The notes: a model not told the origin generated them from the letters alone. Counted from the first letter of the stretch, positions 1-64,000 are shown. The stretch: 64,000 nt of DNA from Marsupella aquatica (GCA_973895155.1 OZ316897.1:15809375-15873374), one strand, 5' to 3'. Numbers and translations are program-made.

Positions 1-1018
1 ATCGCAAAAGACCAGAGCCTTTAGTTCACTCATGCGCTTCTTTGCATACTCCATGCACATTAATTTCACCTTCTCACATTTCTTGAAGTCTTGGGTCATG
101 AAAGACTGCAATTCCTCGTTTCCATCTATATCTGAAAACCAGTTCCTGATCTTTCTCATGTTCTCATTGTGTGCCAAATGGGCACTGGGATATAGCTTGA
201 GCAGCTTCCGTCCTCCTGACTTATCTTTGAAGATATCCTTGTAGGATGGGAAGTCAGTTGTCTGTGATTAAAAATGAGCACAAGAAAGACAGTCAGCGGT
301 TTGGTTCAAAATTGCAAGAGACACTAAAAAATGCAACACATTCACTTGAGATAAATAGTTTACGTACATCATGGCCTGGTACAATGCATGAAACTTTCAC
401 TAGCTCAAGATATATAAGGCATGCGGGACTCCAATCTTCTCTGCTCTAATTGCACATGTATTTGGAAATATGGTGAATAACACTTCAAAGTAGAATCAAG
501 ACTAAATAGCGGGTGTTAATGAACTGAAACTTACAGCAGCAAGCTTGGGAGAACGCATGGGAGAAGGGACGTACCTTTTCAAGCGAAGTGTTTTTTGACG
601 TATCATCCATGGACGTAGATTGCGCCCTCTTGCCAATTTCATCTGATCTGGTCCTGACAAAAGGAGTTGTTTCTTGCCTGCACCCAGTTCTTGGTGTCGT
701 GGAGCCAGTTATTGTTGGTTGCTCCCGCACTGAAGACGCTGTGTTAACTACAGCTGCAGTTGTAGGGTAGTCCAAATCATCAAGCAATTTTTTACGGAAA
801 TTGCACTGCACTACCCACTTCTTTATTTTAATGCGATGCCCAGGGATCTGAATTCCAGATTCCTTCAAGAGGCTATCAATCTCCTCCTCCGAACACATGA
901 AGATGGAGCCATCTATGCCATTGTCAACAAAGGTCTTCACATATTTTTCGCACTTAAGGAATTTGGCAACTGCAAAGCCAACTTCTCTTTCAGACATGGA
1001 AGGTAGAGCAGTCGACAT
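1..1018 (-). CDS. Spliced SAM-domain protein gene (exons 1018-575, 445-368, 261-<1; runs off the window)
   Basis: N-terminus VAKFLKCEKYVKTFVDNGIDGSIFMC...LLKESGIQIPGHRIKIKK fits a SAM domain. GT-AG phase-0 introns (GAAAAG|GTACGT ... ATTAG|AGC and GAT|GTACGT ... TCACAG|ACA) join three exons into one open frame (…SLEK|SREDWSPACLIYLELVKVSCIVPGHD|TTDFPSYKDIFKDK…). Confidence 0.65.
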
Positions 1019-4000
1019 GTTCTCTGAAGTTTAGAGAACCAAAATTGCACACACTAAACAACAAAACTTAGTGGCAAGCACTCACTCAGTAGATACTCGC
1101 ATCTAGTTCACTCGCACTGGTGGAGTCACAAGCAAACTTAGTGGATCAGCGCTCATCCGATACTTAATCAAGATCACTCAAAGCACATACTACCTAGCAG
1201 GAACGTAAAGTCCTCCCTCCCTCGAAACTGTGAATATGGAATTACAATGCCACTAGCACTGAGATATGCTGATGACTCACGCTGACATAAATTGATCAAA
1301 TTATAGCTTGAATTACAGCTGCCCTCAAATTACAGGCTGCAGCTGTCGATCTTGGCATATCCATCGACCAGTACCTGCATGTAGGTAGGTGGTGGGAGTA
1401 CATGGGGATCAGAGACAAATTGTTCACAGAGAATTTAAATTCCAAATTTCAAACATTGAGAAGAGGCGGTAAGTTTGATTCTGAGGAAGACATGAGAGAG
1501 CGGCAACCATAGCCCCTAGTACAATTTAAAAATCTTGAAAGAAAGATTCTAAGAAGGCGTGAAAGGCGCGCCCGGCGTGCGCACCTTATCAGGATTTAAT
1601 TCTGAAGAAGGCATGAGAGAGCCGCGCCCATTCCTGCCCAATGTCTTGATTTGAAAATCTTGAATTTTTGATTCAATGCATTGGAAAGAGGTGTACATGT
1701 TTGATTCTCACCAAGTGTGACAACCATCTAAATATGGGCCTTCAAAGTCAAAATTGATTTTTCTTCAAGTTATCCAGGTGCAAGGTGTGTTTGATTCTCA
1801 AGTTGGCGCCATTGTTGATGTATGAACCTTAAAGAATCTGGATGACTTGCCTGAATGATGTGCATTCATAAAAGCGTCGCTATTCTCTGATAGTAAATAG
1901 TTAAGCAGGGCAGCCGACAATTTAGTTGAACAAGCCCATGTACAACACTATCATCTCTGTTTACCCGTAGTCCAACCTTGCATTCATAAAAGCCTAGGTA
2001 GTTTTCATAAAAGCCTAGGTAGTTGTTCTACGATAGTTAATAGCTGAGCGGGGCAGCCAGCAATTAAGCTAGTCCATGTACATCAGTATCATCTGTCCAT
2101 GTACATGTACATCAGTATTCACCGATCTCAACTCTGTGTACCCGTAGTCCCACCGAGTTCCTGCAATTTAGGGAACTTTTAGATAAACGTGCCCATGTTG
2201 CGAGGTCATTGCCTACCATGCAGCCCTGGCCATTTGTTTGACCACTGAGGAAGAACGTAACCAGCGAATTGCCCATGTATGTGCAGCCAAAATTGGCTTT
2301 CACGGTGGGACCCATGAACTCTATAATGGAGAATGGCCCTCACTCTCTGTCTGCTAATCTCAATCCTTTGGCCCTCGCTTTGGCCTTGACTCATCCAGCT
2401 GTCACACAGTTGTAGCCTCTGGCTTGTGGAAAGTTAAATATTAGGTCCTCATCAACAAATTTAAAGTGCAGATATAAGCTCAAGGAGACAAACAAAAAAT
2501 GGCCCTAAGTCTAAACTCCCCCCCCCCCCCCTCTTTGGAAAATTAAGTCTCCCATAGTTGTGTTGTTGATCTATTAAAATTTGTTCATATACGCTTAACT
2601 TGATCATTTGGAATTAAGTTATAAAGAACAGTATTGTAACAATATTAAGCAAGCCAATTAGGTAGATGAAGTTTTGCTGCCAATCCAAAGTATTTGTCTC
2701 CTATATATAAAGACTGAAAAGAAAAAAAAAATACTAGGTGAGGAAAGCACAAAATAGCCCCAGGCAGAACAAACCTCAGACTTGACATTCAATCTATTTT
2801 GTAAATAAGTTGCCTGGGGTCAAAGATATTTGAAGGAGATTGCAGCCTGTCAGATAGCTGGGACCAGCAGCCCGGAGAAATTAAATAAATAGGATTTGAG
2901 TTGTAAGAGGAGAGATTAAGCTTGGAGTGGGAAAGGGAAATTAAACCAAATTTGATAGAAGGATGGATGCCTGGGAAGAACTTAGGTAATTAAGGAAGTA
3001 ATTAAATTGAAACTTTGATAGAATAATATATTGGGTAAAGTTCAAGAGAAGGGATCTAGTTACAATAGGTGGAAAATGAATTTTAGTTTATCCTTTAGAA
3101 AGTCAGTGGGGAGGGTCTAAGAGGTTGTGTATTTACATAGTTTAAATATGCCGGTGATAGTACTTAGCATTATATTATTTTGCAGCCTTAGCATGTGCAT
3201 GCATGTTTCAATAATACACATGAATAAATAGTGGAGTGAATACAACGAAACAGTAGTTTTCCACTTACGGTCCTTTAAGCCAGATCAAAAGTATAGAAAG
3301 ACACTGTTTGGATGAAAAACGATTCATCGTAAGGCCAGATTGACTTGGAAATGGCTGGAAGGATCGACTTAGATTTGAAGACCTCCAGGTGTACCTGTCC
3401 AGTCCGACTCTGAGTCAGGAAGAGGAGTCTACTGTAGGTCTCTTGAGGTGGTCTCATTGTGTCAAATAAATATATATTGTCAACAGTACTGAACATTCCT
3501 GACATGTGTTGTGGACCAGGATCAGATACGTTCATGGGGATGATGATAGATATAAAAAAAGCTGACAATTTTAGTCTTTTAGAGGCTCCCATCGTATCAT
3601 GCAGTTAATATCTTCCATGAATGCAGTCCACACTTGACTGTATGCATATGTCATCCTCCTCTCAAGGCGTAGGCCTGCAGTAGCTAGATCCTACTAGTGG
3701 TTATAGTCTAGCCCCTTGCAGAGCTGCGGACAAAGGAGTTGTGTTTCTATGTGCTGCAGAAGCTCATTAAATTGCAGCGTTACTTCCATGAGCAGACAAA
3801 TTCATATGCTGTGAAAGTGGAAAGTAAATTAGTAAGGATACTCTGGTGCTTATTTTAAAGTGATTTTTTTTGCTAATTATGCCCTTTCATACATAACCCC
3901 GGCCCCTGGGCCCCCAGCTTAGGAAATAATGAAACATACAAGCCTTTAAACATCCTATGGGCATTCACAATGGTCCAAAGGCAGCTGAGGGATGGATGAG

Positions 4001-4118
4001 CCCTAGAGGAGCCCAATAGAGGGGTGGAAAGACGGGGCAGAAATGATCTTGTGAGAGACCTCCCTCTCTAGTCATTCTTCATTAATTATTATTTTAAGTC
4101 TAGACCGGGTGATGCACC

Positions 4119-4205
4119 ACCTGGGGCGATGAAATATTGAGCTCAATTATATGTCCTTGATTGTTCAATATCTCATCGCCCCAGGTCAATAACAATCAAG
4201 GACAT
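4119..4205. repeat. Two interleaved inverted repeats (A-B-A'-B')
   Basis: 4119-4140 pairs with 4165-4186 (21/22 bp). 4151-4165 pairs with 4191-4205 (15/15 bp). Confidence 0.85.
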
Positions 4206-4399
4206 TTCCAAATGTGAATTAAGTCAAATGTCAAATTACCAGCGGGAGTACCAGATAGGTTTCTATAGGGGATGAAAAGAAACTTTTAGAACTGGCAGGA
4301 AAGTTTTCAATCTTCCCCAAAAATATAACTGGGGGTGCTAGTGGGGTGTAGTTTGGTAACTGCTATATCTTGTTATTCATATAATAGTTGTTGGGGGCC

Positions 4400-6470
4400 A
4401 GATATCTAGCTACCCTTGTAACTTGCCAAGAAAAACCAAATGCTTAAGTTATGACCCTTTCATAGTAAAAATGATAACACTTCCAAATTGGCATGAACAA
4501 CCAAGTGCTTCCAAAACCCTTGACTTCCAACTTCCCCAAAATAGTAAAAAATGTGTCTACTAAACCCTTTTGTACATTATAACCCTCCAAACTTGCAAGA
4601 ATAATCCAATATATGCTTCTACAGCCCAGGTTTCATAATTATATAAACCCATTATATATAACCCTTCCAATTACTTCAAGGCACTTGTAAACTCGGGGTT
4701 TCACTTCCACAAAAATGGCATATCACGTGCGACAAAGGATAGGGTCATTTTATTGGTTCTAAGGGAAGACTTAAGAATTTTTGTAGAAGAACAATAGGGT
4801 CTTTTAAATTCAATTTTGAGACTTATAAGAACATTAGGGTCTTTTTAATCCAATTTTTAGAATATTCCAAGAATATTCCAACTTTATAGGGGTTAAAAAA
4901 TTAAAAAAAATTCTTACATTTTAGGGGGTCCGAGGCCTAAAAACGTCGCAGGCGATGGGGAGGTCCCCATATAGTGAGACCCCCGAGCTTGTAAACAACC
5001 AAATTCTCTATACCCTAAAGTTCTCGATCATATAAGACTTCCAATTAACCGGCACAAACAACCACTTGCTTCTAACAACCTTCCAGTTTGGCATGACCAA
5101 CCACATACTTCCAATTCAAAACCCTTTCAACTTGGCAGGGCCAATCAAATACTTAATTTGTAACACTTCCAAGTTGGCATGAACAACCAAAAGCTTTGAA
5201 AACCTTTGAAGTTGGCATTAAGAACCTAAAAAAATGCTTCTTTAACCCTCTCATACACAACTCTTACAGCTTGGCAGGAGTAGCCAAATTAATGCTTCTT
5301 TAACCCTAGCTTCCAACTTGGCATGAACCCAGGCATCCCGCCAGGCATGAATATAAGTTCAAATATTTCAATCATCTATAAGACTTCAAACTTGGTAACA
5401 TATGCTAAGTTATAAACCTTTCAAGTTTACATTAAAAACCAAATGTTTCTGTATCTCTTCCAAGCTAGCATTAACAACCAAGTGCTTCTAGCTAGGGGTA
5501 GCTCTTTCAAGCGGGATTCCAGGTTGGCATCCAAAACCAGATTTTTCTACAACCCTTTCAAAACTATATAACCAAGGTTTATATATATACTTGGCACCAA
5601 CAGCCAAATGCCTCACAAACCCTTCTGTCATGCAACTTACCAGGAATAACCAAGTTAATTCTTCTCTAGCTAGCTAGCCCTTCTAACTTGTCATGCATAG
5701 CCAAACACTTTCATATTTATAACACGTACTTCCAACTCGCCAGGAGTACTAACCAAATGCTGGGCCATTCAAATGCTTCTTCTAACAGCTCTTCCATGTT
5801 GGCATGAACCCCAAAAGAACTTTCAAAACCTTCCAAGTTGACTAACATCCAAATGCTTCTACATGTCTTGCAAGTTGGCATTACCAACAAGTGCTTCTAG
5901 AGCTCCTCCAAACAGGCTTCCAAATTGGCAAACCAATAACCAAAGTCTTAAACATAACCCTTTTAACCTGGCTCCAACAACTAAATGCCTCTCAAACCCT
6001 TCAAGTTTGCCAAAACATATTAGCCAAATGCTTTTACAACCGATCAAACTTGAATGCCAAGAATGACCAAATGCTTATGTAAGCCTAATTATTAATAAGC
6101 CTATTAACTTGGCACAAGCAACCAAATACTTTCAAACTAGTAAGCCTTCCAACTTGCCAAGAACAACCAAATGCTTCAATAACCCTTGCCTAGCTTCAAG
6201 CTTGGCATGAACAACATACCAGATACTTTCATATAGCACAAACCACCTTGTGGCATTTGGTACCAAGTAGTGCACTTGCCTCTCAAACCTCCTTCAAACT
6301 ATCTTTTTATTTGTGCCAAATTATTGTATATCAATCATGTGCTTTCAAAACCCTTACAACTTGGAATCTCTTGTTAGCAATTAATTTATTTGTGGCATTT
6401 GGTATCAAGTAGTCCAATTTCAAGTGACTCAAACTTCCTTTCAACCCTTATACTTCCAAGTTTGTCCAGG
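4400..6470. repeat. Degenerate short-period tandem array (AACCAAATGCTTC...AACCTTCCAACTTGGCA-like units)
   Basis: The motifs aaccaaatgctt and ttccaa(g/c)ttggca recur many times at roughly 35-45 bp spacing, with strong C/A strand skew. A G/T-skewed block follows at about 6480-7400. Confidence 0.7.
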
Positions 6471-9400
6471 ATAAATATAATTAGTTTTGCTAGGGTCTTA
6501 CAGCAGGGGGTCTTATAGTTGAGGGAGTGATGGGTGAGTTGCAGTGGGGTTCATATATTATCTAAGTCTGAGGCAGCTAGGATTAAGTTTTGGGTTGGTT
6601 AGTATGATTGAGGACTTTGGATCATTGGCAGGTTTGGTAAATAAATTGGGGTTGTGGTTGTTTGTGCAGGTTTGGGTTGAAGGCCAGGGCTTGTAGACGG
6701 GCAGAGTGTGACTTTAGGGCTTTGTGTGTTTAGTTATTAGTAGGATTGGGTCTCAAAACTACAATTTGAAGCCGTTTCACCACCTACTGAGCATCATAAA
6801 ATGTTTGTTTTTGTGGGTTGTGCGTCACGGGATTCTACATCGTGGTGTAGGAGCTAAAAGGGGGTCCATTAAATTTGCTACATGCAAGGCGTCATTCTAC
6901 TTTCAGTTGTCTGAGTCAAGGTTTTAGTTTTAGGATTCTGGTTGCGGGTCTTGTTGTGTTAGTGTTTTCAGATCCCGGGTATGCACCTCACCTTTAAGGG
7001 AATTATTAAATTGCCTAATGAGAAGGGAATTACTGTACAAGGGGGTTCCAATTATTACATTGCCTAATGGAAAGGGAAGTTGAGACTTTGGGTTAGAGAG
7101 GGGGTTTAGAGTTAGTATGTTTTGAGGTGGAATATGTGTTTGAGGTTCTGGGTTGGATGGGGTACCATTGTGAATGGATAGTTTGGGGGTTAATTATATG
7201 GGTTGGATAGGGTTCCAGGTACTTGAAGGCTTGGGTTGTGGGTTGGATGGGTTAATTTTCAAGTGGAAGGCTTGAGGGTTGTATACTCAATAGCTAGGTT
7301 TGTGTGTGTAAGCTTTAATTGGGAGAGGCGGTTTGGCAGTTTTGGGTTTGATAAATTATTGGGTTAGATTCATTTGTGAGTGGTGGGTTATGTAGAGAGT
7401 TTAGTCTTTGATATCAAAACTACAGACGTCCACATTCGATGGAGAAATCATGTGGTTAAATTTCAGAAAGTAGGATGTTTGGATCTCAATTGTAATTATT
7501 TTGTGATAGACCTCCGGGTAGACCAACTATTAGCCTAAGTAAGTCATAATTTGAACCTCCGAGTTGATTCTGAAGTGTAATAAATTCCAAATTCAGATTT
7601 TGTAGCTATACTTAACTAGTACCATGGCCTCACTGCATATAATTTGTACTCACCAAGGTTTTACTTACAAAGCATGCCTGGGTACTCAGGCGAGTAGACT
7701 CAACCAATCAAGCAGATTGGTCATAAGTTCCAGTTAAGTTCAGAGTCAACTTACTTCTAGATGACAGGGCAAACATTTGTATTAATAGCAAGCCCTGGGC
7801 AATTATTCACTCAAGTTTTTCAAGCTTGCAAATTAAGCATGGGTATTCAAGCCAGTAGGTAGACTCAAACAATGAGGCATATATAACCCCTACCAGTTCC
7901 TACTCCAAAGTTAAAACATTGGTTTAAATTTCTTTTTGGCTAAGCCAAAACAAGGTTGAAAATACTCGGATAGCTGTCAGTAATGCGAGGTAAAGCACAA
8001 ACTGGCCCCTAGATGTGAACCAAGAGTCTGAAGCTGACATGACTAAAAGACAAAACTGCCAAACATGTTCCATGATATATGAATATTCTATTTTGATCAT
8101 GCACGTTGAGGCTCAATTCTGCCAAGTTCCTCCAAATCTGGGAGACTATAACTGGGAATATTATCCATAGGATTAGTTATAATTGGCTTACTTACTTGTC
8201 AACTAATTGTAAAAATAAACCCAAAAGGCACCCTTACATTAAATGGTTCTCACGTCTTACGCAAGGAGTGACCGGCTACTTTCTCATGCATGTACACATG
8301 TGGTTAGGTAGCCAATTTATAGAAATATAGTGGGATCAACTCTACATACTAAATTCATTTACTAAATTTTGTGCTAGATTTAATGAAATTAATGACCAGC
8401 CATTATAGTATGGCCCAAATTTAGCCAGATTTTGGTATCATATATTCTATAGTAGTCGGAGTCTAATTTAAGTCCCAGACAGATTGATTTTATGGGAACA
8501 CTTGTTCTTTTGCTGCTTTGCTCACGGCAGCAGCAACTTTCAGCCTTTGGGATCATGAATGTATCCTTGTTCTGGCGTTGCTGTCGTTTTGGCAGTGCTT
8601 TCTAATTTCAGCTTGATCAGATAAAAATTTGGAAGGTATAAAAGCCTAATTATGTTCATTGGTCTGCCTGCTTTAGCGTCTTTCCTTCTACAACGAAGAC
8701 AATACTCCAGCTTTTAAACTTAAAGGTATTGTCTCACTTTGTTACTGTACACAAATCATTCCTCCAGTAAATCTGTGTCAACCTACTCTAGCTGAAGACA
8801 CGTAAGTCTATCTATATGCCCTCAAAAGCAGTGTCCAAGTGTTGCTTTCTCTACAGAAGAATGTCGATCTAGTTAATTAGTGGGTACGTAGCTAGCTGGG
8901 CTGTAGAGGTCCTAGCTTACTATAGCTACTGCAAGTTGGCCAGGTGTGCAGCCTCATGATCAATCCAGATGGGGATCCAGCCCATTGGCGAGTTTGAGGG
9001 ATAATATGTGAAGATATCAGACTCCTTTAATTTCTATATTATCCCGGAAGTCCTAACGCAGATCAATTCTTCATTGTGGACTCACATGATCGATAAGTGT
9101 GGTGACTCTTGATGATAGAAGATTTGGACATCCATAACATTTTCAGATTATCATGTTGGAGAGTAAGCCAGGTATGATTACAATGACCAAATTATCCCAG
9201 ACACTCATTCTCTTAAAGCCTAACTCAATCAGATCGACCAACTCAGGACCATATATACTAATACTGAATATTTCCTGGGAAATCTAATACTCAATCCTTA
9301 ATCTTGAAAAATTTCTTAAAAAAAGTTCAGCTTAAGAAAGTAACATCTGAATTAGTTTGGTAGATTCGCCTTTCAGTTGAATTGTATCTTCAAGCACAAA

Positions 9401-10444
9401 AACTTGTTCTAATTAACTCAATTAATTGTACAACTGCTAGCTATTGCGCTGAGTCTCCATTCTAACTTTTCCTGTCCATAATGTCTATAAATTAACCTGT
9501 TTTGCAAATAAAAAAAATTTAAAAAAAAAGACTTTGTCGTATATAGCTTGTGTAAGTCATCACCCCCTAAAATTAGTTTGGGTGTATTGATAATTCTATA
9601 TTTGAACTGATTGACATGAACCTTTTCAGTTACTTTAGTTTAATACTACGTGCTAACCTTGTTTATAGCTTGACTAATCGAACATGACCCATCTGGAATA
9701 AGTTTTTCTTGAAGATCTAAATGATTGCTCTTAAGTAAATTGTCTCATATTTATCTTTTGGCTCCCATGGATTTAGGATGGGACGTACAAGGTTTGTTTT
9801 GGTCTTTACTTGAAATCTTATTCATAATGAAATAAATAAAAATCACTCAATTTAGAAAAGAAAAGTGCAACTTGTAACGGCCCACAACTAGTAGGTCAAT
9901 ACACAAAATGGAAGGGAGCCATAGGTGACAAAAGACCATCGTAGGGAATAATAGGAGTTATGGTGCTAATATACATTCTCACCTACCTGCAGGCACGCGC
10001 CAGCACGCTCCAGCAGTACCAGCCAACAAGACTACGTTCCGCCATCCATTGGCCACCCAGAGTAACTTGCACGTAGTAGACTGCTTTAATGTATGAATAA
10101 AAGACATCACGCAGCCACTCCTGTCCAGGTTGATGTCAGAATTTGATTCTTTCCTACTTCCCTCGCATCATTTATGTGCAGTTATTTATCAGTTGATGAT
10201 TTGGATTTTCTGGCAGTTTATTGAGCTACTCAATTGCATTTTTCATTATGATATGTATTCTAAGGGCATCAATTATGCCTGGGAGCGCTAAGGTACGTGC
10301 ATTATGTGCTAAACAATAAGGAATGACCATCGTAGCTTCAGTTGGTATTCTCATGATTTACTAGCCTTGCAATACTAGTGCCAGAATGATGTTCAGTTTG
10401 TGCAAAGCCTATACATTCCTGTTTATTGTAGCTTGTAAGTACGT

Positions 10445-10660
10445 ACTGTATATGGTCCTGTTTGTTGCACACTGCTTTTGCTCGTAAATTGTGTCATTGT
10501 ATGGTCAGAATTGTGTCAAAACTGTGTCCTTGTAAGTGGTCAGAATTGTATTGTATATGGTCCTGTTTGTTGCACACTGCTTTTGCTCGTTAAATGTGTC
10601 ATTGTATGGTCAGAATTGTGTCAAAAACTGTGTCATTACAAGTGGTCAGAATTGTGTCGT
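10445..10660. repeat. Local tandem duplication (about 105 bp)
   Basis: tgtatatggtcctgtttgttgcacactgcttttgctcg...tggtcagaattgtgtcaaaa occurs twice. Confidence 0.8.
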
Positions 10661-11199
10661 AAAATATACTTATGTTGGTCATCGTATACTATCGTGCAGA
10701 AAGGCTAGTGATCTATTGTTGCCACTCTCAGCCTAGCTATCCTTTGTAAGCATATTGAATTTTTCTGGAAATCATGTTCATTTTTTTGCTAAGTCTCGTC
10801 AATATATGTTTGCATGTTGAATCTCCTTTGTGCTCTCGTGAGTAGATTCTAGTAAATTAATGTCAACATGCTCTTGTGCTAAGTAACTTGATATTTATGG
10901 GTGCTTGTGTGCAGAAACTTACCATGAAGACCATACTAGCTAATTAGCTTGCTGCAGGAATATTGAGCTACACGAACATACTGCCGATGATAAGGTGGAG
11001 GAAGGTGAGGATGATATCAAGGCACAAGCTTGCAGTCTTGGTAAGCCACAGAAATCATTCCTCAGTGTTTTACAAATAGTCCTCCTGAACTTGAATTGGT
11101 TGGATCCACCTGCTGCTCCTATTGTTTTCGGCCACCTCCTCTTGCTCCTTGGTTGGCTCCATCTTTCCCTCCTCTTCCTTCTCTGTAATAACATTCACC

Positions 11200-11570
11200 T
11201 CCTCTTTGGTTGGATCTAAGTCCTTGTTCCTTGCTGAGAGTTCGTCCGCAGATTTAGTGACCATTCCTTAATTCTATCTCAAAATGGGTCCACATCTTTG
11301 CATCTCCCTGAAAGTCGCCAATGATCCGCCTCTTTGGTTGGATCCAAGTCCTTGTTCCTTGCGCTGAGAGTTTGTCCGCAGATTTAGTGACCATTCCTTA
11401 ATTCTATCTCAAAATGGGTCCACAGCTTGGCATCTCCCTAAAAGTCGCCAATGATCCTCCTCTTTGGTTGGATCCAAGTCCTTGTTCCTTGCTGAGAGTT
11501 AGTCCACAGATTTAGTGTCCATTCCTTAATTCTATCTCAAAATGAGTCCACAGCTTCGCATCTCCCTGAA
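11200..11570. repeat. Tandem repeat, three copies of about 128 bp
   Basis: cctctttggttggatc...aagtccttgttccttgc...gatttagtgaccattccttaattctatctcaaaatg starts at about 11203, 11330 and 11459. Confidence 0.85.
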
Positions 11571-12400
11571 TTAAAATTGCCAATGATACATGACGAGTTA
11601 AGGCGCTCAGGGCGAAGCCTGTAGTTTCCCAGCGCTTGGTTATCAGCAAATTTGTACGATATGTCCAACCTCCATGACATAAGTTAGTACCTGTCCAACT
11701 TTTTGCTCGCAAGGACTGCAGCCCACAAAATGGGTCATGAGTGGCCTCCTCATCTGCGCGCATTCTATATTCATCGCTGAATAGCCTGCTCCAGTAGTGC
11801 CATTCCCCACTCAGCACAATATCAGTCTCGAAGTACACTTTAGATGCCCACCTCTCTGTTAAGAGCAAATAGACCAAGCTAGACTGGTGGTCTGTGAGCT
11901 CCATTGATGGCCTATCAAGAAAAGTGCGCAAAAAGTCTCTTGTGAGATTTGCTGACGCAGCCCATCTGTCCGAAAGGGCTAATGACCACTGACAATTTTG
12001 TATGAACATGTCTCCGGTGCTGATCCCATTGTATTTCTTTAGGTCAAACACTTCATGCTCGTTCACCCGGCCCATAGCACAAGGTTGTAGCCACTGATCG
12101 ACATTGTACATGCGGACCAGAGCAAATATATAATTACGATTGCCCGCACATCGAACTTCGTGAATGGGTCTACACACTGTGCTGAAAATGAAGACCTTGT
12201 CCATCATTTTTGTTTATTTTGTTGTGCTCACACATCCGCCATCCTGGAGCTGGATAAGGCAATTTTAAATGACGCACTAGAGAGTCAATGTCGAGATATA
12301 GCAGTGTTAAAAACATAATTTTACCTTTCAACTGGGATTTTAAAATCCATACTTGTGAACACAGCATCGCTATCGGTCCACAAAATCCACTCCACATCTG
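11512..12400 (-). pseudogene. GT34 family glycosyltransferase (xyloglucan xylosyltransferase/GMA12-MNN10-like) pseudogene
   Basis: GISTGDMFIQNCQWSLALSDRWA...DHQSSLVYLLLTERWASKVYFE matches the plant GT34 pattern GLNTGSFLIRNCQWSLDLLDAWA...DDQSALIYLL...W..KVY.E. The DxD-like segment (LYLDIDSLV) is in a different frame (ORF 12170-12397), implying a frameshift. Confidence 0.7.
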
Positions 12401-12524
12401 GGCTGTTTATATATCATCATCACTAAATTAAGAATTGGAAGCTTCGCAAACCAATCTTAGTTCTGATATGTTCATAAAACACGAACGGCCGTCATTGCGT
12501 GAAATGCTAGCTGTGAACTGTCTG

Positions 12525-12800
12525 ATCTGCGTTGCTCTTGTCAGCATTACTCTGATGTAATTGGATTGCTCTGTGCTAATGAATCCACTCTGGTCTGCAT
12601 GCTCTATGCTAATGAATCCGCTCTGGTCTACATTGCTCTTGTCAGCATTACTCTGACGTAATTGGATTGCTCTGTGCTCTGTGCTAGTGAATCCGCTCTG
12701 ATCTGTGTTGCTCTCCTCAGCATTACTTTGACACGTAATTGGATTGCTCTGTGCTAGTGAATCAGCTTTGTGCTCATGGCCAGATATATTGCTTTGTGCT
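12525..12800. repeat. Short degenerate tandem repeats (ttgctctgtgctaatgaatccgctctg / cagcattactctgacgtaattggattg)
   Basis: Direct inspection of repeated units. Confidence 0.75.
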
Positions 12801-13834
12801 AATGATATATCATGCTGAAAATGTCAATTTATATATGGTTACCACTCTTGCTTTAGTCTATGGTTGATCATAAACATATTGAATGTTCCGAAATCTTCTT
12901 TTTCAGAAATTTATTGATCAATATACGTGTTCAATGTCAATATATCTTGTTTGACTCTGCTCTACTGGATGTCTTGGTCTGGTAACATTCCAAATCAGAG
13001 TCTCATCTGCGAATCGTCAATCATAATTCTTAACGGACAATTATAAAATGAATAGGTTGAGCTAGGAAACACGAAAAAAGCAAAATAAATGGAGATGGGT
13101 TGATCAGCTGACAAGTTATCTCTGCAGTGTGCAATCGATTAATTTTGACATGTTCATGCATGTCAGACATGGGCTTATGTGTAAAATGCTGGCTAAGTTT
13201 GGCCTTTACTTACGATGTCATGCGGGGTGCTTGCTTTGACGGACTGGACTCCGAATGCAGTTGAGCGAGCTTGATATAGCTCCATCAATGGAGCCTCTAT
13301 GATGGAGTCCAAATTCAAGGTAAACCACACCATTGAGCTGAGAACACCTAATTGATCACTCCTTAGATCGAAGGTCCCACAAAAGGCTAGCTAGTACCAT
13401 AGTCAGCTGGACTTGCGAATTGCATGCCTAGCTAATGAACATGAAAATGACAAACAAGGCTTCTCTATTGTCTGCGGGAATCTAAGGACATTATATCCAG
13501 CTAATGATCAGAAGAGATTTTTGGAGAGAACCAGACAAGAGGAGCTTTGTGATTGTAAACCGAGGTTGGACGAGCCGTGAAAGTGCAGCAATTCAAATTA
13601 AGTACGGACTTTTTGTTTGCAGTGGACAACTGCTTGTTTGAATTGAGTTTTAGCTCGTACGTAGCTAGTGTCAGATTAGACAGTTTCAACTTAGTGAAGT
13701 AGTCCACGCTACCGGGTAGCCATGTGTGTAATGACACCTAATTAAGTGCACTCATATATAGTGTTAGTGATACATAGTAAGAGACCGGGTAAGTTAGAGG
13801 CCTGCAAGGGAACTGTCAAATTGATAATTATGAG

Positions 13835-14310
13835 ATCCTCTTTGGTAGATGAGAGAAATGATGCATGTATTTTGTTGCCAAGAACTAATACAAGACTAAA
13901 TATTAATTTCCTTCCCCCAAGGGCACATTCCTCTTCTTTGCTGAGAATAAACGGTAAGCCTAGTGTGGTACTTTGAGATCGCAATAAGGACACCTGGAAT
14001 TTGGCTAATAAATCTAGCTCGCAAGTTCAGAAAATGGTATTTACATGCATTACTTAGAACAAAACTGACAGAAGGTAGGAGATCAAGGTGTTAAATTTCA
14101 CGAAGAGACAGCCCAGGTAAGCAACTCTTGTATAAAAGGCAGAGTTGAGGGCAGCGTCCATATTATTACATGGACTAGAAAGTTGGCTATAAAAAAATTA
14201 AAAATTAAAAAAAACCTGAGTCTTCCACTTTTAAAACTTTAAAATCACTAAAAATGTTTTGGTTTTCTTCTTTTTCATCATAGAATTAAAATATTCTTAA
14301 ACATGTTGTA
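13835..14310 (+). repeat. Dispersed repeat, copy 1 (copy 2 at about 51233-51786)
   Basis: gagatcctctttggt.gatgagagaaat.atgcatgt...ttttcttcttttttcatcata.aattaaaatatt..aacatgttgtaa is shared with 51233-51786. Confidence 0.85.
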
Positions 14311-14764
14311 ATGTTTTATAAAATATTCTATAATTTTAATAAAAATTCTAAAATGCTGGCTAGTTTGAATGTAGACCCTTGTATTAAAAACAATTCATAT
14401 AATTTGGGCTTGATCAAGTTTTTTAGAATATATTTCTGGATTGCTTGAGTTGAGAGGTACAAGACTTTGATTCTGAGACAAAAATGAAACCTAACATGAC
14501 GGTCAATTGGATATAAGGACATTATAAGTAATTTAAAACTTGGATTATAAAAGAAAAAGTTGCATACCTGGAGATGAAAGCCAAGTCAGAAGATTGTTGC
14601 ATCATTTAATTATATGTAGGGCAATGGATACTTCGATCAGAAGAACATCACCATGTAAGTATATGTAGGGGCATACTTCGATCTTAATATTTATTGCTCC
14701 TAAGTCACCCATGCCTCCCCATAATTAAAGGGACCAGGCTTGCCACCTAGCTAGCAGATTGGGT

Positions 14765-15172
14765 CTAATCAAGCCTGGCAAGTTCCCACTTGCTAGTATC
14801 TAGAGGGCAGCTGGGCATATCCGTCAGCCACCTAGAGATACAATGGGAATGGAAAGCATGGTTGCAAATACCCCGAGCAATTCGGCATTCAGTTAATTGA
14901 CCATGCTGGCATTCAACGCAAGGTTCCATTATAAGGTTCTTACAGACCCCACAGTTGTCTACTGAGACATCCCAAGTCCATGAGGCCACGGCATCCCAAC
15001 TAGTGAGGACAAAACGCGGTCCAGAACGCTCCTTCGGGCTTGGTTGGGCACTGCTGCTTGCTTCACCCACCCCGGCGGGCTTGACATCCTTCTCTTTTCC
15101 AGATCCAGCATTGGTGATCTCATCACCCTTGCCCATCTCGTTGGTAGTCTTGTCTGCCATGCTGCTCTTCAC
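14765..15172 (-). CDS. RBX1/ROC1-like RING-H2 protein (divergent, intronless paralog)
   Basis: RFVLTSWDAVASWTWDVSVDNCGVCKNLIMEPCVECQ...CRIARGICNHAFHSHCISRWL...CPLD..KWE aligns to RBX1 ([37 protein letters not shown]...CNHAFHFHCISRWL...CPLD..EWE). The Zn ligands are retained. Confidence 0.88.
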   Translation of the reverse strand: MKSSMADKTTNEMGKGDEITNAGSGKEKDVKPAGVGEASSSAQPSPKERSGPRFVLTSWDAVASWTWDVSVDNCGVCKNLIMEPCVECQHGQLTECRIARGICNHAFHSHCISRWLTDMPSCPLDTSKWELARLD

Positions 15173-16286
15173 GTTGGTATATAAACCCTTGGCTTCTGCT
15201 CAGCTCAATATCTTTGGCTGCTCGTCAGCTGTTCACAGTTTGAGTACCTGTTTCACAATATTAATGTTCCTGAAGTTAAGAGCCGTGCCGGGCCACTAAG
15301 GTTAAACAACTGACAGCGAAGAAGATATTCCTAACCATATATATATAGGCAACGTAAATTCATTTCGGTTCATTACGTACCCCTTGCCAAGACGTGATCG
15401 AGGGGCTTCAAAAGAAATGGACCATCTACGGACTGAGACATCGAACGAATCCCAAGCGTCTCACAATAAACCATCTAGCCGATCGATAATTATATTAGCC
15501 GTATCGTTGAATTTGCAGATGTACGTACAGGGTTTAGGTGTGTACCTGATATTACTTACTTCTGGCGCACTGACTCGGCTTAGCGCGCGACACCCAATGC
15601 AGGGAAACTCTCCTATGATGAGAGGGAATTAATACTGAGGTAACGATCTCCTCATATACTCGGAGGGGCAGTTTTCAGAGACGGACTAAGGGCAGAAAGA
15701 ATGCGCACATCCTTTTGGAACTCGATCCGCTGCGGTTGGCAGGAAATGAAGACTAGCCAATGACAAAGTGAGATGAAGAGTACAGACTGACCACAGACTA
15801 CTGTGGACCTTCTGTGATTTTGTCGACCTGGATTCTCTAGATGCAAAACTCTGTCTTCTTCTAGGTAAGTTGTCGAAATGACTGCCTAGAGATGAACAAT
15901 GAAGCCGCAAACAAGGTTGAACCTGAGGTTGAGTTCGTGATAGATTACTTTGCTATATAAGACGTTATCCATTTTCCATTAGGCTTTTAGTGGCTACCCA
16001 TTGGTGACTAACCAGTACATGCATCTCAGTTAAACCACCACCACTGGCCATATATATAGAAAGATAAGTGTCCAATACTTCTCCCTTTTTCACATTACTC
16101 TCCTCTAGGGTAAGATTTTGCTCCACAATTTCAAGAAAAAGGTGGATCCAAGTTATGTCATGGGCAATGGTGCAACCCGATTTAACAACTAACTCGAATG
16201 ATTGGTGACTACTAATCATAATGCAAGCTCTTATGGAACACTTTTAATTTGTCATGTACAATGGTGCTTTAAGGCTAGGCAAAACT

Positions 16287-19200
16287 GTCACGTCCCCGGT
16301 AGTAAATCTACCACGTACCTAAATTCACCTATTTGTCACTGATTGGTGACTACCAATGAAAGTGCAACCCGGTTTAACAATTATCTCCTGATTGGTGACT
16401 ACTAATGAAAGTGCAAGCTCTTATGAAATTCTCATTTTCAAGTTCAATTCTTGTACTGCACCTTCAAGATCCTCCACGAGCTATGGCACACATCCACAGC
16501 TTTTGCAACAGTGCGGACTAGATGCTCTATTGATGATCATGTAAAACTCATCTTTCGAAAATTCTTATTCTGACGGCAACAGTCAGGTGACCCGGCCAGT
16601 AGCATCGAACAAAGGGGTGCAAGTGGACAAAATCACATAGGGGTTTCGAGGAAGCAATTTATTGTACGCACACATATGTGCTGAGCGTGGTGGTAGGTGG
16701 GAAAACGATAATGGGTGAAGCCTACTGTAATCTCCACGTAAGGTGGTAAGTGACCCCCTTCTTGCTCAGGAGAAGATTGAGAAGGAGAAAGAGAACGAGG
16801 AGTCTGATGATGATGTATGAAGGGGAAGAAAATCCCAATGAGAAAGGCCCGAAGGCATAGCGTGAATGAGGGAAGCAAGGAATTACCTGTCACGGCCTTA
16901 CTTAGGAAGAGGAGGTGCGTGGCGCTTCTCGACAAAAAACAAATTAAGATCGAGGAGGAAGAAGAGGCTTTGGAAGCCCCAAGCAAGTATGTGTATCTAT
17001 CACCAGTTGTTGCTAACTGGGCTGCCACCGCAGACGATCAAAGCTCACCACCTTCAAGAAAAGGATTAATTAGATTCTTGAGAATCACAAAAATCACTAT
17101 CAACCAAAAGGCGCAAATCAAGCAATTAGAGACTGAGCTTGCCCCAAGCCAGATGATGCGGATCATCCTTGAACAAAGGACAGTACACAAGAAGAATTGG
17201 TCAAAGCGCAAGGAGTTGTAATTTGGGATTTCGGTGTTGCTGTTAGAACAATTAAGTAGTAAATCGTGCGGAAGGAAGCAAAGACGCTGCGCACCAGTTG
17301 CAGCAAAGACCGAAGAGTCCAAGGAGTTGAGTTGGTTTGTCGACATACTACCTCACACTAAGAGGGCTGGCCGCGCGGGCAAGAGCTCAATGCCTAATTG
17401 ATCGATGCATGAGGGCCCAAGGAGTCGTCTTAAGCCAGCCAGAATAGAGAAGAGAAAAAGCGAACAGCAGGCCGGGGGATAAGGGGCTGGAAGAATTGCG
17501 CGTGTCAGCACCATACCTAATGTGTGGGGTACACCGATGAACTCCTAAGGAGCACCTGATGCCGCCTTAATCGAGAAAAAGCTACAGCACGTACGTAGAT
17601 AAGGAGCTGGAAGAACTGGTTCAGCACCATGCCCAATATGTGAGGTGGCAGACACAAAGTTGGCCAAGGTCACAATGGTCACGGCCGCAAACAAGTGGCT
17701 GCATGCATGGAGGTCGAACGGCCCAGGCTCTTCAACAAAACCACAATGTTGATGGGCATTGTGGAACAATGGGAGGAAGCCCTTCGAGAACCCAGGGACA
17801 AGGCGGATGTGGCTATCCGGGAGAATGAGTCTCTTAGTCGATCTGCTATTTTGTTGTTAGCTTAAGGTTCAATACTTAGTCCAACACCTAGCTTAATAGA
17901 AGCAAGGGGTCGAGTAGGGGCCTTCAGTTGGCCCGGCCTTAAGTTTAGTTTTTGCGAGGCAATTCATGGGTTATCCTGGCCTTAGTTGAGAAGAGAGCAC
18001 TAAAAATCCGGGGCTAGATCCGGACTGATCGAGCTTGTAGGACAAGCGCAAGACCCGGAGCGCAAGGTCGGGCCTTGTTGAAGTAGGGATTAAATTGTTG
18101 TTAATAGTAAGTTATGCTACTCACTTTGAAGTTGAGTCAACTCCATGACTTAAGTCCTTAAAAGTAAACTTTTCCACTCATCATTTCCTCCCTGTGTACG
18201 TAAACATGAGATTAAATCGGGGATTAAATGCAATGTACCTATATAGCCTGAGTACAAAGGTGTAGTAGAGAGTTTATAGAGTACAATGTGGCTGTTAATT
18301 AGATTGCTAAGCCAATTATATAGTTTAATACCTGCAATCTGCAGGTTGTTAGAGTCACCCTTGGCTGAGAAGGCACCTTGAGTGGTGCACTGGTTGCACA
18401 CTAAGGGCGGCATCTGCAAGCCCGGATCATGATTGAGACCATCCACAATTAAAGTCACTGGGAGTTGTGGCTGTGGCCTAGAAGTCCTTTGGGCCAGCTG
18501 GAGTCAATCAGGGTCATTGGCTTATGGGTATGTACTAGCGGCACCCTGGAAAAGTACAAGGAGTTAATATAGATAGGCATGCACTCCTGAGTGCTCGGTT
18601 AAGTGCAAGCACACAACACAAGCACGTCTGAGCTCCTTGCCCGAACCCTAACTCATACAAAATGTTGATGCCTCTCTAATGACAAAATAAAATGACCTCT
18701 CTTCTTTCCAACACAATTTGACAAATATATTCACATCCATACGGATTTGGATACTATCTTAATTACAAAGTGGGGAAACCTTACTCCATCTCTTCCGAGT
18801 GGTGAGAGAAGACTCCCTTCCATGAGTGATCCTTTCAAATTGTCACAATGAATGTATTCTGAGATGGTCGCGGAACCCTCTGGACATGCAACAGGCTTTA
18901 TCCTACACCATGACTCGAATCAACTCTGGGGTAGTAATTCAACTCGTTTCCACAAACCGGTTCACTATTCAAATGATCGGGCCCCAAAACATAGATATTC
19001 CCATCGACAATATCAACACCAAATAGATGATGTGCATGGCAACCATCCAATTTCCCCCCTTGAGGATGGTGAACATCCTACTTGCAAGGGGGTATTGCTA
19101 GGGTGTTCTGACGGATGTGCTCCACTTGCAGGCGTGCAGGTGTTTGTTGTGGCGTCCATGAATCTATTGGCAGATGATGTGCATTGCAACCATCCAATCT

Positions 19201-20480
19201 TCCCCGTGAGGATTGTGTACAGCCCACTTGTGAGGGGGTATTGCTGGGGTATCTGATGGTATTTGTTGGATGTGCGCCAATTGGAGGCATCTAGGTGTCC
19301 ACAGTGTGGCATCCCTGGATCTCGTGTGCAGGTATTTTGAAGGTATCCCTGGGATGTAGTCTTATTGGAGGCGTACATGGGAGGTGGATCCGTGGAAAAA
19401 TTCATGGGGTACTTGGGGTTTCTTCATTCAAATTGAAAGACATACAGATTTGACAATGTTTGATTATTTAGGAGCTGCACGAGTCACAAAACTAGACATA
19501 TATAAACCCCAAGCCCCTTCACCAGACGAGCTTCTAGGTATCTGACTACCTTAGTCTTCACTAACATTATGTGCAGCATTCTCGGGGAATCCTTTGCTTG
19601 CCTTCTGCATTGAGAACCGCTAGATCTCTAATGATTACTTTGTTCTGTTCTAGAGCCCACCTGGCCACCATGTCTAATAACTAAGACACAGTCTTCTTCT
19701 GAGCGTGTTTGGTGAATGGTTTGGGAGAAGTCTTCGATCACTTTGTTTGTATCTGCAACAAACATGCGCAGCTTGGTGTCCACTTTGCATGTCTTCATCA
19801 ATTCCATGGCTCTCATGCAGACCACTAATTTGAAGTCTTTAGTGAGTGTGTCAAAGTCTTGCAAAAATTTTAGAAAGTTAGGGTGGATGTTTAAAAGCAT
19901 TACAATGGCCCTCACATCCAAAAATAACTTACACAGGATATGATCATGAACAAGATTTTTTTATCTGTTTAGTAATGCAGTTGAACTATGTACTTACTAT
20001 GTTTGAGTCTTCAGCAACGTGTGATTTGCTACTGAATCTGCTCCTGGTTCCTTGCACGCACTGAATTTCTGTCTGGTTTTCTAGAACATATAATTATATA
20101 AAATGGGCAGATCATGAAACCCCAAGACCATTATGTTCTACGTCTGGACCACTTCATTATACACAAATGAATGGTGACTATTTTAGACAAAGAACTTGCA
20201 TCTTGAACAGATGGAATGTGTGATCATACCATGTTCTTGAAAGTCAACAACCGTTGTTGTGCATCCTCCTGTACTTTTGTTGAAATTGTCCTAAATGAAG
20301 GTACATTTTCTTTGTCTGGATTCGGAACCTTGCCTCATCGTGTTCTTGTCAACTAAGGGTGAATTGAGGTTACCAATGCTTCCAATGACTCCACCTTGTT
20401 CTTTGTCTTTCTCAATCTTTACCTACCACAACGCAAATCATCAATCAAGTCTCAAAAGTAGCTCTAAGAAACTTTTCAAG
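16287..20480. mobile_element. Heavily decayed LTR-retrotransposon-like remnants
   Basis: TGTCACGTCCC LTR-like start at 16287. Fragmentary minus-strand gag/knuckle/protease-like pieces at about 18800-20400, with an internal duplication of about 123 bp (19025-19290). No intact domain is recognisable. Confidence 0.35.
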
Positions 20481-22249
20481 CATCAATTACAGTAGTACCG
20501 AGGGGAACCTGATCACATTATATCCACCTACAGAATGAAATATTACACGTTCAGATTTATACCTTGTACAAGAGAGGGTTGTTTTTGTCTGCAGTATTGC
20601 TGTCAACTTTTTGTCTCTTTCCCTACATACATACATACCGTAAACTGATTGACTTAATATTGTCACTGTGCAATACATTTACCATATATAATATAAGAGT
20701 GCAGCATGACGATACTTACTTACCTCTTGTGGTTTTGTTTTATCATTAGGGCTCAAATAAACACTTTATTATCCTCATCAGATTTAATGTAAATCTGGGT
20801 GGATGGTAGTCATCCAGAAAATTGAAACCTATCTGTACTCATAGAATGATTGGTGTTAATGAGGGGCGGTAAAAAAGTCTTGCAATTAATTGGAACTATA
20901 TATCAAAATGATGTTGTGCAAGTCATCAATGAAATCTATATGCACTCATAGACGGGCTCAATAGAGTGACTGGTGTGGTTAGTGGCTCAATAGAGTGACT
21001 GGTGTAGTTAATGGCATGGTAAAAGCGGGGGTAAAAGACATGCAATGGAGCTATCAAAATGACATTTGTGCCACTCATGATTGATGGAGGAGACAAGTTA
21101 TGTGGTGCCAAGAGTTCAGTATTAGTTCCCTACCCCTAGGGCAGATTCTACTATCCTATTGGTTCCACTTACACTATGAGCATGGGGATTGGGCATTATT
21201 ATTCACATTTGTGCACTACAAAACCCAAAAGGTGAAGCATATACATGAGTATTGCAACACTAAGGAGGTCATAGATACTAGGAAGCTAGATACTAGTGCT
21301 GCCAACACACCACTCTTGGAAAATCATTCCAGAAATCATTTCAAAGTCATATGACTTTGGAGTGCAGGCTCCGTAAAAATGTTATTGTGTGGATCCCAGT
21401 AAGTTAAATTGTGTGGATGGTGTGCAGTGTGCACCGTTCCTCACCTCGTGGGAGTGGGAGCTCAGGTTTTGGGGCTCCCACTCTAGAAGAATATTGGTCA
21501 GAAAGGGAAAAAAAATGTCAAAGTCAGTCATCTCATCACCATCAATCGTGACTCCTGGCATGGCATACACAAGGACTAGCTACCGGGTACTGATGTACCT
21601 AAGTGACAACCAAGTGTACTCATAGGATGATCGGTGTTAGGGACAGATTAATCAGAGACTTGCAAACTGTTAAAATGACGTTTATGCCAGTCATCTTTGG
21701 TACGTGGATGAGAGAAATTATGCAGCCAAGAATTAAACATTAATATCATTTCCCCTTCGGCACATCCCTCTATTCTTGCTCAGAATAAAAAACGTAAGCC
21801 TTGCCATCTAGTAAGCAGATTGCCTCCGATAAGTCACAAAAAACAAGCCAGAACCACAAGGAATTAGCCAGTGTCTAACATCACTCCGAAAATCTCTTAA
21901 ATAGTAAGTCTTCCGGTTCTATAACTCTATTAAAAGCTACCACACCTAAACGCCTAGTCGTCCTCCTGTCTACAGAGCCCTCTGGGTGTGATACTCTTGC
22001 CCTTGAATCGACCTTCTCCAAATGGTCATATAACCAGAAACTGAAGTTCCTACGAATAAATGTATCAGACAGGTTTGGAAAGCCTGCTATGTCTACAGGA
22101 GTTAATAGACTATTGAGATGAGATGTAGTCTCTTGTATTTCCAACACGATTCGGTATATAAAGTTACATTCATACAGACTTGTATGCTATCTTAATTACC
22201 AAGCAGTGGAACCGCATCCTCTTCCCAATGGTCATACATATCGAAGCTA

Positions 22250-23009
22250 CTTTCTCTGAAGAAAGCTCCTTTCCAATTGCCACAAATTAAATCGATGATG
22301 ATCATGCAACTTCCGGAGCTGCCACAGGCTCGATCATACACCAGGAATGAACTTTGGGGTCGTAAACCTCCTTTCCACGAACTGGTTCCCTATTCAAATG
22401 ACCCCCAGAAACATAAATCTTCCCATCTACGATATTAACATCAAAATCTTGTCTGGCTTCTGTCATATTTGCACATTGCTTCCATTTCCTCCGTCCTGCC
22501 AAATCGAGCATATATGTAGTATTGAAGCTTTTGGCATAATTCTTCATTCTGTACGACGGTGCTCCTCCCAATATGTATATTCTGCAATCCATCGAAACGC
22601 ATTGGCAGTGAACTGGGAATCCTTGGGGAAGACCAGGAATTGGAGGAAGCCTAAACCAAGCATTATCTTTCATCGACAATTCTAGAAAAATTTCGATCTT
22701 AGTGCTAACATCCCGGGCGAAAACAGCATGCGTGTTTACAGATTGAGTGCGGACTCTCGCATCGTGAACTAGGTCACCTTGAATTGCCTTTTCCCAACCC
22801 CGACTTAGGGAATGTAGGGTCGGAATGTCGGTCCAAAAAAGTTTTGGAGTAATCATGTTCAGGGTGATGCCATTGGGGATGCCTGGTAAAAGTTCTTCCT
22901 CGAGGTCGTTAGAACTCAGTGGTGGCACCACTGTCAACCTCTCTACGGTCAACCTCCCTACTGAGACAAACTTTCCGCTCCGCAGCTTCATATTGCTGCA
23001 AACAGTCAA
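22250..23009 (-). pseudogene. F-box/Kelch-repeat protein, intronless, probably frameshifted at the 3' end
   Basis: F-box LLPGIPNGITLNMITPKL...LSRGW. Kelch repeats RIYILGG...WKQCANMTEAR and GKIYVSGG...EVYDPKVHSW. The ORF stops after about two Kelch repeats, and Kelch-like VAIGKEL residues continue beyond the stops. Confidence 0.7.
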
Positions 23010-24074
23010 CCATCTGTAATAGGTTAAAATTCATCCCGGTCAAGAAAGTCTTTGTGAGTTGTTCCAGTTGCAAGCTAGAAGTTAATTGATTAATTAGAAG
23101 TGTTCGGCCGACTCCTAGTAGAAGCACTCAAGTTCACTGCTTCGAGAGTAATGGCTAGCAGGAACTAGTAAAGGCCACACATTTCATTCAGCCCTGCACT
23201 TGAAAACGCAGGTACAGAGTTGACGATCGTTTTCTTCAATGTCAAATTCAAAGACCGGTAGTCACGAATTCGATCTACTGCCCGGCTGTGAATAGAGGCA
23301 TGTAGTTGCCATATGGAGAACGATTTTCCTGACACTAAAGGAGACGCGGGTGCAGACTTCCTACATTAGAGACGGCGAGAGCAACTGAATCGAGAAATTA
23401 AAGGTTGAGAATTCGATCCACAAGCTAGCAATTCTGGACTTTCTCATTCAACACACAGACTAGGAACGATTATAATATATAGATAGCCTAAAAGCTGAAC
23501 ATTTAATTTTCTCCCATTAGATGTGAAGTTATACACACGTAAAATATAATTGGAGCTCAAGGAAACGGACTTAGCTCATCGAAAGGTCCTCACTATTAAT
23601 TAAGCACAAGTTTCGCACAAGTAAAGTAACCACCAAACGTCCAAAGGCAGGAATCTTCTCAGCTCTTGATGCATTCCAAGAATGTGACTAAACCGCACCG
23701 AACCAGAAAAATCATCTCCAAAAATCATCTCCAAAGTACATGTACGTCACCCAAGAAATAGTCTAAAACAACACAAAATTTCTAAAAATTATATTGTCAA
23801 CTACAGTAACGATTCGCACATTGCAACCGAGCTCATCTCTAAGAATATACGAAGAACGTTTGTACTAATTATTGCCAAAGAATAGCTAGCCCGGTCCGGT
23901 CAAGCAAACATAAAGGAACAAAAGTTGTAATAAAAATATTTTGAGGAAACAAACACAATGAAAAGTGTCCACCAAACCTGAAGACCGATTTTTGAATTCC
24001 TATGGGCAAACGAGTTTCGAATGCGATGAACAAGCATGAACATTGGTTAGATGGGGAATAAATACATGATCGGT

Positions 24075-24355
24075 AAAACTGACAAAGAGGTTGAAATTGA
24101 CATGATCGATTAGAAACACCCTAAAATCACCTCCTAAGGTCAGATATATTACCGCAGTAATGAAGGGCAAAACTGATAAATATGTTCAAATTGATATGAC
24201 TCGAAACGCGCAAAATTAACTCCGGAGATCAGATATATCACCACAGTCAGGAATGAAGGACGTCTAAACTGACAAAGATATTGAAACTGACATGATGAGA
24301 AACGCCCTAATTAAAATTACATCCTAAGGTCATCTAGATATATTACCGGAGTAGA
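24075..24355. repeat. Tandem repeat, three copies of about 95 bp
   Basis: aaactga.aaa.a..ttgaaa.tgacatga...gaaac.ccctaa...tcctaaggtca.atatattacc repeated. Confidence 0.7.
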
Positions 24356-25407
24356 GACGACGGCTTGAGAAGGCCAAGATTGCAAATTAAAAACCTTGTC
24401 TGAGTTGTTGCCGTTTGAGTCGATCAGGAAGGCCCAACCGATATCAAACAAGTGAAAAAAGCTCGAGACTATAAGTAGGGGTGAACCGCCACTGAGGCAT
24501 GAGCGATCCGTGCACTGGCATCTGCAAGGAGGGGGGCCGAGGCGAAAGATAAATAGCTTTCAAGTTCGCTGGCAGGCCAAAGAAGAATGACTGTCATATA
24601 TTTTCAACCTAACCTCTTATATAGGTGTGCAGCAGTGAAGTGTGAGAGTTGGAACAAAGAGTGACTAATGACTACACATACGGGGATTAGCCAATGACTG
24701 ATGACATTCACTGCACCACATACTGCTTCCTATCGGGATTCCTATGCTGTCAAGAAGTCGGCACGGCTAATAACAACATGCAACGGACTACTGACGTTCA
24801 TGTATATATATTGGCTAATAACAACGATGTACTCCTGACGAAAGCCAGACCCTGATGACCCTCTCCTTGCATGGCTAAGGGTGTTGTAATCTTGGGGAGG
24901 CAGTTTCAATTTACCTAACACCCGAACTAATACTCGATCAGATTCTCTCCATTGGGCAAGCATGCATGAGACAAAACTGAACTGAAGTGGGTAGTTGGAT
25001 TGAATTAATGAGAAGTACTACTTAGTACCAAATTACCATGACTAGTCTTGACGTTTCTTCGATGATTAACATAATTATCAATAGGGAATTGATTCACCAA
25101 TCTAATATTTCAGATTGATCAATACAATGCAACCAGAGAGGAGCCCGGGGAGGAGCAGTAACATTGAGGGCTTGACACAGGACAATATCTGTCCAGTGGA
25201 GCCAACAAATGTCTTCAAGCAAGCCATTGAAAGCTCCACAGTACGTACTTGTCAAGTACAGGCAAGAGTAAGCTACCAACATGATTGCTACTTTCCAGGC
25301 ATATGTAACTTACCTTTTTTAATTTTGTTTTTCCTAACTAGCCCTTATCCATCAACAATTTTTTTGTGAAACCTCTAGTTCCTGCAAAAGCATCCACCCC
25401 CAATTCA

Positions 25408-25968
25408 GAGTGATTTCCCCAAGGTTGTATCATCCCTTAAGTAATCGCGAAAACATGGCTCCAAAGTGCTCATGGTGCAACTAGTGGTTGGAAAATAGTA
25501 AATATAGTGTCCCGCACCTATTGGAAAGGTTGCCAGCTCCATGGGCCCCATGGGAGTCTAGGGCCCACTTCCAACCCTTATCCCCAAACTGGTCATTTAG
25601 GTTGGTCCATAATGATACCATGAGGGACCTCTGTAATGGCCAGGTATGCAGTCATTTGGTCCAAATGACTGCCAATATGACTGCCAAAATGACCCATATG
25701 ATAGTCATTGGCTTTAATGACACACAATTCCTCCAAAATGACCCAGTGAAGATTACACTACCTATCGGAGTGGCCCCTGGCAAATCCTTAGCAATTTAAT
25801 AGAATATTCCTCACCCAAATGCCAGCACAAATGACATAGGTAAATCGAAGGACAACAACCTTCCACTGGTTTTGCACTTACTCTTAGAGAACAAGAAATC
25901 AACTATTATTTAACTTTGAATGTGGTGGTATACATCCATGGTAACACTTTTGGCAAATCACTCCAAAA
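25408..25968 (+). repeat. Single unit of the ~575-bp repeat tandemly arrayed at 47514-49330
   Basis: gagtgatttcccca...atcatcccttaagtaa...aaaacatggctccaaa...caactagtggttgg...ggcaaatcactccaaa matches the units at 47.5-49.3 kb. Confidence 0.8.
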
Positions 25969-26775
25969 TGTTAGGTATTTACTCAAGGTCTAGGGTTATG
26001 GCATGTAACCGTAGTTAGACTAACCGTAGTCGGAGACGTGGTTAGGTTAACTAGGATGCACACTATATGCCAAGCGGTGTTTGCTTGGATAAATGGAACT
26101 TAGGCTCATTGTTATAGAGCCACTTGAGAGATGAGGAGAGCTTACACTGTGGAGACTTGGTATGGCCGACGGGCTTAGAGTTCAGTAAAGCTCTCTTGTG
26201 TGTTCCCATGGACGTAGCCTCGAGGAGGTGAACCACGTATCTCTTGTGTCGACTACTTGCGCGTTGGATGTGTCATGTGCTTACCGTTATGAGTGTCGTC
26301 TATGCTCAACAATTGGTATCAGAGCATGCCTGGGAGGTGACGTGTGTTCATCACGGGATTTCGTGACGGTTTTTCCAGCGTTGAGTATTGGTGGATTTTC
26401 CGGAGTTCCGCTGCATGGAACTTGGAGTATATGGGCTCAACGGATAGATCGGGGCAAGGGCTTTCTAACGGTGCAAAGAAATTGCTGAACAGAGATTGTG
26501 GTGCGGAGAGATCTAAGTTTTTGTCGTTCTGGAATTTGTGAAGAAAGTTGGCAACATTCGTGTTCGACAGTTTTTTGGAGGAGGGACCAGAGTTTGTTTT
26601 CCCGATGGTGTGAGCTCTACGGCAAAGGAGACGTCACATACTATAGCTCCACTTGTAGATCGGGACGAGCTGGTCGTTTTGGTAGCTGATTTGTTACCAA
26701 GTGAGTACCGTGTGCGACGGGACGAGAAAAAGAAGCGTTCTGATTTTCTGACCGGCTATGAGTCTTCTTTTGCCT
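25969..26775 (+). mobile_element. Truncated Ty1/copia element: 5' LTR (25969-26311), tRNA-Met PBS (26314-26325), degenerate gag start
   Basis: TG...CA segment followed by TGGTATCAGAGC, the canonical initiator-Met PBS. The LTR is homologous to 50735-51185 and about 55350-55745. Confidence 0.75.
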
Positions 26776-27079
26776 GAGCGGGATTTCTCGTCATTGCACT
26801 CGACTCGGAGGGAGAGATGTGAAGTGTTTGGGCTGAACGGATAGATCACACAGAGGTGATCGTTTTGAGTCCAAGATTGACGATTTTGCCCACGGGAGGA
26901 AGGAGTTCTGAGTTTTTGCCACTGATTGACCAGCAAATGGTGCGGGTGCGCAAATCTTTCCAACCCACCGAGATCGGCTTCTGATTCCTCACCGTAATCC
27001 GAAGGATATAAGGTGCAAGCTCTTTTCGTTTGATGTCCACAAGCATTTTTGGATTTCTTACAGGCCAATTTTTTGTTTG

Positions 27080-27084
<5 letters not shown>

Positions 27085-27130
<46 letters not shown>
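27085..27130. repeat. (CT)n microsatellite
   Basis: Perfect dinucleotide run. Confidence 0.97.
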
Positions 27131-27133
<3 letters not shown>

Positions 27134-28340
27134 AGAATAAGCTGACGAGGAGAGGATCAGCCTTGGGCTCAGCATTGGCATGAATATGCCTTTCCTCAAC
27201 AACGAGGACATACAAGAGACAAAGCTACATGACACTTGTAAAAGACAAGATACCTAAAATATATGATATACGTATAGAGCATAGGATACCATGCACATAT
27301 AATATCCACAACCAATGCCCAAACAAAAAGCTTCCCGCTATACTATGACTACCATCTCAACCGTTGATCTATCCACAGAATATCTGGGCCATCTATGCAC
27401 AAGGCAATCTCAAAAGATTACCCTAATATATGACCCCAGCATAGCGGCACTGCCTTCCGCAGGAATAGCCAAAAATATTCTATATCCATATGCCACTTCC
27501 TGCAGTCTACAGAGACACAAGGAATCACCAGAGAAACAGCAAGGCATGGTAGCATGAGTATCGTGCGACACTAGCAGACAACACAAATGGCAAGCAGCTC
27601 GTGAGGTGCCGAGGATCGGAGCACTGGAAGGAGAACGTGCAATGAGCAACTAAATCAACAGCATCCAGCTGACAGTCACTCGGGCTCACAATGAGCTCCC
27701 AACCGGTTCAGGTGCTAGTACATCACAGACACGTAGCTGCATATCTAAAATGTTTGAATGTGCAAAATTACTTGAATGTCTGAATGTCGCCTCTGTATGA
27801 ACAAATGACGATTTAGAATAAATAGAATGTTGTGGTGGCTCGCCTCTTTCCAGCCCATGTCTCCCCGCAGCCGTCTAGACATTGCTGCAGAAACATGGGA
27901 CACGAAATCGTATGAATGAAATATGATCTCACTCTAGTGGCAGGGGCTGAACGAAGACACTGGAGGGGTGAATAGATATCGTCCGTCTATTCCTGGAGAG
28001 AGATTACGGCCTATGCTCAATGCTGTGGACACAGCATTAGAGTAATACTGTCACCCAGTACAGGCCCAGTGAATAATTTCACCTGGGTAATAGCGTAAGG
28101 AGTCTAACTAGTCTAACCTGTAAGCAAGGGCGATCTTTCACTATCACAGAGGAAATTTATGCTTTGATATCGATAACCGGTGAAATCCTATGTCAATGTC
28201 TTTATTAAAGGCTAGATAACTAAACTATCTATATGGTGTAAACTTATGTTCATATGTATCTATATACTCATGTTGTTGCACTGCGAATCAATGGAACAGC
28301 AAACATGTGAACAATAAGACCTATAATTGCAGGGTGTTAT

Positions 28341-30206
28341 TGTTAAACGCCAACTTCGACCTTGCGATTAATGGCCGTTTAACTACCTTCTCCTCCATGA
28401 TCTCGTTTAAATGATTAACCATCCTTCGAGAGGCGGCACTCCTTCTATCTCGACACAGTCCCCGTAAGTGAATCCGACCAAGTGCTCTTGAATGTCGAGT
28501 TCCGTCTTCCACTTCTTAGGCACTTTAGCCTTGGCCAACACCAACCCCTCTCTATACACAATCTCAATGAACCCACACCACTCGCGGTAAGTGATCAAGC
28601 AAATCGGAATGTTCTCGTATAGTAACTGACGGGAAATAATATGGGTACCGATAGAACAGATCCACAGTTCCAGTGATCTTAAGGTAATCAAGGAGCAAGA
28701 CTTGTCGTCACTGCTGTCTACATTCATGGTTTTTAGTAGCCGTGACCTGATTAAATCCGGCTGTCCTTGGAATCTGCCTGCCTGGCAATTGATTTCCGGA
28801 TTGTGTGGGTGACTATGACAAGGTTACCCTAAGCAAGTACCCCAGTATCACGTTTACCCTTGTATGATGGAGGTGTATGACGACCAGTGTATCGCCTTCA
28901 AAACACACTATCTCCAACCAGACACTGCTTCTCACTAGCTGTCTGTTCAACCTATACCTTGAGGCGCTGGCCCGTAAGGTTCTGGTTCGCAATGAGACAA
29001 TATTCATTCATCGTTGCGATTAACGAGTAACGACTTGCTGCATAAGGCAAATTCCTTCTCTCTTTCTCTCTCTCTCTTTGATTCGACGTTCTCATTCCCT
29101 GCTCAAGTGCGGACTTTACTCTGTTGCATTCATTCCAAACTCTCTCTTTATACTCAAAAACTACTCAACTGAGTAGGGACACTATTACAAAATTGCTGGT
29201 ATTCATAAGGTGAGCGGAGCTCTACCTTGCCCCAGACTTCTAGCAAAAAGTGACAGCGCCTAGCGCTCCACAGCCTCTAAATACCTATGCCTCGCGTCCG
29301 CCTTCGCCCGAGGCCTCTACTACTTCTTGGGGTGCACCGATTATAGTTGGACGACTCGCGCCTCCTCTTTGATCTCCTTCGCTCATTTATCAAGAACGCT
29401 AACTAATGCCTACCAGAACGATGAGTGGAAGCCAAGAACTGCTGATTACTATGTCAAGAAGTTCTGTCTTCCTAGTTACTGAACTGTGCAACGGCCTCCT
29501 TGATTCCCTTTGGTTGCGCCTAATCCGGAAGCTTCCGGACTTCCGATTGTTAATCTTGCCATATGTGCCTCGACCTCCTGACTTCTGTCATCTTCCTTGG
29601 GGTTGCTTGGTTCGCCGGCCACGATTACTTGTTCGGCGGTGATTAATCGCCACGTAATCCGCTGATCGTGGTTGTTCTCCCGTCTTAGCAGCAGATTCCA
29701 TTTCTTCCGCATGACCTTTCTACAGAGTTCTTCGATGGCCTCGCCGGTGGTGAATCGTTGGCGGAACTCTTCGCCCTTCATTCCGAACAATTGTTGCCCC
29801 GCCGCATCCCATACACGACAGCTTCCTTCTTTGATCCGAATAGTGAACATGAACATAGGCACTCCTTCGCCTAGCAACTTACACTCATGAGCTAACCGAT
29901 TCCTACTAACGGGGGTTCCTATATTCGCCCCCCTTTGCCTTCTCTGTCGAGCTCTTGTGCCTAAGGCACATACTCTGCCATCTGCTAGTAGGCCATCGCA
30001 GCCTTCATAGCAGAACTCGACTCCTACACGACCGTTAATCGAGATGATCGTCGCCTCCCCTACTTCCAGCCTTTCTGTCATCTCAACAAAATGAATAACC
30101 GCTGGTCCTCGCTTACTACTTCCTAAATACTCTTGGTTGACCTCTAGTTGACACTTCTAAACCTAAAAAAACTATAATATCGCCGGTGTAATTTTTATCG
30201 TTTACA
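28341..30206 (-). repeat. 3' LTR of the gypsy element
   Basis: Matches 39849-41714 at offset 11508, with about 10 substitutions by eye. Confidence 0.97.
29476..30081 (-). CDS. LTR(U3)-encoded 201-aa protein resembling the RPA70 C-terminal OB-fold (DBD-C), 3' LTR copy
   Basis: EATIISI...FCYEGC...FMFTIRIKEGSCRVWDAAGQQLFGMKGEEF...LCRKVMRKKWNLLLR...RITWRLITAEQV parallels RPA1 DBD-C (ATI..I...F.Y.AC...Y.L...I.D.TG..W...F.E.AE.I.G.SA.EL...K...F.V...R....V...V). The ORF is intact and identical in both LTRs. Confidence 0.65.
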   Translation of the reverse strand: MTERLEVGEATIISINGRVGVEFCYEGCDGLLADGRVCALGTRARQRRQRGANIGTPVSRNRLAHECKLLGEGVPMFMFTIRIKEGSCRVWDAAGQQLFGMKGEEFRQRFTTGEAIEELCRKVMRKKWNLLLRRENNHDQRITWRLITAEQVIVAGEPSNPKEDDRSQEVEAHMARLTIGSPEASGLGATKGNQGGRCTVQ

Positions 30207-30216
30207 TTCTCCTTTG
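30207..30216 (-). other. Polypurine tract (AAAGGAGAA)
   Basis: Purine run immediately 5' of the 3' LTR on the element strand. Confidence 0.7.
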
Positions 30217-30283
30217 CTTACCTACGAATTCGTCCTCAATATCCGTTATGCTTGGTATACGTTGGGGACAAGTAGTCACCGGT

Positions 30284-32950
30284 CTACTTCACTCCTCTAC
30301 CCTCGCTAACATTGGTCGTCCTGGTTGGAGTTATCGGAACTCTACTCTGTGCCTTCAGCTTCCTCACTTCAGATTTTAAATCCAAAATTGATCGTTCCTT
30401 ATCTTCCAGTTCTTGCGAAAGCTGATCGTTCTCTGTCCTCAACTGCTCGAGTTCCTCGGTCTGTTCAGTGATACTCTCCTCTCCAGTGCCCTGTAGCTTC
30501 ACAGTGGCTTCTAACTCAGCAATTTTTTGCTTATAGTCGTCTTCTGTGATTCTCCAACTCTCCGATACTTCATAGTGTTTTCGTCCGAGCTTCCCCAGTT
30601 GCTCCTCCAGTAGGGCTTGTTTGTTCAGATCCTCCGTGGGGTCCCCTTTGACTGCGGTGGTTTGCTGGAGTTGGGTTTCCAGACCCTGGAGCTTTTTCTT
30701 CAATTCCTCCACCCTCTGGCGTTCCACTGCCCATTCACCGGTTGTTCTGTGTTGCTTTGCTGCTTCATCCTTGAGTTGCGATTGCAATTCTTCTATTTCC
30801 TTGAGTTTCTCGTTATCCTCCCTTAATTGTGAATTGATCTTTTGGCTATCTGCTTTGACTGTGGCTATGGCTGCTCCGATGGCCGTGACAACCTCCTGGT
30901 AATTTGTCGTCAGTCCCCCTGGACGTAACCCTTCTATTCCTAGGTAATCAGCCAATTCCTGCGTGGCTGCCTCCTCATGCCTCCAGCCTCTTTCTATGGT
31001 TGTCAGTCGATCCTTATCTGCTATTAGCTCTTTGTTATGATTTAGTCACTCCTTGATGGTCTCCTCGGCCTCCACTGCCCATTTATCTGCCTCCTCCTTC
31101 CTGGCTAAGTCCTCGGCGATTTCTTCTTCTCGCTTGTTCCACTCCAAGTGTACTAGCGAACTCGTTATTCCCTGATAAATGGCTAATTGACTGGCGATTT
31201 GTCCGATCATGACTGTAAAGATGCTATCTTTTTGCACTGTGCTGATCTGCTCTTTCAATACTTTGATCCCCAGCTTCTCCCGTAATTGTTGTTCATCACC
31301 TTCTTTTACGGTTGAGAGGGCGTACTTGAGGTCGTCGTCATCAATGGGCGCTGTCCTATAAGCCTTGGTTTCTGCTCACCTTTTGTCTTCCTCCGCTGGT
31401 TCCTGACCTTCTGATTCTAACTCCTTCTTGGTCGGTGTTGGATTGGTTTCTTTCCTCCTGGTGGTGCGCACTGGTGATGCGTCCCTCTCTTGTTCTCTGT
31501 TGGTTGCTTCCTCTTCTGGCAGGGTGCCCTTCTGCTTCTTGGCTCCCTCACTCCTCGTTGGTTGGTAAATGGTAGCTGCTGATTCCGTTTTTCCCCCGTC
31601 TTCCCTTGTAAGCTGACTCTCGATTAGCACTTGGAGATGCGACTCGATCTCTACTGGCAGGTTGCTTTTACCGCTGATTAATCATTTAGCTCGCTTAATG
31701 GCCGCATGAAACCCTTCGTGGAAAAAGGCTGACCAATCCTTTTGCTTCCCGTCTCCCTCTACAATTTTAATCATAAATCGAGGATATTCTGATCTGGGCC
31801 TCTTCCAATGTAATGCATGGATTACAAATTCGAGCCTTTCCTTGATTTTCTCATTCGTGCAATGCTTGGTCGGATAGCCCCTGTTGTCGTCTACGTCCTT
31901 GTGTTGTGGAAATGTGGCAGGTTGCCAAGTTTTCCCCATCCGTTTCTTGATCTCTGCTCCTTGCTTTGGCAGTTTGAAAAGCTCCTTAAGCTTCCGAGGA
32001 TTCATCTTAATGACTTGGCCCCTACATATTCCCTGATTTTCGGTGGGTTTCCACGTGGTGATGAACTCGCTGTAGTCCTCTGCTTGTAGCTTTGTGGTTT
32101 GATTCCACTTTAGTTTCACGAACTTCTCCAATCCTTGTGTCTGTAGAAATTTCCTGTGTGCTTGTCCGCACATAGTTTGCAATATCTGTGGCCCCATTCT
32201 CTCAAATTTCAAAACATGACTTGTTTCCCTTGGACTTGTTTTTGCGGCACGCGTCGCCTTCCCGGTCCTACTTTTTGCTTCTTCTGCTGGTTCTTCTTCT
32301 TCACTGTCGGATTCTTCCGATTCTTCCTCCTCGTATTCAACTATTTTGCTCTTTCCCCTTACGGATTGCACCTCCCTCATCGTTGGCGGCTCAAGTTTAA
32401 TCGTTTTGGCTATCCCCTTGCGGTTCCTCTTGGTCCTAGAAGGAGTCATTTCCTCAATTATCGTTGTGGTGACCGCCGTGATTGCTTCCGTGGGATCCTG
32501 GTTGGCTAACAATTCTGCCATGGTCAGCTTCCGTCTCCCTTCTCGTTGAAGTTTGTTCAGCTGGTTTCCCTGTTGTTCTTCTGTCTGCTCGGCCGCTTGC
32601 TCCGTTGGTGCCTCGATTACTGATTTGGTTTGTGTCTCTAGGGTTGGCTCCTCGGCGGGCCCCTGCCCTCCCCTTTTGGCTGTAGTTTCCGAGAGATGGT
32701 CAGCCGTTGAAGGTCCCTGACTCACGATCTCTTGGTCATCTTCGGGGTTGCTCCTTTCCCTTTCCGCTGACTCGGAAACTTCCAGCTCCATGCCCTCTGC
32801 TGTTGTCGGCCCTTCTCCCTCTGTGTGTGTGGGGGTGGGTATCTCCTCCATCGCCGGGGTTTCGAGTAGTTCGCTGATAGTAACACGCTTCCTCGGTTTA
32901 TCGTCCTCAAACTCGTTTGATCGTTTCAGCTTCAAAGTCTTCATGCCCAC
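30284..32950 (-). pseudogene. Gypsy accessory ORF 3' of pol (~890 codons: acidic low-complexity region, conserved globular domain, C-terminal coiled coil), broken by three TGA stops
   Basis: ORFs 31682-32950, 31376-31630, 31046-31258 and 30284-30955 are in one frame, separated only by single TGA codons. The central domain (EFITTW...RGQVIKMNPRKLKELFKLP...ERLEF..HALH...DWSAFF) is homologous to 54400-54970. The C-terminus is heptad-rich. Confidence 0.75.
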
Positions 32951-33454
32951 CGGTAATGTGTAATGCCTATTACCGACCCTCGATCATTCGAATTTCACCT
33001 CGCGCTGATAGCCACTCCACCCGGGGTTCTCTCGTAATCTCCTTGCCAGTCAGAAATAGGGTTTTTGGTTTAACAGTTCTTTTGCGGCTGATGGTGCTCG
33101 CCCTTTGGATTCTAGTGTATCCTGAACTTCTAGTATAACATGTAATTTTCCCGTGGAGTAGTCCTCAATACAGGGTATTGAGTTGGGTCCTATCAAAATC
33201 CGATCTGCAATCCATGTGGAAAAGGGTCCGTGTGTACATCCTACGATTACTACTCTATAAGGAAACCTTCTCCTCCTCTCTTCCTGGCCTTTGGGTAATT
33301 TGTGCTTCCAATCGTGGATCTGAAAGATTTCAGATAGGTCCTCCTCCGCTAGAACCACTGACTTGATTTGACCTGATTCCGTTGGTTCGTTTGATGGAAT
33401 GGTTCCGTTCACGTAATCCTCTAACGGGTACCCCTTGATCGTTAGTTCTCGTCC

Positions 33455-36400
33455 TTATTCATTTGTGCTTTCTTCTCGTCGTAGTGTGTCACGTGTGGTG
33501 GTCGCGACTAGCTTCTTTGCGTGTGCTAAGGGTCGCTCCGTGTTCTTGGCGGTGAGTGCCCCTCCGGTGGCTTCCGTAGATGCTTGATCGGGGGTCACGC
33601 TGATACAGGCTACCATTCTAGTGGGTAGCTCGTACCCTTCTCCATCCGCTTGATTCTCGTTAGGTGGTGCTGTCGGCAGTTGATAGCTGTCGTCGTCCTC
33701 GTTGAGCGCCGGTACCGTATCGGAGTCGTTGCCGACTTCGCTTTCCCCTGGGTAGTCGTTAAATGTATCCTCTACTTCTCGTAAGTACACGTTGTTCCTT
33801 ACGTGGTACGACTTCATCTTATTCCCGTTCACCCACTGTTGCTCGCTCCCATCCTGGCTGGTAATTTCGAAGGTTCCGTTTCCCCATGCCTTGAGGACGG
33901 TAAAGGGTCCTTCCCATTTAAGTCTCAACTTTCCTTTTTTTATTCGTGCTCGCTTTCGGCACCACAGTACTAATTCCCCTTCCGTGAACATGGTTACCTC
34001 CCGTTGATGGTCTATTCGTCGCTTGCGTTGTCCTTGTACATACTCTAATCGCTCTTCGGCCCTTCTCCGGGTTTCGGTAACCTCCAATAGTGCTTTTAAC
34101 CGTCTAGTTAAACACGGGTTCTAATTTATGTCGTATCTCGCTGCGATTTGCAAACTAGGTAATTCGTAGTCTGTTGGCATACGGGCCTCAACTCCAAACA
34201 TTAATTGAAAAGGGGTGTGGCCCGTGGTTACCTTATATGCCGTGCGGAATGCCCATACTGCCGCCGACAGCTGAACGTCCCAATCGTTTTGCTGTTCGTT
34301 AACCACTTTCCGTAAAACGTTGAGTAAGACTTTGTTTGTTGACTCCGCTTGCCCGTTACACTGAGGGTAATAGGGAGTCGAAAACCGATGGCTTATATGG
34401 TAATTATCCGTCAGTTCCTGGATAACCTTGTTCAAAAAATGTGAACCTTGATCGCTCACTAGCTCACCTAGTAATCCGTATCTCGTGATGATGTTCTGGT
34501 ACAAGAACTTGGCTGTTACTCGGGCAGTGTTCTCCCGAGTTGCGACTGCTTCCACCCATTTTGTGGTATACTCTGTTGCTGCTAAAATATACTAGTTCTG
34601 ACTATATCTGGAAGATGGAGTGATGGGTCCTATGAAATCTAGTCCCCATTTCTGAAAAATATAAGGGGCGATTATAGGCCTAAACTCCATGTTTTCCTTT
34701 ATAGGTCCTGTACGCTGACACAGGTCGCACGTTTTTACAAACTCCCGAGTGTCTTTATGGACAGTTGCCCACCAACGTCCTTGCTGAAGAATCTTCCTCA
34801 GGGTGATCTCGGTGCCGAAATGTCCCCCTCCTAGTCCTTCATGTGCCGCGATTAAGGCTTCTGGCCGTTCTTCCTCCGGAACTACTCTACGTAGTATGTC
34901 ATCGGGCCCCTGGTAATAAAGCACGTGGTTGATCAAGGTGTAGGGTCTTGCCTTATAGGCGAAGACCTTCCTTTCCTTACTGGACAACCCCTCCGGGAAT
35001 ACCGCTGTGCGTAAATACCTTTCTAATGCTGGTTCGTCATCCAAGGTCACTAGATTTACAGGATGCCTTTCCTTGGCGTCTTGAAATAGCTCCATATCCG
35101 GTAATTGATCGTCTTCTTCCTTGCCTGTCTCTCCTGATTCGAGTCTACTCAAATAATCGGATATGACATGGGTTTTCCCGGGTTTATAAATGATGGTGTA
35201 ATCAAACTCAGCTAATAACAAAATTCATCTTGCAATTCGGCCCGACAGCTGTGGTTTGTTTACTAAGTTGACCAAGGCATTATGATCTACATAGAATATG
35301 AATTGATTCCCAAGTAAATAATGCCTAAATTTCTTTACTGCAAATATCATGGCTAATGCTTCCCTCTCAGTCGTGGTGTAGTTCCTTTCATGCACGTTTA
35401 ACAGTCTACTGGCATAGTATACTGGTAAATCGATACCTTGTTCTCCCTTCTGTGCTAACACTGCCCCCACCGCCACCAGAGAAGCATCTGTATGTAGATG
35501 GAACTCCCTCTTCCAATCTGGCTCCTTGAGTATGGGTGCATGGCACAACCGGTCCTTGATTTCTTCAAACGCTTTCTGACAGTCGTCGTCCCAAGTGAAC
35601 GTTTGATGGTTACCCGTTAATCGTGCCAACGGGGCACTGATTTGGGAGTAACTCTTGATGTAACGACAATAGAAACCTCCACTTCCCAGAAACCTTCTGA
35701 CTTGAGTTGCACTATTGGGAACTGGTATCTCTTTAATGATTTTTATCTTATCTGGGTCTACTAACAAGCCCTATTTACAAACTATGTGTCCTAATATCTT
35801 GCCCGATGGTACAAAGAAGGTGCACTTATCAGGGTTCAAGCTGATTCCCCCTTCCCTACATCTTAAGAGGCATAATCTGAGATGACCTATATGTTGCTCT
35901 TCCTCTCCGTATATGGTGAAGTCATCTAGGAAGATTTGCATAAACTGATTCAAATACTCATAAAATAATATCATCATTAATCTTGGAATGTACTAGGCCC
36001 ATTGCATAATCCAAAGGGTAATACGAGACACTGGAAAGCGCCCCATTCCGTAATGAAAGTGGTCAGCTCCCTTGCTTCTGTGGCTAACCGGACCTGACTG
36101 TACCCGCTGTACCCATCTAAAAATGAGTAAGCTGACTTTCCTGCTACCACATCCAGAACTGCTTCTAGAAAGGGTACCGGAAAAGGATCTTTTATGGTCG
36201 CTGCGTTTAACTTTTTGAAATCAATGCAGACTCTTAACTTCCCATTTTTCTTAGGTACTACGACTATCGGGGATAGCCACGTATAACGCTTAACAGGTTC
36301 AATGAATTTGGCATCAAGGAGCCTTTGGATTTCTTCTTTTACCTTTTCCGCATAGTTGGGGTTCATCCTATATCGTTGTGTCTGCACCGGTACTGATCCT

Positions 36401-38925
36401 GGTACGAGTCGGATTCGATGTACGCCAATTGACTCTGGAACTCCCTTTAACTCCGTGTAATCCCAGGCAAAAACATCTCGGAATTCGGCGAGTAGGGTAA
36501 CAAGTTCCTCTTTGAGCTCGGGGGAAAGGTGTTTCCCTATCTTTACTTCTCGTGGTCGTTCAGTGTCACTCAAATCGACCTTCTGAATGTGCTCCTCTTC
36601 GGTGGCACTCCATCCCACCACCTTCTCTGCTAGATCCTGCAAGGTGGTCTGTGCTTCTTCCTCCTTTAATGAGCACTCCTGAATGCCTTGCGGGTCTATG
36701 TGTTTAAACAGATCGTTTCGTAGATCATGATCCATTTTTTCTTTGGTCATTCCTTGCATCTCGTCGAGCTTGACTATTTCCATATCTGAAATTGGGACTA
36801 AGTCTGGACGGCATTTTAAATAGGTCTCTTCTTCATCCTCATTCAACCCCTCTGCCCAGTTCAAGGTACAGACTCTGGCCATAGGTGGTACACCATCCTC
36901 GATAGCCTTGGTTCTGATCTTGAAAGTCTCTCCTCCGTGTTCTATTTTTATATAATCCTTCTCTTCCCCCCAGTGTTGTTTTACTTTGGCTTGTCTTAGC
37001 CAAGGTCGTCCTAACAACATGGGTTGTCCTCGGGTGGAATCTGCTTCTCTCAAAACTACCACTCCTAAATTGTACTTGATGCCTGAAATCAGCATTGGTA
37101 AGTCTGGCACGTACCCCAGTGGGTGACAGCTGCTTTGATCGGCCATTATTAAATTAAAAGGGGCTGGTAAGAGTTTGACTCTGCCTAGCAGTCTGTAGGT
37201 CTGCTCACTCATGAGGTTTACGGCTGACCCTCCATCCAGCAATACGTTCTTTAGTTTGATGCCCCTTACGCTGATCTGTACTACGGCTCCTTTGTCGATT
37301 AGGGGAATCTTCCCAGCTTGGTACAGTGGTATTCCGGGTAATGTGGTAGGACTAATTCTGCCCCCCAACCGTCTCATTACTGCTTCCTTGCACTGTGGTG
37401 CTAACTGGAACAGTTCCTCGACAGTGATGTCGACTCTGGTCTTCGCGATGAGTTGTACTAGCTTATCCACTATTTGCTGGTTCGCTTCGGCAGGGTTATT
37501 CGGTGGTCCTTCATCTCGTGGAAGTTGTCCCGTTTCTTGATCGAATCCCCCCATCGTCACTCCCTCCTCTAGAATTTCCGTATCTGTCTCTGCGTAAGGT
37601 TCTGAACGCATTAATCGTTCAGGTCGTGGCAAAGTCTCGTTCTACTGTTTGTGGCAAATTTCATCCGCCATTTCTTGGGTGGTTGCATCCATTTGGCTCC
37701 AATCGAATCCCCCCTCTGTCTTCGGGGAATTGGTTTGGGTTGAGTTCTTTGGCTGCCCTTGAGATCTTGTCACTACGTATGGTGACACCTGCACAGTATT
37801 CACAGGTGCTGGGGCTTTCCCCGCTATTTCTTCTTTTTCTTTCATGTGCTTCATCCATAATTCACAATCGGGCCCCCTGATGTGGCCAGTTAGTCGACAG
37901 TTATAGCAAATCGGTGGGTATTTAGTACCACCATCCTTATAGGGCCTTCGGTTTGCATTACGATCCGGATTGTAATATCCCTGACTACTCTCCATCCTAT
38001 CCCCATCTTGTTTGCTTGTTCCTACCTGATTTACACCTAGGCTAGGTTTCTTTTTAAAAGGATTCTGGTTGCATTCCTGAGTAGTATGTCCAGGCCTCAT
38101 ATGTATTTCACAGAATTTACGAGTACTAAGCTCGCCTCGCTCTCGGTTTTCCTTGACTTCTACCTTAGAAGGTTCTGTTTTCCGGTTAACCCTCTCTTCA
38201 TCCTTACTGCTCTCGTTCTTTTCCTGGTTAAGCATTTGAGTAATGCCTTCTAGCCGTATTAATCTTTTCTCGTATTCGTCAGCATTAGAAGTGGGATTTT
38301 GTTCTACCACTGTGACTAGACTTCCCTTCACAGCCTTTCTCATCCAGCTAATTCGTTGCCCGTCGGACGGTTTGTTAGTTAATCGCCTCATTGTTACCTT
38401 TAATCATCCAATATAGTTATGTACTGGTTCTCCTTTCTTCTGAGTCATGTTTTGCAGAATGCTATACAAATCAGATTCTTCCTTAGCCCTTCTATAATGA
38501 TCTAAGAATTCTTTTGAAAACTCAGGCCAAGTTTTGAAATGGTCAGCTGGGTATTGAGTGTACCATACAAAAGCCTCCTTGTCCAGTGAGCTGGGAAACA
38601 GCTCTAATCGGGCTGTGTCGTTCTGTTCGTGGTTAGCTCTGAGCATTTCTTTGAACCGTGCTAAGTGGGTATCGGCATCTTCATCAGGTGCTCCCTTGAA
38701 CATGGGTATTTGAACCCTTCTGGTAGGAGCCGATCTCGAACTAGTGCCAGCTCCTTGGTGGGTTTTAAGTCGTTCCATGGCTTCTTCCAGGGGTTCTTCG
38801 ACCTTATCTTGAGTCCTTGAAGTCTCGATTCGTTCTTCGACCTCAAGTCTGAGTCTACTTTCTTGGAAAGGTTCGAACTCCTCTGCCATTTCCCCTTCGT
38901 TGGGATTGATGGGCGTCTTGCCCAT
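33455..38925 (-). pseudogene. gag-pol: gag-pol polyprotein (Gag, Zn knuckles, protease, RT, RNase H, integrase) with premature stops and one frameshift
   Basis: Gag IPMFKG..EDADTHL.RF. Knuckles CEIHMRPGHTTQEC and CYNCRLTGH. Protease LLDGGSAVNLM. RT LRVCIDFKKLN / LPFGLCNGPSTFQ / IFLDDF. RNase H HTDASLVAVGAVL. Integrase HEGLGGGH..CDLC, GLDFIGP, SDQGSHF, QAESTNK. Stops at 38404, 37642, 35771, 35225, 34592, 34121; 1-nt deletion near 35980. Confidence 0.95.
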
Positions 38926-39826
38926 TTATCTTCTGGGTTAGCAAAACCTTTTCTCTGCCTTCAAGCAATATACTCAACGATCAGGTCTTTCTTTACAATG
39001 GTGATGTCAAGATCTTATTACTCGTTAATTTTCACAAAAACGGAGACCTTCTACTGTCTCCTTTACTTGACTAATGCTATAACTTCTGTTAATCAGTTCC
39101 TCTCTCTCCTTTGCTCAACTGCGGCTATGCCCTCTGCAAAATGACTCCTATTCGCTTAAACTAGGAGTGCAGGCTTCTGGAGCCATGAGTTCCTCGTTAA
39201 AGCACATCGTTAATAACTGGTTTAACATAGAAAACTCAAAACTGTCATGTTCACTCCACATCATACATCTTGGGCAAGCTCTTGCGGTTTCCTCTAGTTT
39301 AGAACTTAATTTCCTAGCGATTCTGCCTATATGGAATGCTATCGCAACCGGGTACTCATTTTGATTCCAATGACACCATTCTAAGAGTTTTCTAAGGTCC
39401 TCCTTTCTCTTGGGTAGGCGGTACTGCGTGTAGCCTTGAGGTAATCGATCACTTGGTGGCATGGTCGCTGCTGTGACCGCTGCTCCGAACAGAGGATTGC
39501 AAATGAATTGCTCGCCTCCTCACGTTCCAGGTTCCTCCATGCGCTTCTCAAAGTACCAACTCTGTGTGTGTGGGCGTGGTGTAAGCAATTATCATAACAT
39601 TGCCTTCTCGTGCCCAACTTCTCCCGCTGGCTAGTATCGAGTGCTCTTTCTCGTTCAGTGTTGCTATGATTGCTGCTTCGGCATCCTTCTCAAAATAGAA
39701 CATCGTCCAGAACTCCTTCGGCGAGTTCATATCCCCCGTTCACCTTTCTGGATTTGCGCGTTTCTCTCTTGGTTCGGACTGCTGGTCGTAGCAATTTCTC
39801 CTCTTTCGGAACCCTCAACGAGGCGT

Positions 39827-39844
39827 TCCCCAGTATGGTCGCCA
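39827..39844 (-). other. Primer binding site TGGCGACCATACTGGGGA (tRNA-Arg-like)
   Basis: Starts with TGG 4 nt after the 5' LTR. Resembles the plant tRNA-Arg PBS (TGGCGACTCCACTGGGGA) used by Ogre/Tat elements. Confidence 0.8.
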
Positions 39845-39848
39845 AAAA

Positions 39849-41714
39849 TGTTAAACGCCAACTTCGACCTTGCGATTAATGGCCGTTTAACTACCTTCTC
39901 CTTCATGATCTTGTTTAAATGATTAACCGTCCTTCGAGAGGCGGCACTCCTTCTATCTCGACATAGTCTCCGTAAGTGAATCCGACCAAGTGCTCTTGAA
40001 TGTCGAGTTCCGTCTTCCACTTCTTAGGCACTTCAGCCTCGGCCAACACCAACCCCTCTCTATACACAATCTCAATGAACCCACACCACTCGCGGTAAGT
40101 GATCAAGCAAATCAGAATGTTCTCGTATAGTAACTGACGGGAAATAAGATGGGTACCGATAGAACAGATCCACAGTTCCAGTGATCTTAAGGTAATCAAG
40201 GAGCAAGACTTGTCGTCACTGCTGTCTACATTCATGGTTTTTAGTAGCCGTGACCTGATTAAATCCGGCTGTCCTTGGAATCTGCCTGCCTGGCAATTGA
40301 TTTCCGGATTGTGTGGGTGACTATGACAAGGTTACCCTAAGCAAGTACCCCAGTATCACGTTTACCCTTGTATGATGGAGGTGTATGACGACCAGTGTAT
40401 CGCCTTCAAAACACACTATCTCCAACCAGACACTGCTTCTCACTAGCTGTCTGTTCAACCTATACCTTGAGGCGCTGGCCCGTAAGGTTCTGGTTCGCAA
40501 TGAGACAATATTCATTCATCGTTGCGATTAACGAGTAACGACTTGCTGCATAAGGCAAATTCCTTCTCTCTTTCTCTCTCTCTCTTTGATTCGACGTTCT
40601 CATTCCCTGCTCAAGTGCGGACTTTACTCTGTTGCATTCATTCCAAACTCTCTCTTTATACTCAAAAACTACTCAACTGAGTAGGGACACTATTACAAAA
40701 TTGCTGGTATTCATAAGGTGAGCGGAGCTCTACCTTGCCCCAGACTTCTAGCAAAAAGTGACAGCGCCTAGCGCTCCACAGCCTCTAAATACCTATGCCT
40801 CGCGTCCGCCTTCGCCCGAGGCCTCTACTACTTCTTGGGGTGCACCGATTATAGTTGGACGACTCGCGCCTCCTCTTTGATCTCCTTCGCTCATTTATCA
40901 AGAACGCTAACTAATGCCTACCAGAACGATGAGTGGAAGCCAAGAACTGCTGATTACTATGTCAAGAAGTTCTGTCTTCCTGGTTACTGAACTGTGCAAC
41001 GGCCTCCTTGATTCCCTTTGGTTGCGCCTAATCCGGAAGCTTCCGGACTTCCGATTGTTAATCTTGCCATATGTGCCTCGACCTCCTGACTTCTGTCATC
41101 TTCCTTGGGGTTGCTTGGTTCGCCGGCCACGATTACTTGTTCGGCGGTGATTAATCGCCACGTAATCCGCTGATCGTGGTTGTTCTCCCGTCTTAGCAGC
41201 AGATTCCATTTCTTCCGCATGACCTTTCTACAGAGTTCTTCGATGGCCTCGCCGGTGGTGAATCGTTGGCGGAACTCTTCGCCCTTCATTCCGAACAATT
41301 GTTGCCCCGCCGCATCCCATACACGACAGCTTCCTTCTTTGATCCGAATAGTGAACATGAACATAGGCACTCCTTCGCCTAGCAACTTACACTCATGAGC
41401 TAACCGATTCCTACTAACGGGGGTTCCTATATTCGCCCCCCTTTGCCTTCTCTGTCGAGCTCTTGTGCCTAAGGCACATACTCTGCCATCTGCTAGTAGG
41501 CCATCGCAGCCTTCATAGCAGAACTCGACTCCTACACGACCGTTAATCGAGATGATCGTCGCCTCCCCTACTTCCAGCCTTTCTGTCATCTCAACAAAAT
41601 GAATAACCGCTGGTCCTCGCTTACTACTTCCTAAATACTCTTGGTTGACCTCTAGTTGACACTTCTAAACCTAAAAAAACTATAATATCGCCGGTGTAAT
41701 TTTTATCGTTTACA
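39849..41714 (-). repeat. 5' LTR of the gypsy element (minus-strand TATAAA at 40655-40660)
   Basis: Directly upstream of the PBS on the minus strand; near-identical to 28341-30206. Confidence 0.97.
40984..41589 (-). CDS. LTR(U3)-encoded RPA70-C-like ORF, 5' LTR copy
   Basis: Translation identical to 29476-30081. Confidence 0.6.
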   Translation of the reverse strand: MTERLEVGEATIISINGRVGVEFCYEGCDGLLADGRVCALGTRARQRRQRGANIGTPVSRNRLAHECKLLGEGVPMFMFTIRIKEGSCRVWDAAGQQLFGMKGEEFRQRFTTGEAIEELCRKVMRKKWNLLLRRENNHDQRITWRLITAEQVIVAGEPSNPKEDDRSQEVEAHMARLTIGSPEASGLGATKGNQGGRCTVQ

Positions 41715-41736
41715 GTTATCTATGTATATGGAAATG

Positions 41737-41740
<4 letters not shown>

Positions 41741-41804
<64 letters not shown>
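41741..41804. repeat. (CT)n microsatellite
   Basis: Perfect dinucleotide run. Confidence 0.97.
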
Positions 41805-41810
<6 letters not shown>

Positions 41811-42906
41811 ACATTGGAAAGAAATTTTCTTTCGGGCCCTTGCCGGTGACGGGTGCCAATTTGGCTTCATTGGTACTGCATTCCTTTGTATTGTTGGGGG
41901 GTACATTTTTTTGTGGCTTTTTTGGGGGGGCTTTTTTGGCACATTGTGTGTGTACCCCTCCCCAGGCCCCCTCGTCGACCCTCCCCCCCATCGCGACCCT
42001 GCAGCCGGCCCGCCCCGCAGCGCCGACCGGCGCATACCCCTATGCACCTGCAGCCAGTGGCTGCCCCCGCCCCTCCTTGCTTGTTCCTGCTGCCTCGGCA
42101 GCTGTTTTACGGCTGCGCCCTCACCGGCCCGCCCTCGCCTCCCGGTCCTTCCTAGCCGGTATGCGGCAGCGTACTGCCACCGCTCGATACCCCCGCGCAT
42201 ACCCTGGCCTTATACGCCTGATTTAAAAAGGGGTCCCCAACCCCCTTTAGACCCTTATTTTTTTAAATTTCTTTTTCCTCCCTTCTGATTGGCTACCACA
42301 TCCCGGGACCTGCCGCCCTCCACTTTAACCGCTTGGACAGGGGGAACGGCCCCTGTGAGCCCTGCTGCTCTGTGCAAGAATATTCTTGAAAAACAAAGAG
42401 CATATTTTTGGCCGTCCGTCGAAGATTCCGTCCGCCAAACGGTAACTTTTTTTTGTTCATCTTCGGCAAGTTGCTAGCCATCGGAGTTGGCAATGCTGTA
42501 CACAAATTGAATTGCATTTCCGGTATCGAGTACTAGTTCACTTTTTGGTTATTCCCTGAGGTGGTCAAAACGGGGGAGAATTCCAAGTTTTACCCATCCC
42601 GACCAAAAAGTGAATAACTTTTACGTTGGAGTTCAGTTTTGATTATGGTTTTCAGCATTGGAGAGCTAGGCTTGTGGGCTACGCGGCGGTGATAAGTTTT
42701 GAGTTTTTTGAAGAAGTTGAAAAAAATGTCATTTTTTCTTGCATTCTCACATGAGTGATTCGGAGGAGTTTTTCGAAGAAGTGGATCTTGAAGCACGGGG
42801 ATCACCACGACGGTTTGAGGAGGAGAGAGAAGAGAAGGAGAAAGTGCACGTGACACCGGTACAATCATCGGTGCAGCAAGTAGAAGGGATTGTGAAGGAA
42901 AAATAG

Positions 42907-45900
42907 ATGGCATCCAGGTTCGGAGGTGTCAAGTTTGAGGTGAAAAAGTATGATGGGCGTACGGACTACTTGCTCTAGGAGAAGCAAGTGAAAGGAGTTC
43001 TTCGCGCTATGGGCCTAGATCATCTTCTCTCTACACGAGAGATGTACGATGATGAGGAGGAGATTCCACTAAAGAGGTGGAGGTAGGAACAAGTAATTGC
43101 AGTGAATGCGGTGATGCTTTATTTGAAGCCGCATATCATCAAGAAGTTGGATGACTACGCGGATTGTGTGTCTCTGTTCAAAGCCCTAAGGGAGAAGTAC
43201 TATCGGGAGGATGCATCAGATCGATTGTACAAGAAGTCTCTCTTAATGAGCCTTAGGCTCAAAGAGGGGAACAAGCTTCAGGATCACTTGGATGAATTTG
43301 ATAGCCTAGCTGTTGATTTGTCTAATCTCGGTAAGGGCGTTGAAGAAGAGGATAAGGCCTTGCTTCTTCTCAGCTCCTTACCCCCATCTTATCAGGGTTT
43401 GAAGCAGGTTCTCTTGTATAGAGACTTGAAATCTATTTCATACGATGAGGTGGTAAGCTCTTTGCTGTCAGATGATGCACAGAAGAAGTTGGGTCAGGCC
43501 TCATTCACAATTGGGTGTACCTCACAGGAACCACTTTCAGGACTCAAAAACATGCTTTTTTAGTGAAAAATTATTTTTGTAACATGGAAAAAGGTTCATC
43601 ATGATTTTAACTAAAGACATTTTAGTCTAATTTTTTCACAAGACTATTTTACATGGTGTAACCTACCTCACCATGTGGATACATCAAGTTTTCAACTGTT
43701 TTAAGGGATCCTGTTATTGATGGCCCTAAATAAGCCAAAATTATTGATTATTTTTGTCCTGTACATAAAGGTTTAGTGTGTGTCACTATTTAAGTTTTGA
43801 AATATAAGATTATGCTATTAGTATGCATGCTTTGGTAAAATTTCATTGTCTAAAATGCATTTTTCAGAGTCCTTTTGAGTCCTGAAATGATGTGACCCGT
43901 TGCGTGACAAGTCCTTTTATCAATCTTTGAAGGACATATAAGGAAAGCTTCAAAGTCTCAAATGCTAGATAGTTTAATGAATGTTACCAACCTATAGGAT
44001 GTTTATTAAGTATAGTACATCAAATTTTCTATATCATTTCATTACACCCTAAAAATGATATCCTAAAGCATAATAAACTAAGGTCACTTTTGAGTATGAC
44101 GTTCCTTTTGGGTCCTCCAATTATGAATGAGGCCGTCAAGCCCAGACAGCATCATCATCTGGTGCTGCCTTCAATGTGAATCGTGGGAGGTCACAGCGGT
44201 GTCCTGAGCAGCGCATGAATGGCAAGGGATGAAGTAAATCTAGGACAAGATTTGCTTCCAGGGAGAAGTCCTAGGAGAGAAAGTCAGTAGTCTGTTGGAA
44301 GTGTCACAAGGTTGGTCACGTTAAGAGGGATTGTAAGGGTAAGGCAGCTGAATCTTCATCAGCCAATGTGGCTAGTGCTGATGGAGAAGTTGATTTACTC
44401 AATGATGAGTATATTTTATGAAGTCAGGAGTATGCCCTATGCACATCATCTAGGAGAGAAAATGATGTGTGGATTCTTGATTGTGCTTGCTCCTTTCACA
44501 TTTGTTACATTCGCGAGTATTTCAATTCTTATTCTGTGTCAAACGGTTTAGTTTTGATGAGAAATGATCACTCCTGTCGAGTTGAGGGTATTGGGTCTGT
44601 AAAGATTCAAATGTTTGATGGCATTGTGCGCACAGTGTTCGGAGTCAGGTTTGTACCTGGCATGTGTAAGAATTTGATTTCACTCGGTGTGTTGGATACA
44701 AATAGTCATCAATGGCGAGTAATTGATGGTGAACTTCAAGTCATGTTAGGAGAGATAGTGATTTTGAAGGGGAGCAGACAAAAGAATTTGTATGTGCTCT
44801 AGGGCAATACAGTATGTGGAGAGGCCAATGTAACCAAGTCTCACGAGGAAATGACTCAACTGTGACATTCATAGCTAGGCCACATGAGTGAGAAGGGTTT
44901 GGCTATCTTTGCGGAAGAATGGGCTCATTTCTGATTTGCAGTCTTGTAAATTGGGATTCTGTGAGCATTGCATTTTTGGAAAACAGCATCGTCGTGCTTT
45001 CGGTGTTGGAACTCATCGTTCCAAAGCGGTTCTTGGGTACATACATAGTGACGTGTGGGGACCATCCCCGACTCCCTCACATTCTAGAAAATTGTACTAT
45101 GTATCCTTCATTGACGATTACTCAAGATTTGTATGGATTTATTTCATGACGCATAAGTCTGATGTCTTGTCCATTTTTACAAAGTGGAAGGCCCAAGTGG
45201 AGAATCAGACAGGAAACACGGTTAAGTGTTTGGATACCAGGGTGAAGAGTCTCAGGTCAGACAACGGTGGGGAGTACACTTCAATAGAATTTGAAGAGTA
45301 CTGTGCAGAACAGGGGATAACTCGCCATCTCATCACAGTTTATACTCCGCAGCAGAATGGTGTCGCTAAGAGGCTCAATCAAACACTATTAGAGCGGTCA
45401 TGGAGTATGCTGAGCCAATCAGATTTACTATAGGAATTTTGGGCAAAAGTTGTCAATACTGCAGCTTATTTGGTAATTTTTCTCCTTCTAGTGCAATCAA
45501 TTTCAAAACGCCATTTGAAATGCGTTATAAGCGGCAAGCAGACTATCATGGCTTGGTAGTTTTTGGAAGTGATGCATATGCTCTCACACCAAAGCAGAAT
45601 AGGACCAAGTTGGATCCTACATCCAAGAAATGTATTTTTCTTGGGTATCAGAGTGGTGTGAAGGCCTACAGGCTAAGGGATCCTATTGCTTGTAAGCTCG
45701 TTGTCAGTAGGGATGTTTCCTTCAATGAATCCAGATTATTGAAGGAGGGGGAGAATACTCAGGTCTCCCGTACTGACAAAGGAAAATCTCCTATCCCGGA
45801 TCTCGTTGAGGGGGAGATTGATCATGAAGTGCATGATCAAAGAGAAGAAGGTGCTCCAAGCATGGAGTTGGTTCCTATGCCAGAGGAACAAGAGGAGCTT

Positions 45901-47518
45901 GTTGATGTTGGTGAGCAGCAAGTGGATGTTGTTGAGCTTCAAATTGTACCAGTAGACGCAATTCAACCGGAGTCATCGGCTAGAAGAACATCTGGTCGCA
46001 CTATACACGCTCCTCCTAGGTATGGACAGTGGGTTGATTCATCTCAACTGCAAGAGGATGATTTTGCAGCTGATGATGAGGGTGATGCGTTAATTTTGAA
46101 AGAAGAGGAACCTTCTTCATTTCATGAGGCAAGTGCTTCAAAGGAGAAGCAGAAGTGGACTGCAGCAATGCAAACGGAGATGCAGTCATTGAAGGACAAC
46201 AAAACTTGGGAGCTTGTTAAGCTGCCTAAGGGTCAGCAAATGGTGGACAGCAAGTGGATTTACAAGCTGAAGGATAATTCCGGAGGAGGTGGATCGAAGG
46301 TCTACAAGGCTAGGGTGGTAGCAAAGGGATTCACACAAGAGAAAGGTGTGGATTACAATGAGGTCTTCTCACCAGTTGCTAAGTACTCTACAATACGGCT
46401 GTTGTGTGTACTTGTTGTAATGTTTGGTTTGCTGCTAGATTAGATGGATGTTGTCACAACTTTCCTCTATGGCACCTTGGAAGAGGTGATCTTCATGAGA
46501 CAGCCGCTAGGTTTTGTGAGGAGAGGACAGGAGGAATTGGTTTGCAGATTGCTGAAATCCTTGTATGGGTTGAAGCAGTCACCAAGACAGTGGAATAAGC
46601 AGTTTGACGATTGGATTTTGTCACAAGGTTTTCACATGAGTGTGTTGACCCTTGTGTATATTTGAAACCGGTGAAGAATGTTGTCTTTGGGTTCATTGTT
46701 TTAGTACTTTATGTGGATGACATGCTTATTGCGGCCAAGGATAGGTCTGAGATTGTTAAGCTTAAGGCACTGCTAAGTGCAGAGTTTAAGATGAAGGACC
46801 TAGGGCCAGCTAAGAGGATTTTGGGTATGGAGATCACTAGGGACTTGGAGGTTGGTAAGCTATGGTTGACACAAAGCAGTTATGTAAGGAAGGTAATTGC
46901 TAGGTTCAACATGGGGGATAGTAAGTCAGTAAGTACCCCTTTGGCTGCACACTTCAAATTGTCATCAGCTTTTTGTCCCACAGATGCGATAGAGAAGGGG
47001 CTGATGTCAAAGGTTTCTTATGATAAGGCAGTGGGAAGTCTCATGTATTTGATGACTTGCACTAAACCTGATCTTGCCATGGCTATGGGCAAGGTGAGCA
47101 GGTACATGTCAAATCCAGGGAAGGTACACTGGGAAGCAGTGAAGTGGATTATCAGGTACTTGAAGGGTACCGTGGATCATGGTCTTTTATTTGATGCAAA
47201 TGCAAAGAATGCGAGATCATTGATTGACTATGTAGATTCTGACTATGGACAAGATCTGGACCGAAGGAGATCAACAATAGGGTATGTGTTCACACTTGGC
47301 GGTGGATGCATAAGTTGGAGGTCTATTTTGCAGAAGTGTATTGCTCAGTCTACTATAGAAGCGGAGTATGTTGCAGCAGCAGAAGCAGCAAAGGAAGTGA
47401 TTTGGTTGGATAGACTTATCATTGAAATGGGATTGCCACAAGGGAATGTGATGCTCCATTGTGATAGTCAGAGTGCGCTCCACCTTACTGTGAACCAGGT
47501 GATGGACAGTAGAGTAAA
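42907..47518 (+). mobile_element. Decayed Ty1/copia retrotransposon gag-pol (Tnt1/Tork-like), 3' truncated in RNase H
   Basis: Gag KFEVKKYDG, LLLLSSLPPSY. Knuckle CWKCHKVGHVKRDC. Protease WILDCACSFH. Integrase CEHCIFGKQ, HSDVWGP, LRSDNGGEY, TPQQNG. RT KARVVAKGFTQ, LYGLKQSPRQW, LYVDDML. RNase H YVDSD...EAEY. Multiple stops and frameshifts. Confidence 0.93.
43497..44134. mobile_element. Non-autonomous TIR element (MITE, 638 bp) inserted in copia gag
   Basis: TIRs GGCCTCATTCACAATTGG / CCAATTATGAATGAGGCC. 4-bp TSD GTCA at 43493-43496 and 44135-44138. The gag sequence resumes after the insert. Confidence 0.88.
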
Positions 47519-50252
47519 CGCAAAAACATGTGTCCAAAGTGTTCATGGCACAACTAGTGGTTGAACAATGATGAGTATAGGGTCCCGCACCTAGTGGAGG
47601 GGGTTCTCAGCTCTATGTGGGGCCCCATGGCACTCTAGGGCCCACCTCCAGCCCCTAGCCCGAAACTGGTCATTTGTGCTTCTGCTTAATGATTGCACAA
47701 AGGACCCCTCAAATGACCACAAATCCAATCATTTGACTTATGTGACACCCCATATGACAGATTTAATGACACTACTTGTAGTCATTGGTATTTATGACAC
47801 CAATTTTTTCAGAAATGACTCAATGAAGATTACACTACCTTCTTGAGTGCCCCGTCACTATTCATTTGCAAAATAGAATATTCCCCATCCAAACACCGGC
47901 ACAAACATGACACAATTACATGGAAGGACAACAGCCTTGCACTACTTCTTGTAAAGACAAAAAAAATGGCTTCATTTCCTTTTAGATAGGATGGTATGCA
48001 TCAATGGTGACACATTTGGCAAATCACTCCAAAGTCATATGACTTGGGAGTGATTTCCCCAAGATTATATCATCCCTTAAGTAAACACAAAAACATGGCT
48101 CCAAACTGCTAATGGTGCAACTAGTGGTTGGAGAATAATAATTATAGTATTTGACACCTAGTGGAGGGGTTGCGGGCTCTATGTGGTGCCACATGGCACT
48201 CTAGGGCCCACCTCCAGCCCCTAGCCCCAAACTGGTCATTTGTGCTTTTCCTTAATGATTGCATGAGGGACCCCTCAAATGACCACAAATCCAGTTATAA
48301 GACTGATATGACTCTCCATATGACAGTTTTAATGACCCTACTTTTAGTCATTGGTATTAATGACGGGCCATTGCTCACATATGACCCAATAAAGGCCCTA
48401 GTACCTCCACAGAGAACCAGCTTTAGATTCCTTGCAAGATTGGAATATTCCTCTTCCCTAATCCCGCACCCACACCATACTGAGAAGCACAACTCCCCTG
48501 CCCATTCAATTGGTGCAGCACTACCTCTTGGAGAACCAAAAAACAACTTTTATTTGCCTTTGGATGTGATGGTATGCATGCATGGTGACACTTTTGGCAA
48601 ATCACTCCAAAGTCGTACGACTTGGGAGTGATTTCCCCAAAGGTGTATCATGCCTTAAGTAAACGTAAAAACATGTGTCCAAAGTGTTTATGTCGCAACT
48701 AGTGGTTGGACAATGATGAGTATAGTGTCCCGCACCCAGTGGAGGGGTTCTCACCTCTATGTGGGGCCCCATGGCACTCTAGGGCCCACCTCAAGCCCCT
48801 AACCCCAAACTGGTCATTTGTGCTTTTCCTTAATGATTGCATGAGGGACCCCTCAAATGACCACAAATCCGGTCATTAGACTGATATGACTCTCCATATG
48901 ACAGTTTTAATGACCCTACTTGTAGTCATTGGTATTTGTGATGCAAATGTTTTTTGTTCAAATGACCCAATAAAGATTACACTAGCTCCTTGAATGCCCC
49001 ATCACTATTTATTTGCAAATTAAAATATTCCCCATCCAAACACCGGCACAAACATGACACAATTACAACAAAGGATGACAACCTTCCATTGGTATTGCCC
49101 TACTTCTTGAAGAGACAAAAAGGTTTCATTTGCCTTTGGATACAATAGTATGTGCGCATCTATATATGGTGACACTTCTGGAAAATCACTCCAAAGGTGT
49201 ATAACTTGGGAGTGATTTCCCCAAAGCTAGGTGCATCATGCCTAAAGTAAATGCAAGACATGTGTTCAAATTGCTAATGCCGCAACCAGTGGGAGGACAA
49301 TGATGAGTATTGTGTCCCACACTTAGTGGAAGGGTTATCAACTATATCAATGACTCTACAATTATGACCGGTATCTGGAATGACTATTGAGTATTTTAAT
49401 CTTCATACCTCTTGGGTTCTTTAATGACTCTATAAGTAGTCATTTATGCAATAAGTCCATAATGACTATATGTTATTGTAAACATTGATATATTGTGATT
49501 TTTAGATTGACCCTATATTTGGTCATTTATGCGACAAGTCCATAATGACAGTATGTTGTTGTAAACACCGATATATCCTAATTTCAAGATTGACTCTAGA
49601 GTTAGGCATTTATGAGAGAAGTCCATAATGACGGTATGTTCTTGTAAACACTGATATGTCCTAATTTTAAGATTGACCCTAGAGTTAGTCATTTATGAGA
49701 GAAGTCCATAACGATGGTATGTTCTTGTAAACACTGATATGTCCTAATTTCAAGATTGACCCTAGAGTTAGTCATTTATGGGAGAAGTCCATAATGACAA
49801 TATGTTGTTGTAAACACTGATATATTCTCATTTTTAGATTGACCCTATATTTTGTCATTTAACACCGTTGGTTAAAATGACGGTAATACATTTTTTGCCA
49901 TTTATCACCGTTGTCCAAAATGACCCAAATAGATTTTTGGTCATTTCAATCATTGTCCAGAGTGACTATAATGTTGCTAAACACTAATTTATCATTGTTG
50001 TTATTAATTGCCTCATTTAGGACATGTATCTAAATTGACCATTTAAGGAAATTGGGTCATTTTGGTCGCATCAGTCATTATAGACATTATACAAAATGAC
50101 GCAAAAGTTAACATTTTGTCATTTCAGTCTATAATTGGTCATTGTGGACAGTCATTCCCTTGTCATTCTTTTTGTGTCATTAGAAATTTTGGTCATTTAT
50201 TCATCTCCGTCATTGGGTGATTGGTCATAAAGGGCCCTATTTTCTTCTAGTG
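47514..50252. mobile_element. CACTA (EnSpm)-type element right end with internal tandem repeats
   Basis: Ends in TTTTCTTCTAGTG (reverse complement CACTAGAAGAAAA) with dense AATGAC/GTCATT subterminal motifs. Contains about three ~575-bp units (47514, 48081, 48659, 49247) and about 4.5 83-bp units (49505-49860). Confidence 0.7.
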
Positions 50253-50734
50253 AGCTATTGTTAATGACATGGTTAAAGACTTGCAATGGAGCTATCAAAC
50301 CGGTTTATCAAAATGACATTAGTGCTAGTCATCTTTGGTGGGGGTAATTGTAACGTGTGAGCAAACAGTAAAATTTTTCCTCGCACGAGCAAAAACAATT
50401 CCTGCATGACCCCTATTTTTCTACATGCAACTGCCTCGCTATCAACTACCTGGTTGGTAACATCCCTTTTGGGGACTCCCTTTTTGCTAGCGAGCTCGCT
50501 AGCCATCTGCAGCCTTTAAAAATACCAAAAAAATGTAAAAGGCACCAAAAAGTAACTAAAATTTGGAATCATTATTGTCTCGCTATCAAAATCTACTCGC
50601 TATCAAAATCTCCTGTTTGCTCGCAACATAGAATACCTCCTTTGGTGGGTGAGTGTCTGGGTGATCGAGAGAAATTATGCATGTGTGGTAACTTTCAGGT
50701 TAAGAGTTTAGTAGTAGTTTCCCTACCCCTAGGG

Positions 50735-51185
50735 TGTTGAGCAAAGACAACATTCACAACCACAAGCCCATGATCATCCAATGCACAAGAAGTCGACACA
50801 AAGAGATACATGGTTAAGAGCAAAGACAATATTGATAATGACAAGCCCATGATCATCCAACACACAAGTAGTTGACACAAAGAGATACATGGTTCACCTT
50901 GGCTGACGCTATGTCCACCGCCAGAACACTGTCACGAGAGCTTAACTACACTCTAGGCGCATCGACCATCTGGAGTAGACCTATGTAATACAAGTTATGC
51001 CTATCTCTCAACTAGCTCTGTAACAATGAGCCTGATCTCGAGCCTGAGTTCCTCCTACCGGGAAAACACCGCTTGTGATATAGTATGCACAATGACAAAT
51101 AAACCTGACCAAGTCTGTGACTAAGGTTGCCCTAATTGTGATTACATTTTTAACCCTAGGCCTAAGACTGAGTAAATGCCTAACA
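50735..51185 (-). mobile_element. Solo LTR of the copia family at 25969
   Basis: TG...CA ends. Reverse-complement homology to 25969-26311. Flanks TAGGG/TAAGG form a near-perfect 5-bp TSD. Confidence 0.75.
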
Positions 51186-51232
51186 TAAGGTTGATCCTAG
51201 TAATTTGGTACTATTCTATTGGTTCTACACCA

Positions 51233-51786
51233 TGAGATCCTCTTTGGTGGATGAGAGAAATTATGCATGTATTTTGGTGCCACAAACTAAATACAAGACT
51301 AAATATTAATTTCCTTCCCCCAAGCTAGGGCACATTCCTCTTCTTTGCTGTGAATAAACTGTAAGTCTAGTGGGGTACTTTGAGATCACAATGAGGACCC
51401 CTGGAATTTGGCTAAGAAATCTAGCCTTGCAATTTCAGAAAAATGGTATTTACATGCATTACTTAGAACAAAACTGACAAAAGGTAGGATATCAAGGAGT
51501 TAAATTTCACTAAGAGAAAATAGCCAGGCTATGCTCAATCATCCACATAGTCACATTGCCATTGAGAATTAGAGAACAAGATGACAGCCCAGGTAAGCAA
51601 CTCTTGTATAAAAGGCAGGGGGTGAGGGCAGCGTCTACAGTATTATATGGACTAGAAAGTTGGCTATAAAAAATTCAAAATTCAAAAAACCTGAGTTTTC
51701 CACTTTTAACACTTTAAAATCACTAAAAATGTTTTGGTTTTCTTCTTTTTCATCATAAAATTAAAATATTCCTGAACATGTTGTAA
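51233..51786 (+). repeat. Dispersed repeat, copy 2 of 13835-14310
   Basis: Collinear high identity, with an extra block of about 60 bp. Confidence 0.85.
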
Positions 51787-53037
51787 ATCGAAGGTACAGT
51801 GGAAGCACTAAAAGAGGCATGGATAGAGGGGAAAAGAGAGTGCACAGAACCACTCTTGGCATTTGATAAGGCAAGCCGTAACATGAGGAGGATATAAATC
51901 GAGAAGCAAGGGTCACCCAAGAGAAGAGAAGAAGAAATGTTGCTAATGCAAAACCAACTAAGAGTGCTGAAGACAGCGATTATGGAGGAATGCACAGAAA
52001 CTGAACTGAAAGATTATGTAGATATGGCTAAGGGGGGTCACTATATGGAGGCCATACATTGCGTGCAAAGTTTTAGGGTTTGACCCCCCTAACTTTTAAG
52101 TGAAAAATATTTTTTTGCAAAGCCCTTTCTTTCTTAAAATTTTGTCATTTTTTATTAAAAAACCCCTAAAAACTTTACAGAAAGTATTTTTTGTAATTAA
52201 TAGGCCTATGTGTTCTTTAAAGTCGACCAATCAATAAAACATGTCCTATGTGTTCTTCCACCAAACTTTCAATTGGAAGTCTTCCACCACACTCATTAAT
52301 TTAAATGGGCCTATACTTTGTCGCACGTGATGTGTCACTTCTGTGGAAGTGACCCCCGAGAGAGATATGGAAGACATAGTACATGCTGCTAAACTAGAGG
52401 AGGCACACAGAGGGAGGTGGCTGGCAAGAATCAAATGGTTGGGGGAGGGAGATGAGCCCTCAAAATTATATTTTGCCACGGTGAAAGCAAAACGTGAAAG
52501 AGAAGCAATGAAGAGCCTGCTACTGGACGACAGAAGGGAGCTCAAGGACCCAGGGTTAATAATGAAGGAGGTGGAAAGAATGTGCTTTGAACTGTATGCC
52601 CTAGGGGAACCTTCACAGCAAGAGAAAAGAGCAATACTGAATGAAAGAAGCAGGCTCCTTAGCCACACGCGGTCGGCACTTCCAAATGAGGAGGTCACCT
52701 GGTTGGAGAGGTTGTCGACAAACAAGGAAATAAACAAAACACTGTGGATGCTCCCAAAGGATAAGGCGCCCGGGCCTGACGGGCTATCAGTTGAGGTATA
52801 TCAGGCTTGTTGGGAGTTCATCCAAGAGGAAGTGGTGGCAATGATCCAGGAATATTGGCTAACAGGGAGACTAGGAGGTGGGATGATCAAGGAGGGGACA
52901 ATTAAACTAATCCCCAAGAAGCTGGATAAGCGGAAACTTAAGGATTGGAGACCTTTAACTATGCTGAATATTGTCTACAAGTTGATAGCTAAACTACTGG
53001 CGTGCAAACTGATCAGGGTGCTGCCCCAGCTGATTAG
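51787..53037 (+). mobile_element. LINE (L1/Tx1-type) ORF2 fragment, up to the start of the RT domain
   Basis: RIKWLGEGDEPSKLYF...KDKAPGPDGLSVEVYQACWEFI...IKLIPKK...DWRPLTMLNIVYKLIAKLLA..L..VLPQLIS. Confidence 0.88.
52033..52357. mobile_element. MITE (about 325 bp) inserted in the LINE
   Basis: AT-rich insert bounded by GGGGGTCACT / AGTGACCCCC. Flanks AAG/GAG form an imperfect 3-bp TSD. Confidence 0.65.
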
Positions 53038-55350
53038 TGTGACGCCGCCGGTACGGCGAGTAATGAGTGATTCGGCCTAACGATGCTTAGCATGCACGTT
53101 AGGGGTATCTTAGGCCATAATTATTAGCATAACGACAGTATTTAGGTAGCCATTATGAGTAGGAAATCATTAGTCAATAAGGGGCGTTCGTGTTCGGCCC
53201 GGCGGCAGGTCGCCATTCGCACGGCCGTGTTGCGAGCGTGTAATGGGCCCCTTCCTCGGGTCCGTATAACAAACTCAGGAAGGCAGCCACTGACACACGC
53301 TGACCCGGACCGGCGGATTGTCCTGTACACTGCAAGCATGAAAGGCTCGGCCTATAAGCGACGAGGAGGCGTCGGGCGACCGACGAGCTCTCAGGGGTAT
53401 AAAACGGGGGCCGATCCTTGGCAGGGCACCAGTTCTTCAGTTCACGCGCCAGCTTTGACCCCAGTTCTCTCACTTAGCCTTAGTCGCCGTCTATCTCCTC
53501 TGAATGTTGCACAGGATCCTGTCCAGTTCGGCCATACAATTGTGGACGCAGTTCCTGTCTATCGGAGGGCACTTGGCCGACTCATTAAAACACGCCAACC
53601 CGCGATGATACAAAATCGAACGCGAGTACGAGAGAGCCATCCGCCTAGCAGGACGACACCACTATCTCCTTAACTTTGATTACCTGTCCCAGAGCGAGCT
53701 TTACCGACCCAAAGAAATATCAGGGTACTTCTTCGACGGAGGCAAATACATTGGCTTCTGGGAGGCATTGCTTCAGCTTTCGGACAAGGTCTTCAATATC
53801 CCGGGCACGATCGACTTGCAGCGGCACCACTTCGACCACATCCCCGCTCGGGTCTGGGCTATCATCAACAGCAAGTTCAACACTACCCGGTCGACAGGGC
53901 CGTCTACACTTGCTTCGGAAAACCTCCACCGGCACCTACAGAACTTCATGGCAACTCTACCATCAACGACCAGTGTCGGCCAACCTGTGCCCATACCTGC
54001 ACCTACACCTCCTCGACCTCAGCCGAGCCGGTCCCCACCACCGGTCCCACCACCTCTCCGAGTACGATCCATGGTGAATGCGGTGAATATTAGCTCCGAA
54101 GACGAGGAGGCTCACCCTCCTCTGAATCGACGGCCGCGGGGTACGACTCAACAAGCGCCGAACAACCCAGCATCACTCCAGCAAGCCCAAGGGGATAACA
54201 CAGTAACTCTAGCAGCCCCGGCACCAATACTCACGGCAGTCGTGCTACCACCACCTGACCGAGAGGAAGGAGAGATGTCCCCTTCTTCTAGTCACCCTGG
54301 GAATCAGTCTCGGGGTAGGACGAGGAAGGAACTCGCAGCCGTATCCGGGTTGCCTTTGGCCACGGTTGCGGTAGCCAAGCTGACCATGCATCGCATGGGG
54401 GACAATGTTCACAAGAACATCCTCCACCCCAAGCATGCATGCTGTCTGAAGACCCTAGAATTTGAGCACCTCGCCTCTCTCCCTTGGAACAGAAGCAGGT
54501 ACTACGGGTAGGATATGACGGAGTTCATTCAGAACTTCGACGAGGCCCGTCAACAAACCCGAGTGCACGGGAGATTGATGTGTCTCAATGAGGCACATTT
54601 GAAGATGATTTTCGGCCTACCCGAGGGATAAACCGGGTAGAGTCGCGAGCTCCTGGGGGCAAGGGAGCTAAATACCAGTCTTCTAGCTTCCCGACTGAGG
54701 GAGCAGTGGACAACGGATTCTTAATGAGAACGTGCCTCATACCAGAAGTGGCAGAACGCTTGGAGTTCCAACGGTATGCCCTCCACATGATGGAACCCAG
54801 AGGCAAAATATCGGTCGTCCAGGTCATCCAGGTGGAGAACTATCGGCCCAGGAAGTGGGCGTCCTTCTTCATCAAGAAGTTCCACGAGGAGATGGAGCGG
54901 AGAAGAAAGACTTTGTACCTTGGCGGAAAGGCGTACTTTGCTAGCCACATCAAAATCATCATTGAGTGGTATGCTCGTCTTGACCGCCGCAGCCTCCCGC
55001 GTATCAACGAGCCCGAGCTGACCCCGTCAAAATGGGTGTTCCCAGCCCAGGTGAGGCGACCGCAGCCCGAGGCCCGAAGTCTGGCAGCTGCAAGCCCTGC
55101 TATCCCGGCCCCGCAACCCGCCGCTGCCGCCCCGCCAAGCATACCCATAGACGTTATCGTGACCTTAGACGCGATCAATCAAGACAGTGCAATCGAAGCC
55201 AGGCCGGATGAAGCCATACCAGAAATAGATGCCACGGTAGCCGAGGAGATTCCGCCACCCCCTGCAGTTGTGCAGGAGAACCGCCCACCTCCAATGGAAC
55301 CAGCCCCTTCAACCGACTTACCTCAAGGGCTACATGTGTCCACTCATTAA
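53038..55350 (+). mobile_element. Retroelement fragment interrupting the LINE; carries a degenerate ORF (~53609-55350) homologous to the gypsy accessory ORF
   Basis: Abrupt TGTGACG junction within the LINE RT, then GC-rich sequence with TATAAAA at about 53398. Translation EFIQNF...VHGRLMCLNEAHLKMIFGLP...VDNGF...ERLEFQRYALH...KWASFF, with a stop at 54509 and a frameshift near 54630. Confidence 0.6.
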
Positions 55351-55745
55351 TTGTTATGGAGCCACTTGAGAGATAACGAGAACTAACTTGCATTGTAGAG
55401 GCATCAATCTTATTATTTATTAAAAATGAATTATTATTCAATTTATGAACATTTGGACAATAGGAGGTGTACATTTGGGCAAACAACATTGGTGATGGCA
55501 TTTAGACATACCTAATTAGAGGCCTAAAAGTGACCAAAAATAAATACACTCTTAATGAACAGAGTGATAGACTCGGTATGGCTGATAGGTCTTGAGTGAT
55601 GTAAAGCTCTCATGTGCCCGCTCATGTGTTCCTGTGGACGTAGCCTCAGCAAAGGTGAACTATGTATTTCTCGTTATCAACTACTTGTGTGTTGGATCGA
55701 TGATCATGGGCTTGCCATTGCGAACGTTGTCTTTACTGATCAACA
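55350..55745 (+). mobile_element. Partial copia-family LTR
   Basis: ttgttat.gagccacttgagaga...gtaaagctctc...ggacgtagcctc...ggtgaac...caaca is shared with 26110-26311. Confidence 0.6.
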
Positions 55746-56339
55746 CAGGCAAGCCTCAACATATCTGAAGAGCCATTGTTTGCTAGAACATTAACTTGAA
55801 AGTCCTGTAGTTCTCACTTCATTGATCGAGCACCTCGTCAAGCACACCGGGTCCACCCTGAGTGCAGCTGTCATTAATACAAAAATCTTGGCATAATTAG
55901 GCTAGGAATTTACCTACCAAGGAAGTAGTGGGGTAGACACCAAGAAAGGATCCGGACAGAGAAGTCCACCACCGCTAAGCTAGCGGGCTGCTAAGACAAG
56001 GCTTACAATGACATGTGTTTAATTTGACTATGGGGCGCATGCAGGCGCTTTTGGGAAGTCCCCTTCTGCCCTTGGACCTCGCCTTGGATAAACTGCTAGG
56101 GCCCTCCGGTCCCACCCCACCCGCCATGAATGAAGTTTGTTCCACATGATGAGACTGATGCTTCAGTGCAGATTAGACCAATAGTAAAGTACTAAGTCTA
56201 TATATCACGCCGGACCTACCCAGGGACCTACTACTGAAGGGAACGTACCTTGCCGAAACTTGAGCACCGGCCACTCTAACTCATGGAGTATGCTACTCCC
56301 ACTGCAGTACACTGTCCACCACTATTGGTAAGTGTTAGT

Positions 56340-56860
56340 AACAATATACATAGCCCTTCAAATGTTACATCTCACATAAAATAGTGTGACTCACATTAAT
56401 TACGTCAGTCTAATTATTACAATTCACATGAAGTCACACATAATTTGGTGTCACTGATTGAGGTGTTAGCCTGGAATATTGCACACCGAGAATCAAGGCA
56501 TGAAACTGAGTCCCAAGAGCACTCTCAATACAAAGTAAAGTGTGTGACCTAAGATACTTAATTAGAGTGATTCAGGCTAGACAAAAATGTTCACACAATT
56601 TAGTGTGAGTCAGTCTAATTTTGGTGTCACACTAATTGTGTACCGGGCCCCTGACCAAAGAGGTTTGGTCACAAATTAAAGCTTAACTGTAATTTTGGTG
56701 TCACACTAATTATGTACCAGGCCCATGACCAAAGAGGTTTGGTCACAAAAGCAACCAAAGAGGTTACTTTGATCACAAACTTAAGTGTAATTTTGGTGTG
56801 TAATTTTGGTGTGACACTAATTATGTACTAAACGGGCGACCAAAGAGATTTGGTAACAAA
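56340..56860. repeat. Direct and inverted short repeats (AATTTTGGTGTCACACTAATT; GACCAAAGAGGTTTGGTCAC), TE-subterminal-like
   Basis: Direct inspection. Confidence 0.6.
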
Positions 56861-57088
56861 AGCTGAACTGTTGCAAGTGTTGCAAGTGCCTCTCTTGCTT
56901 AGTGTACACACTCTGACATGTTAACATATTTTGTAGAATCATATGCCCAGAATAGTATAGTGAGAGAATCATGTGCCGAATAGGATGCAAAGAATCATTA
57001 TGAGCAGAAAAAAGATTGGATTTGGAGGCATTTTGGGGCCCCCACCACGAAGCCAAACTGATCCGCAAGTTCAGCCAATAAGCACGCT

Positions 57089-57168
57089 ATCTACGATGTA
57101 CAGTGTAGATCTACGATGTACAGTGTAGATCTACGATGTACAGTGTAGATCTACGATGTACAGTGTAG
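57089..57168. repeat. Four perfect 20-bp tandem repeats (ATCTACGATGTACAGTGTAG)
   Basis: Exact copies at 57089, 57109, 57129 and 57149. Confidence 0.95.
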
Positions 57169-57419
57169 TTATATGGCTTGTTTGGGAGTTCTTTGTCTTG
57201 GAAGGCTTTGTGTCTTTCCTGGTGCCCGCTCCCATGGTGGTTGGTTTGGCACTTCTCACCTTCGGTCCCCTCGGTCCCCCTGTTGCTGCGCTTCGGGCCA
57301 CCTGTTTGTATCGTTCAAGGCAAAAACTACTTTCGTCAAGCCTACGCGCTCTGATTCTACTTCTTATTTTCGTTGTTCATTGTCACTGAATCAGCTTCGA
57401 AAATGAATTAGCTTCAACA

Positions 57420-59420
57420 ATGAACTGTTGCACGGTACGTGCTAAGGAGCACTGGTTTGCTCCTTTGTCGACTCGTCGTCATCCTCGCCGACCTCCTCGA
57501 CCTTCAATTTTCTGTACGAAGCTTGCTGATCGTTCTCGAACAGCTAGAGTGAGGCTGCTGTCCCGATTTCAAGGAATGGGAGCTGTCGAGGAAACGCGTT
57601 TTAGCAAAAACATGATGTCTACACCGGTAACTGCAACTTTACCCAAAGATCTCAAGGTTCTGCTGCTCAGCGACGCCAACAATTGTATGACGCAAAAGAC
57701 TTGGCTGGAGTTGACAGAACTCGGCATCGAAGTCTACACGCACTTCTACACCAATGCCAACGCCATGATCCTTGCAGTCCACGCCATAAAGCCCGACCTG
57801 ATTGTTTGCCCATTTCTGACAAAGCGCATCCCGGCTGAAATCTACAAGAACAAGGCTGTCCCGTGCCTGATAGTTCACCCTGGACCAGAAGGCGATCGGG
57901 GAATGTCGTCCCTCGACTGGGCGGTGATGAATGGCGAGCAGTCGTGGGGAGTCACACTTCTGCAGGCAGAGGAAGACATGGACGCCGGTGCGATCTGGAG
58001 CACTCACAACTTCGCCATCGACAAAATTGATCTTCCGACCAAGTCCGGTCTGTATCGGAGGGACTGTATTGAAGCAGCCATGAAAGGACTTCACGATGTC
58101 TTGGCCATGGTCGCCGGGGGCAATCCCCAACCGCGTCAGCTCGATTACACAAATCCTAACGTCAAAGGGCGGTTGCAGCCACGTATGCTGCAGGCCGATC
58201 GAGAAATCGACTGGACTTTGCCTGCAGCTGATATCGCCCAAATCGTTCGAGCAGCTGACTCCCAGCCCGGGGTTCTGGACTCCATTTGCGGCAATAAATA
58301 CCTTCTCTTCGGAGCTCACGTTGAGGCCAATCCACCCATGACTGGATCTTCACCGTCTTCGTCACCAACCAAGTCTCTGCTGGCCAAACGGCACGGCGCG
58401 GTCCTCATCTCTTGCGGCACAAATGGGCAAGAAGCGCTGTGGATTACTCATCTCAGAAAGCCCAACGCGGGTGAACGTCGCCACATCAAGCTCCCGGCTA
58501 CAGCAGTTCTGCCATCCAAGGTAGTGGAGTACCTGCCGGAATTGCCCGAGCCAAGTTTACTGTTGCCTTTTGGCAAACTGCCCAAGACATTTCAGGAAAT
58601 CTTCGTATGGGAGAAGAGCAAAGTCTGCTACCTGTGGTTCGATTTCTACAACGGTGCTATGAACACGGAGCAGTGCGCTCGTCTTGCCGTCACTTTGGAG
58701 AGCATCAAAAAGTCGACCAGAGCACATGTCTTGGTGCTAATGGGAGGAAGAAACTTCTTCAGCAATGGGATCAATCTCAATTCAATTGAAGCAGCTCCTG
58801 ATGCTTTCGAGGAGTCGTGGCAGAACATCAACAGCATGAATGATTTCGTAAAGGAGGTGCTGACGGCCTCTGACTTCCTGACCGTTTCTGTGTTCGGTGG
58901 AAATGCTGGGGCCGGTGGGGTAATGGCAGCTCTCGCCGCTGACGAGGTATGGACGACTGGAAACACCATCCTCAACCCCCACTACAAATCTATGGGGCTC
59001 TACGGGTCGGAGTATTGGACATACACCTTGCCGAAGAGAGTGGGTTCCAAAAAGGCTGCGGAGCTGACCGGAAACTCTATTCCCATCTCGGGAACCACCG
59101 CTCTTCAGATCGGCCTGGTCGATCTTGTCTACAAGGGCCGCTCCGGACCCAGTCATTTCCAAAAGTGGGTTGTTGAGCGCGCAGAAGCAATTGCGAATGA
59201 CCCTACAGTGCGGCAAAAAATCATTGAAAAGAAAACTAAATTCGACAACGAAGTTTTCAGAAGTAAAATACAGGAATGTCGTGATTTTGAGCTGAAACAA
59301 ATGCAAAAAAGTTTTGCAAGTCAGGAATACAACACCAATCGGCATGCGTTTGTCTTCAAAATCAGCACGGGCACCTCATGCCTCCCAAGTCGCTGTATTG
59401 TAGAAAAACAGACACGGTAA
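57420..59420 (+). CDS. hypX: HypX/HoxX-family protein (N10-formyl-THF formyltransferase plus enoyl-CoA hydratase/isomerase domain) with N-terminal extension, intronless
   Basis: KVLLLSDANNCMTQKTWLEL...PDLIVCPFL..RIP...LIVHPGPEGDRGMSSLDW...WGVTLLQAEEDMDAGAIWS, then FDFYNGAM..EQC.RL...FSNGINLN.IEAA...GNAGAGG...LNPHYKSMGLYGSEYWTYTLPKRVG. These are the characteristic HypX motifs, in an uninterrupted 666-aa ORF. Confidence 0.93.
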   Translation: MNCCTVRAKEHWFAPLSTRRHPRRPPRPSIFCTKLADRSRTARVRLLSRFQGMGAVEETRFSKNMMSTPVTATLPKDLKVLLLSDANNCMTQKTWLELTELGIEVYTHFYTNANAMILAVHAIKPDLIVCPFLTKRIPAEIYKNKAVPCLIVHPGPEGDRGMSSLDWAVMNGEQSWGVTLLQAEEDMDAGAIWSTHNFAIDKIDLPTKSGLYRRDCIEAAMKGLHDVLAMVAGGNPQPRQLDYTNPNVKGRLQPRMLQADREIDWTLPAADIAQIVRAADSQPGVLDSICGNKYLLFGAHVEANPPMTGSSPSSSPTKSLLAKRHGAVLISCGTNGQEALWITHLRKPNAGERRHIKLPATAVLPSKVVEYLPELPEPSLLLPFGKLPKTFQEIFVWEKSKVCYLWFDFYNGAMNTEQCARLAVTLESIKKSTRAHVLVLMGGRNFFSNGINLNSIEAAPDAFEESWQNINSMNDFVKEVLTASDFLTVSVFGGNAGAGGVMAALAADEVWTTGNTILNPHYKSMGLYGSEYWTYTLPKRVGSKKAAELTGNSIPISGTTALQIGLVDLVYKGRSGPSHFQKWVVERAEAIANDPTVRQKIIEKKTKFDNEVFRSKIQECRDFELKQMQKSFASQEYNTNRHAFVFKISTGTSCLPSRCIVEKQTR

Positions 59421-59724
59421 TCGAGCCATGCATTATTAATTAGGAGCTTCTGAATCTTCAGTATGTAATTTGTCCGACACAAAATGGCCCTATTTATTTT
59501 CATTGAAGATCTTGGGCTGCTTTGTTGGCTGGAAAGTACGTAGAGAAGGTGGAAAAGGGTTTGATCCTTGGGTAGCGAGCCAGTAATGGAGCCTTTTCCA
59601 TGTGTTTCAAAATTTTCTACAGCATTCACCATTGAAATGCAAAGGCGGACGAATGGGAATTATTTTGCCTATCAAGTCTGCGATTGTACCTTTTGGCTAT
59701 ATACTATGAATGGCGGCGCTTTGA

Positions 59725-59768
59725 ATCTGCTGTAGACAAACTTTGATCAGACTTTGTCTACAGCAGAT
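59725..59768. repeat. Perfect 16-bp inverted repeat
   Basis: ATCTGCTGTAGACAAA-12 nt-TTTGTCTACAGCAGAT. Confidence 0.9.
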
Positions 59769-60789
59769 GTCTAGAATCGTAAAAGTCATCACTAAGATCG
59801 GCTATAAATGCTAGGTTCCTCTTCACTACCGTCTGTACAACGCTAGGTTCCCAAGCTCTGATTTTGGACAAATCATGACGAGTATTCTTTGTTTGGAATA
59901 TAAAACTGTGAATCAAAATCGTTCGACATATTTTAGCTCACACTAGATGACGCACTCCAAATGTCGTCAATTTCACATGGATTGGATCTGCAGCGAGTTC
60001 AAGCTTTGATACAACTGTCAATGATGCCCGCAATGATAAGGCATTTGAAATTCAACCAGGGCTGAGATCTGGTCTTTACCACTTTTCTGTTTGCTGACCT
60101 CGAGGTCTGCATAACAATCTCAGACTTTGGTCGTGTTTTCTTTTTAGACTGCTTGTCCTATGACTGTTTTGGGTAGCTGTGGTCAATCCCGCTCTGGACA
60201 TTTGATTCATTCATAAACAAAACTTAGGCCGGCGTCAAGCAATGTGTGCCACTTTGGTCTAAGATATACTTCAGTTCGGCCTTATACTTCAGTTCTTTCC
60301 CTCAAATAGTTTTGGTTACTGTGAATGATTTACCACTTGCTCGTTATCACTCGGAGTAACAATTAAATAATGTGCAGTGCAGATTTTCCTCTACTGTAGG
60401 CCGTGAGACATAGCCAGCCCTGGACGTAGTCTGAAAAACATGTTATGGTTGCATTCCAGACATGGCCAAGAGGATTCCGCAAATAGTCGAGCAAGGCAAA
60501 ACGATTGAGCCTACGAGCCCGCATGTGAGTGCCCCTACATTTTCCGGCCCTCAACCTACGCACTGCAGCATTTAAGTGAGCGTGAGATGGATGCTTGAAC
60601 CCACTTCCCTGCCAGGCTTTGCAGCACAGGATGTGGACTTCCAAGGGCAAGGGCCCTAAATTTTTCTGCCCTTTTGAGGTCCAGACCTTTGATTTCTCAA
60701 TACCAAAGCAGTCAAATCTGATGTTCCTGTCAAACTCAATCACCAGGTGTGTCAAATGCTCTGCTTATTTTAATAGTAAAATACAGATT

Positions 60790-61190
60790 TTATGAAACCA
60801 TACTCGTCCGAAATCACCTTAAATGTGTCTTTGTCTTCAAGTATGAAAATACACACGTCAGAAAGGGAATCTTGTGGGGCATGAGAAACTTTTTGTATTT
60901 TTGCAACCTCAAATGTGTCTTTTTCTTCAAGTATAAAAATCACTATGAAACGATACTCATCTGAAATCCCTTAGATGTGTCTTTTCTTCAAGTGTGAAAA
61001 ATACACACGTCAGAAGTAGAATCTTGTGGGCCATGATAAACTTTTTGGATTTTTGCAACCTCAAATGTGTTTTTTCCTTCAAGTATAAAAATCACCAGTC
61101 CTCAAATGTGTCTTTTTCTTCAAGTATGAAAATACACACGTTAGAAAGAGAATCTTGTAGGGCATGCGAGACTTTTTGGATTTTTGTATA
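60790..61190. repeat. Tandem subterminal-like repeats (aaatgtgtctttttcttcaagtatgaaaatacacacgtcagaaag...)
   Basis: About three copies of a 130-150-bp unit downstream of the DUF7869-type ORF. Confidence 0.75.
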
Positions 61191-62187
61191 GAGTATGAGT
61201 ATGAGACTCTAGAAGGAAGGAAAATGGGTTAATTTTTGCTTTTCACTCCCTCCTTTGTCCTTCTCTGTATGTAATTGTGCAATTTTCTGTTTATTTAATG
61301 GTGCCAAGGTAAGAAAAGGAGGGAGGAATGGAATGGCAACGGAGTGAAGAAATAGGAAAAAGGGAGAGAGAAAGTGTTTAAATGTTCCCCTCCCAATAGT
61401 ATTGTGCAACTGCAATTTGTTTTACTTTTTGTAGAAAAATGGTCCCAATTTTTGTTATTCCATCTAAACCTCCAATTACATTCATTCTGAAAACTTTCAA
61501 AGAATGTATCTTTAATGAAAGCTAATAAGATCAGGCTCCTAACAGTTTTTCCTCCACAAGATCTGTCTTGCTTGACATGCCCCCTCATCCCTATTATCAC
61601 TATATTCATTAAAACTGAAATTATAAAGGATATAGGGAAATTTGGCAATTTAAAAACAGAGTTTTAGGCATGAAAATTGTAAATTTGGAAGATGAAAAAT
61701 GAAAATTCAAGCATCATTAAATGTAAATTTGGGGACAAAAAAATGAAATTTTGGGAAAGTAAAATATTAAATTGGATGATATTAAAAAACATTTGGGTGA
61801 TAAAAGTGTTCATTTGGTTGGAAAATAGATAGAATCTAGTAATAGCATATAAGCTTGGATAGCATCTATATTCAAAACATTTAGCTTGAGTAAGATATCT
61901 AACTAAGCACCAATACAATGGAATGACTATACTGTCTAGACAAAGTTAACTAGGATGATATCCAACCTACTAGAAGGAATGAAATGGCATCATTTTCTAG
62001 AATTAAAATATACTAAGACAAATAAAATAATAATTATAAGAAAGTCCATTCAATAACTTTGAGAGATCATAGAGTATTAATTTGATTGTCTTGTTCTCTC
62101 ACTTTAGACAAACGCATGGAAATCAACTCGACCCTCTTAATCACAAGTCATTTGAGTGGAGACTTGTAACCTACGAGTTCTATCAAT

Positions 62188-64000
62188 CTACTCATCAATT
62201 ATACCTTCCATGTAAATTTTGAGAGTTTTCAAAACATTCTTAGGAATTGTCAAACTTCTATCCATAATATTTTGTTCTTTAGCACCTGACTTAAACCCAT
62301 ACATTGCAGAATTTGCAAACTGCCAACTTTGAGTAACATTGTCAAACCCAGGATCCAGCTCCCAAGTCTTAGTGGTTTGAAAGCAACGTTCATATCGAAC
62401 ATCATCCTTTGCATCATGCATACCATGTTTAGGCCTCCACCATTGTACTTGGAACATAGGAGCATTCCTAAGAGGAATGCTCTCAACAGAGGTTGAAGAA
62501 GACCCTTCAATATGTTGCAAGTCTGTTGAGGGAACCTCATGGTTTGGATCCACACCACCCAAAGCTCGAACCAACCAGAAACGCCCTTTGCCATTTTCCT
62601 GTTCCCATTCATCCTCTGGACGTAAAAATACAAAGTGACCTTCTTGAATATCTTGTAGAGGAATCCAACGTGCAGGTTCTCGCTCTTGTCGTGCACCAAC
62701 AAAGGGTGCAGCTTGATCTTCCATCTCTTCCATGTACTCATTTTGAAGGTCCATCATCTCTGGATTTTGAGAAGGTTCACTTGACGGCTGAGATGTCCCC
62801 AAAATCATCTTGTAACCTGTGCCATGGTTAGTCTTTGGCCAAAAATCAGTTGTCAATGGCAAATGTCTTTCCCCCTCCCCTTCTATTGTAAGTTCCTCGG
62901 ACAGTGCTTGCACAAGATTTGACCAGAGGAAATCTCTCTTTATATGCTCCAGAGTTCTCATCCTTACAACTTTTCTTCAAGAAATCAATATAGCGATTAA
63001 GGAATGGGATGATTTCTCCAGCCTTCTTTTGTACATCCCAGATATAGGTTTTGCAAATGGTTGGCCTTCCGGTAAAATGAGCGCATTTGTGATGGGATCA
63101 GTTCTCCAAATGGACCTCCCCATTGCCGGAAGCCAAGGTTGCTTGACATGTGCTTTATATTGATACACTGGCACATTATCCCTTATAGAGAAAAGAAATG
63201 CCACTGGTTTTGAGTGACCTTCTATCTCTTTCACCTGGAAAGTTTTCAAATACTCCTTGTAAGATGCAACCTCTTGAATCAATCGTGGTACAGGATGAAT
63301 GCTTTCACACTCCCAAACCTCAGCCATCAACCCCAAGAGGGTAGCAACCTCTTTGTATCTGACCTGTTTGGATACTTGAGAAAATAATGCATCCACGTCT
63401 TCATGGGTGTGGCCAACCATGAGGAATGACATTTGCACAGTTTCAAACACCCCCCTGCTAACAAGCTCAGTGCAAAATGCCATCACATATTGATTTTTGT
63501 TATCTTTCCCTGAATTGTCCATCTGCAACGTTAGGTGCCTTGGTAAGGGCTTGAAAGAGCCCCTAGTAGTCTCAGGATCATCCTTAGAACCAACATCCAC
63601 TGTGCTTGACTTTTTAGTCTCCTGGCCATCTTCAATGCCTTGAAATCAAACAATTGAAACATTTTTGGGTTCCAAGTAACCGGCCAGAAATGCTTCAAAG
63701 TCTAGAAGGGACTGAAATATTGGCCTAGTTGCATTCCAATTCAATCCCTCAAGAAGGTCTCCAGTTTTGTCTCCTGTGTAATCTTCCAAATCTCGGAGGC
63801 ATTTGGCCAAAGATGTCACGGTAAAGTCTGCATCTCCAGGCCAAAGTCCAGTCAAACTGAAATGTGCATACACTCCAGGATCTCTTCCATGGGTTAACAT
63901 CCCAGTAAGAGCAATAGGCAAAGGCTGACCACTACCAGAGAGGGATTTTGGAGTGGGGACCAACCTGGGGATCCAAGTCTTGGCTTGATCCATCTTATCG
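62188..64000 (-). mobile_element. Frameshifted putative transposase (DUF7869-type), extends beyond the window
   Basis: MDQAKT.IP; LTLQMDNSGKDNKNQYVMAF...LVSRGVF..V..SFLMVGHTHEDVDALFS, the hallmark of this TE-associated family. Three consecutive ORFs in shifted frames. Confidence 0.7.

Follow-up and report, generated by a model that had tools for sequence, protein, structure and literature searches.

A full-length HypX/HoxX homolog in the nuclear genome of a leafy liverwort, and its eukaryotic relatives

The locus and its setting in liverwort nuclear DNA

The window analyzed here is a 64,000-nucleotide stretch of Marsupella aquatica DNA (GCA_973895155.1, OZ316897.1:15809375-15873374). An ATG-started reading frame of 666 amino acids with zero interruptions occupies positions 57420-59420 on the plus strand, which confirms the uninterrupted 666-residue frame described in the original prediction. 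The Pfam domains of the encoded protein are Formyl_trans_N, Formyl_trans_C, and ECH_1. The features of the locus are listed below with the evidence for each; A1 is an alignment of liverwort, moss, Chara, tardigrade, placozoan, fly, and bacterial sequences, and the residue equivalences refer to the HypX of Aquifex aeolicus.

57090..57419, plus strand: single-copy upstream region, a 20-bp tandem repeat in four copies (57090-57169) followed by a CT-rich stretch (sequence)
57420..59420, plus strand: complete HypX-like ORF, 666 codons and a stop (ATG start, Pfam, PDB match)
57420..57647, plus strand: N-terminal extension, aa 1-76, with no counterpart in bacterial HypX (alignment A1, leader composition, AlphaFold2 model)
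57648..58469, plus strand: formyltransferase module, aa 77-350, Formyl_trans_N and Formyl_trans_C (Pfam, PDB alignment, Foldseek match to 6j0p)
57876..57878, plus strand: codon of His153, equivalent to His74 of the formyl-transfer triad (PDB alignment, invariant A1 column, PMC6802093)
57894..57896, plus strand: codon of Asp159, equivalent to Asp80 of the triad (PDB alignment, A1, PMC6802093)
57981..57983, plus strand: codon of Asp188, equivalent to Asp109 of the triad (PDB alignment, A1, PMC6802093)
58572..59369, plus strand: crotonase/enoyl-CoA-hydratase-fold module, aa 385-650 (Pfam ECH_1 E 1.5e-17, PDB alignment, Foldseek)
58983..58985, plus strand: codon of Tyr522, equivalent to Tyr416, a candidate base of the decarbonylase (PDB alignment, A1, PMC6802093)
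59010..59012, plus strand: codon of Glu531, equivalent to Glu426, a candidate base of the decarbonylase (PDB alignment, A1, PMC6802093)

The short motifs of the family have all been located (HPGP at aa 153, EEDMDAG at aa 184, NPHY at aa 519, and GSEYW at aa 529), so the formyltransferase and C-terminal motifs are intact, as had been proposed. The contig depth over the upstream region is similar to that over the gene, and we infer that this region may be a promoter or a 5′ UTR.

The surroundings of the ORF consist of copia and gypsy elements, a DUF7869 transposon ORF, and fragments of Kelch and GT34 genes, in agreement with the earlier description of a gene among plant transposons and plant genes. 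An unrelated Kelch-repeat ORF in the window (22305-23009, minus strand) matches almost exclusively proteins of the leafy liverwort Calypogeia. The nearest ortholog of the HypX-like protein itself is a Calypogeia fissa protein with 78% identity, encoded on a 3.5-Mb contig.

The locus is present in public contigs of three studies, and none of the listed public runs that contain it is recorded as RNA. In runs X1-X3, which belong to two of these studies, contigs tile positions 55772-61129, and the depth of the single-copy flanks matches that of the gene. A contig at 57139-57740, with zero differences, spans the junction between the upstream flank and the start of the ORF. In run X5 of the third study, only the ORF is covered, at ~3% divergence. 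The original prediction had raised the possibility that the locus is a contaminant or part of a chimeric assembly, and the outcome goes against this possibility. The plant-type transposons in the flanks, the Calypogeia matches of both the Kelch gene and the HypX-like protein, and the tiling of contigs at matching depth make either explanation very unlikely. No point in favor of contamination or chimerism has been found, and we give these explanations almost no weight.

The GC content of the ORF is 0.52 (GC3 0.58-0.60), compared with 0.42-0.43 in its flanks, so the claim that the ORF is richer in GC than its surroundings stands. The reading of this difference as a mark of foreign DNA has been rejected, since other coding-like stretches within the window reach a GC of 0.52-0.58 and the ORF falls within their range. 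The raised GC and the intronless state do not set the gene apart from the other coding sequence of the genome.

Fold, active site, and N-terminal leader

Bacterial HypX/HoxX is the aerobic CO-ligand synthase for the maturation of [NiFe]-hydrogenase. The closest solved structure to the liverwort protein is that of the A. aeolicus enzyme (PDB 6J0P), which is matched over query residues 77-645 with an E-value of 1e-110 in a phmmer search against the PDB. An AlphaFold2 model was built from a 12-sequence alignment; it has a mean pLDDT of 77 and is confident over residues 69-650. Foldseek aligns this model to 6j0p with a target-normalized TM-score of 0.93 and an rmsd of 2.4-2.7 Å over ~580 columns. 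The NCBIfam search returned only sub-threshold matches, to formyltransferases and enoyl-CoA hydratases, which indicates that the 666-residue protein has no curated equivalog model.

In the HypX of A. aeolicus and R. eutropha, formyl transfer has been assigned to the triad His74/Asp80/Asp109 (A. aeolicus numbering) and formyl-CoA decarbonylation to Tyr416 and Glu426, with CoA held as a bound prosthetic group (PMC6802093). For the Ralstonia enzyme, CO formation via formyl-CoA is described as biochemically established in a 2025 review (PMC12134894). The liverwort equivalents His153, Asp159, Asp188, Tyr522, and Glu531 are all invariant in alignment A1. In the PDB alignment, the CoA-contact residues Gln92, Arg213, Ser281, Gln282, and Asn411 are retained (Gln15, Arg131, Ser194, Gln195, and Asn306 in A. 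aeolicus). The equivalent of A. aeolicus Arg542 is probably Lys647, which lies just past the end of the alignment. A. aeolicus Arg9 is replaced by Ala86 in the liverwort protein, at a position that is variable among the bacterial members too. The Pfam domains, the match to 6J0P, the agreement of the folds, and the five catalytic residues bear out the earlier identification of an intact HypX/HoxX homolog: the liverwort nuclear genome contains a full-length member of this family with its catalytic residues intact.

The liverwort protein has the same two-module architecture as the bacterial enzymes of A. aeolicus (6J0P), Cupriavidus necator/Ralstonia eutropha, and Rhizobium leguminosarum. It is alike in fold and 37-47% identical to bacterial HypX, and shares the five proposed catalytic residues and most of the CoA-contact residues. 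Unlike bacterial HypX, it is encoded in the nucleus, carries a putative 76-residue leader, and belongs to a separate, all-eukaryote clade. The motif around the catalytic histidine also differs, reading HPGPEGD in the liverwort pair, HPGIEGD in the other eukaryotes, and HPGIKGD in the Bacillota and proteobacterial sequences of A1.

A more distant comparison can be made with the hydrolase domain of 10-formyl-tetrahydrofolate (10-formyl-THF) dehydrogenase (ALDH1L1/2) and with PurU-type deformylases. These enzymes resemble HypX in substrate, in His/Asp catalysis, and in having a related formyltransferase fold, and in all of them removal of the formyl group regenerates THF. ALDH1L1/2 and PurU, however, have CO2 or formate as their product, and a CoA module with the crotonase fold is missing from them. 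The similarity of the liverwort protein to these hydrolase-type enzymes is confined to residues 117-336 (E 1e-11 to 1e-14).

Constraint on the gene has been assessed with the 92 alignment columns whose conservation among 179 other family members is 95% or higher. The liverwort protein keeps 91 of these near-invariant residues, which is also the family median. The sole departure, a Ser in place of Ala at aa 472, is found in Calypogeia too, and together these observations argue that the gene is not decaying. A divergent second form of the gene has to be considered here. In run X3, two alternative contigs cover 57717-57860, with 0 and 7 differences and each at single-copy depth, while a contig with ~2% divergence over 57831-59305 has approximately double the depth of its flanks. 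The 19 listed differences divide into 7 synonymous and 12 non-synonymous ones, in a list that is partial and mixes paralogs, alleles, and samples. A loosening of constraint following a recent duplication may lie behind the 12 non-synonymous differences. Taken further, the gene could belong to a pair of young paralogs and be drifting toward a pseudogene, in which case it would be intact only because the duplication was recent. The ~2% divergent form at similar depth and the share of non-synonymous differences fit this explanation, but the frame has neither a stop codon nor a frameshift, the near-invariant residues are kept apart from the one change seen in Calypogeia, and the mixed nature of the list weakens the count. 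We regard a drifting paralog as highly improbable.

The first 79 residues of the liverwort protein are basic, with 17 Arg/Lys and 5 Asp/Glu residues. In the AlphaFold2 model, residues 1-68 have pLDDT values below 50 and contain one helix at 32-52. The Marsupella, moss, and Chara proteins have basic extensions of 79-112 residues whose sequences are mutually unrelated, and Trichoplax and Hypsibius have shorter, presequence-like extensions. There are several in-frame Met candidates for the start (residues 1, 53, 65, and 66), and the Calypogeia gene model starts at approximately aa 60, without the leader. A GTACGT at position 57435 may be a splice donor. The leader looks like a transit peptide or presequence, and the pattern across the family resembles that typical of organellar targeting peptides. 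A leader of this kind suggests that the enzyme probably works in mitochondria or plastids.

A eukaryotic HypX-like clade

Trees have been built with FastTree (180 rows) and with IQ-TREE under LG+C20 PMSF (74 rows, quick search), with bacterial rows from 80 named loci fetched from GTDB genomes. In both trees, all named eukaryotes are set apart from all named bacteria by a branch with 100% support, which divides 16 named eukaryotes from 25 named bacteria; this split is stated for the named sequences, and the eukaryotic clade includes further sequences without an organism assignment. Both trees are drawn with a midpoint root and are themselves unrooted, and the ancestral side is not set by the tree. 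The liverwort protein and its Calypogeia ortholog group together with a support of 100, and this pair groups with Chara and the mosses with a support of 90-92 (SH-aLRT 92). The grouping of liverworts, mosses, and Chara is the pattern expected of vertical descent from a streptophyte ancestor.

Among the eukaryotic matches are Ceratodon, Physcomitrium (a member of cluster P0002), two Chara paralogs, Hypsibius, Trichoplax, Bradysia, and Euglena mutabilis (a member of cluster P0026). A brown alga, a dinoflagellate, and EukProt transcriptomes also contain longer proteins that carry a pair of FolD domains C-terminal to HypX. Judging from these sequences, the clade spans streptophyte algae, mosses, liverworts, placozoans, tardigrades, sciarid flies, euglenids, brown algae, and dinoflagellates. 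In the ESM Atlas, HoxX-like clusters are also present in Cnidaria, together with a large one in Ascomycota; these two groups are absent from both trees. Among the best 120 matches, there is no sequence from vascular plants or from Marchantia.

Several members of the clade are already visible in databases under names such as "HoxX-like" or "uncharacterized protein". Such proteins include those of Physcomitrium patens (XP_024383899 / A9TPZ2), Ceratodon (KC19_9G128500), Chara braunii (CBR_g23882), Hypsibius, Trichoplax, and Bradysia. They are orthologs or paralogs within the clade of the liverwort protein, with identical domains and, in most cases, an N-terminal extension, and the protein described here is an additional liverwort member. 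Our literature search found no publication on the clade and no published function for a eukaryotic HypX or "HoxX-like" protein. The main text of a survey of horizontal gene transfer in moss (PMC3493653) does not name the gene.

The original prediction had proposed that the plant acquired the gene horizontally, from bacteria and possibly via fungi. A recent acquisition of this kind would fit an intronless gene with a GC content above that of its flanks, a family best known from bacteria, and a patchy eukaryotic distribution. The comparison with bacterial and plant HypX called for in the same prediction gives a different answer, as in neither of the two trees does the protein group with the named bacteria; the liverwort pair joins the mosses and Chara in a clade whose named members are all eukaryotes. 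The best bacterial sequences are 43-47% identical to the liverwort protein, compared with 78% for Calypogeia, 48-49% for the moss and animal members of A1, and 45% for Chara. The putative leaders of the family are of eukaryotic type, and the GC content, as noted above, resembles that of the other coding-like sequence of the window. Recent horizontal acquisition by the plant lineage is thus very improbable, and of the earlier overall reading, the intact HypX homolog in the liverwort nucleus stands while its acquisition by horizontal transfer is not supported.

The best explanation of the present data appears to be vertical inheritance of the plant gene, going back at least as far as the ancestor shared by Chara and land plants, with losses in the lineages that have no match. 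A very old bacterial origin of the whole eukaryotic clade is possible. For annotation, the lesson is that bacterial-looking, intronless bryophyte genes with a raised GC content need to be placed in a tree before they are labeled as recent horizontal transfers.

Possible chemistry and roles of the enzyme

Taking the evidence together, we think it likely that a leafy liverwort akin to Calypogeia has here a genuine nuclear gene under constraint, which encodes a bifunctional HypX-type protein of a hydrogenase-independent eukaryotic clade that has descended vertically in plants. The reality of the gene, its family membership, its conserved catalytic residues, its place in the eukaryotic clade, and its location on liverwort DNA are established by the analysis. 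Its CO chemistry, its organellar site, its expression, and its physiological role are parts of this reading that we infer.

The proposed mechanism has two steps. By analogy with bacterial HypX, the N-terminal module (aa 77-350) would bind 10-formyl-THF and transfer its formyl group onto enzyme-bound CoA. The C-terminal crotonase-fold module (aa 385-650), which would bind the CoA and is the candidate formyl-CoA decarbonylase, would then decarbonylate formyl-CoA to CO, with THF and CoA regenerated. The protein is thus most likely, by this analogy, an organelle-targeted, hydrogenase-independent enzyme that converts 10-formyl-THF to CO and THF. To our knowledge, CO formation has been biochemically established only for bacterial HypX.

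Land plants are not known to us to have an [NiFe]-hydrogenase. No hyp gene turned up in a scan of 10 of the window's ORFs with a length of 200 aa or more, in line with the earlier remark that a hydrogenase context is missing there, and within these ORFs the liverwort gene does not have the setting of an [NiFe]-hydrogenase maturation factor. A stand-alone role in CO production or in one-carbon overflow is a reasonable reading of the gene. The CO could serve as a signal, although we know of no client for CO in plants. Alternatively, the enzyme could dispose of surplus formyl units and recycle THF, as PurU and ALDH1L do; the chemistry would be identical in the two cases. The recurrent FolD fusions tie the enzyme to the one-carbon pool, as FolD makes 10-formyl-THF, and this context favors a role that does not depend on hydrogenase.

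A different possibility is that the eukaryotic proteins have retained the HypX fold for other work, as a 10-formyl-THF deformylase or hydrolase or in the handling of formyl-CoA, with CO at most a by-product. One variant of this idea would be the disposal or salvage of formyl-CoA coming from oxalyl-CoA decarboxylase or 2-hydroxyacyl-CoA lyase. The lack of a known hydrogenase client in land plants is compatible with such work, the FolD fusions would fit any role that consumes formyl-THF, and 10-formyl-THF dehydrogenase has a hydrolase domain to which the N-terminal domain is related. On the other hand, neither Tyr522 and Glu531 nor the CoA-contact residues vary among the eukaryotic members examined. 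A protein without decarbonylase activity would have no need of these residues, and their invariance therefore counts against a change of function. The presence of CoA as a bound prosthetic group in HypX (PMC6802093) also argues against free formyl-CoA as a substrate. We consider other work of this kind, including its formyl-CoA variant, unlikely, though less so than a drifting paralog or a recent transfer.

The enzymatic formation of CO in plants and animals is attributed mainly to heme oxygenase. The putative HypX-type route would have only the product in common with it, as the fold, the substrate (heme), and the chemistry of heme oxygenase are unrelated. The presence of a conserved HypX clade with intact catalytic residues among eukaryotes not known to possess an [NiFe]-hydrogenase suggests that another route to CO exists. 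If the proposal is true, eukaryotes would have a second enzymatic CO source beside heme oxygenase, fed by folate one-carbon metabolism. Physcomitrium, with its ortholog (LOC112286340) and its well-developed genetics, would allow a direct test of the idea. The question posed by the whole family is more interesting than the liverwort locus itself.

The gene neighborhoods of bacterial hypX touch on the same question. Bacterial hypX frequently lies outside hyp clusters: among the 80 nearest bacterial loci, only 24 have hypD, hypE, or hypF within 8 kb of hypX; in Clostridium polyendosporum, for example, the gene order is hypF, hypD, a Ni/Co transporter gene, hypE, and hypX. A gene for an MHYT-domain protein lies at most 889 bp from hypX in 20 of the 80 loci (at most 500 bp in 18 of them), and none of these 20 loci has hyp genes nearby. 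These neighborhoods indicate that hydrogenase-independent HypX exists in bacteria also.

The MHYT domain of CoxC mediates a copper-dependent response to CO, in a paper that makes no mention of HypX (PMC11347149). No paper joining HypX and MHYT was found in our literature search. A bacterial pairing of producer and sensor would make a signaling role of HypX-made CO plausible, and gives an independent reason to consider it, while saying nothing direct about plants. We tentatively put forward, as a possibility rather than an expectation, that HypX-type enzymes are dedicated, heme-independent CO synthases whose product is a signal and not just a hydrogenase ligand, comprising a two-gene module with a copper-dependent MHYT sensor in many bacteria and an organelle-targeted descendant in eukaryotes (bryophytes, Chara, and several animal and protist lineages) that draws on the folate one-carbon pool.

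The MHYT neighbors of hypX are of three types: stand-alone MHYT proteins, MHYT-PAS-GAF histidine kinases, and MHYT-PAS-GGDEF-EAL proteins. The hosts of the hypX-MHYT loci are Nocardia, Kitasatospora/Streptomyces, Cellvibrionaceae, Methylococcaceae, a cyanobacterium, and Peribacillus.

A bacterial hypX-MHYT gene pair

In 20 of the 80 nearest named bacterial hypX loci, drawn from GTDB genomes, hypX and a gene for an MHYT-domain protein are at most 889 bp apart. These 20 loci carry no hypD, hypE or hypF within 8 kb; 24 of the other loci in the set do carry one or more of them. The MHYT-domain product is a putative copper-dependent sensor of CO, NO or O2, and the arrangement looks like a conserved pair of CO producer and CO sensor that spans four phyla. 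A literature search found no paper on this gene pair.

hypX loci with an adjoining MHYT-domain gene (in most of the 20, the hypX match lies at about 8001-9700)
First ten: L003, L006, L013, L014, L019, L026, L031, L038, L043, L046
Other ten: L048, L050, L052, L056, L058, L065, L066, L070, L074, L077

In Solirubrobacterales, a gene for a GGDEF-EAL protein follows hypX directly.

GGDEF-EAL genes next to hypX in Solirubrobacterales
L041: 9776-12019
L063: 9200-11989
L042 and L073: also present

At E 1e-4 the N-terminal 250-420 residues of this protein have no match in Pfam, and the MHYT profile does not recognize the region either. The region may represent another kind of sensor domain.

FolD fusions and branching in the eukaryotic clade

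FolD is the methylene-THF dehydrogenase/cyclohydrolase. Homologues in which it is fused to the C-terminus of HypX occur at two distinct places in the tree, on the eukaryotic side (P0029, P0038, P0039, P0043, P0051, P0056 and P0103) and on the bacterial side (P0080, P0089, P0091, P0098, P0099, P0110 and P0113). The first group branches at the base of the eukaryotic HypX-like clade and includes a brown alga and a dinoflagellate. The second lacks a leader and lies among Bacillota-like sequences. The fusion apparently arose two or more times.

The branching inside the eukaryotic clade departs from the species tree. The sequence from the tardigrade Hypsibius (P0020) is sister to a cluster (P0026) that includes a transcript of Euglena mutabilis (P0290). 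This pattern points to transfer among eukaryotes, to contamination in some of the data sets, or to many losses.

The liverwort gene and its surroundings

Public contigs from three sequencing runs (X1, X3 and X5) contain a second form of the liverwort HypX-like gene at window 57717-59305, which is ~2-3% divergent and has single-copy depth. Among the contig pieces listed, the divergent contigs apparently do not reach the flanks. The second form is probably a paralog.

Several features surround the ORF or lie close to its start.

Window 56585-56781: short high-depth segment
Window 57090-57169: a 20-bp unit repeated in tandem (four copies), ~250 bp before the ORF
Window 57435-57440: GTACGT, resembling a 5' splice donor, directly after codon 5 of the ORF
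Window 61116-61500: short high-depth segment

The tandem repeat is followed by a CT-rich stretch, also upstream of the ORF, and together they may represent a promoter or 5' UTR. Use of the GTACGT as a splice donor would mean that the leader is not translated in the form given by the ORF. Contig depth over the two high-depth segments is ~10-50 times that of the neighbouring DNA in all runs; these segments are high-copy repeats, and they flank on both sides a single-copy island of ~4 kb that holds the HypX-like gene.
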